Shown here: piece after piece, positions 1 through 64,000 of the stretch
Numbering within the stretch: the stretch's first letter is position 1
How the letters are laid out: every line of letters starts with the position of its first letter
From: Chloroflexota bacterium
GTDB taxonomy: Bacteria; Chloroflexota; Dehalococcoidia; Lucifugimonadales; UBA3495
Assembly (NCBI GenBank): GCA_028875055.1
Contig: JAPPGG010000069.1
Location: 1,140-65,139 of the forward strand
Reading direction: 5' to 3'
DNA length: 64,000 bases
Notes under the pieces: generated by a model
Told to the model about the DNA's origin: nothing
What the model saw: only the letters and a program-made list of their open reading frames with translations
Databases searched by the model: none
Program-made: the position numbers and the translations under genes

Positions 1-3000
1 GAGGAGCTACCCGGGGACCTGCCGCGCGACCTGGCGGAGTTCGGCGCCCGGATGCAGGAACTCTATCCCCACGGTCTGGTGGAGATTGGGCTGTTCCAGC
101 GCTCGGGCCAGGCCCTGGCCGACGTCCTGGGCGGCCAGGCGGACCCGCTTACTCTTCTGTTCAGCAGCGGGGAGCCCACCGCCGCCGATCTGTACCTGAA
201 AGCGCCGGTGGCCCGCGCCGCCAACCGGATGATCGCAGACTCAGTCCAGGCGCTGGTAGCCGCATTGCCCGAAGGGCGGCGGCTCAGGGTCATCGAGGTG
301 GGAGCGGGAACGGGTTCGGCGACGGCCTCCGTCCTTCCGGAGCTCCCAGAGGGCCGGTTCGACTACCTTTATACCGACATCTCCGCAGGCTTTTTCGCCG
401 AGGCCGAAGCCCGGTTCGGTGACGGTGGCGGCGGCATGGAATACCGTCAGCTGGACATCGAGAAAGACCCCATCGCCCAGGGGTTCGAATCCCACGGCTA
501 CGACCTGCTGATTGCCTCCAACGTGCTGCACGCGACGCGACGCCTGGACGAGACCCTGGAGCACTGCAGGGCCCTGCTGGCGCCATCAGGTCATCTGGTG
601 GCCCTCGAAAACCTTCGCGGCCTGGGGTGGATGGACCTGACCTTCGGCCAATTGGACGGCTGGTGGCGATTCGCCGACGAGTGTCGTCCCCATCATGCCC
701 TTGCGGGTCCTGCCGTGTGGAAGCAAGCGCTGGCGGACGCTGGTTTTGAAGGCTCGGCGGTCCTGGGCGTGGACGATTCCTGTCCAGAGGAAATGCTGGA
801 CAAGGGTGTGATTGTCGCGCAGGGTCCCGCGCAGGTGAACGAGCCCCTCGGCCAGTGGATCGTGGCCGGAGATGGCCCTCTGGCCCATGAACTGGCGGCG
901 GAACTGGCGGCCCACAATCAGGCGGTGGTGGTGGCCACGGGAGACTCGTCCCGCCAGGGCCTCTCACCAGCCGCTGACCCCATGATTACCGAAACCCTGG
1001 TGGAGAGGGGCAGTCGCGAGGCCTGGCAGGCGGTTATCGAGGGCCTGCCCCGGGATGTGCCCTTCAGCGGCCTGGTGCACCTCATGGCCCTGGACGGTCA
1101 CGGAACGCAGGCAACCACTCCTGAAATTGCTGAGGACGTGTCCCACGCCGGGGCCAGTGCGCTGGCAATGGTGCAGGCCTTGAACGAGGCGGACGCCATA
1201 CCGCAAAAAGGGCTCTGGTTTATCACCAGGGGAGCACAGGTTACTGAGCGGGAGCAGGGCGGAGAGCTTGCCGGCGCGGTTCTCTGGGGCTTGGGCAAGG
1301 TTGTGGACCTGGAGGCCGGCCACCTGCAGCCGCGAATGATCGACCTGGCCCCGGGCGGCGCGCCGCCGGTCTCCGACCTGGTTACCGAGTTGCTGCGCCC
1401 CGACCAGGAAAACCATATAGCGTACCGCGCAGGACGCCGCCTGTCGTCCCGCCTGGTTACCTTCGGGTCCTCGGCCCAACGCCTGGCCCTCCCGGAGGGG
1501 CCGGACTGGGTACTTACTCCCAGCCGCGCCGGCGTCTTCGACCAGCCGGAGGTGCTGCCGCTCCCGGCCGGTTCCCTCGAACCCAGGGAGGTACGTGTTT
1601 CAGTTGAGGCTGCGGGCCTCAACTTCTGGGACGTGTTCCGTTCCCTTGGCTTCATAGAGGAGGGTAACCTGGGCCGGGAACTGTGCGGGTACGTCGTGAA
1701 TGTGGGTTCGGAAGTCTCTACCGTCTCCATCGGCGACCGCGTGGTCGGGCTGGGGTTTGGCGCCTTCGGGCCGGAAATGGTCACGCGGGAGGAACTGGTG
1801 GCTCCGGCCCCGGCCGGAGCGTCCGCTTCAGCGCTGGCCGCCCTTCCCAGCGCCTTCGTGTCGTCGGCCTTGTCCTACCGCTATTCGGGGCTGCGGGCCG
1901 GCGACCGGGTGCTGATTCACGCCGGCGCGGGTGGTGTGGGACTGGCCGCCATCCAGCTGGCGCAGGCTGCCGGCGCGGAGGTTTTCGCCACGGCCAGCGC
2001 GCCCAAGCAGGCCTACCTGCGCTCCCTCGGCGTCACCCACATCTTTGACAGCCGCCAGACAAAGTTTGGCAAGGAGATACTGGAGGCCACCGCCGGCCAG
2101 GGCGTGGACGTGGTGCTCAACAGCCTCACCAGCGAGGGCTTTATCGAGGCCAGTCTGGCCTGCCTGGCCCAGGGCGGCAGGTTCGTCGAGTTGGCGAGGA
2201 GGGACATCCTGAGCCATGAGGAAATGGCGGCAGTGCGCCCCGACGTGGCCTACTCCATCCTGGAGCTGGATGTGCTGAAGAAAACCGAGCCGGCCGGGGT
2301 CGGTGAGGTACTGCGCGAGGTGATGGAACAGCTTTCGGCCGGCGAGATCAAGCCGCTCGTCCACAGCAGGTGGCCTCTGACCGAGGCCGGGGCCGCGCTG
2401 GATTTCATGCGCTCGGCCCGGCACGTCGGCAAAATAGTCCTGACACCTCCGCCGCTCATGAAGGGCCAACTGCGCTCGGACCGAACCTACCTGGTCACCG
2501 GCGGCCTGGGCGGCATTGGAATCGCCGTGGCCGGCTGGCTGGCGGACCACGGGGCCGGCGCCATAGTGTTAAATGGCCGGCGCGGACCCAGCGCCGAAGC
2601 CGAGGAAGCCATCGCCGCTCTGCGCCAAAGGGGCATAATGGTCGAGGTCAGGCTTGCCGATGTTACCGACACCAATGCCATTGACGCCATGCTGGAGCGG
2701 ATGGATGCGGAATTGCCGCCGCTGGGTGGCATCATTCACAGCGTGGGCGTGCTGTCGGACGCCTCCCTGGACAACCAGTCATGGGCCAGCTTTGAACAGG
2801 TGCTGTGGCCGAAGATCAAGGGGGCCTGGCACCTGCACCGCGCGACCATGGACCGCGACCTGGATATGTTCATCCTCTTCTCGAGCCGTGTCGGCGTGAT
2901 GGGCAACCCGGGCCAGGCCAACCATGCCGCTGCCAATGCCTTCCTCGACCAGCTCGCCAGCCACCGCCGCGCTCTTGGTCTGCCGGGCCAGGCCATCGCC

Positions 3001-6000
3001 TGGGGCGCGTGGTCTGAAATTGGTGAAGCCGCCGAGCAGCGGGAGAGAATCGAGCGGCGGCGTGCGGCTCTCGGGGGCCGCTGGTTCACGCCCCAGCAGG
3101 GCATCAAGGCGCTGGACAGGCTGGTTCGACAGGACACCGCTACATCCGTGGTAATGTCAATGGACTGGTCGGCATTCGGAGAGGCTATCCAGTCCCGTCC
3201 GCCCCTGCTGGAAGACCTGCTGTCCCCGGTTGTGGACTCTGCAGCAGCCGAATCGGCCCCGTCGGGAGACGTGCTGTCGCAACTTCGCAGCGTCCCGGCG
3301 GCCGAACGGCAGCAAGTCCTGGTCTCCTTCCTCCAGAGGGAGGTTCAGGCCGTGTTGCGGATGCCGGCGACGCCGTCGCCAACCGTCGGGTTCTTCGACC
3401 TGGGTATGGACTCCCTGATGTCGGTGGAATTGAGGAACCGGTTGAACCGGGCGCTGTCGGGGGCGTACGTGGTCTCCAATACAGCGGTGTTCGACTATCC
3501 CAACGTGGATGCCCTGGCCGGTCACCTGGCCAGCGAACTGGGCGGTGAAGCGGGTGGCGTCTCGGGCGCCGACCGGCCCCAGCCTGCAGCCGTGGCCGAG
3601 GCGTCCGCTCCCGCGAGTCGCGCGGGGGAGAAAAAGGACGTGGATGCTGTAGCCATCGTGGGGATGGCCTGCCGCTTCCCGTCCGCTCCCGACCTGGATT
3701 CCTTCTGGCGCCTGCTGGAAAACGGCTCTCATGCCATCACCGACAGGCGGCGGGACGGAGATCTCCTGGCCGGCGCCGTCGGGGACCCCGCATTGGAGGA
3801 TGTCATTTACCGGAGGGGCGGCTTCGTCGATGGTATTGACCAGTTCGACAACCGGTTCTTCCGCATCGCGCCCCTGGAAGCGCGGTTGATGGACCCACAG
3901 CAGCGTATGCTGCTGGAGACCACCTGGCAGGCCCTGGAAGACGCGGGCATCGACCCCGACCGCATCAGGGGCAGCCGCACCGGCGTCTATGCCGGAATCG
4001 GCAGTAGCGAATACCGGGACGTGCTGGCGGCCAATGGCCAGCAAGACTTTTACTTCGGTACCAGCGGCAGCATGACGGCGGGGCGTATTGCCTTCGTTCT
4101 TGGCCTGGAGGGACCGGCAATGCCCGTGGACATGGCCTGCGCGTCCTCGCTGGCGGCCATCCACCAGGCGGCGAATGCCCTCAGGCTCGGCGAGGTGGAC
4201 CTGGCCCTGGCGTGCGGCGTGAATGCAACGCTGTCCCGCTCCATAATGCGGTTCCACCGGGACATGGGGATGCTTTCGGGTATCGGCCAGTGCAACGCGT
4301 TCGACGCTGCCGCCGATGGCTTTGTCCGCAGCGAGGGGTGCGGGGTTCTGGTCCTCAAGCGCCTTGACCGGGCGGTAGCGGATGGAGACCGGATATGGGG
4401 TCTGGTCAGGGGGTCGGCCGTCAATCAGAACGGGACCAGCGCCGGCCTTCCGGTGCCCAACGGCCCCGCCCAGGAGAGGCTCATCGAGGATGCCCTGGCG
4501 AGAGCCAGCGTGCAGCCGTGGGAGGTGGACTACGTTGAGGCCCACGGCGCCGGCACCGAACTGGGCGATTCGATTGAGCTTCGCGCCCTTTCCTCGGTCT
4601 ATGGTCGAGGCCGGGACGTGGAGAAGCCCCTGCTGCTGGGTTCGGTGAAGACCAACATTGGGCACACCGAATGGGCGTCGGGAATGGCCAGCGTCATTAA
4701 AGCCGTGATGGCGATGCGCCGGGGAGTCATACCGGCGCACCTCCACTTCCGGCAACCGAACCCGAACCTCGACTGGGACCGCATCCCGGTACGAGTAACG
4801 TCGGAAAAGATGCCGTGGCCCACCACTGGCGAACGGCCCCCCCTGGCTGCGGTGAACTCCTTCGGCCTGTCCGGCTCCAACGCCCATGTCGTCCTGGAGG
4901 GCTACGCCGAACCGGCCGAATGTGACGGGTCCGATGGGTACTGGCCTGCCGGCTCGCCGACTCCTGTCGCGGCCACGCTGAAGGATGTTGACGCCGCCGA
5001 GTTGCCGGCGGAAGTTTTTTCCCGCCGTGCCTTCAGGCTATTGCCCTTGTCCGGCAAGTCTCCGAACGCCCTTCGCGACCTGGCCGGACACTACCTGTCC
5101 TGGCTGGATGTGCACGCCGAAGGGCTCGGCCCGGACGCCGCCTCACCGCTGCTCGCTGATATGGCGTGGACGGCCGGCATGGGACGCAGCCACTTCGACT
5201 ATCGGTCCGGTCTCGTCTTTCGCGATTCCGAAGATTTGCGCGCGGGACTTGAGGGACTGCTCGAGACTTCAGGGGCAGAGGTTCGGTTGGCCTCGCCGCC
5301 GACAGCCAGGACGGCTTTCGTATTCACCGGCCAGGGCGGTGAGTGGCCAGGTATGGGCGAGTCTCTCTACCAAACTGAGCCGGTTGTCCGGTCTGTGCTT
5401 GACCGCTGTAACCGTTTGCTCCTCGGGGAGCGAGGCGCATCGCTGCTGGACGTCATGTTCGGCCGGTCCCGGGAGGCCGGCGACCTCAGCGATCCCCTCT
5501 GGGCATACCCGGCAACTTATGCGCTGGAGGCGGCGCTCACCGCCCTCTGGACAAGCGTGGGGATCAGGCCCACCAGGGTGTTGGGCCAGGGCGTTGGTGA
5601 GATAGCGGCCGCCCGCGCCGCGGGAATCTTGAGTTTTGACGATGGGCTGCGGCTTGCGGCTGCTGTCACCAGCCCTGATGCAGCCTTGCCGCTATTGCCC
5701 GTAACCCCCCCGTCCCTGACCATGGTCAGCAGCCTGACCGGACAGGCAATTCAGTCACCGGAAGAGTTGCACAACGGGCACTGGCGACGGTTGGCAGGCG
5801 AGAGCGCCGCCTGGGAAGCCGGCGTAGATGCGCTGGCCAGCGCCGGCGCGGACCTGATCGTGGAGATAGGCCCGCATGCGTCGCCTGGCCTGGTTGCGGC
5901 GCCCTGCTGGCCGCCGGCAAGAGAGGATGCCCAACTTCCCACATTCGTGGACGGACTGCTTCCCCCTCGAGGCAGCGCGCCGGAAGCGGAGGAACGATTC

Positions 6001-6150
6001 CTGAGAGCGGTGGGAGCCGCCTACGAAGCCGGGGCCAGGCTGTCGTTTGACGGTCTCTATGCGGGAGAGGAGCGGCGCCGGATCGCCATCCCCGGTTATC
6101 CGTTCCAGCGCCGCCGCTTCTGGGTGCAGACCCGGTCAGCAGCGGAATAG
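1..6150 (+). CDS. Type I PKS, SupA-like, 5'-truncated by the window: ...cMT-ER-KR-ACP-KS-AT(degenerate)
   Basis: Frame is open from base 1. Motifs: MT VIEVGAGTG; ER LIHAGAGGVG; KR VTGGLGGIG; ACP LGMDSLM (Ser codon 3412); KS DMACASS/EAHGAGT/KTNIGH; AT GQGVG instead of GHSxG; ends PGYPFQRRRFW; no TE. Confidence 0.92.
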   Translation, partial: EELPGDLPRDLAEFGARMQELYPHGLVEIGLFQRSGQALADVLGGQADPLTLLFSSGEPTAADLYLKAPVARAANRMIADSVQALVAALPEGRRLRVIEVGAGTGSATASVLPELPEGRFDYLYTDISAGFFAEAEARFGDGGGGMEYRQLDIEKDPIAQGFESHGYDLLIASNVLHATRRLDETLEHCRALLAPSGHLVALENLRGLGWMDLTFGQLDGWWRFADECRPHHALAGPAVWKQALADAGFEGSAVLGVDDSCPEEMLDKGVIVAQGPAQVNEPLGQWIVAGDGPLAHELAAELAAHNQAVVVATGDSSRQGLSPAADPMITETLVERGSREAWQAVIEGLPRDVPFSGLVHLMALDGHGTQATTPEIAEDVSHAGASALAMVQALNEADAIPQKGLWFITRGAQVTEREQGGELAGAVLWGLGKVVDLEAGHLQPRMIDLAPGGAPPVSDLVTELLRPDQENHIAYRAGRRLSSRLVTFGSSAQRLALPEGPDWVLTPSRAGVFDQPEVLPLPAGSLEPREVRVSVEAAGLNFWDVFRSLGFIEEGNLGRELCGYVVNVGSEVSTVSIGDRVVGLGFGAFGPEMVTREELVAPAPAGASASALAALPSAFVSSALSYRYSGLRAGDRVLIHAGAGGVGLAAIQLAQAAGAEVFATASAPKQAYLRSLGVTHIFDSRQTKFGKEILEATAGQGVDVVLNSLTSEGFIEASLACLAQGGRFVELARRDILSHEEMAAVRPDVAYSILELDVLKKTEPAGVGEVLREVMEQLSAGEIKPLVHSRWPLTEAGAALDFMRSARHVGKIVLTPPPLMKGQLRSDRTYLVTGGLGGIGIAVAGWLADHGAGAIVLNGRRGPSAEAEEAIAALRQRGIMVEVRLADVTDTNAIDAMLERMDAELPPLGGIIHSVGVLSDASLDNQSWASFEQVLWPKIKGAWHLHRATMDRDLDMFILFSSRVGVMGNPGQANHAAANAFLDQLASHRRALGLPGQAIAWGAWSEIGEAAEQRERIERRRAALGGRWFTPQQGIKALDRLVRQDTATSVVMSMDWSAFGEAIQSRPPLLEDLLSPVVDSAAAESAPSGDVLSQLRSVPAAERQQVLVSFLQREVQAVLRMPATPSPTVGFFDLGMDSLMSVELRNRLNRALSGAYVVSNTAVFDYPNVDALAGHLASELGGEAGGVSGADRPQPAAVAEASAPASRAGEKKDVDAVAIVGMACRFPSAPDLDSFWRLLENGSHAITDRRRDGDLLAGAVGDPALEDVIYRRGGFVDGIDQFDNRFFRIAPLEARLMDPQQRMLLETTWQALEDAGIDPDRIRGSRTGVYAGIGSSEYRDVLAANGQQDFYFGTSGSMTAGRIAFVLGLEGPAMPVDMACASSLAAIHQAANALRLGEVDLALACGVNATLSRSIMRFHRDMGMLSGIGQCNAFDAAADGFVRSEGCGVLVLKRLDRAVADGDRIWGLVRGSAVNQNGTSAGLPVPNGPAQERLIEDALARASVQPWEVDYVEAHGAGTELGDSIELRALSSVYGRGRDVEKPLLLGSVKTNIGHTEWASGMASVIKAVMAMRRGVIPAHLHFRQPNPNLDWDRIPVRVTSEKMPWPTTGERPPLAAVNSFGLSGSNAHVVLEGYAEPAECDGSDGYWPAGSPTPVAATLKDVDAAELPAEVFSRRAFRLLPLSGKSPNALRDLAGHYLSWLDVHAEGLGPDAASPLLADMAWTAGMGRSHFDYRSGLVFRDSEDLRAGLEGLLETSGAEVRLASPPTARTAFVFTGQGGEWPGMGESLYQTEPVVRSVLDRCNRLLLGERGASLLDVMFGRSREAGDLSDPLWAYPATYALEAALTALWTSVGIRPTRVLGQGVGEIAAARAAGILSFDDGLRLAAAVTSPDAALPLLPVTPPSLTMVSSLTGQAIQSPEELHNGHWRRLAGESAAWEAGVDALASAGADLIVEIGPHASPGLVAAPCWPPAREDAQLPTFVDGLLPPRGSAPEAEERFLRAVGAAYEAGARLSFDGLYAGEERRRIAIPGYPFQRRRFWVQTRSAAE

Positions 6151-6277
6151 CATGGCCTCCGTCCGTATGCGGTAACAGAGGCGTGCCAAAGCGAATCGCT
6201 CAGTGGGCTTTTTGGCGGCAGGTCGCGCATTGGAGTTGAGTGGGGGCGTGGACCCGTGACAGGCCGGTACCGGCGTA

Positions 6278-7966
6278 TCAGGACTCTATCAGGCCCTCCT
6301 GGGGCATGGTCCAGGGCAGATTGTAGAGCGGCGCGAATTGCGGGGCCGGCGGCGCCGACATCTCTCCGAAGGGCACGTCGATAATCACCGGACCCTGCCG
6401 CTCCAGCGCCAGGGGAATCAGTCTCTCCAGGTCCATCAGGCCGCCGGCTCTCATGCCGACGGCGCCGAAGGACTCAGCGAACTTGACGAAGTCCGGGTTG
6501 TGCAGGTCGGTCTCATAGGCTCCGCCAAAGGCCTCGCTCAGGTCGCGGGCCACGTTGCCGTAGGAGTCGTTATTGAAAACCACGACCACCACGCTGATGC
6601 CATACCGGACGGCCGTGGAGATCTCCGACGAGTTGAACATGAACCCGCCGTCCCCCGTCATGCATACCACCGGTCGGTCGGGCCTTGCGACCTTTACCCC
6701 CAGGGCCGTCGGGAAGGCGTAGCCGAGGTTGAAGGAGTAGCCGGAGTCTATGTACGTCTTGGGGTGATTCACCTGCCAATGGGTCCGGGCATAGTATCCG
6801 AACTGGGTTACGTCCCAAACTACGAATGCGTCCTCCGGGACGCCCCGCCGGATTGCTTCCAGGGCAGGGTATTGCGGTTCCTTGAGCCGAATGTCGTAGT
6901 AGGCTATCAGGTTGCGTGCGGCCCTAACCGCCTCGGCAGGCGACGGGCGGTCTCCCGCTCCCTCCTCGATGAGAAGGGGAAGCAACGCCCGTATGGTCTC
7001 TCCCGCATCGCCGTGAAGGGGAAAGGTGTTGGGGTGATGCCCTTCAAGCTCAGTGTCGTCTATGTTGATGTTCACCAGCGTGGATGCCTGGCCGGCAGGA
7101 AAACCCAGCGAGAAGCGCGCGCCGATTCCAATCACCACGTCCGCCGACTGCATCACCTCGTAGAGCTGGTTCATCTCCTGTCTTTCGCCCCTGGGACTGA
7201 AACAGGAGCCATACGACAGGGGATGACTGTCGGAAATGGCGCCCTTGCCCCCGCTGGAGGTAATTACGGGTATGTTCGTCGCCTCGGCCAGCCTGACTAA
7301 CGCCGCCTCGGCGTCGGAACGCGCCACGCCGCCTCCCGCGTAAATCAATGGCAGTCGAGACCTGGCGATAACCCTCGCCGCCTCCTGCAGGGCCTCCCTG
7401 CCTGGCACGATTCGAGGGACATAGGCAGGACTCCGCAGTTCGACCTCTTCCCGCTCGACTCCTGCCTCCGGCGGAATCTCCAGCAGGGCGGGACGGGGAC
7501 GGCCGGTGCGCAGCTGCCGGAACGCCTCCAGAACGGCATCCGGAACTTCCCTGGGCCGGAATGCCTGACCCTGCCACTTGGTCACGGACCGCACGGCCCC
7601 GGCCTGGTCGGCGATTTCGTGAACTGCCCCTCGGTTCCTGCCGATGGCCCTGCGGGGGATCTGGCCGGCGATGAGGAGAACGGGAGTGGAGCGGGCGTAG
7701 GCGTTGGCCAGGCCTGAAGCGGCGTTGTAGAGGCCGACGCCCGGCACCACCAGCCCGACTCCAGGCTTGCCTGACGCCCGGGCATAGCCGTCGGCCATAT
7801 ACGTAGATGCCTGCTCGTGCCGGGTGGTGATCATGCGAATGCCGGGCTCGTCTCGAATGGCGGAGACAATGCCGTAGGTCTGGATGCCAGGTATGCCGAA
7901 TACGACGTCAACGCCTTCCCCTAACAGAGACTTGGCAAGCGCTTCACCTCCACTCAATCTGACCAA
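6278..7966 (-). CDS. Thiamine-diphosphate-dependent enzyme (acetolactate synthase-like family, substrate unknown)
   Basis: VFGIPG, TRHEQ, GDGG...NN TPP-binding motif. Confidence 0.88.
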   Translation of the reverse strand: MVRLSGGEALAKSLLGEGVDVVFGIPGIQTYGIVSAIRDEPGIRMITTRHEQASTYMADGYARASGKPGVGLVVPGVGLYNAASGLANAYARSTPVLLIAGQIPRRAIGRNRGAVHEIADQAGAVRSVTKWQGQAFRPREVPDAVLEAFRQLRTGRPRPALLEIPPEAGVEREEVELRSPAYVPRIVPGREALQEAARVIARSRLPLIYAGGGVARSDAEAALVRLAEATNIPVITSSGGKGAISDSHPLSYGSCFSPRGERQEMNQLYEVMQSADVVIGIGARFSLGFPAGQASTLVNINIDDTELEGHHPNTFPLHGDAGETIRALLPLLIEEGAGDRPSPAEAVRAARNLIAYYDIRLKEPQYPALEAIRRGVPEDAFVVWDVTQFGYYARTHWQVNHPKTYIDSGYSFNLGYAFPTALGVKVARPDRPVVCMTGDGGFMFNSSEISTAVRYGISVVVVVFNNDSYGNVARDLSEAFGGAYETDLHNPDFVKFAESFGAVGMRAGGLMDLERLIPLALERQGPVIIDVPFGEMSAPPAPQFAPLYNLPWTMPQEGLIES

Positions 7967-8267
7967 TTATTGCCTCCTGTGTTTCGGCAGACACGGTAGC
8001 ATTTCTTTCCCAGCGGCCGGGCGGCAACAGGGCGGCCCAGGTGCGACGGTATTTCCGGTAAGCCCCGGCCGAGGAGAGTCACCGGGGAGTCGCCCATCCA
8101 CAATGTGAAAGTCCGTTTGGCTTTTCGGGGGGGGGCGTGGTTGAGGAATTTCCCATAGCCCCGATAGTCGGTGTCGGAGGCTTGCCGGTACAGCCGCAAC
8201 TCCCGCGATTACCACATAGCCATAGAGCGCGGCCTCACCGATGACGTCGGGCAGGGTGGCCAGGAGA

Positions 8268-8342
8268 TGGTGGGCCCGGCTGGGTTCGAACCAGCGACCT
8301 ACCGGTTATGAGCCGGTTGCTCTTCCGCTGAGCTACGGGCCC
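8268..8342 (-). tRNA. tRNA with CAT anticodon, probably tRNA-Ile2 (lysidine)
   Basis: Reverse complement GGGCCCGTAGCTCAG...CCGGCTCATAACCGG...GTTCGAACC...CGGGCCCACCA. Paired 1:72, so not initiator. C4/C5 in the acceptor stem fits Ile2; elongator Met is not excluded. Confidence 0.9.
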
Positions 8343-8440
8343 TCCGTCAATCCAGCTTAAAGAGGGCAGTTTGCGGTGTCAAGGAACTTGCCAGGCTTCA
8401 TGCCCGGGGAACCGCTCCAGGCCCCCGGGGGCCCCGCCAT

Positions 8441-9796
8441 CTACACCAGCCCTAGCCTCTGGCGGTACTCCGGATCGTAATCCGCCAGGAGACCCAGCTC
8501 CACGGCCCGGGCCGGATCCATCTGGGGCGATGCTTCGCCGCTGGCAGGAATGTCGGTGATGATGGTGTCGGCCACCAGCCCCTGGTAAACGTCTTCCTCC
8601 AGTCCCAGCAATTCCCGCAGAAGGGGCTTGTTGTCCTGCCCGAATTCAGGGCCGGGACCCCGAATACTCATGGGAGTGTTCGAGAATTTGTAAGGGCGTC
8701 CCATCAGGAATCTGCTGCCCACCTCACGCTCTTCCGGAAAGTCCACCCTCTCCAGGAAGTTGCGGCGCTTGTAGTGCGGGTCAAAGTGAATGTCCCGCCC
8801 CGTGAGAACCGGCCCGGACGGAATGCCTGCCCCCTGCAGCAGGTGCATGAGGTCGTACTTGTCCTTCGTGGCCGTCCACTGGCCCAGCAGTTCGTCAAGC
8901 TCGTCGTGGTTGTTTCGCCGCGAAAGGATATCGCCGAATCGTGGGTCGGAGGCCAGGTCTTGCCGTCCCATAACCTGGCACAGCGCCTGCCATTCCTCGT
9001 CGCTTCCCACCGAGAGGGTAATCCATTGGTCCGTGCCCCTGGCCGGATAGCAGCCCTGAGGCGCGCGGTAGGGGTGTCGGTTGCCCAGCCGTCCGCCCTC
9101 CCTGCCGTTAATTGTGGCATCCATCAGGTACTCGGAGAGAAACATAACCCCGGCCTGGTACATGGCGATGTCGATCCACTGCCCCTTACCGGTGCGGTTG
9201 CGGTAGCGCAGGGCCGCCCCCAGAGCAAATATGGCGCTCCACGTGGAAAGAAAGTCCACGAATGACGCTCCCGCCTTGGCCGGACCGTCGTTCAGGTACC
9301 CGGTAACCCAGCAGTGGCCGTGGGTAGCCTCCTGGGTCGTGGCCTGGGCCGGATAGCCCGAATAGGGGCCTTCGCCGTGGCCATACCCGGTATTGGAGAC
9401 CAGGATGATGTCCGGCTTCAGCTTTTTCAAATTGGGATAGTCCAGCCCCCACCGCCGCATCACCCGTGGCGTAAAGTTCTCCATCACCACGTCACTGATG
9501 GTCACAAGCTCCCGGAACAGGTCTCGTCCCCTTTCGTCTCCCATATCCAGCACCAGCGACCGCTTGCCCCGATTCAGGAGATTGTATGTGGAGGGCTTGT
9601 TCCACCAGCGTTCCCCGGCCAGGTTTTCGGGGAAGGACCCCGCGTACCCACCCGTACGGGTAACGTCCGGTCGGCCCGGCCCCTCAATCTTTATGACTTC
9701 GGCCCCCAGGTCGGCCAGGTGGCCGCCCGCGTAGGGCAACGCAAAGACGTAGGTTGAGTCCAGGATTCGGATGCCTTCCAGGGGAAGTCTGGGCAT
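8441..9796 (-). CDS. Family III CoA-transferase (CaiB/BaiF), catalytic-type subunit
   Basis: LEGIRILD, LADLGAEVIKIE, NRGKRS, ENF; catalytic-position Asp in ASFVDFLS. Confidence 0.9.
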   Translation of the reverse strand: MPRLPLEGIRILDSTYVFALPYAGGHLADLGAEVIKIEGPGRPDVTRTGGYAGSFPENLAGERWWNKPSTYNLLNRGKRSLVLDMGDERGRDLFRELVTISDVVMENFTPRVMRRWGLDYPNLKKLKPDIILVSNTGYGHGEGPYSGYPAQATTQEATHGHCWVTGYLNDGPAKAGASFVDFLSTWSAIFALGAALRYRNRTGKGQWIDIAMYQAGVMFLSEYLMDATINGREGGRLGNRHPYRAPQGCYPARGTDQWITLSVGSDEEWQALCQVMGRQDLASDPRFGDILSRRNNHDELDELLGQWTATKDKYDLMHLLQGAGIPSGPVLTGRDIHFDPHYKRRNFLERVDFPEEREVGSRFLMGRPYKFSNTPMSIRGPGPEFGQDNKPLLRELLGLEEDVYQGLVADTIITDIPASGEASPQMDPARAVELGLLADYDPEYRQRLGLV

Positions 9797-9836
9797 TTCG
9801 GGGCGTACCTCTTTGCCTGGTGTGGGTATTTCGGGA

Positions 9837-11030
9837 CTAGATCACGTTCAACTGCCGCAACTGGGTGAACTGCTGCTCGTCGTACTCGAGCCCTTCCACG
9901 TAAATCTCCCGGTTGTGCTGGCCGATAGTAGGGGCGGGATACTCCAGTCGGTAGGGAGTTTCGCTTAGCTTGAACAGCTCCGCCGGCACCCGGACGGTAC
10001 CCAGCTCCGGATGTTCAATTTCCCTGAAGAAATTGCGGGACTCCAGCTGAGGGCACTGGGCCAGTTCCGACGGAGTTTGCACCAGGCCGAACAGCATTCG
10101 GTATTCCGCCGCCTTGGGAAACAGGTCCCACTTGCCCCTTTCGCTAATGGACTCAATGACGATGCGGTCCAGTTCCTCGCCGTTTTCCGCTCGCTGGGCC
10201 CGGTCGGCGAATCGCTCCTCCAGCATCTCGGGGCACTGGAAGAACTCCGACAGGTCCTCCCAGGAGGCGCCGCCGCCGGTCTGAACAATAATCCACCCGT
10301 CCTGGCACGGCATGGGATGGCCGAACATGCTCCCGCTGGCCCGCCGCCTGACCTGCGTGCCGCCCATGAATGGATACATGGTCTGGGTGGCCATCATCGT
10401 CGAAGCCACGCATTCGGTAATGGAAACGTCTATGTGCTCTCCCTGGCCCGTAAATTCCCGGCCAAACAGGGCCATGGAAGTAGTAGCGGCGGCAAAGAGA
10501 CCCCCCTCGTACTGGGCCTGAAACCCTCCGTGCTTGAGAGGTTCCCGTCCCTGCACTCCGCTGATGCTCATGATCATGCCCATGGCGTAGTTGACGATTT
10601 CTTCGCCCCGGTACTGGCTGTAGGGGCCGTCCTGGCCAAAGGGCGTAACTGAGGTGACGGTCAGTTCCGGGTTCAGTTCCTTCAATTCGTCGAAGCCCAG
10701 GCCAAGGGACGCGAGGTAGCCCGGCCGGTAACTTTCCACGATGACATCCACGCGTGGGGCCAGGCGCTTCAGGATATCCTGTCCCGTCACCGTTTCCAGG
10801 TTGAGTGTGGCGCCCTTCTTGTTGAGGTTCAATACCAGGAAGAAGAGGCTCTTTTCCGGGTGGGCATCGTCATGAAAAAAGGGCCCCATCCGGCGCAGGG
10901 CCGCGCCGCCGGGAGGCTCCACCTTCAGTACATCGGCGCCGTAGTCGGCCAGGAGACGGGCGCAAAACGAACCGGCAATGTCCTCGCTGAGGTCCAGAAC
11001 CTTAACCCCGTCCAGCGCGCCAGTTAACAT
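9837..11030 (-). CDS. Family III CoA-transferase, subunit lacking the catalytic Asp
   Basis: LDGVKVLDL, LADYGADVLKVE, NLNKK, FGQDGPY; QAQYEGG at the Asp position. Confidence 0.9.
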   Translation of the reverse strand: MLTGALDGVKVLDLSEDIAGSFCARLLADYGADVLKVEPPGGAALRRMGPFFHDDAHPEKSLFFLVLNLNKKGATLNLETVTGQDILKRLAPRVDVIVESYRPGYLASLGLGFDELKELNPELTVTSVTPFGQDGPYSQYRGEEIVNYAMGMIMSISGVQGREPLKHGGFQAQYEGGLFAAATTSMALFGREFTGQGEHIDVSITECVASTMMATQTMYPFMGGTQVRRRASGSMFGHPMPCQDGWIIVQTGGGASWEDLSEFFQCPEMLEERFADRAQRAENGEELDRIVIESISERGKWDLFPKAAEYRMLFGLVQTPSELAQCPQLESRNFFREIEHPELGTVRVPAELFKLSETPYRLEYPAPTIGQHNREIYVEGLEYDEQQFTQLRQLNVI

Positions 11031-11200
11031 AAACTACATTGACCCTTGCTATTTTTGGAATCGAAGGGGATTTTAGCCCAACCTGCTATGTAAGGCAAAC
11101 GTGGCCCGCCCCTGCAATGGTACGATGTTGCGCCGGCAAAGGAACGTGGTGAATAATGGGTTGGCAAAAGACATCGGCAAGACTTTGGAAGGAGCATTCC

Positions 11201-11986
11201 ATGCGTGAGAATCGTGTAAAGAAAGTTATTCGCGAAGGGAAGCTGGCCCTGGGAACTTACGTGACCTTCGCCGACCCCCAGATAGTTGAGATCATTGGCC
11301 TGGCCGGTTACGACGCCGCATTCATTGACATGGAGCACACCGATTTCGACCTGCGCCTGGTGGGTGAGATGATTCGTGCCGCCGACCTGGCCGGAGTGAC
11401 CTCCATAGTCCGCGTGCCCGACAACGACGAAAAGCTGATTCTCCGAATCCTGGACGCCGGCGCCGAGGGCATCATCATTCCCCACGTTGACGGCCTGGAA
11501 GGCGCCAGGCGGGCAGTCGCAGCGGTGCGGTACCCTCCCCTCGGCCACCGGGGCGGCGCCGGCGGCACTCGCGCTGCCGGCTACGGCACCATATCCTGGG
11601 ACGACCATTGCCGGCAGTCCAACGAGCAGATCCTGCTCTCGGTCATGACTGAGGACGAAAAGGGAGTCAACGATATTGAGGCCATTGCCGGCCTTGAGGG
11701 CATTGACCTGGTCTCCATCGGCCCCACCGATTTTTCCGAATATATGGGCATTCGGGACCCGCAAAGCCCGGAGTTGCGGGCCAAGCTGACCGAACTCGCG
11801 GATCGTATCAAAAGCATTGGCAAGGCCAGGATGCAATTTCCCATGAATCACCCGGCCATGCCCCTGGGGCCCGGGGAGCTGCAGGAATTGGGTGTAGGCT
11901 ATACCCACGTCGCGCCGGCTCCCCCCGCTGTGCTCATGCGTTCCCTGCGAGACCGTCTCCAGACTATCAGGCAGGAAATTGGCTGA
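11201..11986 (+). CDS. HpcH/HpaI aldolase family
   Basis: IDMEH, VRVP, LDAGAEGIIIPHV, RYPPLGHRG, IGPTD; ATG at 11201 after GAAGGAG. Confidence 0.9.
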   Translation: MRENRVKKVIREGKLALGTYVTFADPQIVEIIGLAGYDAAFIDMEHTDFDLRLVGEMIRAADLAGVTSIVRVPDNDEKLILRILDAGAEGIIIPHVDGLEGARRAVAAVRYPPLGHRGGAGGTRAAGYGTISWDDHCRQSNEQILLSVMTEDEKGVNDIEAIAGLEGIDLVSIGPTDFSEYMGIRDPQSPELRAKLTELADRIKSIGKARMQFPMNHPAMPLGPGELQELGVGYTHVAPAPPAVLMRSLRDRLQTIRQEIG

Positions 11987-12064
11987 GTCCTCGAACTGAC
12001 CGTGGCGCCGGCCTTTGACTGTTGCCGGTAGAATTGTTCGGCGCCCTTTTATTTGCTTTCTGAT

Positions 12065-12829
12065 ATGCGTTTTCCGACCGTCGCCGTTTCCCTGTTGCTG
12101 TTCCTTCTCGTGGTGGCCTGCGCCGAGAGTGGCCTGGCCGAACCCATCGCTCTGCCGCAGCCCTTGCCCACGAATACGCCCCAGCCGGCGGCAACTGACC
12201 TGCCGGTAGCGACTCCCTTGCCCGCGGCAACCGATATTCCCATGGCGACTCCCCTGTCCGCCGCGACTGACCTGCCCACGGCAGCTCCCCTTCCCATGGC
12301 AACTGAAATACCCACGGCCACCTTGTACCCAACAGTTGCCCCGCTGCCCGCAGCCACCGAATTGCCTACTGCCGAGCCGGCCTCCCCGGCGCCGGTCCTG
12401 CCGGTGGCTGAACCGACCCCGGAGGAGCTGCTGCCGCTGGTCACCATCGGTGAAGCTTCCTGGCCCGTGGAATTGGCCGTCACGCCTGAGGAGCGGTCCC
12501 GGGGCCTTTCCGGCCGGGAAGTCCTGCCCGAGGGCTTCGGCATGCTGTTCGTTTTTGAGGGCGACCATCATTTGAGCTTCTGGATGCGGGAAATGAACTT
12601 TCCCCTGGACATGGCCTGGATTGATTCTTCCTGCCACGTGGTTGACGTAACCCGGGATGCCCCTGTTCCTGAACCTGGCCAGTCTCTTTCTGACCTTCCC
12701 AGGTTCTCTCCGTCCCAACCGGCCAGGTTCGTCCTGGAAATTAACGCCGGGGAATTTGATGGAATGGACGCGAGCATTGGAGAGGCAGTCCGGTTTGAAG
12801 GCGCTCTCCAGGGTCAATACGGCTGTTGA
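12065..12829 (+). CDS. Predicted lipoprotein with Pro/Thr/Ala repeat stalk and C-terminal DUF192 domain
   Basis: Signal peptide with lipobox LVVAC; VELAVTPEERSRGL, GMLFVF, FWM...FPLD, VLEINAG. Confidence 0.85.
   Translation: MRFPTVAVSLLLFLLVVACAESGLAEPIALPQPLPTNTPQPAATDLPVATPLPAATDIPMATPLSAATDLPTAAPLPMATEIPTATLYPTVAPLPAATELPTAEPASPAPVLPVAEPTPEELLPLVTIGEASWPVELAVTPEERSRGLSGREVLPEGFGMLFVFEGDHHLSFWMREMNFPLDMAWIDSSCHVVDVTRDAPVPEPGQSLSDLPRFSPSQPARFVLEINAGEFDGMDASIGEAVRFEGALQGQYGC
12190..12375 (+). repeat. Degenerate 36-bp (12-aa, ATDLPxATPLPA) coding tandem repeat
   Basis: ATDLPVATPLPA / ATDIPMATPLSA / ATDLPTAAPLPM / ATEIPTA... / ATELPTA. Confidence 0.8.
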
Positions 12830-12948
12830 ATGGCTGGCCTGCCCGCCGGCCGGGATTGCGTACGCCGATACGGTGGGTTAGAGTGAATCGGCCCCGCGGC
12901 TGCCACCGCTGCAGCCCGCGGCAAGTAGATCGAGAGGACTGATCATTT

Positions 12949-13878
12949 ATGGAAGTACTGGTATCCGGATCCCTGGCCTACGACAGAATCATGGATTTTC
13001 CCGGGCGTTTTTCCGAACACATAATGCCCGACAAGATCCATATGATTAACGTCAGCTTCACCGTCAACGGACTGAAGGAGAACTTTGGCGGAACGGCTGG
13101 CAACATTGCCTACAGCCTCTCCCTGCTGGGGGAGAAACCCCGCATCGTCGCCACCATCGGGCACGACTACCATCGCTATTTCCAGTGGTTCCAAGAATGC
13201 GGACTCTCCACCGACAACATTCGCATCGTCGAGGAAGAAGCCACAGCCTCCGCATACATAACCACGGACCTGGCCGACAACCAGATTACCGGGTTCAATC
13301 CCGGGGCCATGAAACAACAGGCAGGTTTCGACTTTGGAGGCATCGACCCCAACGACGCCATCGCCATAGTGTCTCCGGGTAACATCCAGGACATGGCTGA
13401 GTTTACCGACACCCACCAAAGGCTGGGCATTTACTCGATTTTCGACCCGGGCCAGTCCCTCCCCGCCTGGGCAGGCGATGACCTGGCCCACTGCATCGCC
13501 AGTTCACGTATGCTGGTTTCCAATGACTACGAGCTGGCCCTGATCCGGGACCGGACCGGAAAGTCCACCGGGGAACTGGTTGAAATGGCCGGAACCATCA
13601 TTACCACCAAGGGAGAGCAGGGAACCGAAATTCTGACCCGGGTGGGCGCCATTCCCGTGCCCGCCGTTCACACTTCCGACGTGGTGGACCCCACCGGCGC
13701 CGGCGATGCCTTCCGGGGCGGCCTCATCAAGGGCCTGGTTGATGGAGCATCCCTTGAGCGGTCCGTAATGATGGGTACCGTATGCTCCCACTATGCCATC
13801 CGCAAGCTCGGTACCCAGGAGTACTACTTCACCTCAGAGGAGTTTGAAGCCACCCTCGTGGAGAACTTCGGGGCCTGA
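12949..13878 (+). CDS. PfkB family kinase (bacterial adenosine/nucleoside kinase-like)
   Basis: GSLAYD, FGGTAGNIAY, DPTGAGDAFRGG. Confidence 0.9.
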   Translation: MEVLVSGSLAYDRIMDFPGRFSEHIMPDKIHMINVSFTVNGLKENFGGTAGNIAYSLSLLGEKPRIVATIGHDYHRYFQWFQECGLSTDNIRIVEEEATASAYITTDLADNQITGFNPGAMKQQAGFDFGGIDPNDAIAIVSPGNIQDMAEFTDTHQRLGIYSIFDPGQSLPAWAGDDLAHCIASSRMLVSNDYELALIRDRTGKSTGELVEMAGTIITTKGEQGTEILTRVGAIPVPAVHTSDVVDPTGAGDAFRGGLIKGLVDGASLERSVMMGTVCSHYAIRKLGTQEYYFTSEEFEATLVENFGA

Positions 13879-14098
13879 CCAAACCCAACTGGTTGACCAA
13901 AGAAGACAGGGCGGGAATTTCCCGCCCTGGCTTGACGTCGGCCATCTGAAATCGGGGGTAGGCCTGAACCGGACTCTTCCGCGCCGCCGGGTGAAACTCG
14001 GAAAGGGGGTGAGGTCCCCCAAACTTAGCCTGCCTTAATGCAGGATAGCCCGTCCGCTTCCATTTCGGCGGGGTCCACCTTGACTGTTCGGGCGCTTC

Positions 14099-15196
14099 CT
14101 AAATTGTCGTACTGTTGATGACGTGGGGATTGTTCACCACGCCCGGGTTCAGGGAGTGGACTGAGGTGTGACCGCAGTGGCCCAGTACCAGGTCAACTTC
14201 CTGCCGTAAAATCTCCAGCATCAGCCGGACGCCATCCGCCCCGTTCCAGGCCAGCCCCCAGAACAGCGGCCGCCCCACCAGCACTGCCCGCGCCCCCATC
14301 GACAGCGCCTTTATGACGTCGCTGCCCCGCCGGATTCCCGAGTCCATGTATATTTCCGCGCGGTCCTGCACCGCCTCCACTATCTCCGGAAGCATTTCTA
14401 TGGTGGACAGCGTGCCGTCCAGCTGCCGCGCCCCGTGGTTGGATACCCAGATGCCCTCCACTCCGTGCTGCACCGCCTGGTAAGCATCCTCCGCCGTCCT
14501 CACGCCCTTCAGTACAATGGGCAGCGATGTCTGTTCCCGCAGCCAGCCCAGTTCGCCCCAGGTCAGGGGAACGTTCCAGGGGCGCTGGTAATACAGGGCC
14601 TCCAGCGTATCCGGTACCAGGCCCAGTCCCGCTTCCTCGCCTACGAAATTGCCCGGGTTAAATCCCCGCGGCCTCTCCGAGCCGTGCCGGATACTCCGCT
14701 CAATGGGGCTGTTGATGGGAGTGTCGATGGTCAGGGCGATGGCCTTGTAACCTGCCCGCTCCGCCCGTTTCACCAGCATCGCGCTGGTTTTCTGGTCCTG
14801 GTGGTAAAGCTGGAACCACAGGGGCCCGCTGGATACTTCCGCCACCTGCTCAATGCTGAAATGGGAACCGGTAGCCAGCGTCATCAGGGTTCCAGCGGCG
14901 CCGGCCCCTTTAGCGGTGGCAAGTTCTCCCTCCGGATGGGCCATCTGGTGGCCGCCGGCGGGAGCAACCATCACGGGAAAGCTTATCTTCTCCCCCAGGA
15001 CGGTGGTGGACAGGTCCCGGTCCGACACGTCCTGCATAAAGCGGGGGCGAAGGGTTATAGCCTCCAGCGCGGCCCGGTTTCGCCTGACGGTTACTTCGTC
15101 CTGGGCTCCACCGTCAATAAAGGCCCAGGCATGGGGACTGATGAACCGGGAAGCGTGCTCCTCCAGTTCATACAGGTTCAATGGTTCCAGTCGCAT
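14099..15196 (-). CDS. FMN-dependent alpha-hydroxy-acid oxidase/dehydrogenase
   Basis: WFQLY, LTIDTP, SNHGARQLD, DSGIRRGSD, VGRP. Confidence 0.92.
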   Translation of the reverse strand: MRLEPLNLYELEEHASRFISPHAWAFIDGGAQDEVTVRRNRAALEAITLRPRFMQDVSDRDLSTTVLGEKISFPVMVAPAGGHQMAHPEGELATAKGAGAAGTLMTLATGSHFSIEQVAEVSSGPLWFQLYHQDQKTSAMLVKRAERAGYKAIALTIDTPINSPIERSIRHGSERPRGFNPGNFVGEEAGLGLVPDTLEALYYQRPWNVPLTWGELGWLREQTSLPIVLKGVRTAEDAYQAVQHGVEGIWVSNHGARQLDGTLSTIEMLPEIVEAVQDRAEIYMDSGIRRGSDVIKALSMGARAVLVGRPLFWGLAWNGADGVRLMLEILRQEVDLVLGHCGHTSVHSLNPGVVNNPHVINSTTI

Positions 15197-15369
15197 TTCT
15201 TGGCCTCCGACAATTCACCTGCCGAAGCCCTCTCATTCACCAGGTGTGGCCGCGGCGCGCCAATTATACACCGGAACCTCCGCCCTTACCGAACTTCCGG
15301 GGCGCCCGGCAGGGCAACGCGCCTCCGGAGTTCGGACCGAGTCAGCGCTTGCTGACCTGCGGGGGTCGC

Positions 15370-15690
15370 TCAGGCGTTCGGTGGGCGATAGTTCACCGGG
15401 ATGCTGGCCGCCGCGTCAATCTCTTCGGGAGTCAGCAATGCGGTTGTGCTCCAGCTGATCGCTCCCGCAGATGCGATGCTCATACCCAGCGCGGTTGCAT
15501 TTGCCCGCTCCGGGACTTCAAAGATGACATAAAGGTCATCCTCGCCAAAGGCGAAATAGAGCGACTCAACCGTCCCTCCAACGGAGCCTATGGCTTCAGT
15601 TATGGCATTCTTGCGGGAGGTACCCCCTTCGTTTATCAGTCCCTTCAGTCCTTCCACGGAATAGGACGCCTTGGCCAGGTATTTCGGCAT
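15370..15690 (-). CDS. GYD domain protein
   Basis: MPKYL..ASYS.EG, GGTVESLYFAFGEDDLYVI, TTALLTPEE. Confidence 0.85.
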   Translation of the reverse strand: MPKYLAKASYSVEGLKGLINEGGTSRKNAITEAIGSVGGTVESLYFAFGEDDLYVIFEVPERANATALGMSIASAGAISWSTTALLTPEEIDAAASIPVNYRPPNA

Positions 15691-15745
15691 AATCGCTTCC
15701 TCCTCTCTGTAAGTCCTCAAGCATTATGATCTTAACCCGCAAACG

Positions 15746-16510
15746 TCATCGCAGGTGGGAACCGGCGTCCACCATTATGGTCTCGCCGGTCACATGTTCC
15801 GCTCCCTCCAGCAGCCATACCACCGGTTCAGCCACAATGTCCGGGTGGCCGGCTGCCTTCAGGGGAGTCCCCTGCGCGTATCTCTCGATGAAGGCGTTGT
15901 AGTTCTCCTCGCCCAGTCCTTCCCGCCACCACCGGGTCTGCATCACCCCTGGGCAAACGGCGTTGACCCGTATTTCCGGCGCCAAAGCCCGCGCCAGGGA
16001 CAGCGTCATCGTATTGAGCGCGCCCTTGGACGCGGCATAGGCGATGGAACTGCCCGAACCGCTGAACCCGGACCCGGAAGAGATGTTGACTATGGCCCCC
16101 CTGCCCTGCGCCTTCATGGCCGGGGCCACCGCCCGCACCGTCTGGTATGCCCCGACCACGTTTACCGCGAAAATCTGGTTGAAGTCCTCGGCCGTCAGCC
16201 CATCCAGGTCCGAGTGGGTCACAATCTTGGAGCGGGCCGCGTTGTTCACCAGTCCGTCAATCCGCCCCCAGCGGTCCAGCGCCTCCCGGGCCATGCGGCG
16301 GCAGTCCTCGTCCACCGAGACGTCCGCCTGGCAGAGCATCGCTTCGCCCCCCAGGGCCGCGCACGCCTCGGCCGTCTCTTTTGCCTCGGCAGCGGAGCGG
16401 GTGTAATTGACGACTACCCGGCCCCCCCGGCCGGCCAGGCGCTGGGCCACCGATGCCCCCAGGCCCGTGGCCGACCCGGTAACAATGAAGACGCCGCCCT
16501 CAATTTCCAT
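15746..16510 (-). CDS. Short-chain dehydrogenase/reductase
   Basis: TGSATGLG, LVNNA, YAASK, RVNAVCPG. Confidence 0.92.
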   Translation of the reverse strand: MEIEGGVFIVTGSATGLGASVAQRLAGRGGRVVVNYTRSAAEAKETAEACAALGGEAMLCQADVSVDEDCRRMAREALDRWGRIDGLVNNAARSKIVTHSDLDGLTAEDFNQIFAVNVVGAYQTVRAVAPAMKAQGRGAIVNISSGSGFSGSGSSIAYAASKGALNTMTLSLARALAPEIRVNAVCPGVMQTRWWREGLGEENYNAFIERYAQGTPLKAAGHPDIVAEPVVWLLEGAEHVTGETIMVDAGSHLR

Positions 16511-16628
16511 GGAACACTCCTCCCTCAAGGGGTATTAATCGCCCTTTGCCGGGGATTATCAGCGCCTGTTCGTAGTGAGTGAAGGGGGAAGGCAATAGCA
16601 GTGATGCACGGAAGACCCGGCTGGCAAG

Positions 16629-18500
16629 TCAGGAGAACCACCCTACCCATTTGTCTCCGAGCAGTACGATGTAGATGACAATCAACCCGGTCCCCACCAC
16701 TATTGAGAGGGAAATGTCCAGCATCCGGCTTTGCGTGTCCGGGAACCTGATTTCATAGTGGCGGTACTCGTCCGACGCTTCGATGGGCTCCAGCTTGTGC
16801 TCATCCCGCTCCCGTTGCAGGTCCCACGCATGGGCCAGAAGGAAGACTACCACGGCGGATATCACCATCGCAAAAATATCCACCAGGAAACGCTTCCAGC
16901 CATCGACCACCTGCAGGGGCAGCGAGAACAGGGCCAGGCCGATGGTAATGGAGCCAAATATGCCCAGCGCGAAAATCTCCCCCAGGTGAATGTCCACCTG
17001 CTTGGACCGGATAAGTCCGTCAAGTTCGCTTTCCACCTCCGTCAACGCCTGCAGATCGAAATCGGACAGGGCGCTCATATCCACCGCGGTGATGTGACGA
17101 CGCGCTTGAACGTAGTGCATTTTCAGGCTCGCCGGATTGTCAGCCTGGTCAATACCCAGGATGCAGTTGCAAATATCGCTGTTCACAACTCCCCTGCGTT
17201 GTAACAGGTCAACTTTCCGAAAGATGCTGAAAGTACGGTTGTCCTCGTCCGTGGTTCGGGATGACATGCGCGCCACCCGGAAGGCCAGCAGCAATGCGAA
17301 AATGGTGGCGGAAAGGGCCACCGCCCCAAAGTATCCGCCCTCGTTCCATTGCCAGTTGACCACGCCGATGAACTCAAAAATGTGGTCCCGCATATAGACG
17401 ATTGCGCCGCAGGTGCCCAGTCCCAGTATCAATGCTTCAAAGCCCAGCTGCACCTCTGCTTCAAAGTTGATGATCAGATTGGAGGTGATGATGGCCGCAG
17501 TGCCGATGATGAGGTAGGAGGCGTTGATGTCGCCAATCTGGCCGGCAAAGGCCAGGAACGCCAGCGACAGGATGGGAGTGCCGTACGTCAGTGAATGGAT
17601 GCCCAGGTTTCGGGTCAGGGTCGAGGCGAAGTTCCACAGCGCCCCCGCGATGCCCGCGCTGAGGATACCCCCAATCACCCCCAGCAGCAGGCCGCTCGGC
17701 GAAAGCCATTCCCCGGTGAAGGCCCCGTAGCCCACGCCCACCACGCCATTGAGGGCCGCCGCCACCAGGTTGGCCAGCAACGCCGCCACCAGCAAGAAGA
17801 ACAGACCAAGGGATTCTTCACTGTGGGACTCCGCCAACGCAGACGGAATGTCGGCGTGGGTGAGCGTGTTGTGGCTCCAAACCCAGCTGAACCCGGCAAA
17901 AGCGGTGATGAAGGCCGCCGCCAGGGCCAGGGCCAAGCCAACATATACCCTTGAGGGAAACTCATGCAGGGTCTGCCTGCCCAGTTCGGTAAACCCGTTG
18001 GTCTGGCTGGCCAACACGAAGACGATTCCTATCAGGGCAATGAACAGCATTAACAGGGTCATTCTGTGGACATTGTGCTGCCTGCCGCTGGTCCACCGGG
18101 CCACTATGAAAATCAGCAGCAAGGGAGAAAGCTCGAAGAACACGGCGCCGGCCGAAGGGTCGGCCCATCGGAACGCCAGCCCCAGCACCGCAAAGTCAAA
18201 GTAGCTGGCCACCACTCCTCCCATTTCCGGCGAGAAAAAGCGTCGGCGGATGAACCCGTAGATTTCCCCGTTGCCCAGAACCCTCCAGAAAATCGCCAGC
18301 AGCAGCGCAAGAACGAATGCCGCAATGCCCAGCCGCATGGTTGCCCCGTATAGAAAGGGGTTGTGGTCTCCCCCCAGCGCGATTACCAGGGGTACCAGCC
18401 CAAAAAATGCCACAGCCGCCAGCATGTAGGTGGTGGCGCCGGCGCTGGTATTCCGAAACCGGTTTCTAGCCTGGACAGAAGTGGAGTTTTGGGTAGCCAT
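16629..18500 (-). CDS. Polytopic membrane protein: DMT/EamA-like N-terminal part with an extra C-terminal membrane/soluble region
   Basis: About 10 hydrophobic helices in the first ~345 aa with EamA-like spacing (FFELSPLL, TPILSL), followed by further helices around a soluble loop. Confidence 0.65.
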   Translation of the reverse strand: MATQNSTSVQARNRFRNTSAGATTYMLAAVAFFGLVPLVIALGGDHNPFLYGATMRLGIAAFVLALLLAIFWRVLGNGEIYGFIRRRFFSPEMGGVVASYFDFAVLGLAFRWADPSAGAVFFELSPLLLIFIVARWTSGRQHNVHRMTLLMLFIALIGIVFVLASQTNGFTELGRQTLHEFPSRVYVGLALALAAAFITAFAGFSWVWSHNTLTHADIPSALAESHSEESLGLFFLLVAALLANLVAAALNGVVGVGYGAFTGEWLSPSGLLLGVIGGILSAGIAGALWNFASTLTRNLGIHSLTYGTPILSLAFLAFAGQIGDINASYLIIGTAAIITSNLIINFEAEVQLGFEALILGLGTCGAIVYMRDHIFEFIGVVNWQWNEGGYFGAVALSATIFALLLAFRVARMSSRTTDEDNRTFSIFRKVDLLQRRGVVNSDICNCILGIDQADNPASLKMHYVQARRHITAVDMSALSDFDLQALTEVESELDGLIRSKQVDIHLGEIFALGIFGSITIGLALFSLPLQVVDGWKRFLVDIFAMVISAVVVFLLAHAWDLQRERDEHKLEPIEASDEYRHYEIRFPDTQSRMLDISLSIVVGTGLIVIYIVLLGDKWVGWFS

Positions 18501-18618
18501 AGTGGGGATATTAGAGCATAGGAATAGGAGGTTTTCAACTTGAATGGCTGCTTTTCGTAGCCAAAGTAATAAGGCAGCAAGGGTTTAGAATTAGCGGGAT
18601 TTCCGTGCCAGTCAACCC

Positions 18619-18715
18619 CGTCATCCCGGCGAATGCCGGTATCCAGGAGTCCTGGCTGCGCATGACCTGTATTCCTGGCCACCCTTGCTGGATTCCGGCC
18701 TGGGCAGGCATGACG
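18619..18715. repeat. CGTC-type REP inverted pair
   Basis: CGTCATCCCGGCGAATGCCGGTATCCAG (18619-18646) and inverted CTGGATTCCGGCCTGGGCAGGCATGACG (18688-18715). Confidence 0.75.
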
Positions 18716-18851
18716 AGTTCCAGGCCGCCGCGACTCATCAACTCTGACAGATGCCCTGCGGGTTATTCCCATTGACTAACCACTGGCCCTGCGTTAGCCT
18801 AATTTCGTCAAGTCCCCCGCCCGTCGGGGTAGCTTTGCGAGGATGCAGAAA

Positions 18852-19403
18852 ATGACACAGGAATCCCAGTCGGCCCTTACTCCCGAAGTCAGCGCGATGA
18901 TTGGGGTGTCAGGCGACGTGGTCGAGGCTTGGGGAGAGGTCGATGGCGAGTACTTGCGCCGCTTCACCCAGGCAGTGATGGACCCGGATCCCAGGTACTG
19001 GGACAAGGAGTTCGCCGAGTCCACTCACTATGGCGAGATCATTACCCCTCCCATCATGGTCAGTTACCTGGCCTCCCGCATCAGGCCAGATCAGGACGAC
19101 CCCGTTACCAGGGCCTTCGAGGAAAATCCCGAGTCTGACGGCATTGGCTCCATCGAGCGACCCGGAGAATTGCCGCCGGTGCCCACAAACCTGGTGCGCG
19201 TCCTCAATGCGGGAAATGAACTGGAGATTTACAAGTATCCCAGCATTGGCGACAAGGTCTTCTTCCAGAACCGCTATTCCGATATTCGCGAACGGGTCGG
19301 CCGTGACGGAAGGGCCTTCCTGATTATCACCCGGGAGACCACCTACACGAACCAGAAGGACGAATTGCTGTGCATAACCCGGGCCTCGACTATCCGCAGA
19401 TAG
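18852..19403 (+). CDS. MaoC/hot-dog dehydratase, N-terminal-type subunit
   Basis: RRFTQAVMDPDPRYWD, YGEIITPP, LNAGNELE...GD, YTNQKDELL; start could be 18843. Confidence 0.8.
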   Translation: MTQESQSALTPEVSAMIGVSGDVVEAWGEVDGEYLRRFTQAVMDPDPRYWDKEFAESTHYGEIITPPIMVSYLASRIRPDQDDPVTRAFEENPESDGIGSIERPGELPPVPTNLVRVLNAGNELEIYKYPSIGDKVFFQNRYSDIRERVGRDGRAFLIITRETTYTNQKDELLCITRASTIRR

Positions 19404-19443
19404 CAAGGGCGCCTGCCGGTCAATTGCTTGAAATCTTGGCGAG

Positions 19444-20013
19444 GTGGCAAAAATGAGCCTGCCGTTAGAAGAACTGCTCAAGCTGGAGGCGGAAGAAATT
19501 CTGGCCCACAACGAGCGGCCCAAAGCCGACGACCTGCGCAATAAGCAGCAGATCTACTACGACGATGTCGAAGAGGGCATGGAACTGCCCAAGTACATTT
19601 ACAATCCCACCCCTACCCACCTGTTCCGCTGGAGCGCGGCCATCGAGAACTTTCACCGGATCCATTACGATTTGGATTTCGGCCTGAACCACGACAGAAA
19701 CCCCAGCATCCTGGTACACGGCTCCTGGAAGCAGAGCGTGGTTCCCCAGTACTTGAAAGACTGGACATTGCCCAAAGGCTGGCCGTGGAAGGCCCAGTTC
19801 GAACACCGCGCCATGCTGGTGCCTGGCGACATCCTGATTATGTGGGGCCGCGTCACCAGCAAATACGAGAAGGGACAGATGGGCTTCGTTGAACTCGAGA
19901 TCGGCATGAAGACCCATGACGGTATCGAGAGCATGCCTGGGACGGCCACCGTGGTCCTGCCCCTGCGGGGAGGGCCCGACATACCGTATCCCTTCGTGCC
20001 TCCGGCGGACTAG
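19444..20013 (+). CDS. MaoC/hot-dog dehydratase, catalytic-type subunit
   Basis: YYDDVEEGMELP, ENFHRIHYD, ILVHG, PGD, PGTATVVLP. Confidence 0.8.
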   Translation: MAKMSLPLEELLKLEAEEILAHNERPKADDLRNKQQIYYDDVEEGMELPKYIYNPTPTHLFRWSAAIENFHRIHYDLDFGLNHDRNPSILVHGSWKQSVVPQYLKDWTLPKGWPWKAQFEHRAMLVPGDILIMWGRVTSKYEKGQMGFVELEIGMKTHDGIESMPGTATVVLPLRGGPDIPYPFVPPAD

Positions 20014-20179
20014 AGAATCCTTGGTCTCTTCCCTTTCTTTGGCGGAAGGTCGGGATCAGGCTGACGACCTGCAGAAATCCCTCGTCCCCGGAAACCGGTG
20101 GGGTGGGAGCAAGGCCTTGAGCCAGCCCCCTGGCCCGGTCACTCTTTACAATCGATATGCTCAGTGAGGTAGGCAACCG

Positions 20180-20449
20180 ATGACCCGTTTCATCGCAATT
20201 CACAATGTGCCCGGAATAACTGAGGAAGATTTCCGGGACAAGCTGAACGCCGTTCGCAAGTGGCGCCCCGACCGCCGCACCACCATCCTGAAGGTGTATG
20301 GCGACCTGGAAAACGGCCGCCTCGTTTCCGAATGCGAGGCAGTCGAACAGGCCCACTTTGAGGACTGGATTAACCTGGTAGGCTGGCCCGTGGAATCCAT
20401 CCACAAGGTCGATGTGGTCTGCCAGGTAGGCAACTTCTGGAAGTTATGA
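20180..20449 (+). CDS. Small DUF4242/SCO4226-like protein
   Basis: MTRFIAIHNVPG...CEA...GWPVESIHKV; RBS GAGGT. Confidence 0.55.
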   Translation: MTRFIAIHNVPGITEEDFRDKLNAVRKWRPDRRTTILKVYGDLENGRLVSECEAVEQAHFEDWINLVGWPVESIHKVDVVCQVGNFWKL

Positions 20450-20498
20450 AGTCACGTTGATTAGTTATTTCGCTGCCATTTTCCTTGGGGAAGTCATG

Positions 20499-20525
20499 AA
20501 GGGCGGGAACAACTCCCGCCCTTTT
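20499..20525. terminator. Intrinsic terminator between convergent genes
   Basis: AAGGGCGGGA-acaac-TCCCGCCCTTTT. Confidence 0.75.
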
Positions 20526-20547
20526 CGCTTTTTGGCCCTTGTCCTTT

Positions 20548-21537
20548 TCACTGATGGCCGCTGGGAGGTTCAATGTCCAGGGAGAGATGAGGTACCTCAT
20601 CCGCCCAACTCCAGCCGCGCATCCGGTCTATCTTTTCTCCAGGGTGATATGCCTGCTGGTAGTTGGAGCAGATTTCCGCGCCCAGGGTCAGTATCAGCGC
20701 GGAAAGGAACACCCAGAGCAGGAACACGATGGTAGAAGCAATTGACCCGTAGAGGACGTCGTATTGGCCATAGTGGTGCAGGTATTCGTTAAATATCTCC
20801 TTTCCAACTTCGAAGAGGAGTGAGGCAGCAAGTGTTCCGACCCAAACGTAACGCCACTTCATTTCGCAGTTGGGCAGATACCGGTAAATCAGCAGGAACC
20901 CCACCGCCGTCACCGACCAGGACGCCAGCCTGACCAGCGTGTTTAGCAGGCCCGAATCGCGGATGGCCTCCTGGTAGGTCGCCCCCAGGTCCACATTCAA
21001 GAGGACCTGGCTGAAGGAGGTCACCAGCAGCCAGAAGATGAAATACAGGCCAAAGGTGAACAGGAACATGATGTGTTCCATCCGGTGTACGTGGAAGGGC
21101 TGGCCCTGGTAAATGCCCCAGGCCCGGTTCACAACCCTGCTTATGGAGCCAAACACCGAACTCGAGGACCACAGGAGTCCCGCGACTGCAATGAGGATCA
21201 GTTCCACCCTGTGGGACTCGATGAAGACTATATTGCTGGCAATCAGGTGGTCGGAACCGGGCAGATTGCCCACCACAAACTCGAGCAATTTAGCCTGGAC
21301 AATTTCGGCCTCCAGGAAGAGTCCTGAAATTACCATCACCCCCAGCAGGAAGGGGAAGATCCCGAAAATTGAGTAGTAAGCTACTCCGGCCGCCAGGTGA
21401 TTGGCGTCCCTGGTGACCATATTCAAGGTGACGTGGGCCGCAATCTTGATCGGCCGGTGCCGCATCAACGAATGGCCCCACGCCCACTTCTTGATCCTGT
21501 GGGTGGTGTCTTTCAGTATTGAGACCGGGCTTGCCAT
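20548..21537 (-). CDS. YihY/virulence factor BrkB family membrane protein
   Basis: LAAGVAYYSIFGIFP, IYRYLP, LYGSIA..IVFLLW....LILTLGAE. Confidence 0.9.
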   Translation of the reverse strand: MASPVSILKDTTHRIKKWAWGHSLMRHRPIKIAAHVTLNMVTRDANHLAAGVAYYSIFGIFPFLLGVMVISGLFLEAEIVQAKLLEFVVGNLPGSDHLIASNIVFIESHRVELILIAVAGLLWSSSSVFGSISRVVNRAWGIYQGQPFHVHRMEHIMFLFTFGLYFIFWLLVTSFSQVLLNVDLGATYQEAIRDSGLLNTLVRLASWSVTAVGFLLIYRYLPNCEMKWRYVWVGTLAASLLFEVGKEIFNEYLHHYGQYDVLYGSIASTIVFLLWVFLSALILTLGAEICSNYQQAYHPGEKIDRMRGWSWADEVPHLSLDIEPPSGHQ

Positions 21538-21603
21538 CTGATCCTGCTACTCACCCCAACAGGGGAACCTGGTTCCGGCGTTGAGTGTCCGGATTCACCC
21601 TGG

Positions 21604-22056
21604 TTACTTTAGCATTCCCGGTGGCCACCATCGGAAGGAGACTTGTCCCACCATCAGGCTCAGCGGCACTGGCCCGAATCTTCGACTGTCCTCACTGTCC
21701 GCCCGGTTGTCTCCCATGACAAAGATCTCGTCTGTATCGTTGACCCACTGGGTTGCGCCCAGGGCCGGTGTCTCAGTACCTTTCGGCAGGTAGGGTTCCG
21801 CCAGGGCCGCCCCATTTACTTCCACCACGCCCTTGTTGAGGGCCACATGCTCACCGGGCAATCCGGTAACGCGCTTGATGTAAATGCTCCCCGGCCGCAG
21901 CGGGTGCCTGAAGGCTACTATCTTCCCCCGCAATCCCTCCCGGGAGGATGATCTGGACAGGGGCCGCGTCTGGACCAACTGACCGCTGCTCAAGGTCGGC
22001 GCCATGCTGTCTCCCCTGACTCGCAGCAGCCTCCATTCCTTCCATGAATCAAGCAC
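21604..22056 (-). CDS. lepB: Signal peptidase I (S26), apparently without an N-terminal membrane anchor
   Basis: GDSMAPTL (Ser), YIKRV.GLPG (Lys), GDNRADSEDSRRFG. Confidence 0.85.
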   Translation of the reverse strand: MLDSWKEWRLLRVRGDSMAPTLSSGQLVQTRPLSRSSSREGLRGKIVAFRHPLRPGSIYIKRVTGLPGEHVALNKGVVEVNGAALAEPYLPKGTETPALGATQWVNDTDEIFVMGDNRADSEDSRRFGPVPLSLMVGQVSFRWWPPGMLK

Positions 22057-22348
22057 TCAAATTTGCTCCCGAACTCCGGCAGTTGAGCCCCGCATTCCCC
22101 TCCCTGCGCCTGAATAGCCAACCGGGTTCAGCTGGCTGTTACTAACACCCCCGCCACCCGTGCCGGCGGTAGGCCGGAACGGGTCTGAACTGGCTTCACC
22201 GGCCGCCTCAGGATGCACTGCCTGCCCGTTGCAGGATACCTTATACGCGCCCTGACCGATCGGCCAGTGAAAATGGTAACTTGCGCCAACTGACCTTGGC
22301 AACCCGAGGCGACGGCGCGTGAGACTTCAGACTCTGGTGGGGTCTCCA

Positions 22349-22395
22349 TGCCAGCCAGCCCCGTCATATCGGCGAAAGTCGCAAGCCAGGAATCC
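22349..22395 (+). repeat. Degenerate copy of the CGTC REP found at 18606-18652
   Basis: TGCCAGCCAGCCCCGTCATATCGGCGAAAGTCGCAAGCCAGGAATCC vs TGCCAGTCAACCCCGTCATCCCGGCGAATGCCGGTATCCAGGAGTCC. Confidence 0.6.
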
Positions 22396-22515
22396 CTTTC
22401 ATCAAAATGCGCCTGTTCCTTTGGCCTGTCCATCCCGGATGACAATGCCCATTGCCTGCCCTATAATCTGGCCCCACAGCAACACCCACATTTGGTCCCC
22501 GTTAGGAGGTTTTCC

Positions 22516-23553
22516 GTGGCTAATGAGTCTGTTCGATTGGGGCTAATCGGCGCGGGGCGAAACACCCGCGATCGCCATATCCCCGGTTTTCTTAACGTCG
22601 AGGGAGTGGAGCTGGCCGCGGTTGCCAACCGCAGCCGTGAGTCGGGCCAGCGGGTGGCCGACTCCTTTAACATCCCCACCGTCTATGACAACTGGCGAGA
22701 CCTTCTGGACGACCCGTCCATCGACGCCATCTGCATCGGCACCTGGCCTTATATGCACCGCAACTTGACCCTGGCTGCCCTGGAAAAGGGCAAGCACGTC
22801 CTCACCGAGGCTCGAATGGCCGCCAACGCCCGCGAGGCCCGGGAAATGCTCGAAGCTTCCAGGAACCACCCCGAGCTCGTCACCCAGATAGTGCCCGGGC
22901 CATCCACCTTCAAGGTGGACAACCTTATCCAGCAGAAGATTGCCGAGGGTTACCTGGGCGACCTGTTGGCAGTGGAGGTCCAGGTAGTCACGTCAGCCTT
23001 TGTGGACCCCGGCGCTCCGCTGCACTGGCGACATAACCGCACCTTCAGCGGCTACAACATTATGAACATGGGCATCTGGTACGAGTGCCTGATTCGCTGG
23101 ACCGGCCCGGCTACCCGCGTCATGGCCATGTCCAGGGTCAACGTCCCCAAGCGCCTGGATGAAGACGGGACCATGGAGGCAGTTACCATACCCGACCACG
23201 TTGACATTCTCATGGAGTTCTCCAACGGCGCCCAGGGCCACATGCGGGTCAGCGTTGTAACCGGCCTTGCCCGGGGCGCCGAAGCCTGGCTTCACGGCAG
23301 CCAGGGCACCCTGCACGTGGACCCGGGTCTCAACGTGTTCGGCGGTCAACGGGGGGACAGCCAGCTTGAGGAAATTCCCAACCCGCCCGAAAACCAGTAT
23401 GGCTGGCGCGTGGAAGAGGAATTCATCAGCGCTATTCGCGGGCTGGAACCGGTAACCCACACTCCCTTTGACGTGGGCCTGCATTACATGGAGTTCACCG
23501 AGGCCGTTACCCGCAGCGCCCAGACGGGGCAGGCCATCTCGCTCCCGCTGTAG
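22516..23553 (+). CDS. Gfo/Idh/MocA family oxidoreductase
   Basis: LGLIGAG, IDAICIGT, GKHVLTEARMA; GTG start after AGGAGG. Confidence 0.9.
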   Translation: MANESVRLGLIGAGRNTRDRHIPGFLNVEGVELAAVANRSRESGQRVADSFNIPTVYDNWRDLLDDPSIDAICIGTWPYMHRNLTLAALEKGKHVLTEARMAANAREAREMLEASRNHPELVTQIVPGPSTFKVDNLIQQKIAEGYLGDLLAVEVQVVTSAFVDPGAPLHWRHNRTFSGYNIMNMGIWYECLIRWTGPATRVMAMSRVNVPKRLDEDGTMEAVTIPDHVDILMEFSNGAQGHMRVSVVTGLARGAEAWLHGSQGTLHVDPGLNVFGGQRGDSQLEEIPNPPENQYGWRVEEEFISAIRGLEPVTHTPFDVGLHYMEFTEAVTRSAQTGQAISLPL

Positions 23554-23585
23554 GGACGGTGATACCGGCCGGCACATGGTAAGCA

Positions 23586-23621
23586 AATGCCCCGCCCGGA
23601 GATTCTCCGGCGCGGGGCATT
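23586..23621. terminator. GC-rich intergenic hairpin
   Basis: AATGCCCCGC-CCGGAG att CTCCGG-CGCGGGGCATT. Confidence 0.5.
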
Positions 23622-23646
23622 CATGCTCTGACAGGAGTCTTCAGCC

Positions 23647-24102
23647 ATGCACGTACCTGAGAAAATCGAGCCCGCCAGCCTCGCCGACTACCTGGAGATC
23701 ATGAGCAAGTCGGTCTTCCAGTCCGGGATTTCCTGGCGCGTCGTGGAGTCCAAGTGGCCCGGGGTCCGTGAAGCCATGCGCGGCTTCGACCCCAGGAGTG
23801 TCGCCGCCCTTGCCGACCCGGAACTGGACGAACTTGCCCAGGACTCCCGCATGATTCGGCACCGCCGCAAGCTGACGGCCATATCCGCCAACGCCCAAAA
23901 GATGCTCGACCTGGAGACCCTGCACGGCTCCTTCCAGGGTTATCTGCGCTCCCATGGCAGCTTCGACGCTACCCTGCAGTCCATCCGCAAGGAGTTCAAG
24001 TACATGGGCGACTCCGGAACGTACCATTTCCTCTACACCGTCGGCGAAGAGGTTCCGCCCTACGAGGAATGGTGCGCCACCCACGAGCGCAAGCGGCGTT
24101 AG
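23647..24102 (+). CDS. DNA-3-methyladenine glycosylase I family (Tag-like, short)
   Basis: VFQSGISW, GFDP..VA, IRHRRK...I..NA, KEFKYMG, FLYTVG. Confidence 0.8.
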   Translation: MHVPEKIEPASLADYLEIMSKSVFQSGISWRVVESKWPGVREAMRGFDPRSVAALADPELDELAQDSRMIRHRRKLTAISANAQKMLDLETLHGSFQGYLRSHGSFDATLQSIRKEFKYMGDSGTYHFLYTVGEEVPPYEEWCATHERKRR

Positions 24103-24140
24103 GACCATTGTCGCTGACGATGCCTTGCAACTCCCGGTGG

Positions 24141-25526
24141 CTACTTGCGGCGCTGGTCCCGGTAATTGGGTGCGGTAATAGGGTGCCAGTCCACCATGGT
24201 CCCATCAACCAGTCTGGAACCGATCCGGGGCTTCATTGCTTCGAGTTCCTGAATGTTGAAGACTGACGTAATAATGGTGGGCAGCCTGGCGTCGTAGCGA
24301 TATACCACGATTTGATACAGTTTTTCCTCGGCCCAGGGGGTGCTGCTTTCCGTACCCAGATCGTCCAATACCAGCAACGGAACTGTCTTTACCTCTTCGA
24401 AAAGTTCGTCGTAGGCAATGAGGCTGTCTGGGCTGAAAGTACCCCTCAGATGGTCCAGGAGCGAAGGGACAAAGGCGTAAAATGCCTGCCGGCCCTGTCG
24501 CTCACTCTCACCGAGTATGGCGGCTGCCAGGTGAGTTTTTCCGCATCCCCGAGGTCCGGTAAGGAGCAGCCAGCCGCTGGGACTGACCGCAAACCCTCTT
24601 GCAGCTTCAAGGGCCCGCGCCAGCGATTCACGGCCTTCCAGGTCGGTGTCGGCCCTTCCGTAAACGTCAAAGGAATCCAGCGTCATTCGAAGCTGCATTT
24701 CCTCCGGCATAGCGCCTATCCGTCTTGAAAGCCGGGAATTGTTCTCTCCCAGCCTGAACACCCTGGAGAAATCGCTTTGGGACTCCATCCGTGTCCTCAA
24801 GCCTTCGTCCAGTCGGTCCAGAGACCCACGAACAGTAATGATGGTGGGAAGAGACTCGTTGAAGCGGTGGCTGATTATCTGGAACAGCTTTTCCTTTGCC
24901 CAGGGAGTTGTAACCTGGGCTGAAAGGTCGTCCAGCACCAGAAGAGGCGCGTTTCTGACGTGCTCGAACAACTCGTCATATGTAAGGTCGCTGTCGGGAG
25001 CATAGGTAGCTCTCAAGTGGTCCAGCAAGTCTGCGGCCACGATAAAGTAGGTGGGAAGCCCCTGCTCGATGCAGCGGTTGGCGATTGCAACAGCGAGGTG
25101 GGTTTTTCCGCTGCCGCTCGGACCCGAGAACACCATCCATCCTTTCGGGTCCTCCGAAAAGTCTTCGGCAGCTGCCAATGCTTCCCGAAAAAGAGATGAG
25201 CCGGCGGCGTTGAGCAGAATACCTTCCGGGCGGGTGTTTTCGAAGGTTGTTCGCCGAAGAGCGCCCAGGTTACTGTAGCGGCTCAGGGCATGCGTCCGCT
25301 GTTCCGTATCCTGTCGTTGCTGGCAGCGGCAGGGAAAGGCTTCACCGAAGTCGGGATGCCCTACCGGAACCCGCTTGCTGACCCAACCTGCCCCATTACA
25401 TATAGGGCAGTCGGTCTCTTCGTTCTCGTCAGGGGCAATGCTGCGAAGGCCCGCCCTATCTCCGTTGAAAGTCTTCTGGAATTCGCGAGCGGCCATCCTT
25501 TTCAGAATGTCTCCCAGGCTCTCCAT
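24141..25526 (-). CDS. DnaC/DnaI-like helicase loader with two tandem AAA+ domains
   Basis: CPIC...CRC Zn motif; Walker A GPSGSGKT and GPRGCGKT; Walker B LLVLDDL twice; ATG at 25526 after GGGAGG. Confidence 0.88.
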   Translation of the reverse strand: MESLGDILKRMAAREFQKTFNGDRAGLRSIAPDENEETDCPICNGAGWVSKRVPVGHPDFGEAFPCRCQQRQDTEQRTHALSRYSNLGALRRTTFENTRPEGILLNAAGSSLFREALAAAEDFSEDPKGWMVFSGPSGSGKTHLAVAIANRCIEQGLPTYFIVAADLLDHLRATYAPDSDLTYDELFEHVRNAPLLVLDDLSAQVTTPWAKEKLFQIISHRFNESLPTIITVRGSLDRLDEGLRTRMESQSDFSRVFRLGENNSRLSRRIGAMPEEMQLRMTLDSFDVYGRADTDLEGRESLARALEAARGFAVSPSGWLLLTGPRGCGKTHLAAAILGESERQGRQAFYAFVPSLLDHLRGTFSPDSLIAYDELFEEVKTVPLLVLDDLGTESSTPWAEEKLYQIVVYRYDARLPTIITSVFNIQELEAMKPRIGSRLVDGTMVDWHPITAPNYRDQRRK

Positions 25527-26253
25527 GCTGCCTCCCGTCCCCTTCCCATAGGGTCGCACCTGCTTTTACTCCCACACCGGGCTGCGGGCCCGGGCGTGCT
25601 TCTTCTGCTGGCTCCATCCCGCCCCTGCCCTCGGCGGCCCACCGCCGCAGAATGCCGGCGATGTAACGCCATGACCGCTTGTTCTCAAAGATGGCCGTGC
25701 TGAACGCTTCCTCTATCCAGCGGGGAGGGTAGCGCTCTTCGGCCTCGGCCAGTTGTTGCGCCATCATCGGCCCAATGGTGCCGATATTGTTTTCGTAAAG
25801 GTCGTAAATGCTGCTTCCGTCGGCTCCGGCCCGGGGTCGTTTCTCCCCCGCTTCCGGGGTGGCCGGGCTGCTGGCAGCGGGTGCAAGGCCCTCCAAGCGG
25901 TTTGACAATGCCTTCCGGTTCCCGTCTGTATTCAGCAAGTAAAATCGTTCCGTCGCGTCTTCGTTGGTCTGGCGCAGCAGAGTGCCCCGCGTCACCCCCA
26001 GGGCCAGGGCCTGCCGGATGTGGTCATGCGGGTTGCCTCCCATGCCCTGCAGCGCCGCCAGCATGGTAGAGTCTGAAAGCAGGTCTCGCTCCGCCACGTA
26101 CCTCACCGGTCCCCGCTGCTGCCCCAGCAACCAGATCAGGCGCAGGATAACCTTCAACTCCGCCAGGTCTTCGATTTCTTCCAGCAGCGAGTTGAACACG
26201 GGATCGGGCACCGCAGTGGCCCGAACGTTTCGGGGGAATCCTTCAAACGGCAT
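25456..26253 (-). CDS. DnaD domain replication protein
   Basis: LAELKV.L N-terminal region; IYDLYENNIG...WIEEAF..A...NKRSWRYI.GILRRW. Confidence 0.88.
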   Translation of the reverse strand: MPFEGFPRNVRATAVPDPVFNSLLEEIEDLAELKVILRLIWLLGQQRGPVRYVAERDLLSDSTMLAALQGMGGNPHDHIRQALALGVTRGTLLRQTNEDATERFYLLNTDGNRKALSNRLEGLAPAASSPATPEAGEKRPRAGADGSSIYDLYENNIGTIGPMMAQQLAEAEERYPPRWIEEAFSTAIFENKRSWRYIAGILRRWAAEGRGGMEPAEEARPGPQPGVGVKAGATLWEGDGRQHGEPGRHSEKDGRSRIPEDFQRR

Positions 26254-26255
26254 GG

Positions 26256-27626
26256 CTAGAAGTCGTCGTCCCGCCCCAGTGCGTCAAAGCGCACCAGGTT
26301 GTTACGGAAGCGCATTTTTACCGCCCCGGTTGGTCCGTGCCTGTGCTTGGCAACAATTATCTCCGCGATATTCCTGGGGAAGGGCCGGTCGGGAAAATGC
26401 TGCTCCCATTCCTCCTCAGTGTAGTACACGTCCTCCCGGTAGATAAACATAACAATGTCAGCATCCTGCTCGATACTGCCGCTGTCTCTCAGGTCCGAGA
26501 GCAGGGGGCGGTGGCCTGGCCGTCCTTCCACCACCCGGCTCAGTTGCGAGCAGGTGATGATGGGCAGGCGCAAGTCCCTGGCGATGCCCTTCAGGTTGCG
26601 GGAAATCTCGCTGATTTCCTGGACCCGGTTCTCCGTGCCTCTTATCCGCCCCTGGCCCTGGATCAATTGCAGGTAGTCCACAATCAGGAGGTCCAGGCCC
26701 TCCGGGCTCAGGGACAGCCGGCGGGCCTTGCTGCGCATTTCAGGGATGCCCTGGAAGGGAGTGTCATCAATGAACACCGGCAATTCGGAAAGATTGCCGA
26801 TGGAGTCAATAATCCGCTGTTCCTCCGCCTCTGTGTACAGGCCCAGGCGCAGCCGGTGGGCGTCCACTTCCGCGTCTCCCGCCAGGATGCGCAGGGCCAG
26901 CTGCTCCCGGCTCATTTCCAGGCTGAAGATGCCCACTGTGGAACCCTGCCGGGCCGCGTTGATGGAAACGTTTATGGCCAGCGCGCTCTTGCCCAGCCCC
27001 GGGCGCGCCCCCAAAATCAGCATATCGGACCGCTGCATTCCGCCCAGTAATTCATCCAGGTCGTTATAACCCGTCAGCACCGGCGCGGTGTCATCCAGCG
27101 GGTCGGCGATGGAAGCCCTTTCCTCAAGGAACTGGTCATAAATCTGGCGTAAGGGAATGAACCCGCGTTCCTGCCGCCGGGTTCGGACATTGAAGAGCAG
27201 GTCTTCCGCCTGTCTTAGCGTGCTCTCCACGTCATCGCTGTCCCGGTAGCCTATGGCGGAAATGCCGGAGCCGGCTTCTATCAGCCGCCGCATGGTAGAG
27301 GTGTTGTACACCACCTGCGCGTAGTAGTTGGCGTGGGACGAAGTGGGTGTGGTGGAGATCAGGTGACTGAGGTACGCCATGCCGCCGGCGTTTTCCAGGT
27401 TGTCGGTCCGGTGCAACTCCCGGGCGACGGTTATCTGGTCGATGGCGTCGCCCCGGCGGAATAGTTCGGCGCAGGCGGCAAAGCACAGCCGATTGCGGTC
27501 TCGGTAAAAGTCATCGGGCGAAATCAGGTGGGAGATGTCGAGAAAAGAGTCGCTGTCAATCAACAGCGACCCTATCACCGCCTCCTCCGCCTCAATATTG
27601 TGGGGAAGGAGTTGCTCCGCGTACAT
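26256..27626 (-). CDS. dnaB: Replicative DNA helicase
   Basis: PHNIEAEEAVIG, GARPGLGKS, FSLEM, VDYLQL, SQLSR, SDLRDSGSIEQDAD, KHRHGPTG. Confidence 0.97.
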   Translation of the reverse strand: MYAEQLLPHNIEAEEAVIGSLLIDSDSFLDISHLISPDDFYRDRNRLCFAACAELFRRGDAIDQITVARELHRTDNLENAGGMAYLSHLISTTPTSSHANYYAQVVYNTSTMRRLIEAGSGISAIGYRDSDDVESTLRQAEDLLFNVRTRRQERGFIPLRQIYDQFLEERASIADPLDDTAPVLTGYNDLDELLGGMQRSDMLILGARPGLGKSALAINVSINAARQGSTVGIFSLEMSREQLALRILAGDAEVDAHRLRLGLYTEAEEQRIIDSIGNLSELPVFIDDTPFQGIPEMRSKARRLSLSPEGLDLLIVDYLQLIQGQGRIRGTENRVQEISEISRNLKGIARDLRLPIITCSQLSRVVEGRPGHRPLLSDLRDSGSIEQDADIVMFIYREDVYYTEEEWEQHFPDRPFPRNIAEIIVAKHRHGPTGAVKMRFRNNLVRFDALGRDDDF

Positions 27627-27629
27627 TTC

Positions 27630-28079
27630 CTACTCTTCTATTTCGGCGACAATGTTTATCGTAGCGGTAATATCCGCCGACAAACGCAGTACTGCCTCGT
27701 ACTCTCCCGGCTCGCGGATGGGATCGATGGTGGAAACCAGGCGTCGGTCTATTTCCCGTTCCAACGTTTCCGACAGACATTCGGCAATCCGGGTGTCCGT
27801 TATGGCCCCGTAGTACCGTCCCGTGGGCGTAACCCTCGCAGCCACGTTGACGGTGGTGTTGTCCAGAATCTGGGCCAGTTCCTCCATCACCTGGGTCTCC
27901 CTGGCTCGCTGCTGGTCGCCGGCAACCTTGATCTTGTGGGCGCGCTTCAGTATCTCCGGGGTCGCCACTTCGGCCAGGCCCTTCGGAATCAGGTAGTTCC
28001 TGGCGTACCCGTCGGCTACCCGCTTTATGTCACCGGCATGGGCCTGGTTGGCCACATCCTGCAGGAAAATTACTTGCAT
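27630..28079 (-). CDS. rplI: 50S ribosomal protein L9
   Basis: MQVIFLQDV...[15 protein letters not shown]; GRYYGAIT; start at ATG 28079. Confidence 0.95.
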
Positions 28080-28462
28080 AGCGTTTACCTTTCTTGGCTC
28101 ATAAGCATATTTGGTCACGCCATTATACCGGAAAAACGCTCTCCCAACACCCGGCCCATTCCTCGGAACAGGGCAATAACCCGGCAATTTCCGTTTAAAC
28201 TTGGCCCGGGCCGGCAGCAGAGGTCCCTGTTGCCCCGACCCTGCCGAAGGATCTGAACTCCTGGCTGGCAACGGGGTCGGGCCGTCCTGAGTCCCGCAGC
28301 AAGGCCGGAAATCCTTGCCGGCATCCCCTACCCGAAATCCCGTGCCGGAAGCGGATACCGGGGACACCGGTACCAGCGAACTGCCGTGGCCGTAATTTCC
28401 ACCTTTTCAACTCGCCTGACCCGTGCTTACCATAATCTCATAGCATGTGAAGACTTCGGGAG

Positions 28463-28619
28463 TTTTGCCGGTTACTCATAGAAACTCGCAGACTTCCTCA
28501 TTCTACGAAATAGCCGTAGCTGAGCAGCCGCAGCCTTTGGCCTTCGGTGGGCAGTCAGCCCCGGCTCTCTCAGCTACAAAATGAGGTCAGATGAGAGCAG
28601 CTGGAGAGAAAAAGCAAAA
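28463..28619. ncRNA. Candidate structured RNA (long bulged hairpin)
   Basis: Nested pairs TTTTGC/GCAAAA, CTCAT/ATGAG, CCTCATT/AATGAGG, GTAGCTGAG/CTCAGCTAC, AGCCG/CGGCT. Confidence 0.3.
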
Positions 28620-28871
28620 ATTGTAATTTCCCTGACCTCCACTGCATTCCCGCACCCTGGTCTATCCGCGCCCTGGCCATTTCAGGAGCGAGACGGAGCG
28701 CCCTCAAGTGGAAGGTGCGGCGAAAACCCACGCCAGATGCGACGACGAATTCGGTCTGCTCTCTCGCCGGCAGCCAGGAACCAGTCCAATTGACCCTGGT
28801 TATTCTAGCAGGCTATGATTTCCGAACATTCAGGCCTTCCGGGCTTCCGGAACTTCAGACGGAGAACACCC

Positions 28872-29540
28872 ATGTCCTTTACCGACGACATTGAACTCAG
28901 GGCCCTGCCCATCCGCCAGGCTATCCTGGCCCATCCCTTTGTGGTGGGAGTGGGCAGCGGCGCCCTGGAGGTGGAGAAGTTCAAGCACTATGTGCTCCAG
29001 GACTACGTTTACCTCATCGACTACAGTCGGGTCCTGGCCCTGGCGGCCGCCCGCGCGCCGGAACTGGACACAATGGCCTGGTTCGCCCGCCTGCTGGACG
29101 AGACTCTCAACGTGGAAATGGACCTGCACCGCAGCTATTGCGCCGAGTTCGGCATAACCACAGTGGAGCTGGAAACGACCTCCCCCTCGCCCACAACCGT
29201 GGCCTACACCTCCTACCTGCTGAACGTGGCTCACCAGGGCAGCTTCCCCGAACTGGTGGCCTCCCTGGTACCCTGCCAATGGGGCTACTGGGAAATCGGC
29301 GACCATCTGGCCCGACAGGGCGAACCTCCGGACGCGCCCCTCTACAGTCAGTGGATCCAGATGTACACATCCCCTGAGTTTACCGAACTGGCCGGCTCCA
29401 TCCGCAACCTGGTCAACCGCCTTGCCGACAGATCCGGCCCCGCCGAAATTGAGGCCATGGGCAATGCCTACCTCACCAGCCTGCGGTTCGAGTACATGTT
29501 CTGGGAAATGGCGAACAGCCTCGAAATATGGCCCGTCTGA
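28872..29540 (+). CDS. tenA: Thiaminase II / aminopyrimidine aminohydrolase
   Basis: HPFV, FKHYVLQDY.YL, catalytic Cys in PCQWGY, EYMFWEM. Confidence 0.92.
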   Translation: MSFTDDIELRALPIRQAILAHPFVVGVGSGALEVEKFKHYVLQDYVYLIDYSRVLALAAARAPELDTMAWFARLLDETLNVEMDLHRSYCAEFGITTVELETTSPSPTTVAYTSYLLNVAHQGSFPELVASLVPCQWGYWEIGDHLARQGEPPDAPLYSQWIQMYTSPEFTELAGSIRNLVNRLADRSGPAEIEAMGNAYLTSLRFEYMFWEMANSLEIWPV

Positions 29541-29675
29541 CCAGGACTGAAGATCATCAAGGGCCACTCCTCCAGGCCGGCAATAAGGGAACGTTGAAGG
29601 CGGTCCAAAGCGCTTCAGCTGTCGATGTGGAAGTTGTAAGAGTTCAGAAATGGTGTGTTACAAGGCAGGAAAACT

Positions 29676-29703
29676 CGTCGTTCCCGCGCAGACGGGAACC
29701 TGG
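29676..29703 (+). repeat. CGTC-type REP-like palindrome
   Basis: CGTCGTTCCCGCGCAGACGGGAACCTGG. Confidence 0.6.
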
Positions 29704-29726
29704 AACCTGTGCAAGTCGTGGGTTGG

Positions 29727-29754
29727 GTAGGGGCGCATGGTCATGCGCCCCTAC
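29727..29754. repeat. GTAG-type REP palindrome
   Basis: GTAGGGGCGCATG-gt-CATGCGCCCCTAC, perfect 13-bp arms. Confidence 0.75.
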
Positions 29755-29863
29755 GAAGTCGGGGGTATGACGGGTGTATTGGAAGGCAATTCCCTCAACT
29801 CTGAACAAATACCGGAAGCGCTCCGTGCTTGTCGATTCCATTGACAGCTAATATACTGCCTGT

Positions 29864-30547
29864 ATGACTCAGCCAAACCAGATACCCCCGGACGACTTGA
29901 CGGAACTGCCCCTGTTCCCCCTGAACCTGGTCCTGTTCCCGGGGATGAGGCTGCCCCTGCATATCTTCGAGGAACGCTACAAGGCAATGATCGGGGACTG
30001 CATCGACCGGGACGCGCCCTTCGGAGTCGTTCTTATCCGGGAGGGACCGGAGGTCGGCGGCCCGGCTGAGCCCTTCCGTATCGGCACCTCTGCCCGCATT
30101 TCTCAGGTCCAGCGGCTGGAAGAGGGAAGAATGAACCTGCTGGCCCTGGGCGAGCGCCGCTTCGATCTGGTGGAGATTGTCCAGGAAGTCCCCCACATGG
30201 TAGGCCGCATCGCCTTCAAGGAAGAGGCAATGGGGGAGCTGGATTCCCAGGTCTTGTCAGACGTGGGACAGGAGTACGGCGTCTTTCTCCAGCACATAGC
30301 AACCCTGGCCGGCTCCTGGAACGCCCCCGTGGAGGTCCCGGAGAGCCCCCTGGATCTCTCCTTCGAGGCCGTATCCACTTTGACCGGCAGCATCGAACTT
30401 CCCCAGGGCATGCGCCAGGACTTGCTGGAAGTGGATACCGCCGGCGAGCGCCTCTCCCGACTGCTTCCCCTGCTCAAGAGGGCCAACGAGCTCATTGCCG
30501 ACCAGGTGGACAAGAACAACCCCTATCGCGGCCCCCGCCTCAACTGA
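29864..30547 (+). CDS. Stand-alone LON peptidase N-terminal (substrate-binding) domain protein
   Basis: LPLFPL..VLFPG..LPLHIFEERY..M, FGVVLI, GERRF. Confidence 0.9.
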   Translation: MTQPNQIPPDDLTELPLFPLNLVLFPGMRLPLHIFEERYKAMIGDCIDRDAPFGVVLIREGPEVGGPAEPFRIGTSARISQVQRLEEGRMNLLALGERRFDLVEIVQEVPHMVGRIAFKEEAMGELDSQVLSDVGQEYGVFLQHIATLAGSWNAPVEVPESPLDLSFEAVSTLTGSIELPQGMRQDLLEVDTAGERLSRLLPLLKRANELIADQVDKNNPYRGPRLN

Positions 30548-30650
30548 ATCCCCGGGCGGCAGTTTCCAGCAGTCCCCTTGGGAATATCCCTGACGCCGGC
30601 CATCAGCATCGCATGACCTCCGCAGCGAGTCTATCGGGGCCCGGCCTCCA

Positions 30651-31109
30651 ATGAGGTTCTCTCCCCTGCAGGAACAGCAGCTGGTGGCCGAGGCGCTGTC
30701 CAGTGGCGTAGAAAGGCTAGTGGTCGGCGCTCTGATCTGTCGCCTGGGCAGGGTTCTCCTGGTGCGCAGGAAACCGGCCGACTTTATGAGCGGGCTTTAC
30801 GAGTTGCCCAGCGGACGTGTTGAAGGGAAAGAAACCCTGGCGGCCGCTTTGCATCGCGAGGTCCATGAGGAGACCGGTCTGGTGGTAACCGGCATAGATT
30901 CATACCTGGGATTTTTCAATTACGTCTCCCGGGGCGACGCGACAACCAGGCAGTTCAACTTCAGCGTCAGTGTGGCGGACTATTCGTTCATCAGGTTAAC
31001 GGAACACGACGCCTTCATCTGGGCGGAGGCTAGAGACCTTGGCCGCCTGAGGATTACCGAAGCAGTCCGAAGGACAATAGGCCGGTCCTTAGGCTGTCAG
31101 CTCAACTGA
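30651..31109 (+). CDS. NUDIX hydrolase
   Basis: ELPSGRVEGKETLAAALHREVHEETGL Nudix box. Confidence 0.88.
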   Translation: MRFSPLQEQQLVAEALSSGVERLVVGALICRLGRVLLVRRKPADFMSGLYELPSGRVEGKETLAAALHREVHEETGLVVTGIDSYLGFFNYVSRGDATTRQFNFSVSVADYSFIRLTEHDAFIWAEARDLGRLRITEAVRRTIGRSLGCQLN

Positions 31110-31818
31110 GAACGTCCTCATTGAGGTACAGCCGGTCAGGAGGAATCTCCACCAGCCCCTTTACATATACCCCGGGCACATGGATGTCGTCGGGGTCAAG
31201 CTCCCCCGGCTGCAGCACCGCAGTCTCCACTTCCACCAGGGTTGTTCGGGCCGCCATAGCCATAATGGGGTTAAAGTTGCGCTGGGCTAACCTGAATCGA
31301 AGGTTGCCAAAGGTGTCGGCCTGCCAGGCCCGGATGAAAGCGTAGTCCGCCTTAAGCGGAAATTCCAGCACAAATTCCCGGCCCGCAATGGTCCTGCATT
31401 CTTTCCCTAGGGCAATTTCCGTGCCAGCCCCGGTGGGCGTGTAAAAGGCTCCGATGCCCGCGCCACCGGCCCTGATCCGCTCGGCCAGGGTTCCCTGGGG
31501 CACCAGCTCCGCATCCAGTTCGCCGTCGTTGTACATTCGCACAAAGGGCGTTACACGTGAGGGATGAGTTGCCGCGGTGATGGAGCAGACCATCCGGCGG
31601 ACTCGCCCTCCCTCGATCAGGGTTCCTACGTCAACCCTGCCGTCGGTTCCTCCGTGCTCGTTGGATATGGCCGTCAGGTCTCCGGCGCCTTTCCGATAAA
31701 GTGCGGCAATGAGGTTCTGGGGCGCCCCCAGCCCGCCAAAGTCGCCGAACATAATGGTAGCGCCGCAGGGAATGTCAGCTACGGCTTCATCAAAGGAAGG
31801 GAGAACCTTGTTCTTCAT
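31102..31818 (-). CDS. Family I 3-oxoacid CoA-transferase subunit A
   Basis: VPQGTLAERIRAGGAGIGAFYTPTG, GNL, RNFNPIMAMAA, HVPG. Confidence 0.9.
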   Translation of the reverse strand: MKNKVLPSFDEAVADIPCGATIMFGDFGGLGAPQNLIAALYRKGAGDLTAISNEHGGTDGRVDVGTLIEGGRVRRMVCSITAATHPSRVTPFVRMYNDGELDAELVPQGTLAERIRAGGAGIGAFYTPTGAGTEIALGKECRTIAGREFVLEFPLKADYAFIRAWQADTFGNLRFRLAQRNFNPIMAMAARTTLVEVETAVLQPGELDPDDIHVPGVYVKGLVEIPPDRLYLNEDVLS

Positions 31819-32123
31819 TGGCTGCTGTCAGAGTTGGAAGGCTGAGAGGTAAGGTGGTACAGCAGGGTCAACATGGCGTAGAGGACCAGGGGAGTCGTAA
31901 TTGAGTAGGACGCCCAGTTGCCCAGGTTAGCCAGCTCAACGGTTGCAGCCAGGCCTGCAGCTATGCTGCCGGACGCTTCAATGAACCCGGCGGGCCATCT
32001 CCAGAACCTTAAGGAGTCAGGGTAACTGGGCCGCCAGCCTACCTGAAGGCCGCAATAGCTGCAATTCTCGACGCCTCGCCGATTGGCGCTGCCGCATCTG
32101 TGACAAATAAACTCGCGACCCAT
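31815..32123 (-). CDS. Small zinc-ribbon membrane protein (hypothetical)
   Basis: CHRCG.AN.....CSYCG followed by two hydrophobic segments; 4-nt overlap with the next gene. Confidence 0.6.
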   Translation of the reverse strand: MGREFICHRCGSANRRGVENCSYCGLQVGWRPSYPDSLRFWRWPAGFIEASGSIAAGLAATVELANLGNWASYSITTPLVLYAMLTLLYHLTSQPSNSDSSQ

Positions 32124-32266
32124 CCTGCATACCTGCGAAGTGCTGGTGGTGTCGATTGAAGTACCCAAGCTGCAGTTGGCCGTAGGCTAACACAGGGCCG
32201 GGCAAATGGCTAGCGGGCCTCTCTCGGTCAACTTCTCCCACTCCAATGGTATCCCCATCATGAACC

Positions 32267-32352
32267 CGTCATACCGGGGAACACCGGCATCCGGAAAACC
32301 TGCTACGTTAAGCGCCGCTGATCCAATTTCATTCCTTGATTCCGGCTTTCGC
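32267..32352. repeat. Degenerate CGTC REP pair
   Basis: CGTCATACCGGGGAACACCGGCATCCGG and a partial inverted copy TTGATTCCGGCTTTCGC. Confidence 0.5.
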
Positions 32353-32504
32353 AAGTTGGGTCTCTACGGATTCCCGCATGGCCCCCTGACTCCGAAAGTT
32401 ATCTCATCGTCTCCGGGTTGTTTCCGCGGACCAGGCCCCCTAGTACTACAACGACGGGTTGTTGGGTAGAATAGGTGGCCAGATGACAGTGGGCGGTGTG
32501 GGTG

Positions 32505-33737
32505 ATGGATGCAGCGAGCTTCCAGCGGGTCTACGACAGCTTTCAGGGATTACACGCATTCTTTGCGGCCTCCTTCGGCCGCAAGCAGTGGCGGGAGCAC
32601 AGCCGGACCTATCTTCAAGCCCTGCTGGTGCAGGCTCAGGAACGGCGCAACGCCGAGAATCTCTCGGAGTCGGTGGGCATCTCAGCCCGGGCGATGCAGC
32701 GTTTCCTCACCGAGGCCCGGTGGGACGATGACGCAGTCACTGGGCGGTTGCAGGAATACCCGGCCCCCAGGCTGGGGCACCCCGAGGCGGTGTGGGTGTT
32801 GGACGGCAGCGACTTTCCCAAGCAGGGCAGGAAATCAGCGGGAGTGGCCCGGCAGTACTGCGGCAGGCTGGGCAAGGTGGCCAACTGCCAGGCCGGAAGG
32901 TTCCTGGCCTACGTCAGCCCGCTGGGCCGGGCCTTGGTGGACAAGCGGTTGTACCTGCCCCAGAGTTGGACCTCGGACCCACAACGCTGTGCGGCGGCGG
33001 GAGTGCCCGAGGAGCAACAGGGCTACCGGTCCAAGACGGAGTTGGCCTTGGAGATGCTGGAGCGGGCCTTGGAACTGGGCCACCTCAAGGCCGGGTGGGT
33101 TGCCGCAGACGACGCCTTCGGGATGTCGCCTTCCTTCCGGGAGGGACTGGCGGCCCTGGGGATGCGCTACGTGCTGGACGTTCCCGGCAACACGCCGGTC
33201 TGGCCCTTGGAGCCGGTTTGGACTGTAGCGGAATACGGGGGATCCGGGCGTCTCCGCAAACCCAGGTTGCGGGAAGGGCAGCGGCGGACCATGGAGCAGC
33301 GCGGTGCTGAGTTGCCCGATGCGGCTTGGCGGGAGATAACGGTGGCGGAGGGAAGCCAGGGGCCGCGCAGCTACCGGTTCAGCACCCAGCGGGTACGGGT
33401 GACCAGGAAGGGCAAGCCCGGTGAAATCCACTGGGCGGTATGGCGCCGGAACCTGGACGGCAGCGAGCCCCGGTACTACCTGTCCAACGCTCCCGAAGAC
33501 ACTCCTTTGGAAACCCTGGCCTGCGTGGGCGGTTCCAGGTGGCGCATTGAAACGGAGTTCCAGACTGAAAAGGGAGACCTGGGGCTGGACGAATACGAGA
33601 CCCGTAGCTGGGCAGGCTGGCATCACCACATAGCCATGTGCCTGCTGGGCGGAGCGTTCCTGCTGGGGTTGCAGCAGGATTGGGGGGAAAAAGATGCCCC
33701 GGATCACCCGTCCGCAGGTGTACCGGGCGGTGCGTGA
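32505..33737 (+). CDS. IS701 family DDE transposase
   Basis: VLDGSDFPKQG, GVARQYCG..GK..NCQ, RLYLP..W, ADDAFG, RWRIE..F...K..LGLDEYE.RSW.GWHHH. Confidence 0.93.
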   Translation: MDAASFQRVYDSFQGLHAFFAASFGRKQWREHSRTYLQALLVQAQERRNAENLSESVGISARAMQRFLTEARWDDDAVTGRLQEYPAPRLGHPEAVWVLDGSDFPKQGRKSAGVARQYCGRLGKVANCQAGRFLAYVSPLGRALVDKRLYLPQSWTSDPQRCAAAGVPEEQQGYRSKTELALEMLERALELGHLKAGWVAADDAFGMSPSFREGLAALGMRYVLDVPGNTPVWPLEPVWTVAEYGGSGRLRKPRLREGQRRTMEQRGAELPDAAWREITVAEGSQGPRSYRFSTQRVRVTRKGKPGEIHWAVWRRNLDGSEPRYYLSNAPEDTPLETLACVGGSRWRIETEFQTEKGDLGLDEYETRSWAGWHHHIAMCLLGGAFLLGLQQDWGEKDAPDHPSAGVPGGA

Positions 33738-33879
33738 GATGCTGCCCCGGGAACGGTTCGGACCGGAGGAGTTGCTGCTGTGGCTCCAGGAGTCGCAGCT
33801 GCGAAACGAGCGGGCGCGCCGGTCCCACGAAAGCCGCCGCGCCGCCCGCCGTGAAGGCAGGATGGAACTGCCACCCTAA
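33694..33879 (+). CDS. Out-of-frame C-terminal segment of the IS701 transposase
   Basis: MPRITRPQV...R...ARRSH; starts right after the G6A5 run and ends just before the right IR. Confidence 0.6.
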   Translation: MPRITRPQVYRAVREMLPRERFGPEELLLWLQESQLRNERARRSHESRRAARREGRMELPP

Positions 33880-33940
33880 AGCCGTCGTTGTAGTACTAAA
33901 ATGGCGCGGAACTGAATTATACAGAATCAAAGGCGGCAAA

Positions 33941-34747
33941 ATGGCCCAGGAAAGTGCTTTGAACGCCCAGGGCAACCCCCGGGGAAACTCGTCGCAGCGG
34001 ATGTTCGGTTCGCAAGCGGCATTCTATGCGACCAGCCAGGTCCACATCAGTGATAATCGTTTGACGACCCTGCAGCGGATGATAGCTGAAGCCCCCACTG
34101 CCGGGTGGGCAATCGACCTCGGCACCGGCGCCGGATTCACAGCGTTCGCCGCGGCTGAATACGCCGGCATGGTGGTCGCCAGCGACCTTACCCGCGAGAT
34201 GCTCTTGGAAACCCGGAGGATAGGCGGCGAACGAAATCTGAACAATGTCGTCGTTTGTCAGAATCAGGCTGAAGCCCTGCCCTTCGGCTCCGATTCCTTC
34301 GACTTGGTCACCCGCCGGGCTGCGGGTCATCATTTTTCTGACCTGGGAGCCGCCTTCGATGAAATCCACAGGATTCTCAAACCCGGCGGCGCGTTGGTCA
34401 TGGCAGACTCCGTCTCCCCTGAGGATGACTTTCTCGCCAGCTGGTACAACGACGTTGAGTTGCGCCGGGACTTCAGCCACGTGGAGAACCGCAAAATCTC
34501 GGTGTTGCTGGACATGCTGGAGAGCCGAGGTCTGGAAATCGTGGAAAAGCAAGACGAGCGGACCTACATGATGTTCAACGACTGGGTTAAACGGACCGCC
34601 ACCCCCGAGGCCGAGGTCGTGTCCCTTCGTCGCGACTTCCTGAACGCCACCCCGGAAGCGAAGGAGACCTTCCTGATTCAGGAGCAGGGCGACGACATAG
34701 CTTTTGCCTGGCCAAGCCTGGTATTCAAAGCGGTCAAGCGCTGCTGA
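33941..34747 (+). CDS. Class I SAM-dependent methyltransferase
   Basis: IDLGTGAG, ASDLT, AEALPF..DSFDLV, HHF, LKPGG; start at ATG 33941. Confidence 0.88.
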   Translation: MAQESALNAQGNPRGNSSQRMFGSQAAFYATSQVHISDNRLTTLQRMIAEAPTAGWAIDLGTGAGFTAFAAAEYAGMVVASDLTREMLLETRRIGGERNLNNVVVCQNQAEALPFGSDSFDLVTRRAAGHHFSDLGAAFDEIHRILKPGGALVMADSVSPEDDFLASWYNDVELRRDFSHVENRKISVLLDMLESRGLEIVEKQDERTYMMFNDWVKRTATPEAEVVSLRRDFLNATPEAKETFLIQEQGDDIAFAWPSLVFKAVKRC

Positions 34748-34866
34748 CCGGGAGCCATTGCGGTACCCTTACCCCTCAGCGTGCGTAGCCAGGGATTGGA
34801 GCGGCGCCCGTCGGTACCTGCCGCCAGGCTCAATGCCGGCCCGCAGCATGGCCTCAAAGACGGGTG

Positions 34867-35730
34867 CTAGAAGACTGGCATTCCCGGCACATTTGCTTGA
34901 ATGCTGTATAGACCCGTTCTCGCCGTCACGTAGATAGTTGATAGATCGGGGCCGCCAAAGCACAGGTTGGCGGGCAGCTGAGGAAATTCAACGGTGCCCA
35001 GGTGTTCCCCTTCAGGAGTAACCACCCACAATCCGCCCGGCCCGGTCACGTAGAGATTCCCCTGGCTGTCCAGCTTCATGCCATCCGGTCCACCCTGCGC
35101 CTCAACGTCCATATCCACCAGCACGCAGGGTTCTCCAACGCCCAGGCCGGCATCCAGCGGGTAAGCCAGCACATGCCGGTTTCGTGAGTCGTCCACGTAC
35201 AGAACAGACTCGTCGATAGAAAGAGCCAGGCCGTTTGGCCGGTTCATGCTTTGACTCAGCAAAGTAATTGAACCGTCCGTATCCGCGCGATAGACTCCAT
35301 TAAACCCCTGTTCCCCCGGGTCAGGGTCTATCCCGTAAGGTGGGTCCGTGAAAAAGATGGCTCCGCTGGAATGGACCACAATGTCATTGGGGCTGTTCAA
35401 CGGTTTACCGTTGTGGCGGTCCACCACCGTCTCCATGCTGCCACTTGCGCCCCTGCGGGAAACCCGGCGACCACCGTGCTCGCAGGCCACGAGATTTCCT
35501 TCCCGGTCGAATGTCAGACCGTTGGAGTTTCCGCTGGGGCTGATGCAGGGTTCCGGAACCCCGCCGGGCGCATAGCTATAGATCGTATCGGCGGGAATAT
35601 CGCTGAACAGCAGGTATCCGTCAGGATGCCAGACCGGACCCTCGGTGAATTGGAACCCCTCTGCCACTTCCACCGGAGTCTGGCTTGAAACCAGGTCATT
35701 CAATGTCACGGGCAAGATAACACCTCTCAC
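34867..35730 (-). CDS. SMP-30/gluconolactonase family
   Basis: FTEGPVW, SNGLTFD, NSPND, FTDPPYG, PNGL, GPDGM. Confidence 0.92.
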   Translation of the reverse strand: MRGVILPVTLNDLVSSQTPVEVAEGFQFTEGPVWHPDGYLLFSDIPADTIYSYAPGGVPEPCISPSGNSNGLTFDREGNLVACEHGGRRVSRRGASGSMETVVDRHNGKPLNSPNDIVVHSSGAIFFTDPPYGIDPDPGEQGFNGVYRADTDGSITLLSQSMNRPNGLALSIDESVLYVDDSRNRHVLAYPLDAGLGVGEPCVLVDMDVEAQGGPDGMKLDSQGNLYVTGPGGLWVVTPEGEHLGTVEFPQLPANLCFGGPDLSTIYVTARTGLYSIQANVPGMPVF

Positions 35731-36036
35731 TCTTTCCGAAAGACTTTAGCCCCTGCGGATTCCCGGCCAATTGCCTGTCAAGTCATACCCTGGCCGCGCC
35801 ACGATTTGACAGGGGCCCCGTAACCGCAGGAATTTGCGGGACTTGCCCCGAATCATATCAAATTGGACAGGGCACACGGAAAACACAGCCTCCGGTGTGT
35901 CCTTGGCCGACCTCTTCCCCTTGCCGTAAATGACATGCTGTATATAATTGGGTTCGCCGGTACACCCCATACTCAGGGGGCTAGTGCCAATAACGTTCGG
36001 TATCCGGCTGATTCTTGAAATTGGGAGGTTTGCCTG

Positions 36037-37401
36037 ATGGGCGCAACCGAGACTATCGCAAAATGGGTAGTTACCACCAGCTACGAAGATATTCCCCCTG
36101 AAGCCATCAGAGTTGCCAACGAGTCCTGTTTCGATTTGCTGGGGGTAATCCTGGCCGGTTCAACCCAACCGGTAGGCGAGATAATCCAGCAATATGTGGA
36201 CGACAGTGGCGGCTCCACCCAGGCCACGGTGTTGGCCTCCGGCTTGCAGACATCCCTGGCCAATGCCGCCCTGGCTAACGGCACCATGGGTCACGCCCTC
36301 GACTACGACGACTTTGGCGGCTTTGGTCACCCTACGGTGGCCATTTTCCCGGCCCTGCTGGCATTGGGTGAGAGCCTGAATGCCACCGGCAGGGACCTGC
36401 TGGAAGCCTATGTCATTGGCTGCGAACTCGGCCTGGCGCTGCAGCACACTACCAAGTACTCCCAGATGGAACGGGGCTTTCACAGTACGGCGGTCATCGG
36501 TCGCATGGCTTCCACCGCTGCCTGCGCCAAGCTGCTGGGCCTGGACGAGGAGCAGACGGTGATTGCCCTGGGCATTGCCGGTTCCATGGCCAGCGGCGTC
36601 ATCCACAACTTCGGTACCATGGTCAAGCCTCTGCACGCCGGGCTTACGTGCCGCGACGCTGTTATGGCGGTGCAGTTTGCCCAGCGGGGCTTCACCGCCG
36701 GGCACCAGATATTTGAACACCCCCTCGGTTTTACCACTCCCATTCTGGGTGAAGGCATCTACGACCTGAACCAGATGGCCGAGAACCTGGGTAACCCCTT
36801 CCGGGTGCAGGACGCATTGATCATCAAGAAGTACCCCTGCTGCGGCGGCAACCATGCCATGCTGGACAGTTTGTTCAGCCTCATGCGCGAGCACAATTTC
36901 ACGTGGGATGACGTGGCCAGCGCCGAGGTAGATCAGTCTTACCTGTCCATCGTAATGCTGTATCCCGAGCCTGATGACCCGCTCAAGGGCAAGTTCAGCG
37001 CCAAGTACAACGTGGCGGCAGCTCTGGTGGACGGCGAGGTGAATATCGACACTTTCAGCGACGAAAAGATTGCCGACCCGGACATTGCCGAAGCCATGGA
37101 CAAAGTGACCACCCGCGTAATGTCCAAGTGGGAGGAGAGCGGCGGGGAAGTGTTCAAGGGGCTGCCGGTCCGCATAACGCTAAAGGACGGCCGAACTTTC
37201 GAGCACGTGACCGACCGGGACATGATCCTGGGCGGAGCGAAGAATCCCTGGGGCTTCGAGAACATCAAGGGCAAGTTCGAAGTGAACGCTGGCCTGGTGC
37301 TGCCGGAAGACCGGGTCGCCGAGACCGTGGAAACCTGGTCCGACATAGGAGAGGTGACCGACCTGACGGAGACCATTCGCAGCACGTTGATTGGCGCCTG
37401 A
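36037..37401 (+). CDS. MmgE/PrpD family protein
   Basis: NGTMGHALDYDD, GFH.T, KPLHAG, IKKYPCC, KFS. Confidence 0.92.
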   Translation: MGATETIAKWVVTTSYEDIPPEAIRVANESCFDLLGVILAGSTQPVGEIIQQYVDDSGGSTQATVLASGLQTSLANAALANGTMGHALDYDDFGGFGHPTVAIFPALLALGESLNATGRDLLEAYVIGCELGLALQHTTKYSQMERGFHSTAVIGRMASTAACAKLLGLDEEQTVIALGIAGSMASGVIHNFGTMVKPLHAGLTCRDAVMAVQFAQRGFTAGHQIFEHPLGFTTPILGEGIYDLNQMAENLGNPFRVQDALIIKKYPCCGGNHAMLDSLFSLMREHNFTWDDVASAEVDQSYLSIVMLYPEPDDPLKGKFSAKYNVAAALVDGEVNIDTFSDEKIADPDIAEAMDKVTTRVMSKWEESGGEVFKGLPVRITLKDGRTFEHVTDRDMILGGAKNPWGFENIKGKFEVNAGLVLPEDRVAETVETWSDIGEVTDLTETIRSTLIGA

Positions 37402-37521
37402 TAGCAGGAAGGCAGGTCAGGCTGGAGTTCTGAATTCTGCTCTTAATGCCGGCGTACCCCTAGCCAACAGGAGCATCAAATACAAGGTGTTGCCATCAGG
37501 TTCGAATACAGCTTAAACCAA

Positions 37522-39129
37522 TTGCGAGGAGACTTGTTCGGCGGCGTCACGGCTACCATCGTGGCGCTGCCCGTAGCGTTGGCCTTTGGAGTTGCATCAG
37601 GCCTGGGGCCTGAAGCTGGAATCTACAGCGCCATCGCCGTCGGCTTCTTCGCCGCCGTCTTTGGCGGGACGCCCTCCCAGATTTCCGGTCCGACCGGGCC
37701 CATGACAGTTGCCATGGCGGTGGTGGTAGCCCAGTATGCTACAAACGCCGCCGAGGCTTTCACCGTCGTAATCCTGGGCGGCCTGTTCCAGATCCTGCTG
37801 GGGTTGCTCCGGATAGGCCGCTTCGTCTCATATACCCCCTATTCCGTCATTTCCGGTTTCATGACCGGTATTGGCGTGATCATCATCATCATTCAGGTCC
37901 TTCCCTTCCTGGGAATTCAGTCGGTACCCGGTGGCCCGGTGGCTGTCATTCGCGCCTGGCCGGGATTGCTGGGCGACTACAACGTCCACGCCCTGATCAT
38001 TGCGGTAGTGGCGCTGGTGATTGGCTTTGCGTGGCGGGGATTACCTGCCAGGTACGTCCCAGGTCCCCTGATAGCGCTGATCGCGGGGAGCCTCCTGGGG
38101 GTGTTCTGGCTCGGCAGCGCGCCTACCATCGGCGAAATACCTACCGGTCTTCCCCATCTCCAGATCCCCCAACTGGCGCCCGACTTCCTGATCCGGGTTA
38201 TTCAGCCCGCGATAATCCTGGCCCTCCTTGGTTCAATAGACAGTCTCTTGACCTCGTTGATAGCCGACTCCATTACCCGGACCCGGCACAAGCCCAATAA
38301 GGAGCTGGTGGGTCAGGGCCTGGGCAACATGGCATCCGGCTTTATTGGTGGACTTCCCGGCGCCGGCGCTACCCTCGGCACCGTGGTCAGCATTCGGGCC
38401 GGTGGCCGCACCCCCGTCGCCGGGGTGTTGAGGTCGCTGGTACTGGTAGCCCTGATCCTGGGGCTGGGAAGGCTGGTTGAGCCGATTCCTCACGCGGTCC
38501 TGGCTGCCGTACTGATGAAGGTGGGCTGGGACATAATCGACTGGAAGTTTGTCACCCGTATCCGGCACGTGAGAAGAGACCACCTGATGGTGATGCTGGT
38601 CACCTTTGCGTTGACCGTGTTCCTCGACCTGGTTACCGCGGTGGCCATCGGCCTGATCGCAGCCGGATTTGCTCACGCCAGGCGCCTGGAGACCCTTGAA
38701 GTGGATAACGTCGTGTCCGTGCCCATGCTGGATATGGATTTTCTGGGTGTCTCTCCTCCCGCGGACGGCAGTGACACGGACTTCGATCCCTACAGCGCCC
38801 AGGTAGGGCTGGTGGCCTTCCGGGGCCAGTTCTCCGTTGCCTCCTCCAATCGGCTGGTACAGGCAATCGGCCCCGACATCAAGGACCACGAGATTGTCAT
38901 CCTTGACTTCTCGCGCACTACCTACGTTGATGACAGCGCAGCCCTCCTGATGGAGCGGGTAATAAGCACTGCGGAAGATGAAGGAACGACTTGCATAGTT
39001 ATGGGTCTTGCGGAACCCGTGGCCAGCACGCTTAATTCCCTGAATATATTCGGGAGCGTGCCGGAAAACCACTTTGTCAACGACCTGGACGAGGCCAGGG
39101 AATTAGCCAAAGAAATGCTGGCGGTTTAG
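37522..39129 (+). CDS. SulP family anion transporter with STAS domain (BicA-like)
   Basis: ALPVALAFG, ISGPTGPM, IDSLLTS, ELVGQG, LPGAGAT, C-terminal STAS; exact start uncertain. Confidence 0.92.
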   Translation: MRGDLFGGVTATIVALPVALAFGVASGLGPEAGIYSAIAVGFFAAVFGGTPSQISGPTGPMTVAMAVVVAQYATNAAEAFTVVILGGLFQILLGLLRIGRFVSYTPYSVISGFMTGIGVIIIIIQVLPFLGIQSVPGGPVAVIRAWPGLLGDYNVHALIIAVVALVIGFAWRGLPARYVPGPLIALIAGSLLGVFWLGSAPTIGEIPTGLPHLQIPQLAPDFLIRVIQPAIILALLGSIDSLLTSLIADSITRTRHKPNKELVGQGLGNMASGFIGGLPGAGATLGTVVSIRAGGRTPVAGVLRSLVLVALILGLGRLVEPIPHAVLAAVLMKVGWDIIDWKFVTRIRHVRRDHLMVMLVTFALTVFLDLVTAVAIGLIAAGFAHARRLETLEVDNVVSVPMLDMDFLGVSPPADGSDTDFDPYSAQVGLVAFRGQFSVASSNRLVQAIGPDIKDHEIVILDFSRTTYVDDSAALLMERVISTAEDEGTTCIVMGLAEPVASTLNSLNIFGSVPENHFVNDLDEARELAKEMLAV

Positions 39130-39174
39130 CGTATTTCAAGCTGCTATTGGGTTGACCGTCTGACGAGAGAATGA

Positions 39175-39210
39175 AAAAGGGCCGCTGCCAGCATGGACAG
39201 CGGCCCTTTT
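39175..39210. terminator. Bidirectional intrinsic terminator
   Basis: AAAAGGGCCGCTG...CAGCGGCCCTTTT between convergent genes. Confidence 0.85.
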
Positions 39211-39261
39211 GCGGTTGCCCCTAAACTGGGCCGGTTTTTCCGCTGGCGGTCTCGGTTCCGG

Positions 39262-39690
39262 TTAAGGCTCAATCCTGATGGCGTCGCCTACCTTTACTGG
39301 CCCGCCACTGATCACCATGGCCAGGATGCCCCGGCGGTGATTGAGTTCTTCCCTCAGGCCCATCCGGATGGCGTCCATCTTTCCGCAGGGTTCACATTCC
39401 CCTACTATTTCCATGGTAACCTCGTCGCCTATGAAGAAAACGTGGCCGGGCTGAGCCTGAGACAGGTCCAGGCCCACGGTGGTGATGTTCTCCTTGATCT
39501 GGCCCGGCACCAGCTCGAAGTGTTCCAGGGTCTCCTTGTCCATCACCAGTACCTGGCGGGCATTGCGCACGTTACAACTGCGGTCTCCCTCCAGCCCGTG
39601 CGCGGAGATGGCCGTCGCCTCCTGCACCGGGTCCGAAGGGGTACCCTTTACCCTGGCAATGTGCAGGTCTGTGATAGTACCTTGATTCAT
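39262..39690 (-). CDS. MOSC domain protein
   Basis: GLEGD, RQV, ENIT, CEPC, RGILA.V..GG.V..GD. Confidence 0.88.
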   Translation of the reverse strand: MNQGTITDLHIARVKGTPSDPVQEATAISAHGLEGDRSCNVRNARQVLVMDKETLEHFELVPGQIKENITTVGLDLSQAQPGHVFFIGDEVTMEIVGECEPCGKMDAIRMGLREELNHRRGILAMVISGGPVKVGDAIRIEP

Positions 39691-39868
39691 GGCTTTGCCT
39701 CCAGGTTCCCGGAATGGCCGGAATGAACCATTTGCGGGCGAATTCATTTGGTGTGCAAAATTATAGGGTGGCGTGGCCCAAAACACCAACCCCTGTGCTA
39801 TCGTAATCGGCGGTCAATCTAACCCATTTCCCGCCGGGCAGCCGCTGGCCGGAAAGGATGGAGTAGCA

Positions 39869-40714
39869 ATGTCGGACGAGTTTGTTAAGACGGAATCCAG
39901 GGCAGGCGTTCTTATCATTACCCTGCACGATCCTCCCACCCGGAATGCCATAAACCCCGAAATGGCCCGGGAATTCTTCGAGGCGCTGGAACGGTTTGAA
40001 GATGATCCGGAATTGAGGGTGCTCTTGCTCACAGGCATGGAACCCTCTTTCTGTTCCGGGGCCAATGTTCGGGGCTTCAGCCGCAGCATTGAAGCCCGGG
40101 AAGAACGAAGCGATACCGGGAGCGGTCGCCCCTGGGGTAACATGGAAGCCAGGTACGCGAAGAAATTCGCCCCCGAGTCCTCGCGGGCGCCGGAAATGGT
40201 GCTTCGGCTCCAGGAGTTGCAGAAACCTACCGTCGCCGCGGTGAATGGACACGCCATAGGGGCCGGCATGGGCCTCGCCCTGGCCTGCGACATTCGACTG
40301 GCGGCCGAAAAGGCCACCTTTTCCGAAGCCTTTGCCAGAATGGGACTCATTCCGGCCGACGGCAGTTGCTGGAATCTCCCCCGGCTAATCGGAGTCAGCA
40401 ATACGCTGCTCCTGCAATATACCGGCGATCGGGTGGATGCCCAGGAAGCTCTGCGCCTGGGCCTGGTGAGCAAAATTGTGCCGGATGAGCAATTGATGGA
40501 GACGTCTCTGGAGCTGTCCGGGCGCATTGCCCAGGGAGCCACCCGCTCCCAGTCCCTCATCAAATACCTGGTGCGCCAGGGCTCGGATCAGTCCTTCCGG
40601 GAACATCTTGACCTGGCGCATGTGGCCCAGGACCAGGCAAGGACTACTGAAGACCACCGGGAGGCGGTCCAGGCCTTCCTGGAGAAGAGGCCGCCGGTAT
40701 TCAAGGGAAGGTAG
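39869..40714 (+). CDS. Enoyl-CoA hydratase/isomerase
   Basis: SFCSGAN, KPTVAAVNGHAIGAG, ACDIR, GLIPADG, FLEKRPP.FKGR. Confidence 0.92.
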   Translation: MSDEFVKTESRAGVLIITLHDPPTRNAINPEMAREFFEALERFEDDPELRVLLLTGMEPSFCSGANVRGFSRSIEAREERSDTGSGRPWGNMEARYAKKFAPESSRAPEMVLRLQELQKPTVAAVNGHAIGAGMGLALACDIRLAAEKATFSEAFARMGLIPADGSCWNLPRLIGVSNTLLLQYTGDRVDAQEALRLGLVSKIVPDEQLMETSLELSGRIAQGATRSQSLIKYLVRQGSDQSFREHLDLAHVAQDQARTTEDHREAVQAFLEKRPPVFKGR

Positions 40715-40725
40715 GGTGACGACTC

Positions 40726-41061
40726 TTGATACTCAGGTGGCGGGAATTCGGCGGTCGGCCCGGCAGCCGGCTCTTTGAGCGCCTACATGGCAGCATCGAT
40801 CGGTACCGGGACCGGAGTGAAAGCGTCAATATAGGGCTGACGACCGACCCCACCCTGTTGTGGAGCGCGGAACGATACACCGGGTGGAACGAAATGGTGG
40901 TCATCTACAGTACTTCTACCCGTGACTTCGCCGCCGCCGTTGAGGAGGAACTGCTTGCCCGGGGCTGGGGACCATTCTTCACCAGCTGGGACTACGAGTT
41001 CATTGGAGAGCGGCTGCCGGGAAGTTATACCAGGTACTATGTCTATGTGAAGCTGATGTGA
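40726..41061 (+). CDS. Hypothetical protein
   Basis: Fills the gap directly after the hydratase; protein-like composition; start uncertain (40717 or 40726). Confidence 0.55.
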   Translation: MILRWREFGGRPGSRLFERLHGSIDRYRDRSESVNIGLTTDPTLLWSAERYTGWNEMVVIYSTSTRDFAAAVEEELLARGWGPFFTSWDYEFIGERLPGSYTRYYVYVKLM

Positions 41062-41115
41062 GGCAGGGTAATTGGGCGCCAGGGGACCAATTCCTGGAAT
41101 AGACTGATTCACCCC

Positions 41116-41144
41116 TTGACGTGCCGGAAAACCCTCTCTATAAT
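41116..41144 (+). promoter_or_regulatory. Sigma70 promoter of the 23S rRNA transcript
   Basis: TTGACG-17 bp-TATAAT; boxA-like TGCACCTTAAAA near 41263. Confidence 0.85.
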
Positions 41145-41341
41145 CCCTTCTTACAGAAAAGCAGGCGGAGTTCAGCAGCAAGGTATGAAAATTACCTGAA
41201 AGCAGAAGGCAATTTGGGAGAACCCGAACGGCGGTTTGGGGTAACCCAACCGCCCTTTTCTATGCACCTTAAAAGCTGAATAAGGAACCTTGAGAAATTG
41301 TCCTGAAAACTCAAACTGAAAAGTTTGGAGTTCTTAGCGTG

Positions 41342-44383
<3,042 letters not shown>

Positions 44384-44473
44384 ACGTTATGGACTCCAGA
44401 CACAGTGATAAGCTTTCAGGGCAATTACTCAGGGTTTCTTGTTCCGGTGTATTTACAAAATTTTCCTCTACGT

Positions 44474-44548
<75 letters not shown>

Positions 44549-44570
44549 GTAGATCAATAGACTGCAAGCC

Positions 44571-44598
44571 CAACCCCCGGTGAAAGCCGGGGGTTTTT
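44571..44598 (+). terminator. Terminator of the 23S-tRNAfMet transcript
   Basis: AACCCCCGG-tgaaag-CCGGGGGTTTTT. Confidence 0.88.
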
Positions 44599-44773
44599 GC
44601 CATAATGGGCAAAAGTTGGGCGGCGATCAATTGGATGCGGTTCGGAAAGAAGATGATGGCCCGATCCTTCACGTACATCGGGACCGCGTTTGTCATAAGA
44701 CTACGCACCTATATGGTACAATTCCTCCACCAGCCTTAAGTTTCATAAAATCCACCAGTCGAGAGGGTTATCT

Positions 44774-47056
44774 ATGTCCAATATTGTGCTGTCGAACACT
44801 GAATACAGCGTGGTTGGAACCCGCCCCGTGCGCCATGACGGTACCGACAAGGTCACTGGCCGCGCCAAGTACGGCGGCGATTTCCAGATGGCCGGTTTGC
44901 TCCACGGCAAGGTCCTCCGCAGCCCCCACGCCCATGCTCGTATCAAGTCCATCGATACCAGCAAGGCCGAGGCCTACCCCGGAGTCAAAGCCGTCATTAC
45001 CGGCAAGGACTTGCCCGTAGCCAGCATGGAAAACCCGGGCCGGGGCGTACGTTTTTCCAGCGAAAATATCCTGGCCCAGGACAAGGCCCTTTATCGAGGG
45101 CATGCGGTGGCGGCAGTTGCCGCTGCCAACTCTCATGTGGCCGAGATAGCCGTGGGACTGATTGAGGTGGAGTACGAAGTCCTTCCGCCGGTAATTAACG
45201 TTACCCAGGCTATGGAAGACAGCGCGCCACTGGTGATTGAAGACCTGACCACGACGGAGCTTGGCGAAAGGACCGATAAGCTCAGCAATGTTGCGTCGCA
45301 CTTCCGGTACGAGATGGGCGACCTGGATAAGGGATTTGCGGAAGCCGATGTCGTCGTCGAAAGGGCCTTCCGGACCAGCACCGTCCACCAGGGCTACATC
45401 GAGCCCCAGAACGCTGCCGCTCTGTGGAATGCAGATGGCAAACTGACCGTTTGGACCAGCACCCAGGGCGCCTTCGCCGTACGCGACTCCATGGCCCAGA
45501 TTCTTGATATGCCGGTCTCCGACATAAAGGTAGTCCCCATGGAAATCGGGGGCGGATTCGGCGGCAAGATCCCGGTTTACCTGGAGCCCATGGCCGCTAT
45601 CCTCTCCAGGAAGACCGTTCAGCCCGTAAAAATGCTCATGTCCCGCACCGACGTTTTCGAAAGCACGGGTCCCACCTCAGGCTCCACGGTCTGGGTCAAG
45701 GTCGGCGCCACCCGTGACGGCAAGATAACTGCCGCCGATGCCTCGCTGGCTCTGGAGGCTGGCGCTTTTCCCGGTTCGCCGGTAACCATGGGCGCTCAGT
45801 GTATGTTTGCGCCTTACGACATCGAAAATGTCCGCGCGGAAGGCTACGACGTAGTCGTCAACAAGCCGAAAGTTGCCCCCTACCGGGCGCCCGGCGCTCC
45901 AATCGGCGCCTTCGGCGGCGAACAGGTAATGGATGAAATAGCACGGGAAATCGGGATGGACCCCATCGAGTTCCGCCTGCGCAACGCTTCCAAGGAAGGC
46001 ACCCGCCGGGTGGACGGTCCGGAGTTCCCGGTGATTGGCAATATTGAGGTCGTGGAGGCTGCCAAGGCCACCGAGCACTACAACACCCCGCTCACTGGCC
46101 CCAACCAGGGTCGGGGCATCGCCTCTGGCTTCTGGTTCAACATTGGCATGCAGTCCAGTTGCAGCATCGGGGTGGCCGCTGACGGCACCATCAGCCTGGT
46201 GGAAGGCTCCACCGATATCGGCGGCACCAGGGCATCCATCGCCATGCAGGCGGCGGAAGTTCTGGGCATACCTGCGGAGGATGTGCGCCCCAGCGTGGCC
46301 GATACCGACTCCGTTGGCTTCACCTTCCTGACCGGCGGCAGCCGCACCACCTTCGCCAGCGGTTGGGCTGCCTACGAATGCGCCCAGGACATCAAGAACC
46401 AGATGATCGACCGGGCCGCGACCATCTGGGAAGTTTCCGCCGAAGACGTGGAACTGGTGGGCGGCGTATTCCAGCACAAGTCCGACTCCGATCTGAAGAT
46501 GAGCTTCAAGGAGCTGGCCTCTCAACTGAACGGCTCCGGCGGGCCCATTTCCAGCCAGGTTAGCGTTGATCCCCGCGGGGCCGGCGGCGCCTTTTCCACT
46601 CATATTGTGGACGTAGAGGTTGACCCGGAAACCGGCAAAGTGGATATTCTGCGGTACACCACCGTCCAGGATGCCGGAAAGGCTATCCACCCCAGCTATG
46701 TGGAAGGCCAGATGCAGGGTGGCGTTGTCCAGGGCATCGGCTGGGCCCTCAACGAAGAATATTACTTCAGCGAAGACGGGCAGATGGTCAATTCCAGCTT
46801 CCTGGACTATCGGATGCCAGTGAGCCTCGATTTGCCGATGATTGACACGGTAATCGTGGAAGTAGCCAACCCCGGCCATCCCTACGGTGTACGGGGCGTA
46901 GGCGAGGTGCCCATCGTGCCTCCCATGGCTGCCATTGCCAATGCCATCCACGATGCAATTGGCGTTCGGATGGAAAGGCTTCCCATGTCCCCCGGCGCCA
47001 TCCTGGAGGCTCTCTGGGACAAGAACGGAGAGGGAGTGCAGCAGGCCGCGGACTAG
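44774..47056 (+). CDS. Xanthine dehydrogenase family molybdopterin-binding (large) subunit
   Basis: KVTGRAKY, RSPHAHA, GGGFGGK, YRAPG, GGSR, VEGQMQGGVVQG, GVGE. Confidence 0.93.
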   Translation: MSNIVLSNTEYSVVGTRPVRHDGTDKVTGRAKYGGDFQMAGLLHGKVLRSPHAHARIKSIDTSKAEAYPGVKAVITGKDLPVASMENPGRGVRFSSENILAQDKALYRGHAVAAVAAANSHVAEIAVGLIEVEYEVLPPVINVTQAMEDSAPLVIEDLTTTELGERTDKLSNVASHFRYEMGDLDKGFAEADVVVERAFRTSTVHQGYIEPQNAAALWNADGKLTVWTSTQGAFAVRDSMAQILDMPVSDIKVVPMEIGGGFGGKIPVYLEPMAAILSRKTVQPVKMLMSRTDVFESTGPTSGSTVWVKVGATRDGKITAADASLALEAGAFPGSPVTMGAQCMFAPYDIENVRAEGYDVVVNKPKVAPYRAPGAPIGAFGGEQVMDEIAREIGMDPIEFRLRNASKEGTRRVDGPEFPVIGNIEVVEAAKATEHYNTPLTGPNQGRGIASGFWFNIGMQSSCSIGVAADGTISLVEGSTDIGGTRASIAMQAAEVLGIPAEDVRPSVADTDSVGFTFLTGGSRTTFASGWAAYECAQDIKNQMIDRAATIWEVSAEDVELVGGVFQHKSDSDLKMSFKELASQLNGSGGPISSQVSVDPRGAGGAFSTHIVDVEVDPETGKVDILRYTTVQDAGKAIHPSYVEGQMQGGVVQGIGWALNEEYYFSEDGQMVNSSFLDYRMPVSLDLPMIDTVIVEVANPGHPYGVRGVGEVPIVPPMAAIANAIHDAIGVRMERLPMSPGAILEALWDKNGEGVQQAAD

Positions 47057-47089
47057 AGCAGCGCAACCAATTTGCCCAGGCTTCAAGTT

Positions 47090-47122
47090 AACGGCATCCC
47101 CGGCAGCACCGGGGATGCCGTT
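47090..47122 (+). terminator. Hairpin/terminator
   Basis: AACGGCATCCCCGG-cagca-CCGGGGATGCCGTT. Confidence 0.75.
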
Positions 47123-47197
47123 TGACATAATGACCCGACTCCAGAGATGCCGAGGTTTTACTTTCTTCGGTCTTGGAAATTATAGGAGGAATTCAAT

Positions 47198-47746
47198 ATG
47201 GCTCGTGTACCATTTGCCACTCGAGAAAATATGGACGCCGCAGGGCAGGCGATCTGGGATGACATTCAAACCAGCCGGGGCGGAGTGCAACGAAATTACG
47301 CCGCTATCTTGAACAACCCTCAGGCCGCGGGAGCCTTCGCCGGCTTGGGCGGATACGTACGGTTCGAGACGCCCCTGGACCCCAGGGTAAAGGCTGTGGC
47401 CATTCTGACGGCCGCCAGGGAGGCCGGCGGCCACTATGTGTGGACGGTCAACCAGCGGGGCGCCAAGGAAGCCAACTTGAGCGACGAGCTGATAGCCGCC
47501 ATTCGGGAATTTCGAGCCCCATCGGGACTTGATACCAACGACGCCACCGTCGTCCAATTCGTGCTTGAACTCTTGCGTCAGCACCGAATCTCGGACACCA
47601 CTTTCGAGGCGATGCGTTCCCTGGTGGGCGACGCAGGCATAGTCGATACGCTGGTGGTCGTAGCGTACTATCACGGCCTGGCCCACAGCCTGCAGGCCCT
47701 GGAGGTGGAACTTCCCGAGGGAGTTGAAACAGACCTGACCTATTAG
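47198..47746 (+). CDS. Carboxymuconolactone decarboxylase/AhpD-like protein
   Basis: MARVP...; LGGYVRF...LDPR..AILTAAR....YVW; ISDTTF, VAYY. Confidence 0.75.
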   Translation: MARVPFATRENMDAAGQAIWDDIQTSRGGVQRNYAAILNNPQAAGAFAGLGGYVRFETPLDPRVKAVAILTAAREAGGHYVWTVNQRGAKEANLSDELIAAIREFRAPSGLDTNDATVVQFVLELLRQHRISDTTFEAMRSLVGDAGIVDTLVVVAYYHGLAHSLQALEVELPEGVETDLTY

Positions 47747-47969
47747 CCGGTCAGGGATCAAAGAAAAGTTAAAATGTCCGTGCCTTGTTTGGCGCGGACA
47801 TTTGCTTTGGACTGACCGGTATTGCCCTCGCTTGCAAAAGAGGAGCGACCGGGAACCGCTGGAGGAGCGGCTCACTGTCGGTCGCTGGACTCCGATTCTA
47901 TCCCCGCTACCGCTGCCAGTCAAGGGCCGCTATACTTGGCCGGGAATTTTCAGCAAGGAGGCCGCAGAA

Positions 47970-48278
47970 ATGGCCGACTACATTTACCTGGTGCAGATGG
48001 ACATTCCCCAGGAGCTGGAGGATGATTTCAATCGCATTTACGACACCCAGCACATACCAAATATTGTGAAGGCGCCCGGGGTACACAGCTGCACCCGGTA
48101 CCGATTGGAATCCACCGATGTCGAAGGGGTGGCCAGGTACGCTGCCGTTTACGAAATTGACAGTCCCGAGGTGCCCTTTACCGATGCCTGGGTTGCCGCC
48201 TCAGACACCGGTGACTGGGCTCCAATGATTCGCCCGCACACTTCCAATCGTTCTCACATCGTTTACCGGAAGGTTTAG
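47970..48278 (+). CDS. Small dimeric alpha/beta-barrel protein (DUF4286/EthD-like)
   Basis: YLVQMDI...EDDFN.IYD..HIP..VKAPG...RY...YEI; RBS AAGGAGG. Confidence 0.7.
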   Translation: MADYIYLVQMDIPQELEDDFNRIYDTQHIPNIVKAPGVHSCTRYRLESTDVEGVARYAAVYEIDSPEVPFTDAWVAASDTGDWAPMIRPHTSNRSHIVYRKV

Positions 48279-48354
48279 GCTCTGGTGAAGACCATTGGGC
48301 TCCTGCCCACGCTCAGGGCAGGGCCCAATACTGTTGGCCGCAGGTTGCAGGTAA

Positions 48355-48741
48355 TTAGCTGGATATGCAAGCTGTGGTGGTTATTTCCACCAGATTGTCC
48401 GGCTGGCCAAACTGGACAATGATCGTGGTCCGGGCCGGGTAGTCTGAGGGGAAGAACTCGGCGTAGGTCTCGTTGAAGCCCGGCAAGTCTTCCCTGCTGG
48501 TCACGTAGCAGGTATTGGTCAGGACATTGTCCATTGAGGAACCGGCGGCTTCCAGGATCATCTTGATCCGCTCCAGGGCGAAGCGGGTTTGCTGCCGGAT
48601 ATCGGAGCCGTTTTCCCCCGTAGTCGGGTGGCGCCCCGTGCACCCCTGCACAAACACCAGGTCACCGAATCGGGTCGCCTGGGACAGTGGGTTGCTGCCC
48701 TGGGCAATATCGGGATGGGAAATAATCTCTTTCTGTGGCAT
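48355..48741 (-). CDS. RidA/YjgF family
   Basis: SQA...LVFVQG, QT, FNETYAEFF...PART, VEI. Confidence 0.9.
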   Translation of the reverse strand: MPQKEIISHPDIAQGSNPLSQATRFGDLVFVQGCTGRHPTTGENGSDIRQQTRFALERIKMILEAAGSSMDNVLTNTCYVTSREDLPGFNETYAEFFPSDYPARTTIIVQFGQPDNLVEITTTACISS

Positions 48742-49017
48742 GTGTCAGTTCCTGCATTGTTATTTGGCTCGCGCCATGCGGGGATACTAATTAAGGCGAT
48801 GCCTACTGTCAATCGAAAGCGTCGATATGTGCCCCGCGCCTGCGAGTTCCGGCGAGTTTGACCGATCCGGCCCGATTGAGCTTTCGCACCTGGGCCGTGA
48901 CGCCAATTTGACACTGCCTTGACCTCGTAGTAATCTGCCCTCAATTCCCGCCGCGCCCGATGCACTTAAGCGCCGGGCAAGTGAAGGGAAATGAAACGCA
49001 AAAACGGAGGTAACGAT

Positions 49018-49806
49018 ATGCCATACGAAGGGTTGATTGCAGAAACCGTCAATATCAATGGTCACAATGGCGACCAGATTGATGCTTACCTGGCCCGTCC
49101 CCTGGGCGCGGGTCCCTATCCCGGGGTCGTATTGATTCACCACATGCCCGGTTGGGACGAGGCATCCAAGGAGATGGCCCGTAAACTGGCGTACAACGGC
49201 TATGTATGCATTTCCCCCAACCTGCACTTCAGGGAAGGCCAGGGAGACCCCGTAGCCAACAGCGCCAGCGTCCGTGAAGCTGGTGGTATGCCGGATGACA
49301 GGACTCTGGGCGACGTGTCCGCTGCTCGCGACTATCTGCGCTCTTTGCCCTATCACAACGACAAAGTTGGCGTGATTGGGTTCTGCTCCGGCGGTCGCCA
49401 GACTTACCTGGTGGCCTGCCGCCTGGATGGCATTGACGCCGCGGTAAACTGCTGGGGCGGCGGCGTAACCACGGTACCCGAAGGCGAGCTGGAGCGCTCC
49501 CGACAGCCAGTAGCGCCGGTGGACTACACTTCCGGTCTGAATTGTCCATTGCTGGGGTTGTTTGGCAACGAGGATGCCCGCCCCTCTCCCCAGGACGTGA
49601 ATGACCTGGAAGAGGCCTTGAAACAGCACGGCAAGGACTACGAATTCTTCCGCTACGACGATGCCGGCCATGGTTTCTTTGCCGTTGACCGTCCCAGCTA
49701 CAGGCAGGGAGCGGCGGTGGACGGCTGGAAGCAGGTACTGCGGTTCTATGGCACCCACCTGGCCGCCGGGTCCCGTGAAATGGCCGGAGTAGCCGACGAC
49801 GACTAG
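49018..49806 (+). CDS. Dienelactone hydrolase family
   Basis: GFCSGG nucleophile motif, GNED, AGHGF. Confidence 0.92.
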   Translation: MPYEGLIAETVNINGHNGDQIDAYLARPLGAGPYPGVVLIHHMPGWDEASKEMARKLAYNGYVCISPNLHFREGQGDPVANSASVREAGGMPDDRTLGDVSAARDYLRSLPYHNDKVGVIGFCSGGRQTYLVACRLDGIDAAVNCWGGGVTTVPEGELERSRQPVAPVDYTSGLNCPLLGLFGNEDARPSPQDVNDLEEALKQHGKDYEFFRYDDAGHGFFAVDRPSYRQGAAVDGWKQVLRFYGTHLAAGSREMAGVADDD

Positions 49807-49994
49807 GTCTTTGCCTGCCAGAGTCTCCCCTAAAGGGGCACCTGGCGTAACTGGCCGAATCAAGAGCGTCATGGGACTACAGCCAGTCCCATGGTGCTCC
49901 TTGTATTGGGTGCAACTGTTTTGCCCCATGACCAGGGATGGACGGCGGTATTTGAATGCCCTCGGGTCTTAATCACTGGTTTTCAATAAAATAG

Positions 49995-50024
49995 TTGACA
50001 TTCTATTTGCTGATGTGATATTTT
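49995..50024 (+). promoter_or_regulatory. Promoter of the T-box/ilvB leader
   Basis: TTGACA...TGnTATTTT with AT-rich upstream sequence. Confidence 0.65.
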
Positions 50025-50037
50025 GCACAAACTGAAA

Positions 50038-50312
50038 AAGCTATGATGGAGACGAGTAGGCAGGGCCCGGCGCTCAGCGAGCCTGGTATGGTGAGAGCAG
50101 GTACGCCAACCTTGTCGAAAATCCCTCCGGAGCTGCCAGCGGAACCGCGACTGTAGAGCTTTCAGTCGCTCAGTAAGCCAGGCCGAGGTTCGTCGCTCGT
50201 TATCCGTGACGGGGCATGTTGGTGCCTGCTAAGAGAGGTCCGGTTTGCCGGATAAATAGGGTGGTACCGCGGGAGCATTATATCCCGTCCCTATGGGGGA
50301 CGGGTTTTTTTA
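50038..50312 (+). promoter_or_regulatory. T-box riboswitch, probable Ile specifier (ATC), transcriptional type
   Basis: Stem I AGTA...AGCGA...GGTGAGA...GAA A ATC (50121-50123); CGTTA box; AATAGGGTGGTACCGCG T-box; terminator CCCGTCCC..GGGACGGG-T7. Confidence 0.93.
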
Positions 50313-50378
50313 TTGTCCTACGGTCGGCCTTCCCGATACCTTTCTCGGCGGCAGAACGCAAACGTTTTGGAGGCTGCT

Positions 50379-52076
50379 GTGAAACTTAAAGGATCGGAAA
50401 TAATCTGTGAAAGCCTGCTCCGCGAGGGTGTTGACGTAATTTTCGGCCACCCCGGCGGAGCAATTTTGCCCTTCTACGATGCTCTATGGGGCTATCCCCA
50501 GTTGAGGCACGTACTGGTCCGGCATGAACAGTCGGCTTCCCACGCCGCCGACGGGTATTCCCGGGTGACCGGTAAAGTCGGTGTCTGCGTAGCCACCTCG
50601 GGGCCGGGCGCCACCAATCTGGTTACCGGTTTGATGGGCGCCAAGGCCGATTCCGTCCCCATGGTTGCCATTACGGGCCAGGTCGCCAGGACGGCCCTGG
50701 GCTCTGAAGCTTTCCAGGAATGCGACATCTGCTCCATAGCGTCGGTATGCACCAAGCGGACCTACCTGGTAATGTCTGCCGCCGACCTGGCTCCCACCAT
50801 CAGGGAGGCATTCAAGGTAGCCCAGGAGGGACGTCCGGGTCCGGTGCTTATTGATGTTCCCCGCGACGTGCAATTGGAGCTGGCGGAGTTCGAGTACCCG
50901 GAGATTCCAGAATTTGCCAGGGAACCTCTTTCCGATGAAACCCAGGCCTCACTGGCGCGGGCGGCCCAGCTGATTAACGAGGCAGAACGTCCCGTGTTGA
51001 TCGCCGGCCACGGTGTGCTTGCTTCCCATGCGTGGGACGAACTGATGGAGCTGGCCGAAGCCACCGGAATTCCCGTCATCAACACCCTGCTGGGACTCAG
51101 CAGCTTCCCGCGAAATCATCCCCTGAGCCTGGGCATGCTGGGAATGCACGGCATGTACTGGTCCAACATCGTTGTGGACCAGGCCGATGTGGTCGTGGGC
51201 CTGGGAATGCGGTTTGACGACCGGGTGACCGGCCGCGCTTCCACCTTCGCGCCCCATGCCCGCATTATTCACCTGGATATCGAGCCCAGCCAGGTGGGTC
51301 GGAACGTGCCTGTGGAGGTCCCCCTGGTGGGGGACGCCAAGGTGGTAATGCGGTCCCTGATTCCCCTGGTAAAGCGAGTTGACCGCCCCCAGTGGATGAG
51401 CTATATCGAAGAATTGAAGAGAGACCATCCCTCTCTGGCTATTCCCAAGACCGACAGCCTGCTGGCACAGCACGTTCTGTCGGAAATGAATGAGTTGATC
51501 CAGGAAAACCCGGATACTGTCGTGGTGACCGGGGTCGGGCAGCACCAGATGTGGGCGGCCCAGTTCCTGTTCTTCAACGGCTTCAACACCTTTGTATCCT
51601 CCGGCGGTTTGGGAGCGATGGGTTTCGAACTTCCGGCAGCCATGGGCGCCCAGGTGGGCCAGCCAGGAGCGCCGGTATGGAGCATCGCCGGCGACGGTGG
51701 AATCCAGATGACATCCCAGGAACTGGCCACAGTCGCCCAGGAAAATCTGCCGGTGAAGATTGCGCTGATAAACAATGGTTACCTGGGAATGGTGCGCCAG
51801 TGGCAGGAGATGTTCTTCGAAAATCACTTGAAGGAAGTACCCATTCCTGGCCCCGAGTTTGTTAAGCTGTCTGAAGCCTACGGAATTCCGGCCGTTCGGG
51901 TGACACACCAGGAAGACGTGATGCCAGCCCTGCGCAAGGCCCAGGCCCATGAGGGCCCTTATTTGATAGAGTTTGTAGTGGACTATTCAGTCAATCTCTA
52001 TCCCATGGTGCCGCCGGGAGGGTCGCTGGGAGAGACGATGGAAGACCCTCTGACCTCCGGCGCCAGGATCGGCTAG
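50379..52076 (+). CDS. ilvB: Acetolactate synthase large subunit (biosynthetic)
   Basis: FGHPGGAILP, RHEQ, TSGPGATN, GMLGMHG, RFDDRVTG, GQHQMW, GDGG, GMVRQWQ; GTG start. Confidence 0.95.
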   Translation: MKLKGSEIICESLLREGVDVIFGHPGGAILPFYDALWGYPQLRHVLVRHEQSASHAADGYSRVTGKVGVCVATSGPGATNLVTGLMGAKADSVPMVAITGQVARTALGSEAFQECDICSIASVCTKRTYLVMSAADLAPTIREAFKVAQEGRPGPVLIDVPRDVQLELAEFEYPEIPEFAREPLSDETQASLARAAQLINEAERPVLIAGHGVLASHAWDELMELAEATGIPVINTLLGLSSFPRNHPLSLGMLGMHGMYWSNIVVDQADVVVGLGMRFDDRVTGRASTFAPHARIIHLDIEPSQVGRNVPVEVPLVGDAKVVMRSLIPLVKRVDRPQWMSYIEELKRDHPSLAIPKTDSLLAQHVLSEMNELIQENPDTVVVTGVGQHQMWAAQFLFFNGFNTFVSSGGLGAMGFELPAAMGAQVGQPGAPVWSIAGDGGIQMTSQELATVAQENLPVKIALINNGYLGMVRQWQEMFFENHLKEVPIPGPEFVKLSEAYGIPAVRVTHQEDVMPALRKAQAHEGPYLIEFVVDYSVNLYPMVPPGGSLGETMEDPLTSGARIG

Positions 52077-52139
52077 GCCGGGTCCCGAAGAACCCGAAAC
52101 CAGGGAATTTCAGACCCCGCAAATGGAGGGGAGTAAGTC

Positions 52140-52544
52140 TTGGAAGAAGTTACTATTCAGGAGGCGTCTCGGCGCTTGAATGTGTCGCAGGACATCATCC
52201 GTCGCTACATCCGTGAAGGACGATTGAACGCCCGAAGACGGTCAAGTGAGGAAGGCCGGGCCTGGGTCGTTGAAATGCCGGAAGATGGCTGGCAGGACGA
52301 TAAGAAGGACCATATAGACGACCTAGCCCGGCAGCTGACACCCTGGTGGTGGCCCAACCCCTACAAGAGGGGTGAGGTCCATTACGTTGAAAGCCTGGGA
52401 ATTGAGGAAGTGGAACCCATTTACCTGTGCGGAATGACGTCGGAAGACTTCTGGCCGGCCGTAGGGCATTCTGTGGAACAACGATGTCCGATCTGCGTCG
52501 ATGAGGTCAGGCACCGGGGATTGCCGATGGAAACCCGGGAATAG
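52140..52544 (+). CDS. Excisionase-like HTH protein with a C-terminal putative Zn finger
   Basis: TIQEASRRLNVS..IIRRYIREGRL; H...LCG...CPIC. Confidence 0.75.
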   Translation: MEEVTIQEASRRLNVSQDIIRRYIREGRLNARRRSSEEGRAWVVEMPEDGWQDDKKDHIDDLARQLTPWWWPNPYKRGEVHYVESLGIEEVEPIYLCGMTSEDFWPAVGHSVEQRCPICVDEVRHRGLPMETRE

Positions 52545-52566
52545 CCGCACGTTAAGTCAAAGAACC

Positions 52567-52608
52567 GAGGCCTCACCAGGTCCCGCCAAGGGGACAGGGT
52601 GAGGCCTC
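52567..52608. terminator. Hairpin between convergent genes
   Basis: GAGGCCTCACC..GTCCC....GGGAC..GGTGAGGCCTC. Confidence 0.7.
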
Positions 52609-52642
52609 AAACGTTTTCGGAGGAGTGTGATGTCGCGCCGGG

Positions 52643-53269
52643 TCAGCTGACCTGGAAAACCCACACCTGGTGCATAACTTCAGGTTCTCCTTTTGGCAAC
52701 GGGTAATAGGCGTCGGAGACTTCCACCAGCTTCCATAGGCCGGCAGACTCAAGGGATTCCAACTTGTCCTTGAAGCCGTTTTCCAGGTATGTGTCAGTCC
52801 TCAGGCTGAAGACGATGTGGCCGCCTGACCTTACCACCCGGACCAATTCATCAATGGAACTGGCAGGAGCGTGGCCCTGCGTGAAGACACCCACGATGAC
52901 CGAGGCATCGAACTGGTCGGTTGCATAGCCCAGTTCCTCGCCCATAGTCATCTGGTCCAGTCCCTGGTAGATGTTCTTCCTCCGGGCGACTTCCAGCATG
53001 CCTTGCGACAGGTCCATCGCCGTCATGTTGCGGAAACCCAGCTGGTGAAGGCACTCACCAACCAGGCCGGTTCCCGCCCCGGCGTCAAGGATGGATGCGT
53101 CTGTTGCCACGTGCTTGGCCAGGAACTCGGAAGTTCGCTGGGGAGAAATCCAGCCGTAATCGCTCTCCAGGTCGGCGTCGTACTCCTCCGCCCACTGGTC
53201 ATAGCGTTCTTCCAGTTCCTGCTCATTCTGAGAGGAATACACCCATTGGACGCGATCATTCTGTGTCAT
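52643..53269 (-). CDS. Class I SAM-dependent methyltransferase (YDxWAxxYD type)
   Basis: YDQWAEEYD, LDAGAGTGLVG, DLSQGML, GVFTQGHAP. Confidence 0.9.
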   Translation of the reverse strand: MTQNDRVQWVYSSQNEQELEERYDQWAEEYDADLESDYGWISPQRTSEFLAKHVATDASILDAGAGTGLVGECLHQLGFRNMTAMDLSQGMLEVARRKNIYQGLDQMTMGEELGYATDQFDASVIVGVFTQGHAPASSIDELVRVVRSGGHIVFSLRTDTYLENGFKDKLESLESAGLWKLVEVSDAYYPLPKGEPEVMHQVWVFQVS

Positions 53270-53312
53270 TACTTACCTCGATGTGCGTCGGCCGCGGAAG
53301 ACAGGCGCGGAC

Positions 53313-54134
53313 CTATTTCTTGCGGCAGACGAACATTGCCCACCCAAGTTCCTTGTTGTCCACTGCCGCTGCGGTCTCCTTGTAGGCCTCGGCCAGGTAG
53401 GCGAACCGCTCCCGGTGCTCTTCGTTGCCCCTGGAAGCGGCGTCGCTGAGCATCAGGTAGCTGGTCTTGAGGTGCCGGGAAATATCCTCGGCCTCCAGTA
53501 CCTCAAAGCCCGCGTCCTTCAATGCTACCTGGTAGGACTCGAAGGAAAAGTCCGTGTCGAACAACAGGCGCTCGTACACAAACTTCACAGCCTTTTCGCT
53601 GATTTCCGGCTGGGGCTTGATGAGGTCGTCAAAAACGAAAATCCCTCCGGGCTGCAGGACCCGGTACACCTCTTCAAGGACCTTGATCTTGTCAGGGACG
53701 TGGTAGATGGTGGCCTGGCTCCACGCCCGGTCAAATGTCTCGTCCTGCAGGGGCAGGTCGGTGGCGGAACCCTTCTTGAAGCTGACCTTCTCCCTTACTT
53801 CTTCCGGATGCTCATCGAGGGAATCGATGGCGTTGGCAATGCGGACGCCGCTCAAGTCCACCCCGGTTATCTGGCAGCCCACTTCCTTGCAGAGGGCTAT
53901 GGCGGTTGTGCCGCTGCCGCAACCCACGTCAATAACGTTGGAGTCGGCGTGCAACTGCCCGCGCCGGGCCATAACCTTGTTCAGGTTGGAGCCTGCCTCA
54001 AGGAAGGTCATGTTGGCGCCGTCTTCGAACAAACCCCAGTGGACGCTGCCGTCCTTGTCCCATAGAGCCCGGTAAACAGCATCTTCATGGTCGTAGTATT
54101 GTTCGGTTTCTGACTCGTTAAACTGCAATTGCAT
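53313..54134 (-). CDS. SAM-dependent methyltransferase resembling sarcosine/dimethylglycine N-methyltransferases
   Basis: YYD...Y...W...[45 protein letters not shown]...K. Confidence 0.85.
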
Positions 54135-54486
54135 TTTCGATCTCCGTCAGATAATAGTCGAACTCGTTGTCATCGGTAACCAGGATGGCCTTGGGCCGGA
54201 CCGGTTCGTCAGTAACCTCAAAGGCCATGATGATGACCTTGTTGCCGGGGTTGGTCAGCTTGGCTGCTGCTCCCTGCACGGAAATGATGCCGCTGCCCCG
54301 TTCGCCGGAGATGGCATAGGTCTCAAACCGGGCGCCGTTGTTAACGTCACAAACCAGTACCTTCTCGTACTCCCAGATATCCGACTTGTCCATCAGATTC
54401 TGGTCGATAACAATGCTACCAATGTAGCTCTCGTCGCAGTTGGTGACCGTCGCCCGGTGAATCTTGGACCTCATGAGTTGTCGCAT
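54118..54486 (-). CDS. panD: Pyruvoyl-dependent aspartate 1-decarboxylase family protein
   Basis: [14 protein letters not shown] self-cleavage site, [15 protein letters not shown]; RBS AAGGAGGAG. Confidence 0.92.
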
Positions 54487-54892
54487 GTATTTCTCCTCCT
54501 TGTTTTTTCCAGTCGATTCCGATTTGGTTGTGAGTTAGAAAGCGCACAAGTCTCTACAGCCGGGGCTCAAAGAGCTACCTGGTAGAGTCGTTCCACACCT
54601 TTTGAATACGTTGCGCTGATGTTCTAGCGACTAAGTATCAGCCACACTTGCCCAACAAAGACTCTATGTTGTTCAACGTGGAGGGAGCTAATGCTCGCAG
54701 GGGAGTTGGCGGCTCGGTAGAGAGGCTGTGTTTCCGAAGTAGGTGAAAAAACGCCGGGAATTGATATCGTACCTTGACCCGGCACAGAAGTTCTTCTGCC
54801 TTTCGGGCTCCGTAGAGTAAGGGATGACCTTACCCTGCCGTGCTAAACTTACACGCATCCTTGGATACCCCCTTATGCTTAGGGTGCGTTGT
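54487..54892 (-). ncRNA. Candidate structured 5' leader of the panD-methyltransferase operon
   Basis: About 405 nt between promoter and start codon, with many hairpins and mutually exclusive pairings. Confidence 0.5.
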
Positions 54893-54898
54893 TAGGGC

Positions 54899-54927
54899 AT
54901 AATACTTTCATCCAGTACCATTGTCAA
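54899..54927 (-). promoter_or_regulatory. Sigma70 promoter for the panD operon
   Basis: Minus strand TTGACA-17 bp-TATTAT. Confidence 0.8.
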
Positions 54928-55077
54928 ATTATTATCGGGTTATAATCCTCGGTATATGTCGAGCTTCCCGCCTATCTTGCCAGGGCTCTTCAATCAAGTG
55001 GACTTTCTCGGAAACAATTGGACTAATGTACTGCGGAATTCGCCATATTTTCACGAATTTCTTTGTGAGGCAGCCTG

Positions 55078-56637
55078 ATGTTTGATTTGCTGATCGACCG
55101 GGGCCGCATTGTTGATGGTACCGGGCAAACCTGGTTCAGGGGCAGTGTCGGCGTTGAAGGAGATACCCTGACCGTATTGCGGGGCGACACATCAGCGGTG
55201 GCCGCGGACCGGGTTATCAAGGCGGACGACAAAATAATCTGCCCCGGCTTCATAGATATGCATTCCCACTCCGACTTGATGCTCCTTACCGACCCGGCCA
55301 ACGAGGCGAAGCTCAGGCAGGGCGTCACCACCGACGCCCTGGGAATGGACGGCCTTTCTTACGCTCCCACTTCCCCGGCCCACCTCGAAGAGCTTCTGAC
55401 GTACCTGGCCGCGATCAACGGCACTCCCCCGCCGGACGTGCGCTGGGGCCGGGTGAGCGAGTTCCTGGACCTGCTGAACGGCCGAGTTTCCTGTAACGTG
55501 GTCTATTTTGTTCCTCACGCCGCCATCCGGGTAGAGGCTATGGGCTGGGCGGACCGCCTTCCCACCGACGACGAAATTGTCAGGATGCAGGAACTGGCCC
55601 GGCAGGGAATGCGGGACGGCGCCTTCGGTTTCTCGACTGGACTGACCTACCCTCCAGGCGCATACAGCGACACTGACGAACTCGTGGCCGTATGTGAGGC
55701 GATCAAGGACTTTGGCGGTTTCTACATGACCCACGCCCGCTACAGCCTGGGTGATCGACTTCTGGACCCCTTCCGGGAAGCCCTGAACGTCGGGCAGCGC
55801 AGCGGCGTTCCAGTACATATCTCCCATTACCACAGTCCCGTGGAAGGACTGGGAGTCCGCATGGTGTCGCTGGTGGATGAAGGCAGGGAAGCCGGCATCG
55901 ACGTAACCTTCGACCAGTATCCCTATCCGGCTGCCAGCACGGTGCTGCATTCGCTGCTGCCCTATTGGGTACACGCCGGGGGGCCCAGTCTTCTCTTCCG
56001 CCGCATCCACGAGCAGAGTATCCGGGACGAAATTGGCGACACGGTCGAGCCCCAGTGGGGCCTCAGCCTGGACCACTACATCTTCAGCCATATCGGGTCC
56101 AAGAAAAACAAGGAATGGGAGGGTCGCTCCCTGGTTGACTTGGCCGAACACCAGGGCAAGCGCATGGTTGACGCCATCTGCGACCTGCTCATCGAGGAGA
56201 ACCTGGAAGTCGCCTTCGTTGCCCGCACCGGGAATCCAGAGAACATTCGGAACATTGCAAGGCATCCGGCCCAGATGGTCGGGTCCGACGGCCTGCTGAC
56301 CGGCGACTACCCCAACCCCCGTACCTACGGCACCTTCCCCTACGTGCTGGGGCAGTTCGTGCGCGAAGAAGGCCTGTTCCCCCTGGAGGAGGGTGTGCGA
56401 AAAATGACTTCCTACCCGGCTCAGCGCCTGGGACTGAAAGACCGGGGCATCATCTGGGATGGTATGAAAGCGGACCTCGTGGTGTTCGACCCGGAGCGGG
56501 TGGAGGCCACGGCCACCTTTGAAGACCCCAAACAGTACCCGGTGGGCATCGACTACGTAATCGTCAATGGGCGAGTCGTCATTGACGATGGGGTGCATAC
56601 CGGAGCAATGGCGGGCAGGGCCCTGCGTTCCCAGTAG
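55078..56637 (+). CDS. N-acyl-D-amino-acid deacylase (D-aminoacylase)
   Basis: CPGFIDMHSHSD, GFSTGL.YPPG, HISH, DQYPY, GSDG, PR.YGTF, ADLVVFD. Confidence 0.92.
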   Translation: MFDLLIDRGRIVDGTGQTWFRGSVGVEGDTLTVLRGDTSAVAADRVIKADDKIICPGFIDMHSHSDLMLLTDPANEAKLRQGVTTDALGMDGLSYAPTSPAHLEELLTYLAAINGTPPPDVRWGRVSEFLDLLNGRVSCNVVYFVPHAAIRVEAMGWADRLPTDDEIVRMQELARQGMRDGAFGFSTGLTYPPGAYSDTDELVAVCEAIKDFGGFYMTHARYSLGDRLLDPFREALNVGQRSGVPVHISHYHSPVEGLGVRMVSLVDEGREAGIDVTFDQYPYPAASTVLHSLLPYWVHAGGPSLLFRRIHEQSIRDEIGDTVEPQWGLSLDHYIFSHIGSKKNKEWEGRSLVDLAEHQGKRMVDAICDLLIEENLEVAFVARTGNPENIRNIARHPAQMVGSDGLLTGDYPNPRTYGTFPYVLGQFVREEGLFPLEEGVRKMTSYPAQRLGLKDRGIIWDGMKADLVVFDPERVEATATFEDPKQYPVGIDYVIVNGRVVIDDGVHTGAMAGRALRSQ

Positions 56638-56665
56638 CATTGGAAGGGAATTGAAGGGAAAGCAA

Positions 56666-56733
56666 GGCGCCGGGGAACGTTCCCCGGCGCCAGTAGTTCT
56701 GGACCTGGTAGTTCAGGACTGGTAGTTCAGGAC
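56666..56733. repeat. Perfect 26-bp palindrome followed by three 14-bp tandem repeats
   Basis: GGCGCCGGGGAACGTTCCCCGGCGCC; CAGTAGTTCTGGAC, then TGGTAGTTCAGGAC twice. Confidence 0.8.
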
Positions 56734-56750
56734 GAGAATAGCGGGCCAGT

Positions 56751-57524
56751 CTATCGGCCCTTCCAGACCGGGGCCCGCTTCTCGGCAAAGGCCCGTACGC
56801 CTTCCTGAGCGTCCTCGGTTTCCAGAATCTCGTTCCGCTTCTGTTGGGCGAAGTCCACCCTTTCCTGCATCCCCATTTCAGAACCCTTGATGGATGCCTC
56901 CTTGATGGCGGCCAGAGAGAGAGGGGCGTTGGCGGTGATCATTCGGGCCATCTCTTCGGCCCTGGGCATCACTTCCTCGGGCTGCACCACATAATTGACC
57001 AGCATAAGGTCCAGCGCCCTCTGAGCGTCCACGAATTCCCCGGTGAACAGGAATTCAAAGGCGATGTTCCTCGGAACCACCTGGGAGAGCAATGCGGGCC
57101 CGCTGACCGAGGAGATTCCCCGCTTGGCCTGGGGCCAGCCGAACCTGGCTTCCGTGGAAGCGATTCGAATGTCGCTGCCCAGCGCGATGCCGCATCCCTG
57201 GGCCAGGCAGATTCCGTTAATGGCGGAAATGATCGGCTTGTATATCTTGGACTGCTCCACATAAAGGTCGCCCGTGGTTACACCTTCGTTGGCCTGGTCG
57301 TTAGCCATGGCCACCAGGTCATGGCCGGTGGAGAAAGCGCGACCCCGCCCCGTTACGATGGCGCAGCGCACTTCCGGGTTGGTTTTCACATCCTGAAACG
57401 ACTCCCACAGCAGCTGACGCATATTGGGGTCAATGGCGTTCAGCTTTTCAGGTCGGTTCATCGTAATGTAAGCGATGCCTTCCTTGATTTCGTAGATTGC
57501 TTCGGGTTCGGTCTGTGTGGTCAA
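56751..57524 (-). CDS. Enoyl-CoA hydratase/isomerase
   Basis: NRPEKLNA, AFSTGHDL, KPIISAING, SDIRIA, FAEKRAP.WKGR. Confidence 0.92.
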   Translation of the reverse strand: MTTQTEPEAIYEIKEGIAYITMNRPEKLNAIDPNMRQLLWESFQDVKTNPEVRCAIVTGRGRAFSTGHDLVAMANDQANEGVTTGDLYVEQSKIYKPIISAINGICLAQGCGIALGSDIRIASTEARFGWPQAKRGISSVSGPALLSQVVPRNIAFEFLFTGEFVDAQRALDLMLVNYVVQPEEVMPRAEEMARMITANAPLSLAAIKEASIKGSEMGMQERVDFAQQKRNEILETEDAQEGVRAFAEKRAPVWKGR

Positions 57525-57611
57525 GATATTCTCCTCCTAAGTTGTTGGCGCAGGGGAAAGCAGTCCAGGCGTGAACCTGTCCGCTCCCCGCCGTACCCAG
57601 TCCTGTTTTTC

Positions 57612-58886
57612 CTAAATTATTCGAGACCCGGTCGGCTTCGTCCCAATCACTCCGCCCGCTTCCAGGTCATCAATTTCCTCGGCGGCAATTCCCAGCAATT
57701 CCCGGTAAATCTGGCGGTTGTGCTGGCCCAGTGTGGGTGACGGCCAGTGGACCTGCCCCGGGGTTTTCGACATGCGCCAGGCGAACCCCTGGTACCACTT
57801 GGGACCCACCCGAGGATGGTCCACGTAGTTGAATGTGCCCCGGTCGGTGTAATGCGGGTTCTCCAGCAGATCAGGGCCCCGCAGCACCGGACCCGCCGGG
57901 ACCCCCTTGCTCTGCAACAGGCTGGTCACTTCCCACATGTCCTTTTCGGAAACCCATGCTCCAAGGAGCGCGTCCAGCTCCCGCCGGTGCTGGAGCCTGT
58001 CCCGGTTGGTAGCAAACCGGGGATCCTGAGCCAGTTCCGGCTGTCCCAGGGCCTCCGCCAGGCCGCGCCACTGGTCGTCGTTGGTAACCCCGATAGTCAC
58101 CCAGCGGTCTTCACCCTTGCAGGGGTAGGCATTCTGGGGCGCGAACCAGGGGGAGTGGTTGCCCATGCGCTGCGGTTCCTCAGCGCTGATCTGGTAGGCC
58201 ACAACCTCGCCGCCGATCAGGGCCACCGCCGACTCCTGCTGGGAAACGTCCACGAACATGCCCTTTCCCGTGCGCCGCCGATATCGCAGCGCGGCCAGCA
58301 GCACCCCCGCGGCGTGGGACCCGGTAATGGGGTCGCCGTGATTTATGCCCGATTTCATTGGCCCGTCGTTGACATATCCCGTCATATGGGCCATGCCCGA
58401 AAGCTGTTCCTGCCCAATCCCATAGGCCACATAATTCTGCCAGGGACCGCTGTTGCCGAAGGCAGGCATTGAGGCGTAAATCAGGTCCGGCCGAATCTGG
58501 CGCAGGGTCTCGTAGTCGTACCCCAGGCGGGTGAGGCTGCCCTGCCGGAAATTTTCCACCACCACGTCGCTGATGGACACCAGTTCCTCGAAAACCCGCC
58601 GGCCCTTCTCCTCTGTCAATTCCAGGGTGATACCGTACTTGCTCATGTGCAGGCAGTTGAACCACCCGTTTCGGTTCCAGGCCTCTTCCCCGGGATCGGA
58701 ATCAGGGTATGCCGCGATACCCGGGGCGGGAGCTACTGGTCCCCGGTGCGAGTCATAGACCCGCATGGATTCCATCTTGATGACCTCTGCCCCCATGTCG
58801 GCCAGCAGCTTTGTGCAGTAGGGGCCGGCCCAGATCCTGGACAGGTCGAGAATGCGAAAGTTTTTCAGGGGTTGTGCCGCGCTCAA
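57612..58886 (-). CDS. Family III CoA-transferase, catalytic-type subunit
   Basis: ILDLSRIWAGP, LADMGAEVIK, ENF, HGDPITG (Asp); TTG start abuts the upstream stop. Confidence 0.9.
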   Translation of the reverse strand: MSAAQPLKNFRILDLSRIWAGPYCTKLLADMGAEVIKMESMRVYDSHRGPVAPAPGIAAYPDSDPGEEAWNRNGWFNCLHMSKYGITLELTEEKGRRVFEELVSISDVVVENFRQGSLTRLGYDYETLRQIRPDLIYASMPAFGNSGPWQNYVAYGIGQEQLSGMAHMTGYVNDGPMKSGINHGDPITGSHAAGVLLAALRYRRRTGKGMFVDVSQQESAVALIGGEVVAYQISAEEPQRMGNHSPWFAPQNAYPCKGEDRWVTIGVTNDDQWRGLAEALGQPELAQDPRFATNRDRLQHRRELDALLGAWVSEKDMWEVTSLLQSKGVPAGPVLRGPDLLENPHYTDRGTFNYVDHPRVGPKWYQGFAWRMSKTPGQVHWPSPTLGQHNRQIYRELLGIAAEEIDDLEAGGVIGTKPTGSRII

Positions 58887-60089
58887 CTAGATGACTCCTT
58901 CGGCAAAAAGACGTTCCACTCCCTGGCTGTCGTAGCCCAGTTCTCCCAGGACCGACAGGTTGTGCTCCGCCAGCAGCGGCGCTCTCCGGTACACCCAGGG
59001 TTCAATCTCCTTGGAGTGAGGGCTGATGGGAGGACCGGGATAGCGAAAACGGCCGGCTATGGGGTGGTCTAGCTCAACGAAATAGTCCCGGGCCACCAGC
59101 TGCTCCATTTCCAGGATGTCCTGCATTCCGGCCACGAAGGAGAATCCAAGGCCGTGGTCCTGCCCTGCCTTGAAAATGTCCACCTTGTCGTGTTCCAGCA
59201 GCCAGGGCAGCATCAGGGCGTCCACCTCGTCCGCGTTGAGCAGGCGACCCTGCCGGGAAGCGAACCGGGGATCCGCCAGTTCCTCGCTCTCCATGATCCT
59301 GGCCACCTCGGGCCAGTTCTGGTCCGGACCAGCAATAATGCCCACAAACCCGTCCTGGCAGGGGTATATGCCCCAGGCCGCGCGCCCGTACCCCCGGTTA
59401 CCCACCCGGGTGAACTCCACGCCCGAGTAGCTGTACTGCATCAGGGCGTTTTCCAGGACGTTGGTGGCATATTCCGCGATGGCCAGGTCTATGTGCTGTC
59501 CCTCGCCAGTGTCTTCTGCGCAAAACAGGGCAGTCATCGTGGCGACAAAGGCGTTCTGCCCGGCGCCCAGCTGCGAAAGGGGCGCCCCTTCTTTCAGGGG
59601 AGGTTCTTCGGGCTCGCCCGTAATGTTCATCAGGCCGCCGGTGGCATAGAGGTTGATTTCGTCAGCCTTCCAGTCCCGGTAGGGGCCGGTCTGGCCGTAG
59701 TTTGAGACCGAGGTCATCACCAGGACAGGGTTAACCCTGCTCAGGGAGTCGTAGCCCAGACCCAGGCGTTCCATCACTCCCGGCGAGAAATTCTCGACCA
59801 CAATGTCGGCGTTTTCCACCAGCCTCAGCGCCAGCTCTCTGCCCTTTTCCGTTTTGAGGTCCAGGGTAATGCTCTTTTTGGAGGTATTCAGATAGAGGAA
59901 CCAGGCTCCGCTTTCGCCTGGTTGACGCTCGCTGGCGAAAGGGGGAATTCCCCGTATGGGGTCCCCGACGCCCGGCCGCTCAATCTTGATGACTTCCGCG
60001 CCCAGGGTGGCCAAGAGCTTGGTGCAGTAGGGGCCGGCAAAATGGTGGGTAAAGTCGATTACCTTTACACCTTCGAGCAATCCGGGCAT
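58887..60089 (-). CDS. Family III CoA-transferase, subunit lacking the catalytic Asp
   Basis: FAGPYCTKLLA, NTSKKS, YGQTGPY; LSQLGAG at the Asp position. Confidence 0.9.
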   Translation of the reverse strand: MPGLLEGVKVIDFTHHFAGPYCTKLLATLGAEVIKIERPGVGDPIRGIPPFASERQPGESGAWFLYLNTSKKSITLDLKTEKGRELALRLVENADIVVENFSPGVMERLGLGYDSLSRVNPVLVMTSVSNYGQTGPYRDWKADEINLYATGGLMNITGEPEEPPLKEGAPLSQLGAGQNAFVATMTALFCAEDTGEGQHIDLAIAEYATNVLENALMQYSYSGVEFTRVGNRGYGRAAWGIYPCQDGFVGIIAGPDQNWPEVARIMESEELADPRFASRQGRLLNADEVDALMLPWLLEHDKVDIFKAGQDHGLGFSFVAGMQDILEMEQLVARDYFVELDHPIAGRFRYPGPPISPHSKEIEPWVYRRAPLLAEHNLSVLGELGYDSQGVERLFAEGVI

Positions 60090-60769
60090 GGGGCGAGTCT
60101 CCTGGTGTGGCCCGCAAAGACTGGGAACGAACAGGCCGCTTGCGAGGCGGATTCCCCCTAAATCGGGCGAAAATCAGGTTGCATTGTTGCATTGGGTTGC
60201 CGGAATTGCAAGGGCAAAAGGGTATTTTGAAGCGGCCCGGTAGCGACCGATGCCACCTGGTTAGACTTGCAGGGCGGGCCCTCGGTTTCAGTCCCTCCGT
60301 TACCCTTTCGTTCTATCTTGCCGGGAAGGCAGCTATGAGGGGGTGACGTCCGTGGAATGTTGATTGGGCCCAATTCCCATTTTTCCGTCTCCCCTCCGCT
60401 GCTTATCCCGGCTGCCCTGCCTGCACCACCAATACCGGTCATGATCAGTGGAAGAGCATGAGTTGCGCCAGTTGGTATTCCCGGAAACTCTCCAGGGCAG
60501 CCATTTGCGCTCAGGTTGGCTTAAGTCCTGGGTGTTGCACGGGCGGTTAACCCCGTCACGCTGGACCAACCCACTTCCTCAGCCGTCGGCCCCACAGGTC
60601 CAGATGGCGGAGGATTATTGGAATTAATGGAGTTCTTGCTTTCGAGTACCTCTTCACAGTTGCAGTCTGAGCAGTTGGTCCGGAGGAACAAACGACCCGC
60701 GCAGGGTACTGTCACGCCATCCTTTATGCTATTCTGCCCCCGAGACTAGTTCAGGGATGGACGACAAAG

Positions 60770-61930
60770 ATGGAGCGACCTATTTTTCAACCCGTTGGCA
60801 CGCCGGTGGAAAGCCTGGATACCCCGGCCCTGGTAATTGATCTTGATATCATGGAATCCAACATAGACACACTGCATGACTCTTTCCGCCAGTTGCTGCC
60901 GGACGGTGAGACGCCGCAAACGGACGCCTGCGTCAGGCCCCACGTCTCCTGCCACGGCTGTCCCGAAATTGCCTTGCGCCAGGTGTCGGCCGACGAAGGT
61001 CTCATAGAAATGGCTCCCAGTTGCACTGGGGGAATCGCCGTTGCTTCCCTGGGGGAGGCGGAAGTATTTGCGTCGGCGGGTTTCAATGACATCCTCATCA
61101 CCGGCCGCGCTATTACCGGGCCCAAGATTCGCCGCTTGCTGGCCCTGGCCCGGGACAACTGGGTCTTTCAGGCAGTGGACAACCTCCGGAACGTGCAGAA
61201 CCTTTCCGAGGCTGCCGCTGCTGAGGATGCCATCCTGGGGATCTTGGTTGATATCGATGCCGGTTATGGTCACGGCGGGGTGAGTTCCGCCACCGATGCC
61301 CTGGCGCTGGCCCGGGCAGTGGAGGACGCCCCTGGTCTCGCGCTGATGGGACTGATGGCCTACGAGGGGCCCTACTCAACTACCAGCCAGCCCGAACTGC
61401 AGGAAGAGTCCCTGCGCCGACTGCGGGTGGTAAACGATGCCAGGGAACAGATAGAAGGCGCGGGCATCGAAATTACGCTGGTAAGCGCCGGAAGTACCTA
61501 CAATTATGATGTGGCGGCCAGGATACCCGGCGTTACCGAAGTTATGGCCGGGGTCTATCCGCTGATGGACGGACAGATGTCTCGACTTCGCCCGGAACTG
61601 CAGCCAGCCGCCAGGGTGTTGTCCACGGTCATCAGCCACCCGGTGCCCGGGCGGGCGGTGGTAGATGCCGGTCATAAGACCACGGGACCGGACTTTGGAG
61701 TTGCCGCGCTGGATGACATTCCCGGCGCCGTGGCCACCCGGTTCAGCGCCGAGCATGGCATTCTGGAGCTGGAAGGGGAAGCTACCGGCGAATTTAACCC
61801 CAACGACAAGGTGTGGCTGGTCCCCTACAACCTGTCCCTCTGCGTGAACCAGTTTGATTACTTCCGCGCCGTTAGGGACGGCAGGCTCGTCGGATACTGG
61901 CCCATATCTGCCAGGGGCAGACTGGACTGA
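60770..61930 (+). CDS. D-threonine aldolase/DSD1-like fold-type-III protein lacking the PLP lysine
   Basis: LDTPALVIDL, RPHVSCHGC (expected RPHxKTHK), AYEG, DAGHK, SAEHG. Confidence 0.85.
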   Translation: MERPIFQPVGTPVESLDTPALVIDLDIMESNIDTLHDSFRQLLPDGETPQTDACVRPHVSCHGCPEIALRQVSADEGLIEMAPSCTGGIAVASLGEAEVFASAGFNDILITGRAITGPKIRRLLALARDNWVFQAVDNLRNVQNLSEAAAAEDAILGILVDIDAGYGHGGVSSATDALALARAVEDAPGLALMGLMAYEGPYSTTSQPELQEESLRRLRVVNDAREQIEGAGIEITLVSAGSTYNYDVAARIPGVTEVMAGVYPLMDGQMSRLRPELQPAARVLSTVISHPVPGRAVVDAGHKTTGPDFGVAALDDIPGAVATRFSAEHGILELEGEATGEFNPNDKVWLVPYNLSLCVNQFDYFRAVRDGRLVGYWPISARGRLD

Positions 61931-61988
61931 CCGAAGTCCCGGCCAGGGACATTCAAGATGCTTGAAGCCAGACCACGGAGGACCTGAA

Positions 61989-63092
61989 ATGCACGATCTG
62001 TATCGCCCTAAGCCAGGAACGCCTGTAAGTGAACTGGATACCCCTTGCCTCATCCTGGATATGGACGCCCTGGACCATAACATGGATGTAATGGCCAGCT
62101 TTTATGAAGGTCGCCACAGCAAGCTGAGGGGCCACAGCAAGAACCACAAGACTCCGGCCATAGCGTTGCGACAGATACGTCGCGGCGGCACCGTGGGCGG
62201 TGTGTGCGCAGCCAAGGTGTCGGAAGCCGAGGTCATGGTGCATGGTGGGGTTCCCAGCGTGTTCGTCACCAGCGAAGTGGTGGACCCCGCAAAGATTGAG
62301 CGGCTGTGCACCCTGGCCCGGGACGCTGAAATCCTGGTGGCCTGCGACACGGAGGCTAACGCCCGAGACATTTCCACCGCCGCCAACAAGCTTGGCGTGA
62401 ACGTTGGGGTTGTCATTGAGCAGGAGACCGGCCTGGTCCGTTGCGGTGTCCAGGATGTTGAACCCGGCGTGGCCCTGGCCAGACTGATTGATTCCCTGCC
62501 TGGGCTGTCATTCAAGGGTGTGATGAGCCACCAGATGATGTCTGAACCCTCTTCGGACCGGGAAGACCGGGTTACCGAGGCTCACAGGTTGATTCAACCG
62601 GTGCTGGACCTGCGAGAGGCGGTTCTCGCCGCGGGCCTGCCGGTGGAAATAATCTCCACGGGCGAGACCTGGAGTTACGACGTGGCCGGTGAAATGCCCG
62701 AGGTCACCGAGGTCCAGGGGGGCAGCTACCTGGTAATGGAAACCGGCTACGAGTACATGCCCGACTTCCTGTTTGCCGGCAAGGTGTTGAGCACCGTAAT
62801 CAGCGCCCCGAAGGTGGGTATTGCCGTGGGTGACGCCGGCGCACGCGCCGTGGGCGGCCTGAAGGGACTGCCCCGGGTTGAGGGTCGTCCTGGCGTGGAG
62901 GCTGTGGATATGGACCCCGACCGCACCGTCTTCCAGGTTGCCGAGGGCGTAACCCTGGAGGTGGGTGACCAGATCACTCTCATACCTGGCCAGCAGGACG
63001 CCATGGTCAGCCGGTGGGACCGGTTTGTGGGCATCAGGAACGGGGTCGTTGAGTCGGTGTGGGACATCCAGGCCAGGGGGTGCCACAACTAG
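61989..63092 (+). CDS. D-threonine aldolase/DSD1-like PLP enzyme
   Basis: LDTPCLILD, RGHSKNHK, AKVSEAE, RCGV, EVQGGSY; ATG at 61989 after GGAGG. Confidence 0.88.
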   Translation: MHDLYRPKPGTPVSELDTPCLILDMDALDHNMDVMASFYEGRHSKLRGHSKNHKTPAIALRQIRRGGTVGGVCAAKVSEAEVMVHGGVPSVFVTSEVVDPAKIERLCTLARDAEILVACDTEANARDISTAANKLGVNVGVVIEQETGLVRCGVQDVEPGVALARLIDSLPGLSFKGVMSHQMMSEPSSDREDRVTEAHRLIQPVLDLREAVLAAGLPVEIISTGETWSYDVAGEMPEVTEVQGGSYLVMETGYEYMPDFLFAGKVLSTVISAPKVGIAVGDAGARAVGGLKGLPRVEGRPGVEAVDMDPDRTVFQVAEGVTLEVGDQITLIPGQQDAMVSRWDRFVGIRNGVVESVWDIQARGCHN

Positions 63093-63159
63093 CCCGGAGG
63101 AATCGGGATAGACCTTGCGGGGTCCCGCGCCGCGGATTGACCGGACTCCATTTCTTTCT

Positions 63160-63831
63160 TCAGTCGTTGAGGCCGGGCCAGGCCGGCACAGACAGCAGCT
63201 CCTTGAGCTTGTTTGCGCTGCTGTGGGGCCCGGAAAGTACGGGCACCGGGCAAACTTGCTGCAGCCGGTTCAGCGCCGACGCCATGGAGAACTGCCCCAG
63301 CAAAACGGCGTCCACCCGTTCGGACAGGTCCAGAACCAGCTCTTCCAGTCGCCGATTGAAGGCGTCCTCACCCTGGGTGCGGTACAGGGGGATCAGTTCC
63401 TCGGCAAAGCAGAGTTCAGTCTCGATGGTTCGGCCCTGGTCTTCCGCCGTTAGCTGCAGGTAGTAGTCCGAGTCCCTGAGGGTTGCTCCCACCGAGGCAA
63501 TAATTCCTATCCTCTTTCCAGCCCTTACCGCCTCTTCCATGACCGGGCTGTAGGACGAGACCACCGGAACGTCCACCAGGTCTTTGGCGGTTTCCACCAC
63601 GGGTGCATAGACTGAGCAGGCCAGGCCGATGGCGTCCGCCCCATATTCCTCGCAGTAGCAGATGAGCTGGCTCATACGGCGCCGCAACTGGGGTGTAATG
63701 TTGCCCTTGAAGTCTATGAACAGGGCCTCGTCCAGCAGGTTTATCAGTTCCGCCTCGGGGAAAACCTCCCCGAAAGCCACCTTGACGGGCGGCACTGACT
63801 CGGCCAGTGCATGAATCATAACAACGCGCAT
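63160..63831 (-). CDS. Asp/Glu/hydantoin racemase superfamily protein
   Basis: IHAL, NLLDE.L, AIGLACS, RIGIIAS, LGQFSMA, PVLS. Confidence 0.8.
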   Translation of the reverse strand: MRVVMIHALAESVPPVKVAFGEVFPEAELINLLDEALFIDFKGNITPQLRRRMSQLICYCEEYGADAIGLACSVYAPVVETAKDLVDVPVVSSYSPVMEEAVRAGKRIGIIASVGATLRDSDYYLQLTAEDQGRTIETELCFAEELIPLYRTQGEDAFNRRLEELVLDLSERVDAVLLGQFSMASALNRLQQVCPVPVLSGPHSSANKLKELLSVPAWPGLND

Positions 63832-64000
63832 CAGTTTCCTTGCCTCAGATGGAATGAGGGCATTAATTCTTGATTGACAGGTTCAGATTAAATTGTAGCA
63901 CCCGGCTTCCGGAAATGATACATCATTGTTACGAATGTTGGGCATAATATTGCCGGCAACCACGATATAGTTATATGTCGAAGTGGCGGATTCCGCGTAA

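Follow-up and report, generated by a model that had tools for sequence, protein, structure and literature searches.

The minus strand of the DNA analysed here, a stretch of 64,000 nucleotides from a Chloroflexota bacterium (the window), carries an aspartate decarboxylase gene, panD, that is preceded by a long leader, and the question raised by this locus is what kind of element that leader represents. An earlier note, made from the sequence alone, had described it as a structured leader with switch-like alternative pairings and proposed an unrecognised cis-regulatory RNA. We compared the leader with its orthologs in related genomes and considered its promoter, transcript, reading frames and predicted RNA structure together with the gene content of the downstream operon. 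In our best reading, the note was right in seeing an unrecognised cis-regulatory leader and wrong about its nature. The leader is best understood as encoding a regulatory leader peptide, which would found a new family within a known kind of element and is surrounded by RNA structure that differs between lineages. The features on which the argument depends are collected in Table 1.

Table 1. Features of the panD leader and its operon, in window coordinates; rows labelled "Ending" give the residue or base composition among 60 leaders, numbered backwards from the stop codon.
Feature	Position	Strand	Remarks
Promoter, sigma-70-type	TTGACA 54927-54922, 17 nt, TATTAT 54904-54899	minus	11/12 consensus matches
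5' hairpin	GCACCCT 54887-54881 / GGGGGT 54872-54867	minus	RNAalifold; would cover the ORF Shine-Dalgarno
Leader ORF, MRVSLARQGKVIPYSTEPERQKNFCAGSRYDINSRRFFTYFGNTASLPSRQLPCEH*	54858-54688	minus	56 codons + TAG; open in 25/25 non-redundant orthologous leaders
Long-range helix, 5' strand, GCGTGTAAGTTT	54856-54845	minus	ORF codons 2-5; RNAalifold, 12 bp
C-rich, G-poor stretch, candidate rut	54756-54680	minus	last ~22 codons + stop; largely unpaired in consensus
Conserved peptide end L-P-C-E-H + stop	54705-54688 (TAG 54690-54688)	minus	L-P-C-E-P in most relatives
Ending, position -5			L/I/V in 60/60 leaders
Ending, position -4			P in 60/60 leaders
Ending, position -3			C in 59/60 leaders
Ending, position -2			E in 56/60 leaders
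Ending, position -1			P in 54/60, H in 5, T in 1
Ending, stop codon			TAG in 54/60, TAA in 5, TGA in 1
Ending, base after stop			C in 52/60 leaders
Structured 3' domain	54666-54560	minus	RNAalifold; double changes in 5 pairs
3' domain helix TAGAGTC/GACTCTA	54666-54660 with 54589-54583	minus	
Further 3' domain helices	hairpin 54582-54560	minus	TTGGGC/GTGTGG, GATAC/GTATT (GTATY in relatives), CGCT/AGCG and the hairpin
Long-range helix, 3' strand, AGACTTGTGCGC	54553-54542	minus	54-59 nt before panD ATG across the genus
panD ribosome-binding site and start	GGAGG 54499-54495, ATG 54486-54484	minus	AGGAGG invariant in orthologs
panD	54486-54118	minus	TIGR00223, 122.4 bits (cut-off 106); PF02261
Methyltransferase 1 (MT1, class I)	54134-53313	minus	start overlapped by panD
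Methyltransferase 2 (MT2)	53269-52643	minus	closest to METTL27
Operon panD-MT1-MT2, proposed as regulated	52643-54486	minus	

The promoter, described earlier as near-consensus, is a conserved feature of the locus, as TTGACA with a -10-like hexamer in register was found in 25/25 non-redundant orthologous leaders. Conservation begins straight after it, and the sequence upstream of the -35 element is unconserved. The transcription start deduced from the promoter spacing lies at ~54892, which puts the leader at about 400 nt before the panD ATG at 54486, the length that had been claimed. A metatranscriptome contig from a sponge, belonging to a relative that is ~93% identical, runs from the interior of panD (54367) through the leader up to 54874-54877, where the Illumina adapter follows, and has a depth of 356. 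Further RNA contigs of the same relative reach into the downstream genes, none covers the promoter, and X1, X3 and X8 give shallow coverage of some leader segments that is uninformative about ends. The 5' boundary of the RNA contig, situated ~15 nt downstream of the predicted start, is compatible with that start if the loss of extreme 5' ends in such libraries is considered. Since the contig spans both panD and the leader, the 5' end of the transcript lies far from the panD start codon and the transcript takes in the whole leader; being contigs, these data speak for the extent of the RNA only, not for its levels or 3' ends.

The gene order is constant across the leader-bearing relatives: an amidohydrolase gene that is divergent from the operon (from 55078 in the window), the intergenic region, panD, MT1 and MT2. 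Listing the genes downstream of other copies, a check put forward in the earlier note, gave the leader ORF followed by panD-MT1-MT2 in 24/24 loci from genome contigs. The best NCBIfam match of MT1 was sarcosine/dimethylglycine N-methyltransferase, far under the model cut-off, and its likeness in the PDB was to MitM and 2o57. Guessing from this gene content, the product of MT1 and MT2 may be an N-methylated beta-alanine, e.g., beta-alanine betaine. The genome (98% complete) has a single PF02261 match, the panD of the operon, so the operon must supply beta-alanine for pantothenate too; panB and panC are located away from it.

The leader contains a small ORF whose frame has been kept open throughout. 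It was open in 19/19 orthologous intergenic regions, at lengths of 54-57 codons, and in 25/25 non-redundant leaders once the loci from genome contigs were added; in these 25 leaders there were 0 in-frame stops, compared to 40 in one and 46 in the other of the alternative frames (in 23/25 sequences each). The middle of the peptide is highly variable, yet its indels are multiples of three (54, 56 or 57 codons), and shuffled middles remained open in 0.23-0.82 of the trials per sequence, with a product of 1.5e-6 over 14 representative lineages. Within the last 20 codons, the mean pairwise differences at codon positions 1/2/3 were 0.10/0.14/0.41 and 0.00/0.03/0.20 in two 30-nt windows, and a block near 54740-54688 is strongly conserved with variation almost confined to every third base. 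The extra states per codon position amounted to 16/18/33. The ORF has its own Shine-Dalgarno sequence, GGGGG at 54872-54868 (either this or GGAGG in relatives), at a distance of 9 nt from the ATG, a spacing equal to that at panD. Among the 35 leaders of other genera, AGGAGG occurred 4-7 nt before the ATG in nine, and 11 matched the core over 5 nt or more; 24 were without a clear Shine-Dalgarno and 1 had no start within the fetched stretch, so that the start codons are uncertain in many of these genera. The protein collection held thirteen relatives of 56-57 residues (one of 73, an apparent frameshift), all unnamed; Pfam and NCBIfam searches with four members of the peptide at E up to 10 returned no family match and one match at chance level. 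No run of any one codon was present in the leader peptides examined. With its own Shine-Dalgarno and a coding-type variation, the small ORF appears to be translated, and it would thus be a translated element in cis, located upstream of the regulated genes and on the panD transcript.

The conservation of this ORF is centred on the C-terminal residues and the stop codon, the remainder being free to vary (Table 1). The window's own peptide ends in His, not Pro, as do those of 5/60 leaders, and basic residues are frequent at positions -7 to -12 in the 60 leaders. Synonymous codons vary within the ending (CCT/CCA/CCC, GAG/GAA, CTC/CTG/CTT), so the constraint acts on the peptide; CCC and TGC are nearly invariant.

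At the DNA level, the leader was found in 19 out of 61 related genomes searched: in all 16 other genomes of the genus, with 71-99% identity over almost the full length, and in two other genera, with matches in short blocks only. A peptide profile search placed the ORF in only 4 genera (26/151 genomes of the family), while relatives of MT1 were present in 124/151. Fetching 42 loci around MT1, taken from other genera and from the one genome outside the family that came out of a class-wide sample, extended this range considerably. A panD start was present in 38 of these loci and absent from the fetched stretch of the other 4. In 30 of the 38 further panD loci, from other genera and one other family, an upstream ORF ends in PCEP or PCEH followed by the stop, and 5 more have close variants (PCET, PCNP twice, PCGP and PYGP); two loci have no such ORF (L076, and L080, which ends in LPSNP), and one had only 112 nt of upstream sequence. 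The body of the ORF is unrelated between genera and measures 32-78 codons from the best candidate start, and in the 60 leaders 146-328 nt separate the end of the ORF from the panD ATG. The peptide ending is therefore present in many related marine bacteria; as all of the loci are orthologous, the link to panD counts as a single evolutionary event.

In a class-wide sample (401 genomes), the peptide profile produced, beyond the window's genome, weak matches with E values of 4.5e-4 to 9e-3 that were treated as chance, several of which contain internal stops. A metagenome scan recovered 2 true loci and 2 twelve-residue matches, the latter out of frame inside a gene for a 396-aa oxidoreductase. The pattern CCCTGCGAGCCNTAG matched 27 times in 401 genomes of the phylum, with 0 matches beside panD or methyltransferases, and the six that were inspected were out of frame or antisense within ordinary genes. 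With a looser pattern, one match within the window's genome had neither panD nor methyltransferase neighbours.

We consider it fairly likely (probability of roughly 0.6) that the leader encodes a cis-acting regulatory leader peptide that would pause the ribosome at termination, in the manner of TnaC and SpeFL. A translated ORF in cis, conservation restricted to the final residues and the stop, a last residue that is proline and a spacer of several hundred nucleotides ahead of the first gene make up a combination typical of leader peptides acting at termination. For the pause at the leader stop the argument is the analogy of the C-terminal proline: arrest peptides often end in terminal prolines (PMC8450073) and a C-terminal proline slows termination (PMC7246954), which suggests that the ending found here may do the same. 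The sequence of events could be as follows. RNA polymerase would start at the conserved promoter and a ribosome would translate the 56-codon ORF, at the end of which (L/I/V)-P-C-E-P and the stop (mostly UAG, then C) would make release slow or conditional, leaving the ribosome on the stop codon. The held ribosome, perhaps with a queue behind it, would cover the C-rich, G-poor end of the ORF, a candidate loading site for Rho, and as long as the site is covered transcription would continue into panD and the two methyltransferase genes; with prompt release the site would be exposed and transcription would end within the spacer of 150-330 nt. In an alternative read-out, the C-rich stretch would pair with the panD ribosome-binding site, which a stalled ribosome would set free. 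The 5' hairpin and a long-range helix joining codons 2-5 to a site about 55 nt ahead of panD would, in the genus of the window and three sister genera, in addition allow the ORF to be translated only while the leader is still being made.

The conserved ORF could also encode a small protein that works in trans, either as a partner or activator of PanD or the methyltransferases, as a scaffold, or as a precursor peptide with a working C-terminus. This is the alternative that survives best, yet we hold it to be improbable. Its conservation, a separate Shine-Dalgarno, its constant first place in the operon, an invariant cysteine (59/60 leaders) and its prediction by gene callers in public records would all suit a functional protein. 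Across genera, however, only the last 5-12 residues are conserved and the middle varies in sequence and, between genera, also in length, a freedom that would be unusual for a folded protein; Pfam and NCBIfam had no match for it, and the operon lacks an enzyme typical of peptide modification. The panD gene, being the only copy of the genome with panB and panC elsewhere, fits an ordinary supply of beta-alanine, and the stop codon and the next base are conserved although they would be needless for an action in trans. Predictions of complexes between the peptide and PanD, MT1 or MT2 scored 0.00, which is no evidence either way.

How the pause might be converted into a change of expression was approached through the composition and pairing of the ORF end. 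In the window, the C-rich stretch has C fractions of 0.35-0.45 and G fractions of 0.12-0.20 (40-nt windows), and the region from -60 to +25 around the stop averages 0.40 C and 0.18 G over the 60 leaders, compared to 0.28 and 0.25 further downstream. It is also nearly unpaired in the consensus structure, with 5 weak pairs between 54753 and 54667. Given the C-rich, G-poor stretch and a Rho gene in the genome (597.7 bits), we favour the shielding of a Rho loading site by the held ribosome, which would probably be the way in which this stretch is protected from Rho; the C-richness could, on the other hand, follow from the codons used for Pro, Arg, Leu, Ser and His. We know of no studies on Rho regulation in Chloroflexota. 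Two other read-outs were tried and rejected. For the unmasking of the panD Shine-Dalgarno by a stalled ribosome, 25 leaders were folded at full length with a footprint masked, and the mean unpaired fraction stayed at 0.40 (free), 0.40 (stalled) and 0.39 (control). An intrinsic terminator is not a general read-out, since terminator-like hairpins with a U run were found in only 6/60 leaders; a U run following GCGCGC occurs in part of the genus only and is absent from the window.

The same data bear on the possibility that the ORF is translated without any specific arrest, expression being set by charged-tRNA attenuation or simple coupling and the ending reflecting needs of the RNA (as a rut or an anti-Shine-Dalgarno), to which we give a slightly smaller chance than to a protein acting in trans. 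The C-rich last codons do pair with the panD ribosome-binding site more strongly than the majority of leader windows (median rank of 0.16, 19/60 leaders in the best tenth), CCC and TGC hardly vary, and the long-range helix could couple translation of the ORF start to a downstream site. Nevertheless, Leu, Glu, the final Pro and the stop show synonymous changes, which alter the RNA but keep the peptide, and both the absence of single-codon runs and the scarcity of terminator-like hairpins speak against it; on these two counts, a classical attenuator of the trpL/hisL/pheL kind was rejected.

The RNA structure of the leader was the core of the earlier proposal, and it fared unevenly. The fold of the whole leader (MFE of -123.6) did not stand out from dinucleotide shuffles (mean of -119.6, z of -0.80, with 18/100 shuffles as good). 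The helices conserved in the genus come from an RNAalifold consensus built on 16 leaders of the window's genus, in which 96.3% of the cells of consensus pairs were paired, versus 31-46% for slid partners, and 20 cells had double changes, versus 8.8 in shuffles (0/500 reached 20), although confined to 6 pairs. In the 3' domain, CGCT/AGCG covaries to CGCC/GGCG. The 5' hairpin has 5/6 invariant pairs and hence counts neither for nor against. In the long-range helix, 96.8% of the cells were paired, with one-sided changes (GC/GU, UA/UG) in 6/12 pairs and two-sided changes in 0, and ORF codons 2-5 are without synonymous variation. The three other genera have a different partner at a similar distance from panD that is complementary to codons 4-7, e.g., CGTGATAAAC. 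As the z-scores of the long-range duplex against shuffled 5' strands were modest (mean of -1.5), the case for this helix lies in the RNAalifold prediction, the constant position and the one-sided changes, not in strong covariation. By sequence profile, the 3' domain was detected in no leaders other than the 17 from the genus of the window, the 5' element and its long-range helix in no more than four genera, and because of this restriction to one or four genera the helices look like lineage-specific additions rather than a sensor.

Most of the pairings that had been listed for the switch are not conserved. The hairpin AGGGTAAGG/CCTTACTCT (54836-54814) and the pairs GCAGAA/TTCTGT and GCCGGG/CCCGGC can indeed be read in the sequence, and GCTGAT/ATCAGC, while present, is limited to the window's closest relatives and competes with the conserved GATAC/GTATY and CGCT/AGCG. 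The three copies of CTCTAC and their complement GTAGAG exist as well, although a triple hexamer in 441 nt is, by our estimate, about what chance would give. The mutually exclusive pairing of CTCTAC/GTAGAG and ACAGCC/GGCTGT is not maintained in relatives: across most of the genus the sites concerned carry CTCTCC and GGCAGAAGAA.

Known RNA families were searched for with Rfam (4227 families), which at the gathering score yielded nothing in the leader; at E up to 10, the region 54400-55100 had only a chance-level match, which lies upstream of the promoter and is to an exon of a eukaryotic lncRNA, and at E up to 1 there were 0 matches within the leader in 8 orthologous loci. The same scan detected a T-box at 50034-50295 of the window, so the search works on this genome, and the statement that the leader matches neither SAM-I, SAH, c-di-AMP nor T-box was borne out. 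The SAM-I, SAH, c-di-AMP/ydaO and T-box families of riboswitches and leaders have in common with the present locus a long 5' leader with helices in front of biosynthetic genes. With no known family, some covariation and a transcript 5' end far from the start codon, a regulatory leader was left standing; what stood of the unrecognised cis-regulatory RNA is the long, conserved and transcribed leader, and what was not supported is an RNA-only sensor operating through the listed pairings. That the leader is a riboswitch binding SAM, the operon product or an ion and switching its pairings, with the ORF incidental or secondary, is the least probable alternative, since even though the genus helices show some covariation, RNAalifold predicts a 12-bp long-range helix and the synonymous conservation of the first ORF codons points to a constraint on the RNA, Rfam had no match, the helices are found in one or four genera against an operon and a peptide ending that extend across the family and into another, the whole-leader fold and the proposed switch pairings lack support, and a pure RNA element would neither hold a 56-codon frame open nor show third-position variation.

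A leader peptide that acts at its own stop codon would have several counterparts, with which it shares features of arrangement more than of sequence. Ribosomes stall at the stop codons of TnaC and SpeFL and thereby shield a Rut site, and in CruR the shielded site lies within the leader ORF itself (PMC12360218). TnaC, from the tnaCAB operon of Escherichia coli, is likewise an upstream small ORF with few conserved residues and proline as its last residue (PMC12360218, PMC8450073), it is separated from the first structural gene by a spacer of a few hundred nucleotides, and its Rut site, shielded by the stalled ribosome, lies beside the stop. It differs in being 24 residues long (PMC8450073), whereas the leader ORFs described here are longer (45-86 codons from the best start, 56 in the window), in its UGA stop as opposed to mostly UAG, and in that the C-rich stretch here is mainly inside the ORF and the lineage is Chloroflexota. 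Family models of Pfam and NCBIfam, searched with four members at E up to 10, revealed no homology to TnaC or SpeFL. SpeFL of E. coli and Salmonella precedes speF, the gene for ornithine decarboxylase, and resembles the present case in being a leader peptide before an amino-acid decarboxylase gene; its ribosome stalls on the termination codon and the Rut site is masked (PMC12360218). Its sequence is unrelated and its ORF shorter, and the operon here combines a pyruvoyl-type aspartate decarboxylase with two methyltransferases. CruR of Bordetella pertussis has a stop-codon stall, a Rut inside its ORF, a conserved cysteine and C-terminal proline motifs (PMC12360218), but it responds to copper and carries CXXC and RAPP motifs, unlike the single cysteine of P-C-E-P, which has no link to metal genes. 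In PepNL of E. coli, the nascent peptide also blocks release at the stop codon, though it needs no inducer and is relieved by UGA read-through (PMC11890864); its sequence is unrelated. In a limited check of the literature, neither a leader peptide preceding panD nor the present operon in this group of bacteria was found described.

If the peptide does arrest its ribosome, the candidate signals are aspartate, beta-alanine, its N-methylated products, or ionic conditions, and by analogy with SpeFL the leader could respond to what PanD consumes or produces. A more specific version, which we put forward only tentatively, would make it the first arrest peptide of Chloroflexota to sense a metabolite, and one with a sequence family of its own. 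Its invariant ending and the ribosomal tunnel would jointly make a pocket for a small molecule of the aspartate/beta-alanine/N-methyl-beta-alanine pathway, as SpeFL does with ornithine. In the four genera with the long-range helix, that helix would close the ORF start after completion of the leader, so that only co-transcriptional ribosomes would decide.

To our knowledge, gene control by a nascent peptide that blocks its own release is documented in few cases, nearly all of them in Proteobacteria and Firmicutes. A further family, unrelated in sequence and with a sharp five-residue ending, would offer a fresh case for the reading of peptides by the tunnel and the peptidyl-transferase centre, and its study in vitro is feasible although the organisms are uncultured. 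There is also a lesson for annotation, as what is recorded as a structured leader may conceal a coding regulatory element that is invisible to RNA-family searches. For these bacteria themselves, the leader would mark the only aspartate decarboxylase gene of their genomes, situated in an operon with two N-methyltransferase-like genes, as a regulated step.

In the orthologous leader locus L014 (genome G003), an insertion of ~430 nt separates the amidohydrolase gene from the promoter and lies upstream of the -35 box; the promoter and the leader are intact despite it. A short G+C hairpin (e.g., CCCGG-TTT-CCGGG) was observed 20–35 nt past the stop codon of the leader ORF in the three loci of genus g12 (L063–L065); only in L063 does a U-rich tail follow it, and the hairpin scored slightly below the threshold for terminators (hairpin plus U run) used in the leader survey. 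Among the relatives of the leader peptide in the protein collection, P0001 (73 aa, from one contig) shifts frame after ...TASLP and continues for 25 more residues; either this copy carries a frameshift or the contig was misassembled.

Other features of the window and one operon variant are listed below. A 134-aa ORF is found just past the operon's end, on the strand opposite to it. The T-box leader is located immediately upstream of an acetolactate synthase-like ORF (50313–52076). No 5S rRNA was detected at gathering score between or after the 23S rRNA and tRNA genes (window 41342–44545, + strand).

Features of the window and tandem MT1 example
Feature	Position	Strand	Remark
23S rRNA gene	window 41342-44384	+	
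tRNA gene	window 44474-44545	+	next after 23S rRNA gene
T-box leader	window 50034-50295	+	Rfam RF00230, 107.4 bits vs. gathering score 93
134-aa ORF	window 52140-52544	+	weak MerR/excisionase-type helix-turn-helix match
Tandem MT1	G465:C1:2147917-2149655		genus g2

In g2, a genus of the family, several genomes carry the gene of methyltransferase 1 (MT1) in two tandem copies after panD. Among solved structures, MT1 was closest to MitM and to a putative sarcosine dimethylglycine methyltransferase; methyltransferase 2 was closest to METTL27. Within the window's genome, PF02261 matched only the panD of this operon (window 52643–54486, − strand), and panC and panB are placed on other contigs (C68 and C50). 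With a single panD in the genome and panC/panB elsewhere, the only beta-alanine source is therefore part of an operon that also contains two N-methyltransferase-like genes.

Follow-up and report, generated by a model that had tools for sequence, protein, structure and literature searches.

Two adjacent paralogous genes in the window (the whole stretch of 64,000 nucleotides of Chloroflexota DNA analyzed here) each lack a different half of the active site of their enzyme family. We observed this complementarity in the residue pattern of the pair, in the conservation of that pattern, in the linkage of the two genes, and in their phylogeny. The explanation that we consider probable is that a gene was duplicated and the copies degenerated in complementary ways, so that they would now form a heterodimeric PLP enzyme of fold-type III that has a single composite active site. 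The two proteins are expected to associate physically, to hold one PLP per dimer, and to depend on gene 1 for activity. The initial annotation had proposed such a site, to which gene 2 would give the barrel and gene 1 the beta-domain loops, and the trans position of these loops, the linkage, the reciprocal conservation, and a heterodimer model lend support to it. The motifs that it had read in the two genes were all found in place (Table 1): gene 1 is without the Schiff-base Lys and the metal motif and has both beta-domain motifs, and gene 2 has the Lys, a partial metal motif, and altered residues in both beta-domain motifs.

Table 1. Positions of the two genes, their spacer, and the motifs discussed in the text
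Feature	Positions	Strand	Description
Gene 1	60770..61930	+	386 aa, ATG start; open reading frame and translation
Ser60 codon TCC	60947..60949	+	At the position of the AxDTA Schiff-base Lys59; within RPHVSCH, aa 56-62
DAGHK, trans loop 1	61664..61678	+	aa 299-303, equivalent to AxDTA 293-297; carries the family-invariant Lys (K303)
SAEH, trans loop 2	61745..61756	+	aa 326-329, equivalent to AxDTA 320-323
PYNLS, degenerate metal motif	61823..61837	+	aa 352-356; N354/S356 on AxDTA His347/Asp349
Spacer between gene 1 and gene 2	61931..61988	+	58 nt; contains GGAGG
Gene 2	61989..63092	+	367 aa; start ATG 61989
Lys51 codon AAG, Schiff-base Lys	62139..62141	+	Within HSKNHK, aa 49-54; aligns with AxDTA Lys59
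DAGAR, relaxed trans loop 1	62832..62846	+	aa 282-286; Arg286 versus family Lys297
DPDR, relaxed trans loop 2	62913..62924	+	aa 309-312; Asp311-Arg312 versus family Glu322-His323
PGQQD, altered metal motif	62985..62999	+	aa 333-337; Gln335 = His347, Asp337 = Asp349

Both proteins match the Pfam models PF01168 (Ala_racemase_N) and PF14031 (D-ser_dehydrat) above the cut-offs, are 32% identical to each other (E 3e-58), and align over nearly their full length with the structures 4V15, 6QKB, and 7DIB. Judged by sequence, both are members of the D-threonine-aldolase/D-serine-dehydratase family, which is one of fold-type III PLP enzymes. The best PDB match of gene 1 is 4V15 (E 2.9e-42), and gene 2 matches 6QKB (4e-62) and 4V15 (1.5e-55). 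Databases name the proteins "3-hydroxy-D-aspartate aldolase" or "alanine racemase", which is unjustified, because both score far below the 690-bit cut-off of the BhcC equivalog model (NCBIfam NF045642): gene 1 reaches 184.3 bits and gene 2 reaches 250.6 bits. Despite these names, the product of the Lys-less gene can be neither of the two enzymes.

Residues were mapped by HMMER alignment with AxDTA of Alcaligenes xylosoxidans, a D-threonine aldolase of solved structure (4V15); the DAGxK and xxEH motifs of both genes align with its loops 295-298 and 319-323. The Schiff-base Lys59 is matched by Ser60 in gene 1 and by Lys51 in gene 2. The metal ligands His347 and Asp349 (Cys in dehydratases) correspond to Asn and Ser in gene 1 and to Gln and Asp in gene 2, where the Asp alone is retained. 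The PLP/substrate contacts Arg157, Thr233, Gln249, Ser252, and Tyr260 are reduced in gene 1 to one of five, the Thr, and are complete in gene 2 (R151, T227, Q243, S246, and Y254). Among the mapped residues, gene 1 differs from AxDTA by K59S, Q81A, R157H, Q249M, S252V, Y260M, H347N, and D349S and retains Y187, T233, G295, K297, E322, and H323; gene 2 retains K59, K62, R157, T233, Q249, S252, Y260, and D349, and its changes are K297R, E322D, and H323R. The set Gly295-x-Lys297 plus Glu322-His323, which makes up the trans loops, is present in gene 1 as G301, K303, E328, and H329, and the pair jointly has one full set of these residues. As in heteromeric PLP enzymes of the LCB1/LCB2 type, only one of the two paralogs carries the PLP Lys. 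Gene 1 is a Lys-less and probably PLP-free member of the D-threonine-aldolase/DSD1 family, and we propose it as the candidate donor of trans-acting beta-domain loops; gene 2 is the predicted PLP-binding catalytic subunit.

The loss of the Lys from gene 1 is not a peculiarity of one sequence. A protein search recovered 120 orthologs at 57-96% identity, and the Lys59 position is occupied by Ser in 121/121 sequences and by Lys in 0/121; among 80 genome-locus rows, it is Ser in 63, Thr in 12, Gly in 2, Ala in 2, Phe in 1, and Lys in none. The residues H302, K303, A327, E328, and H329 of the DAGHK and SAEH motifs are invariant in both sets (80/80 and 121/121), and the pattern is far beyond chance. 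The disappearance of the catalytic Lys together with most PLP, metal, and substrate ligands is what would be seen in a pseudogene decaying after tandem duplication, and the initial annotation had named pseudogene-like drift of gene 1 as an outcome that would speak against its proposal. Such drift is excluded by dN/dS values of 0.05-0.20 over 13 pairs. Along with the intact frame of 386 aa, the number of orthologs, the invariant motifs, and the persistence of Lys-less partners down to ~36% identity to gene 1, these values refute pseudogene decay, to which we assign practically no probability.

Gene 2 is under purifying selection as well (dN/dS 0.02-0.13 over 13 pairs), and its orthologs directly 3' of gene 1 are 65-97% identical to it. 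Lys51 is Lys in 77/77 orthologs, and the P, Q, Q, D, and A of the metal motif are invariant in the same 77. The reading frame of gene 2 is open from TTG 61854 to 63092; a Shine-Dalgarno sequence, GGAGG at 61977-61981, lies 7 nt upstream of the ATG, and 77/80 ortholog rows likewise have ATG at the aligned start. The spacer between the genes is mostly 54-84 nt long in related loci (46 of the tabulated values). No terminator-like site was seen in the 58-nt spacer and no promoter-like sites upstream of or within the gene pair; the single terminator-like site, inside gene 2, compares with 2.8 expected by chance. An Rfam scan of the pair and its upstream region gave just three matches (E 0.17-0.32), all under the gathering scores, and a riboswitch or other RNA at the gene pair was rejected on these sub-threshold matches.

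The complementary pattern extends well beyond close orthologs. Representatives of 50%-identity clusters were counted as 27 Lys-less rows, 16 gene-2-like rows, and 102 other Lys-bearing family members. The latter have K59 in 102, R157 in 102, K297 in 99 (Arg in 1), E322 in 102, and H323 in 97. The Lys-less clade has K59 in 0/27 and R157 in 9/27, and it keeps K297, E322, and H323 in 26/27 each. The gene-2-like clade shows the reverse, with K59, R157, and D349 in 16/16, K297 in 2/16, E322 in 5/16, and H323 in 11/16; as these sequences are related and not independent, all such counts exaggerate how many independent events there were. In phylogenetic trees, the Lys-less proteins group in a single clade with a support of 99. 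Of the full-length 50%-identity representatives, 122 in number, 21 belong to it; a 22nd Lys-less representative, P0257, falls outside it. The gene-2-like clade has FastTree support of 99 at an inner fork of 17 rows and 92 at a fork of 18 rows, and SH-aLRT support of 73 in IQ-TREE. Its position as sister to the Lys-less clade has an SH-like value of 94 in FastTree and an SH-aLRT value of 94.8 in IQ-TREE.

Whether the conserved loops of gene 1 can serve its neighbor depends on the geometry of the dimer. The initial annotation had considered that they might act in cis, contrary to its proposal; in the AxDTA structure, as described in the accessible text of the paper, loops 295-298 and 319-323 are contributed by the second protomer, i.e., in trans (PMC4401734). 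That text describes the loops as a whole and the amide of Asp321, and we found no individual roles for K297, E322, and H323 in it (PMC4401734); a noisy literature search on the roles of these three residues gave nothing usable. A multimer model of the heterodimer, one of the models suggested in the initial annotation, points the same way: with PLP, it had an ipSAE of 0.93 in each of three runs, versus 0.00 for the best control, a score that may reflect memory of solved homodimers from the same family. The ipSAE mark is reached by 116/157 solved complexes and by 2/215 mismatched pairs. Contact agreement between runs was at least 94%, and the partner pLDDT was at least 92. The modeled interface is the canonical head-to-tail one; it includes residues 299-304 and 326-329 of gene 1 and K51, 149-155, and 337-338 of gene 2, with Lys51 contacting the gene 1 chain. 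At this interface, which was taken from the model and not from a structure, the beta-domain loops of gene 1 have a conservation of 0.71 versus 0.54 overall, a value that 0/5000 random sets attained, and no elevation is seen on its barrel side (0.50). In gene 2, the beta-domain loops have 0.59 versus 0.67 overall, and the metal-motif strand has 0.82.

Conservation at the interface also bears on a different role for gene 1, namely that gene 2 is a self-sufficient homodimer and gene 1 an accessory regulator, stabilizer, or ligand sensor that donates no catalytic residues. On the one hand, the changes in the gene 2 loops appear partly conservative (Arg for Lys297), and the Arg286 position is Arg in 60 and Lys in 17 of 77 orthologs; His is retained at the His323 position in 19/77 close orthologs, besides the 11/16 clade members counted above. 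Because the loop changes are partly conservative, a gene 2 homodimer might have residual activity. The segment RPHVSCHGCP, the former active site of gene 1, is strongly conserved inside the close clade, which could mean a ligand site. On the other hand, the former active-site positions are hypervariable across the deep Lys-less clade while the trans-loop residues stay in 26/27, the beta-domain loops are the best-conserved part of the gene 1 interface, and the near-absence of Arg at the Lys297 position among other family members implies that Arg is seldom tolerated there. We consider an accessory role quite unlikely and a donation of loops by gene 1 to a composite site the better account of the data. 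If so, gene 2 expressed alone for biocatalysis or for function screening would probably fail.

The initial annotation had suggested that the two genes should be checked for co-occurrence, and they do co-occur. Of the 80 loci found with gene 1, 79 are evaluable, and in 79/79 of these the next gene downstream, on the same strand, is a gene 2 ortholog; in the 80th, the sequence ends 194 nt past gene 1. In a 401-genome sample of the class, 16 genomes encode a gene-2-like protein (45-53% identity), and each of them carries a second family member, which is the adjacent upstream gene in 15 and lies at a distance of 2 Mb in the remaining one (G154); it was confirmed to be Lys-less in the 7 genomes checked. 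One genome has an additional gene-2-like copy (G274:C19) that no gene 1 adjoins and that is C-terminally truncated. Gene 1 and gene 2 have no further paralogs in the same genome, and no fused gene 1-gene 2 proteins were found among 7999 long candidates, a result of little weight. In all, 307 genome loci matched gene 1 patterns, and the pair is common in SAR202-type Dehalococcoidia. Outside the class, it was not found in the loci inspected: 93 genomes of a 401-genome phylum sample have a family match at E <= 1e-40, and the 29 best loci besides that of the window are Lys-bearing canonical singletons. SAR202-type bacteria are thought to break down recalcitrant marine organic matter, including chiral compounds, according to the part of the literature available to us (PMC6946804).

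Gene 2 is the sole universal neighbor of gene 1 in the examined loci. In ORF clustering, no other neighbor is common to more than 29/80 loci, and targeted tblastn found each of the two nitrile hydratase genes in 36/80; in 35/80 related loci, a nitrile hydratase operon encloses the pair. As to the remaining surroundings, NCBIfam provides just generic names for the neighboring CoA-transferases, enoyl-CoA hydratase, and amidohydrolase, and none for a racemase-like gene. Adjacency might arise through a common pathway alone, with the two products acting as independent proteins and gene 1 having gained a new PLP-independent function. Strong purifying selection on gene 1, the long life of the Lys-less clade with its 21/122 representatives, and the separation of the genes in G154 would all fit such independence. 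However, the barrel of gene 1 has no consistent new motif across the clade, its conserved residues are those that the partner's site needs, no neighbor other than gene 2 is universal, and the model gives the canonical dimer interface. Independent functions therefore appear to us very improbable.

Under the preferred explanation, a composite active site, the ancestor would have been a homodimeric D-threonine-aldolase/D-serine-dehydratase enzyme that was duplicated within Dehalococcoidia (SAR202 and kin), and from the two symmetric active sites at the interface, each copy would then have shed the half that the other kept. The barrel side of the complete site would come from gene 2 (Lys51, Arg151, Thr227, Gln243, Ser246, Tyr254, and a metal site of Gln335/Asp337). 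Gene 1 would supply only its two beta-domain loops, Gly301-His-Lys303 and Ala327-Glu-His329, which would cross the head-to-tail dimer into the site of the partner. Each dimer would thus contain one complete site, predicted to hold one PLP, and one dead pseudo-site, in which the loops of gene 2 would meet the barrel of gene 1.

The reaction catalyzed at such a site can be suggested only tentatively. The initial annotation had taken the His-to-Gln change in the metal motif as a hint of altered chemistry. The invariance of this Gln in 77/77 close orthologs agrees with that view, but the wider gene-2-like clade also has His (3/16) and Tyr (2/16) at the His347 position, which leaves this view only partly supported. 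A stronger sign appears to be the loss of His193, the proposed DTA base, from both genes (Thr in gene 1, Pro in gene 2), combined with the His-Gln that gene 2 has where the family has Tyr187-x; Tyr187, which stacks on PLP, is present in gene 1 and is His181 in gene 2, invariant in 77/77 orthologs. A metal-assisted reaction of the retro-aldol/beta-elimination type, at C-alpha/C-beta of a D-configured beta-substituted amino acid, is possible, if somewhat short of likely; it would differ from canonical DTA chemistry, as His193, the proposed base, is missing and His stands in place of Tyr187. A bolder proposal, which we regard as speculative and rather unlikely in its entirety, is that the pair is the first natural obligate fold-type III heterodimer, that its remodeled site (His on PLP, Gln/Asp metal, without His193) is that of neither a DTA nor a D-serine dehydratase, and that in nitrile hydratase-linked lineages it is coupled to nitrile-to-amide conversion. 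In those lineages, the pair is flanked by the two genes, beta and alpha, of a cobalt-type nitrile hydratase, and an example of a substrate there would be a beta-hydroxy-alpha-amino nitrile, amide, or acid of marine dissolved organic matter.

The closest known relatives of the pair are AxDTA (4V15), the 3-hydroxy-D-aspartate aldolase BhcC (6QKB), D-serine dehydratase (3ANU), and D-threo-3-hydroxyaspartate dehydratase (3WQC), which have the same fold and family (PDB E values of 1e-38 to 4e-62). DSD1-type enzymes, as far as the accessible text describes them, are head-to-tail dimers with sites at the interface, two loops from the other protomer's beta-domain, and a metal beside PLP (PMC4401734). 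They are one-gene homodimers with two equivalent sites, whereas here two paralogs have one half each; the pair also differs from them in the absence of His193 from both genes and in the replacement of Tyr187 by His and of His347 by Gln in gene 2. The eukaryotic serine palmitoyltransferase LCB1/LCB2 likewise has homologous subunits with the PLP lysine in only one. However, it is a membrane-bound fold-type I enzyme with small regulatory subunits and has no sequence relation to the pair. Within fold-type III, an engineered ornithine decarboxylase reportedly regains one active site per dimer when a barrel-Lys mutant is combined with a trans-acting Cys mutant. The pair would be a natural counterpart of these heterodimers, which are laboratory constructs of the decarboxylase subfamily and not an evolved two-gene system.

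The literature searches found no dead-paralog pairing for the fold-type III PLP fold or for the D-threonine-aldolase family. Elsewhere, such enzyme pairing is already known, from serine palmitoyltransferase and from two further systems. SerTA (Ser4/Ser5) of Serratia sp. ATCC 39006 is also encoded by tandem bacterial genes, one without the catalytic Lys; in the available description, the active form is the complex, and its activity is affected by residues in the inactive subunit (PMC11726168). SerTA is a fold-type I heterotetramer from a single gene cluster with Ser4 truncated at both ends, whereas both subunits of the pair are full length and belong to a large, old clade. In trypanosomatid deoxyhypusine synthase, which is eukaryotic and not a PLP enzyme, a dead paralog activates an impaired catalytic paralog in a heteromer, again according to the accessible text (PMC3663545). 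Compared with these systems, the pair described here, with its complementary half-sites and sister clades, would be an especially clear case of subfunctionalization from a symmetric homodimer to an asymmetric heterodimer.

The pair consists of gene 1, a PLP-enzyme paralog without the Schiff-base lysine, and gene 2, the lysine-bearing paralog directly downstream. Both proteins contain the Pfam domains Ala_racemase_N and D-ser_dehydrat, and they share 32% identity (E 3e-58). The closest solved structures for both are the D-threonine aldolases 4V15 and 7DIB and the 3-hydroxy-D-aspartate aldolase BhcC (6QKB), to which gene 1 aligns with E values of 1e-38 to 3e-42 and gene 2 with 2e-53 to 4e-62; against the NCBIfam BhcC model, which has a cut-off of 690 bits, they score 184 and 251 bits, respectively. 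No third family member was found in the window's genome. Gene 2 lies in a longer open frame, and its ATG was chosen as the start because GGAGG lies 7 nt upstream and ATG is the aligned start codon in 77 of 80 ortholog rows. The resulting spacer between the genes is 58 nt long and contains no terminator-like site. In public databases both subunits are named "alanine racemase," "3-hydroxy-D-aspartate aldolase," or "D-serine deaminase-like" (P0003, P0086, P0275, P0283, P0378, and others), and one gene 2 ortholog record carries a sponge species name. None of these three enzyme names can apply to the Lys-less subunit.

Features of the pair and its surroundings, in window positions
Feature	Position	Strand	Details
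Upstream divergent set	55078-60089	+, -, -, -	amidohydrolase (+), enoyl-CoA hydratase (-), two tandem family III CoA-transferases (-)
Gene-free spacer	60090-60769		680 nt, from the divergent CoA-transferase gene to gene 1
Gene 1	60770-61930	+	386 aa, ATG start
Gene 1 segment, aa 56-65	60935-60964		R-P-H-V-S-C-H-G-C-P
Open frame holding gene 2	61854-63092	+	from TTG
GGAGG	61977-61981	+
Gene 2	61989-63092	+	367 aa, ATG start
Downstream convergent gene	63160-63831		Asp/Glu/hydantoin-racemase-like, 223 aa

The initial annotation, which proposed a composite active site with the barrel supplied by gene 2 and the beta-domain by gene 1, had listed eight motifs and two codons, all of which are present where it placed them. 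We mapped residues onto AxDTA, the D-threonine aldolase of Alcaligenes xylosoxidans (PDB 4V15; its numbering is used for residues 59-349), through HMMER alignments to solved relatives and multiple alignments. According to the AxDTA structure paper (PMC4401734), Lys59 is the Schiff-base residue and Tyr187 the one stacked on PLP; the pyridine nitrogen is held by Gln249 and the phosphate by Thr233, Ser252, and Tyr260; O3' is bound by Gln81 and Arg157, the latter also contacting the substrate carboxylate, the Mn ligands are His347 and Asp349, and His193 is the proposed base. Only Tyr187 and Thr233 of these assigned residues are retained in gene 1, which carries the changes K59S, Q81A, R157H, Q249M, S252V, Y260M, H347N, and D349S. 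Gene 2 retains Lys59, Lys62, Arg157, Thr233, Gln249, Ser252, Tyr260, and Asp349 in the alignment to AxDTA; its substitutions are Tyr187 to His, His347 to Gln, and Gln81 to Ala, the last being the commonest residue at this position in the family (79 of 102). His193 is absent from both proteins.

Two beta-domain loops of AxDTA, 295-298 and 319-323 (the G-L-K-S and I-N-D-E-H stretches, as counted on the HMMER alignment), reach the active site from the second protomer, as the same paper states (PMC4401734). This assignment rules out action of the loops in cis, a possibility that had been raised against the composite site. At the equivalent positions, gene 1 reads DAG-H-K-T and S-A-E-H, and gene 2 reads DAG-A-R-A and D-P-D-R.

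A search with gene 1 against 1.84 billion 50%-identity cluster representatives gave 5254 matches at E <= 0.001, including 349 at E <= 1e-30. Among the 150 matches listed, 122 of 330-460 aa were used, and 28 fragments or long forms were dropped; together with the two proteins of the window and 25 more derived from loci, they made up a family alignment of 149 rows. Judging from the counts at K59, R157, K297, E322, and H323, the family-invariant residues divide cleanly between two clades. The Lys-less clade (27 rows, a count that leaves out P0257, placed elsewhere in the tree, and P0141, identical to L088g1) has K59 in no row, R157 in 9, and K297, E322, and H323 in 26 each, the rest of the former active-site positions being scattered. 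In the gene-2-like clade (16 rows), K59, R157, D349, and His-Gln at 187-188 occur in all 16; K297 is kept in 2 rows, E322 in 5, and H323 in 11, with Arg at 297 in 11 and Asp at 322 in 9. All of the remaining 102 rows have K59, R157, and E322, and 99 have K297 and 97 have H323. FastTree (149 rows) placed 28 Lys-less rows in one clade (support 99) and the gene-2-like rows in another (99 for an inner 17-row fork, 92 for an 18-row fork), the two being sisters with support 94. IQ-TREE (LG+G4, short search, 82 rows) gave 99 for the Lys-less clade, 73 for the gene-2-like group, and 94.8 for their union. On these trees, a sister relation of the two clades is likely. The database protein P0257, a Lys-less representative with Ser at 59, Thr at 297, and Phe at 323, falls within the His-x-Cys dehydratase-like part of the tree, apart from the main Lys-less clade, and represents either an independent loss of the lysine or a pseudogene.

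Far from being a relic, gene 1 is conserved. Among 8000 candidates scored in a protein search, 1287 relatives reached E <= 1e-10, the best 120 of which are 57-96% identical over their full length. Across these and the query (121 rows), position 60 of gene 1 is always Ser, H302, K303, S326, A327, E328, and H329 are invariant, and the former metal motif reads P-Y-N-L-A/S. In 80 genome-locus rows, position 60 is Ser in 63, Thr in 12, Gly in 2, Ala in 2, Phe in 1, and Lys in none; H302, K303, A327, E328, and H329 are present in all 80. The ratio dN/dS (Nei-Gojobori, 13 pairs) ranges from 0.05 to 0.20 in gene 1 and from 0.02 to 0.13 in gene 2. The gene 1 ratio and the invariant motifs in both sets of rows contradict pseudogene drift, which the initial annotation had named as grounds against the composite site. 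The segment of gene 1 at aa 56-65 is near-invariant in the close clade despite the lost lysine, a conservation that is absent in the deep Lys-less clade; it may be structural, since residues 60-61 contact gene 2 in the complex model described below.

A gene 1 pattern scan of one genome per species yielded 307 loci; the 80 best, which were used here, all come from Dehalococcoidia, SAR202, or Chloroflexota MAGs. In 79 of them, the next gene downstream on the same strand is a gene 2 ortholog (65-97% identity), cut by the contig end in three cases; the 80th (L080) ends 194 nt past gene 1 and so is not evaluable. Other gene families next to the pair occur in at most 29 of 80 loci each by ORF clustering; targeted tblastn found each of the two nitrile hydratase genes in 36 of the 80. 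In the reverse direction, gene 2 as query against a 401-genome sample of the class found a family member in 101 genomes, a tally that includes the unpublished genome G244, counted only there. Sixteen of the sampled genomes besides the window's own encode a gene-2-like protein (45-53% identity); every one also encodes another family member, which in 15 is the immediate upstream neighbor. In all seven genomes with sequence inspected, this partner has Glu, Ser, or Asp in place of the Lys and is without the metal pair but retains G-x-K and S-A-E-H; the other nine partners were judged from coordinates alone. Co-occurrence, proposed earlier as a check on the composite site, thus holds for the pair in 79 of 79 evaluable loci and for a second family member in 16 of 16 genomes, but adjacency fails in the complete-looking genome G154, where the two genes lie ~2 Mb apart (L089, G154:C1:74000-82000; L090, G154:C1:2154500-2161700). 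Therefore, adjacency is not absolutely required.

Class-sample singletons and one tandem pair from G192 are canonical at all key residues. Both copies in this tandem pair (L085:2963-5392, G192:C31) have the Lys, PLP ligands, trans loops, and metal site, and both group with the canonical proteins in the tree; here the duplicated genes have not degenerated. A second gene-2-like copy in another genome (L129:51-1022, G274:C19) has a GNAT-like gene upstream and no Lys-less neighbor; at 323 aa, it ends early in a His-rich tail, misses the C-terminal metal motif, and is possibly decaying. At L084:1419-4088 (G360:C20), the Lys-less gene sits within an 889-aa stop-free frame and may continue from an upstream gene or form a fusion with it.

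In the window, the pair is a stand-alone two-gene unit. Neither an above-threshold Rfam match nor a sigma-70-like promoter match occurs in the 680-nt spacer upstream of it. Window-type neighbors recur in 16-29 of 80 loci, depending on the gene, including the most distant loci (gene 1 50% identical); formate-THF ligase and a B12-binding MetH-like fragment occur further downstream in related loci. A further 35 of the 80 loci have the pair inserted into a nitrile hydratase locus, flanked by a C-terminal piece of the beta gene on one side and the alpha gene on the other, with all genes on one strand and gaps of ~50-100 nt (e.g., L046:5641-8983, with 34 more among L019-L067), and two more cut loci have one of these two flanks. 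This insertion suggests that, in the lineage concerned, a cobalt-type nitrile hydratase and the pair are co-transcribed. Upstream, these loci often also carry a PIN-domain gene and one of the polysaccharide-deacetylase type. The nitrile hydratase alpha gene of the window's own genome is on another contig than the pair.

A complex model built from 31-row alignments for gene 1 and gene 2 with one PLP gave an ipSAE of 0.93 for the heterodimer in three of three runs (best control, 0.00; of 157 solved complexes, 116 reach the ipSAE mark, as do 2 of 215 mismatched pairs); since homodimers of the family have been solved, this score may echo them, and it indicates compatibility rather than binding. 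The runs have at least 94% of contacts in common and a partner pLDDT of at least 92, and the modeled interface is canonical head-to-tail. Residues 299-304 and 326-329 of gene 1 are predicted opposite K51, 149-155, and 337-338 of gene 2; the reciprocal contacts, between residues 285-286 and 310 of gene 2 and 354-357 of gene 1, would make up a dead pseudo-site. Conservation in the Lys-less clade is 0.71 for the beta-domain interface loops (matched by 0 of 5000 random sets), 0.50 for the barrel side, 0.65 for the metal-motif strand, and 0.54 overall; the corresponding values in the gene-2-like clade are 0.59, 0.69, 0.82, and 0.67. Conservation at the modeled interface is asymmetric, in the direction expected.

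We propose that a homodimeric ancestor was duplicated and that complementary loss in the two copies would have led to an asymmetric heterodimer that binds one PLP in a single active site, to which gene 2 contributes the barrel and gene 1 the loops. Its chemistry is uncertain; the default would be metal-assisted conversion of a beta-substituted amino acid of D type, because the residues that contact PLP and the carboxylate are retained, as is the Asp metal ligand. However, His193 is missing, and two features, invariant His-Gln at 187-188 together with Gln-Gln-Asp at 347-349, distinguish the site from that of every characterized member. Full-text literature searches, whose coverage excludes most subscription journals, found no heteromeric member of the D-threonine-aldolase family or of fold-type III. 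SPT, SerTA, and deoxyhypusine synthase are analogues of the pair, but in other folds.
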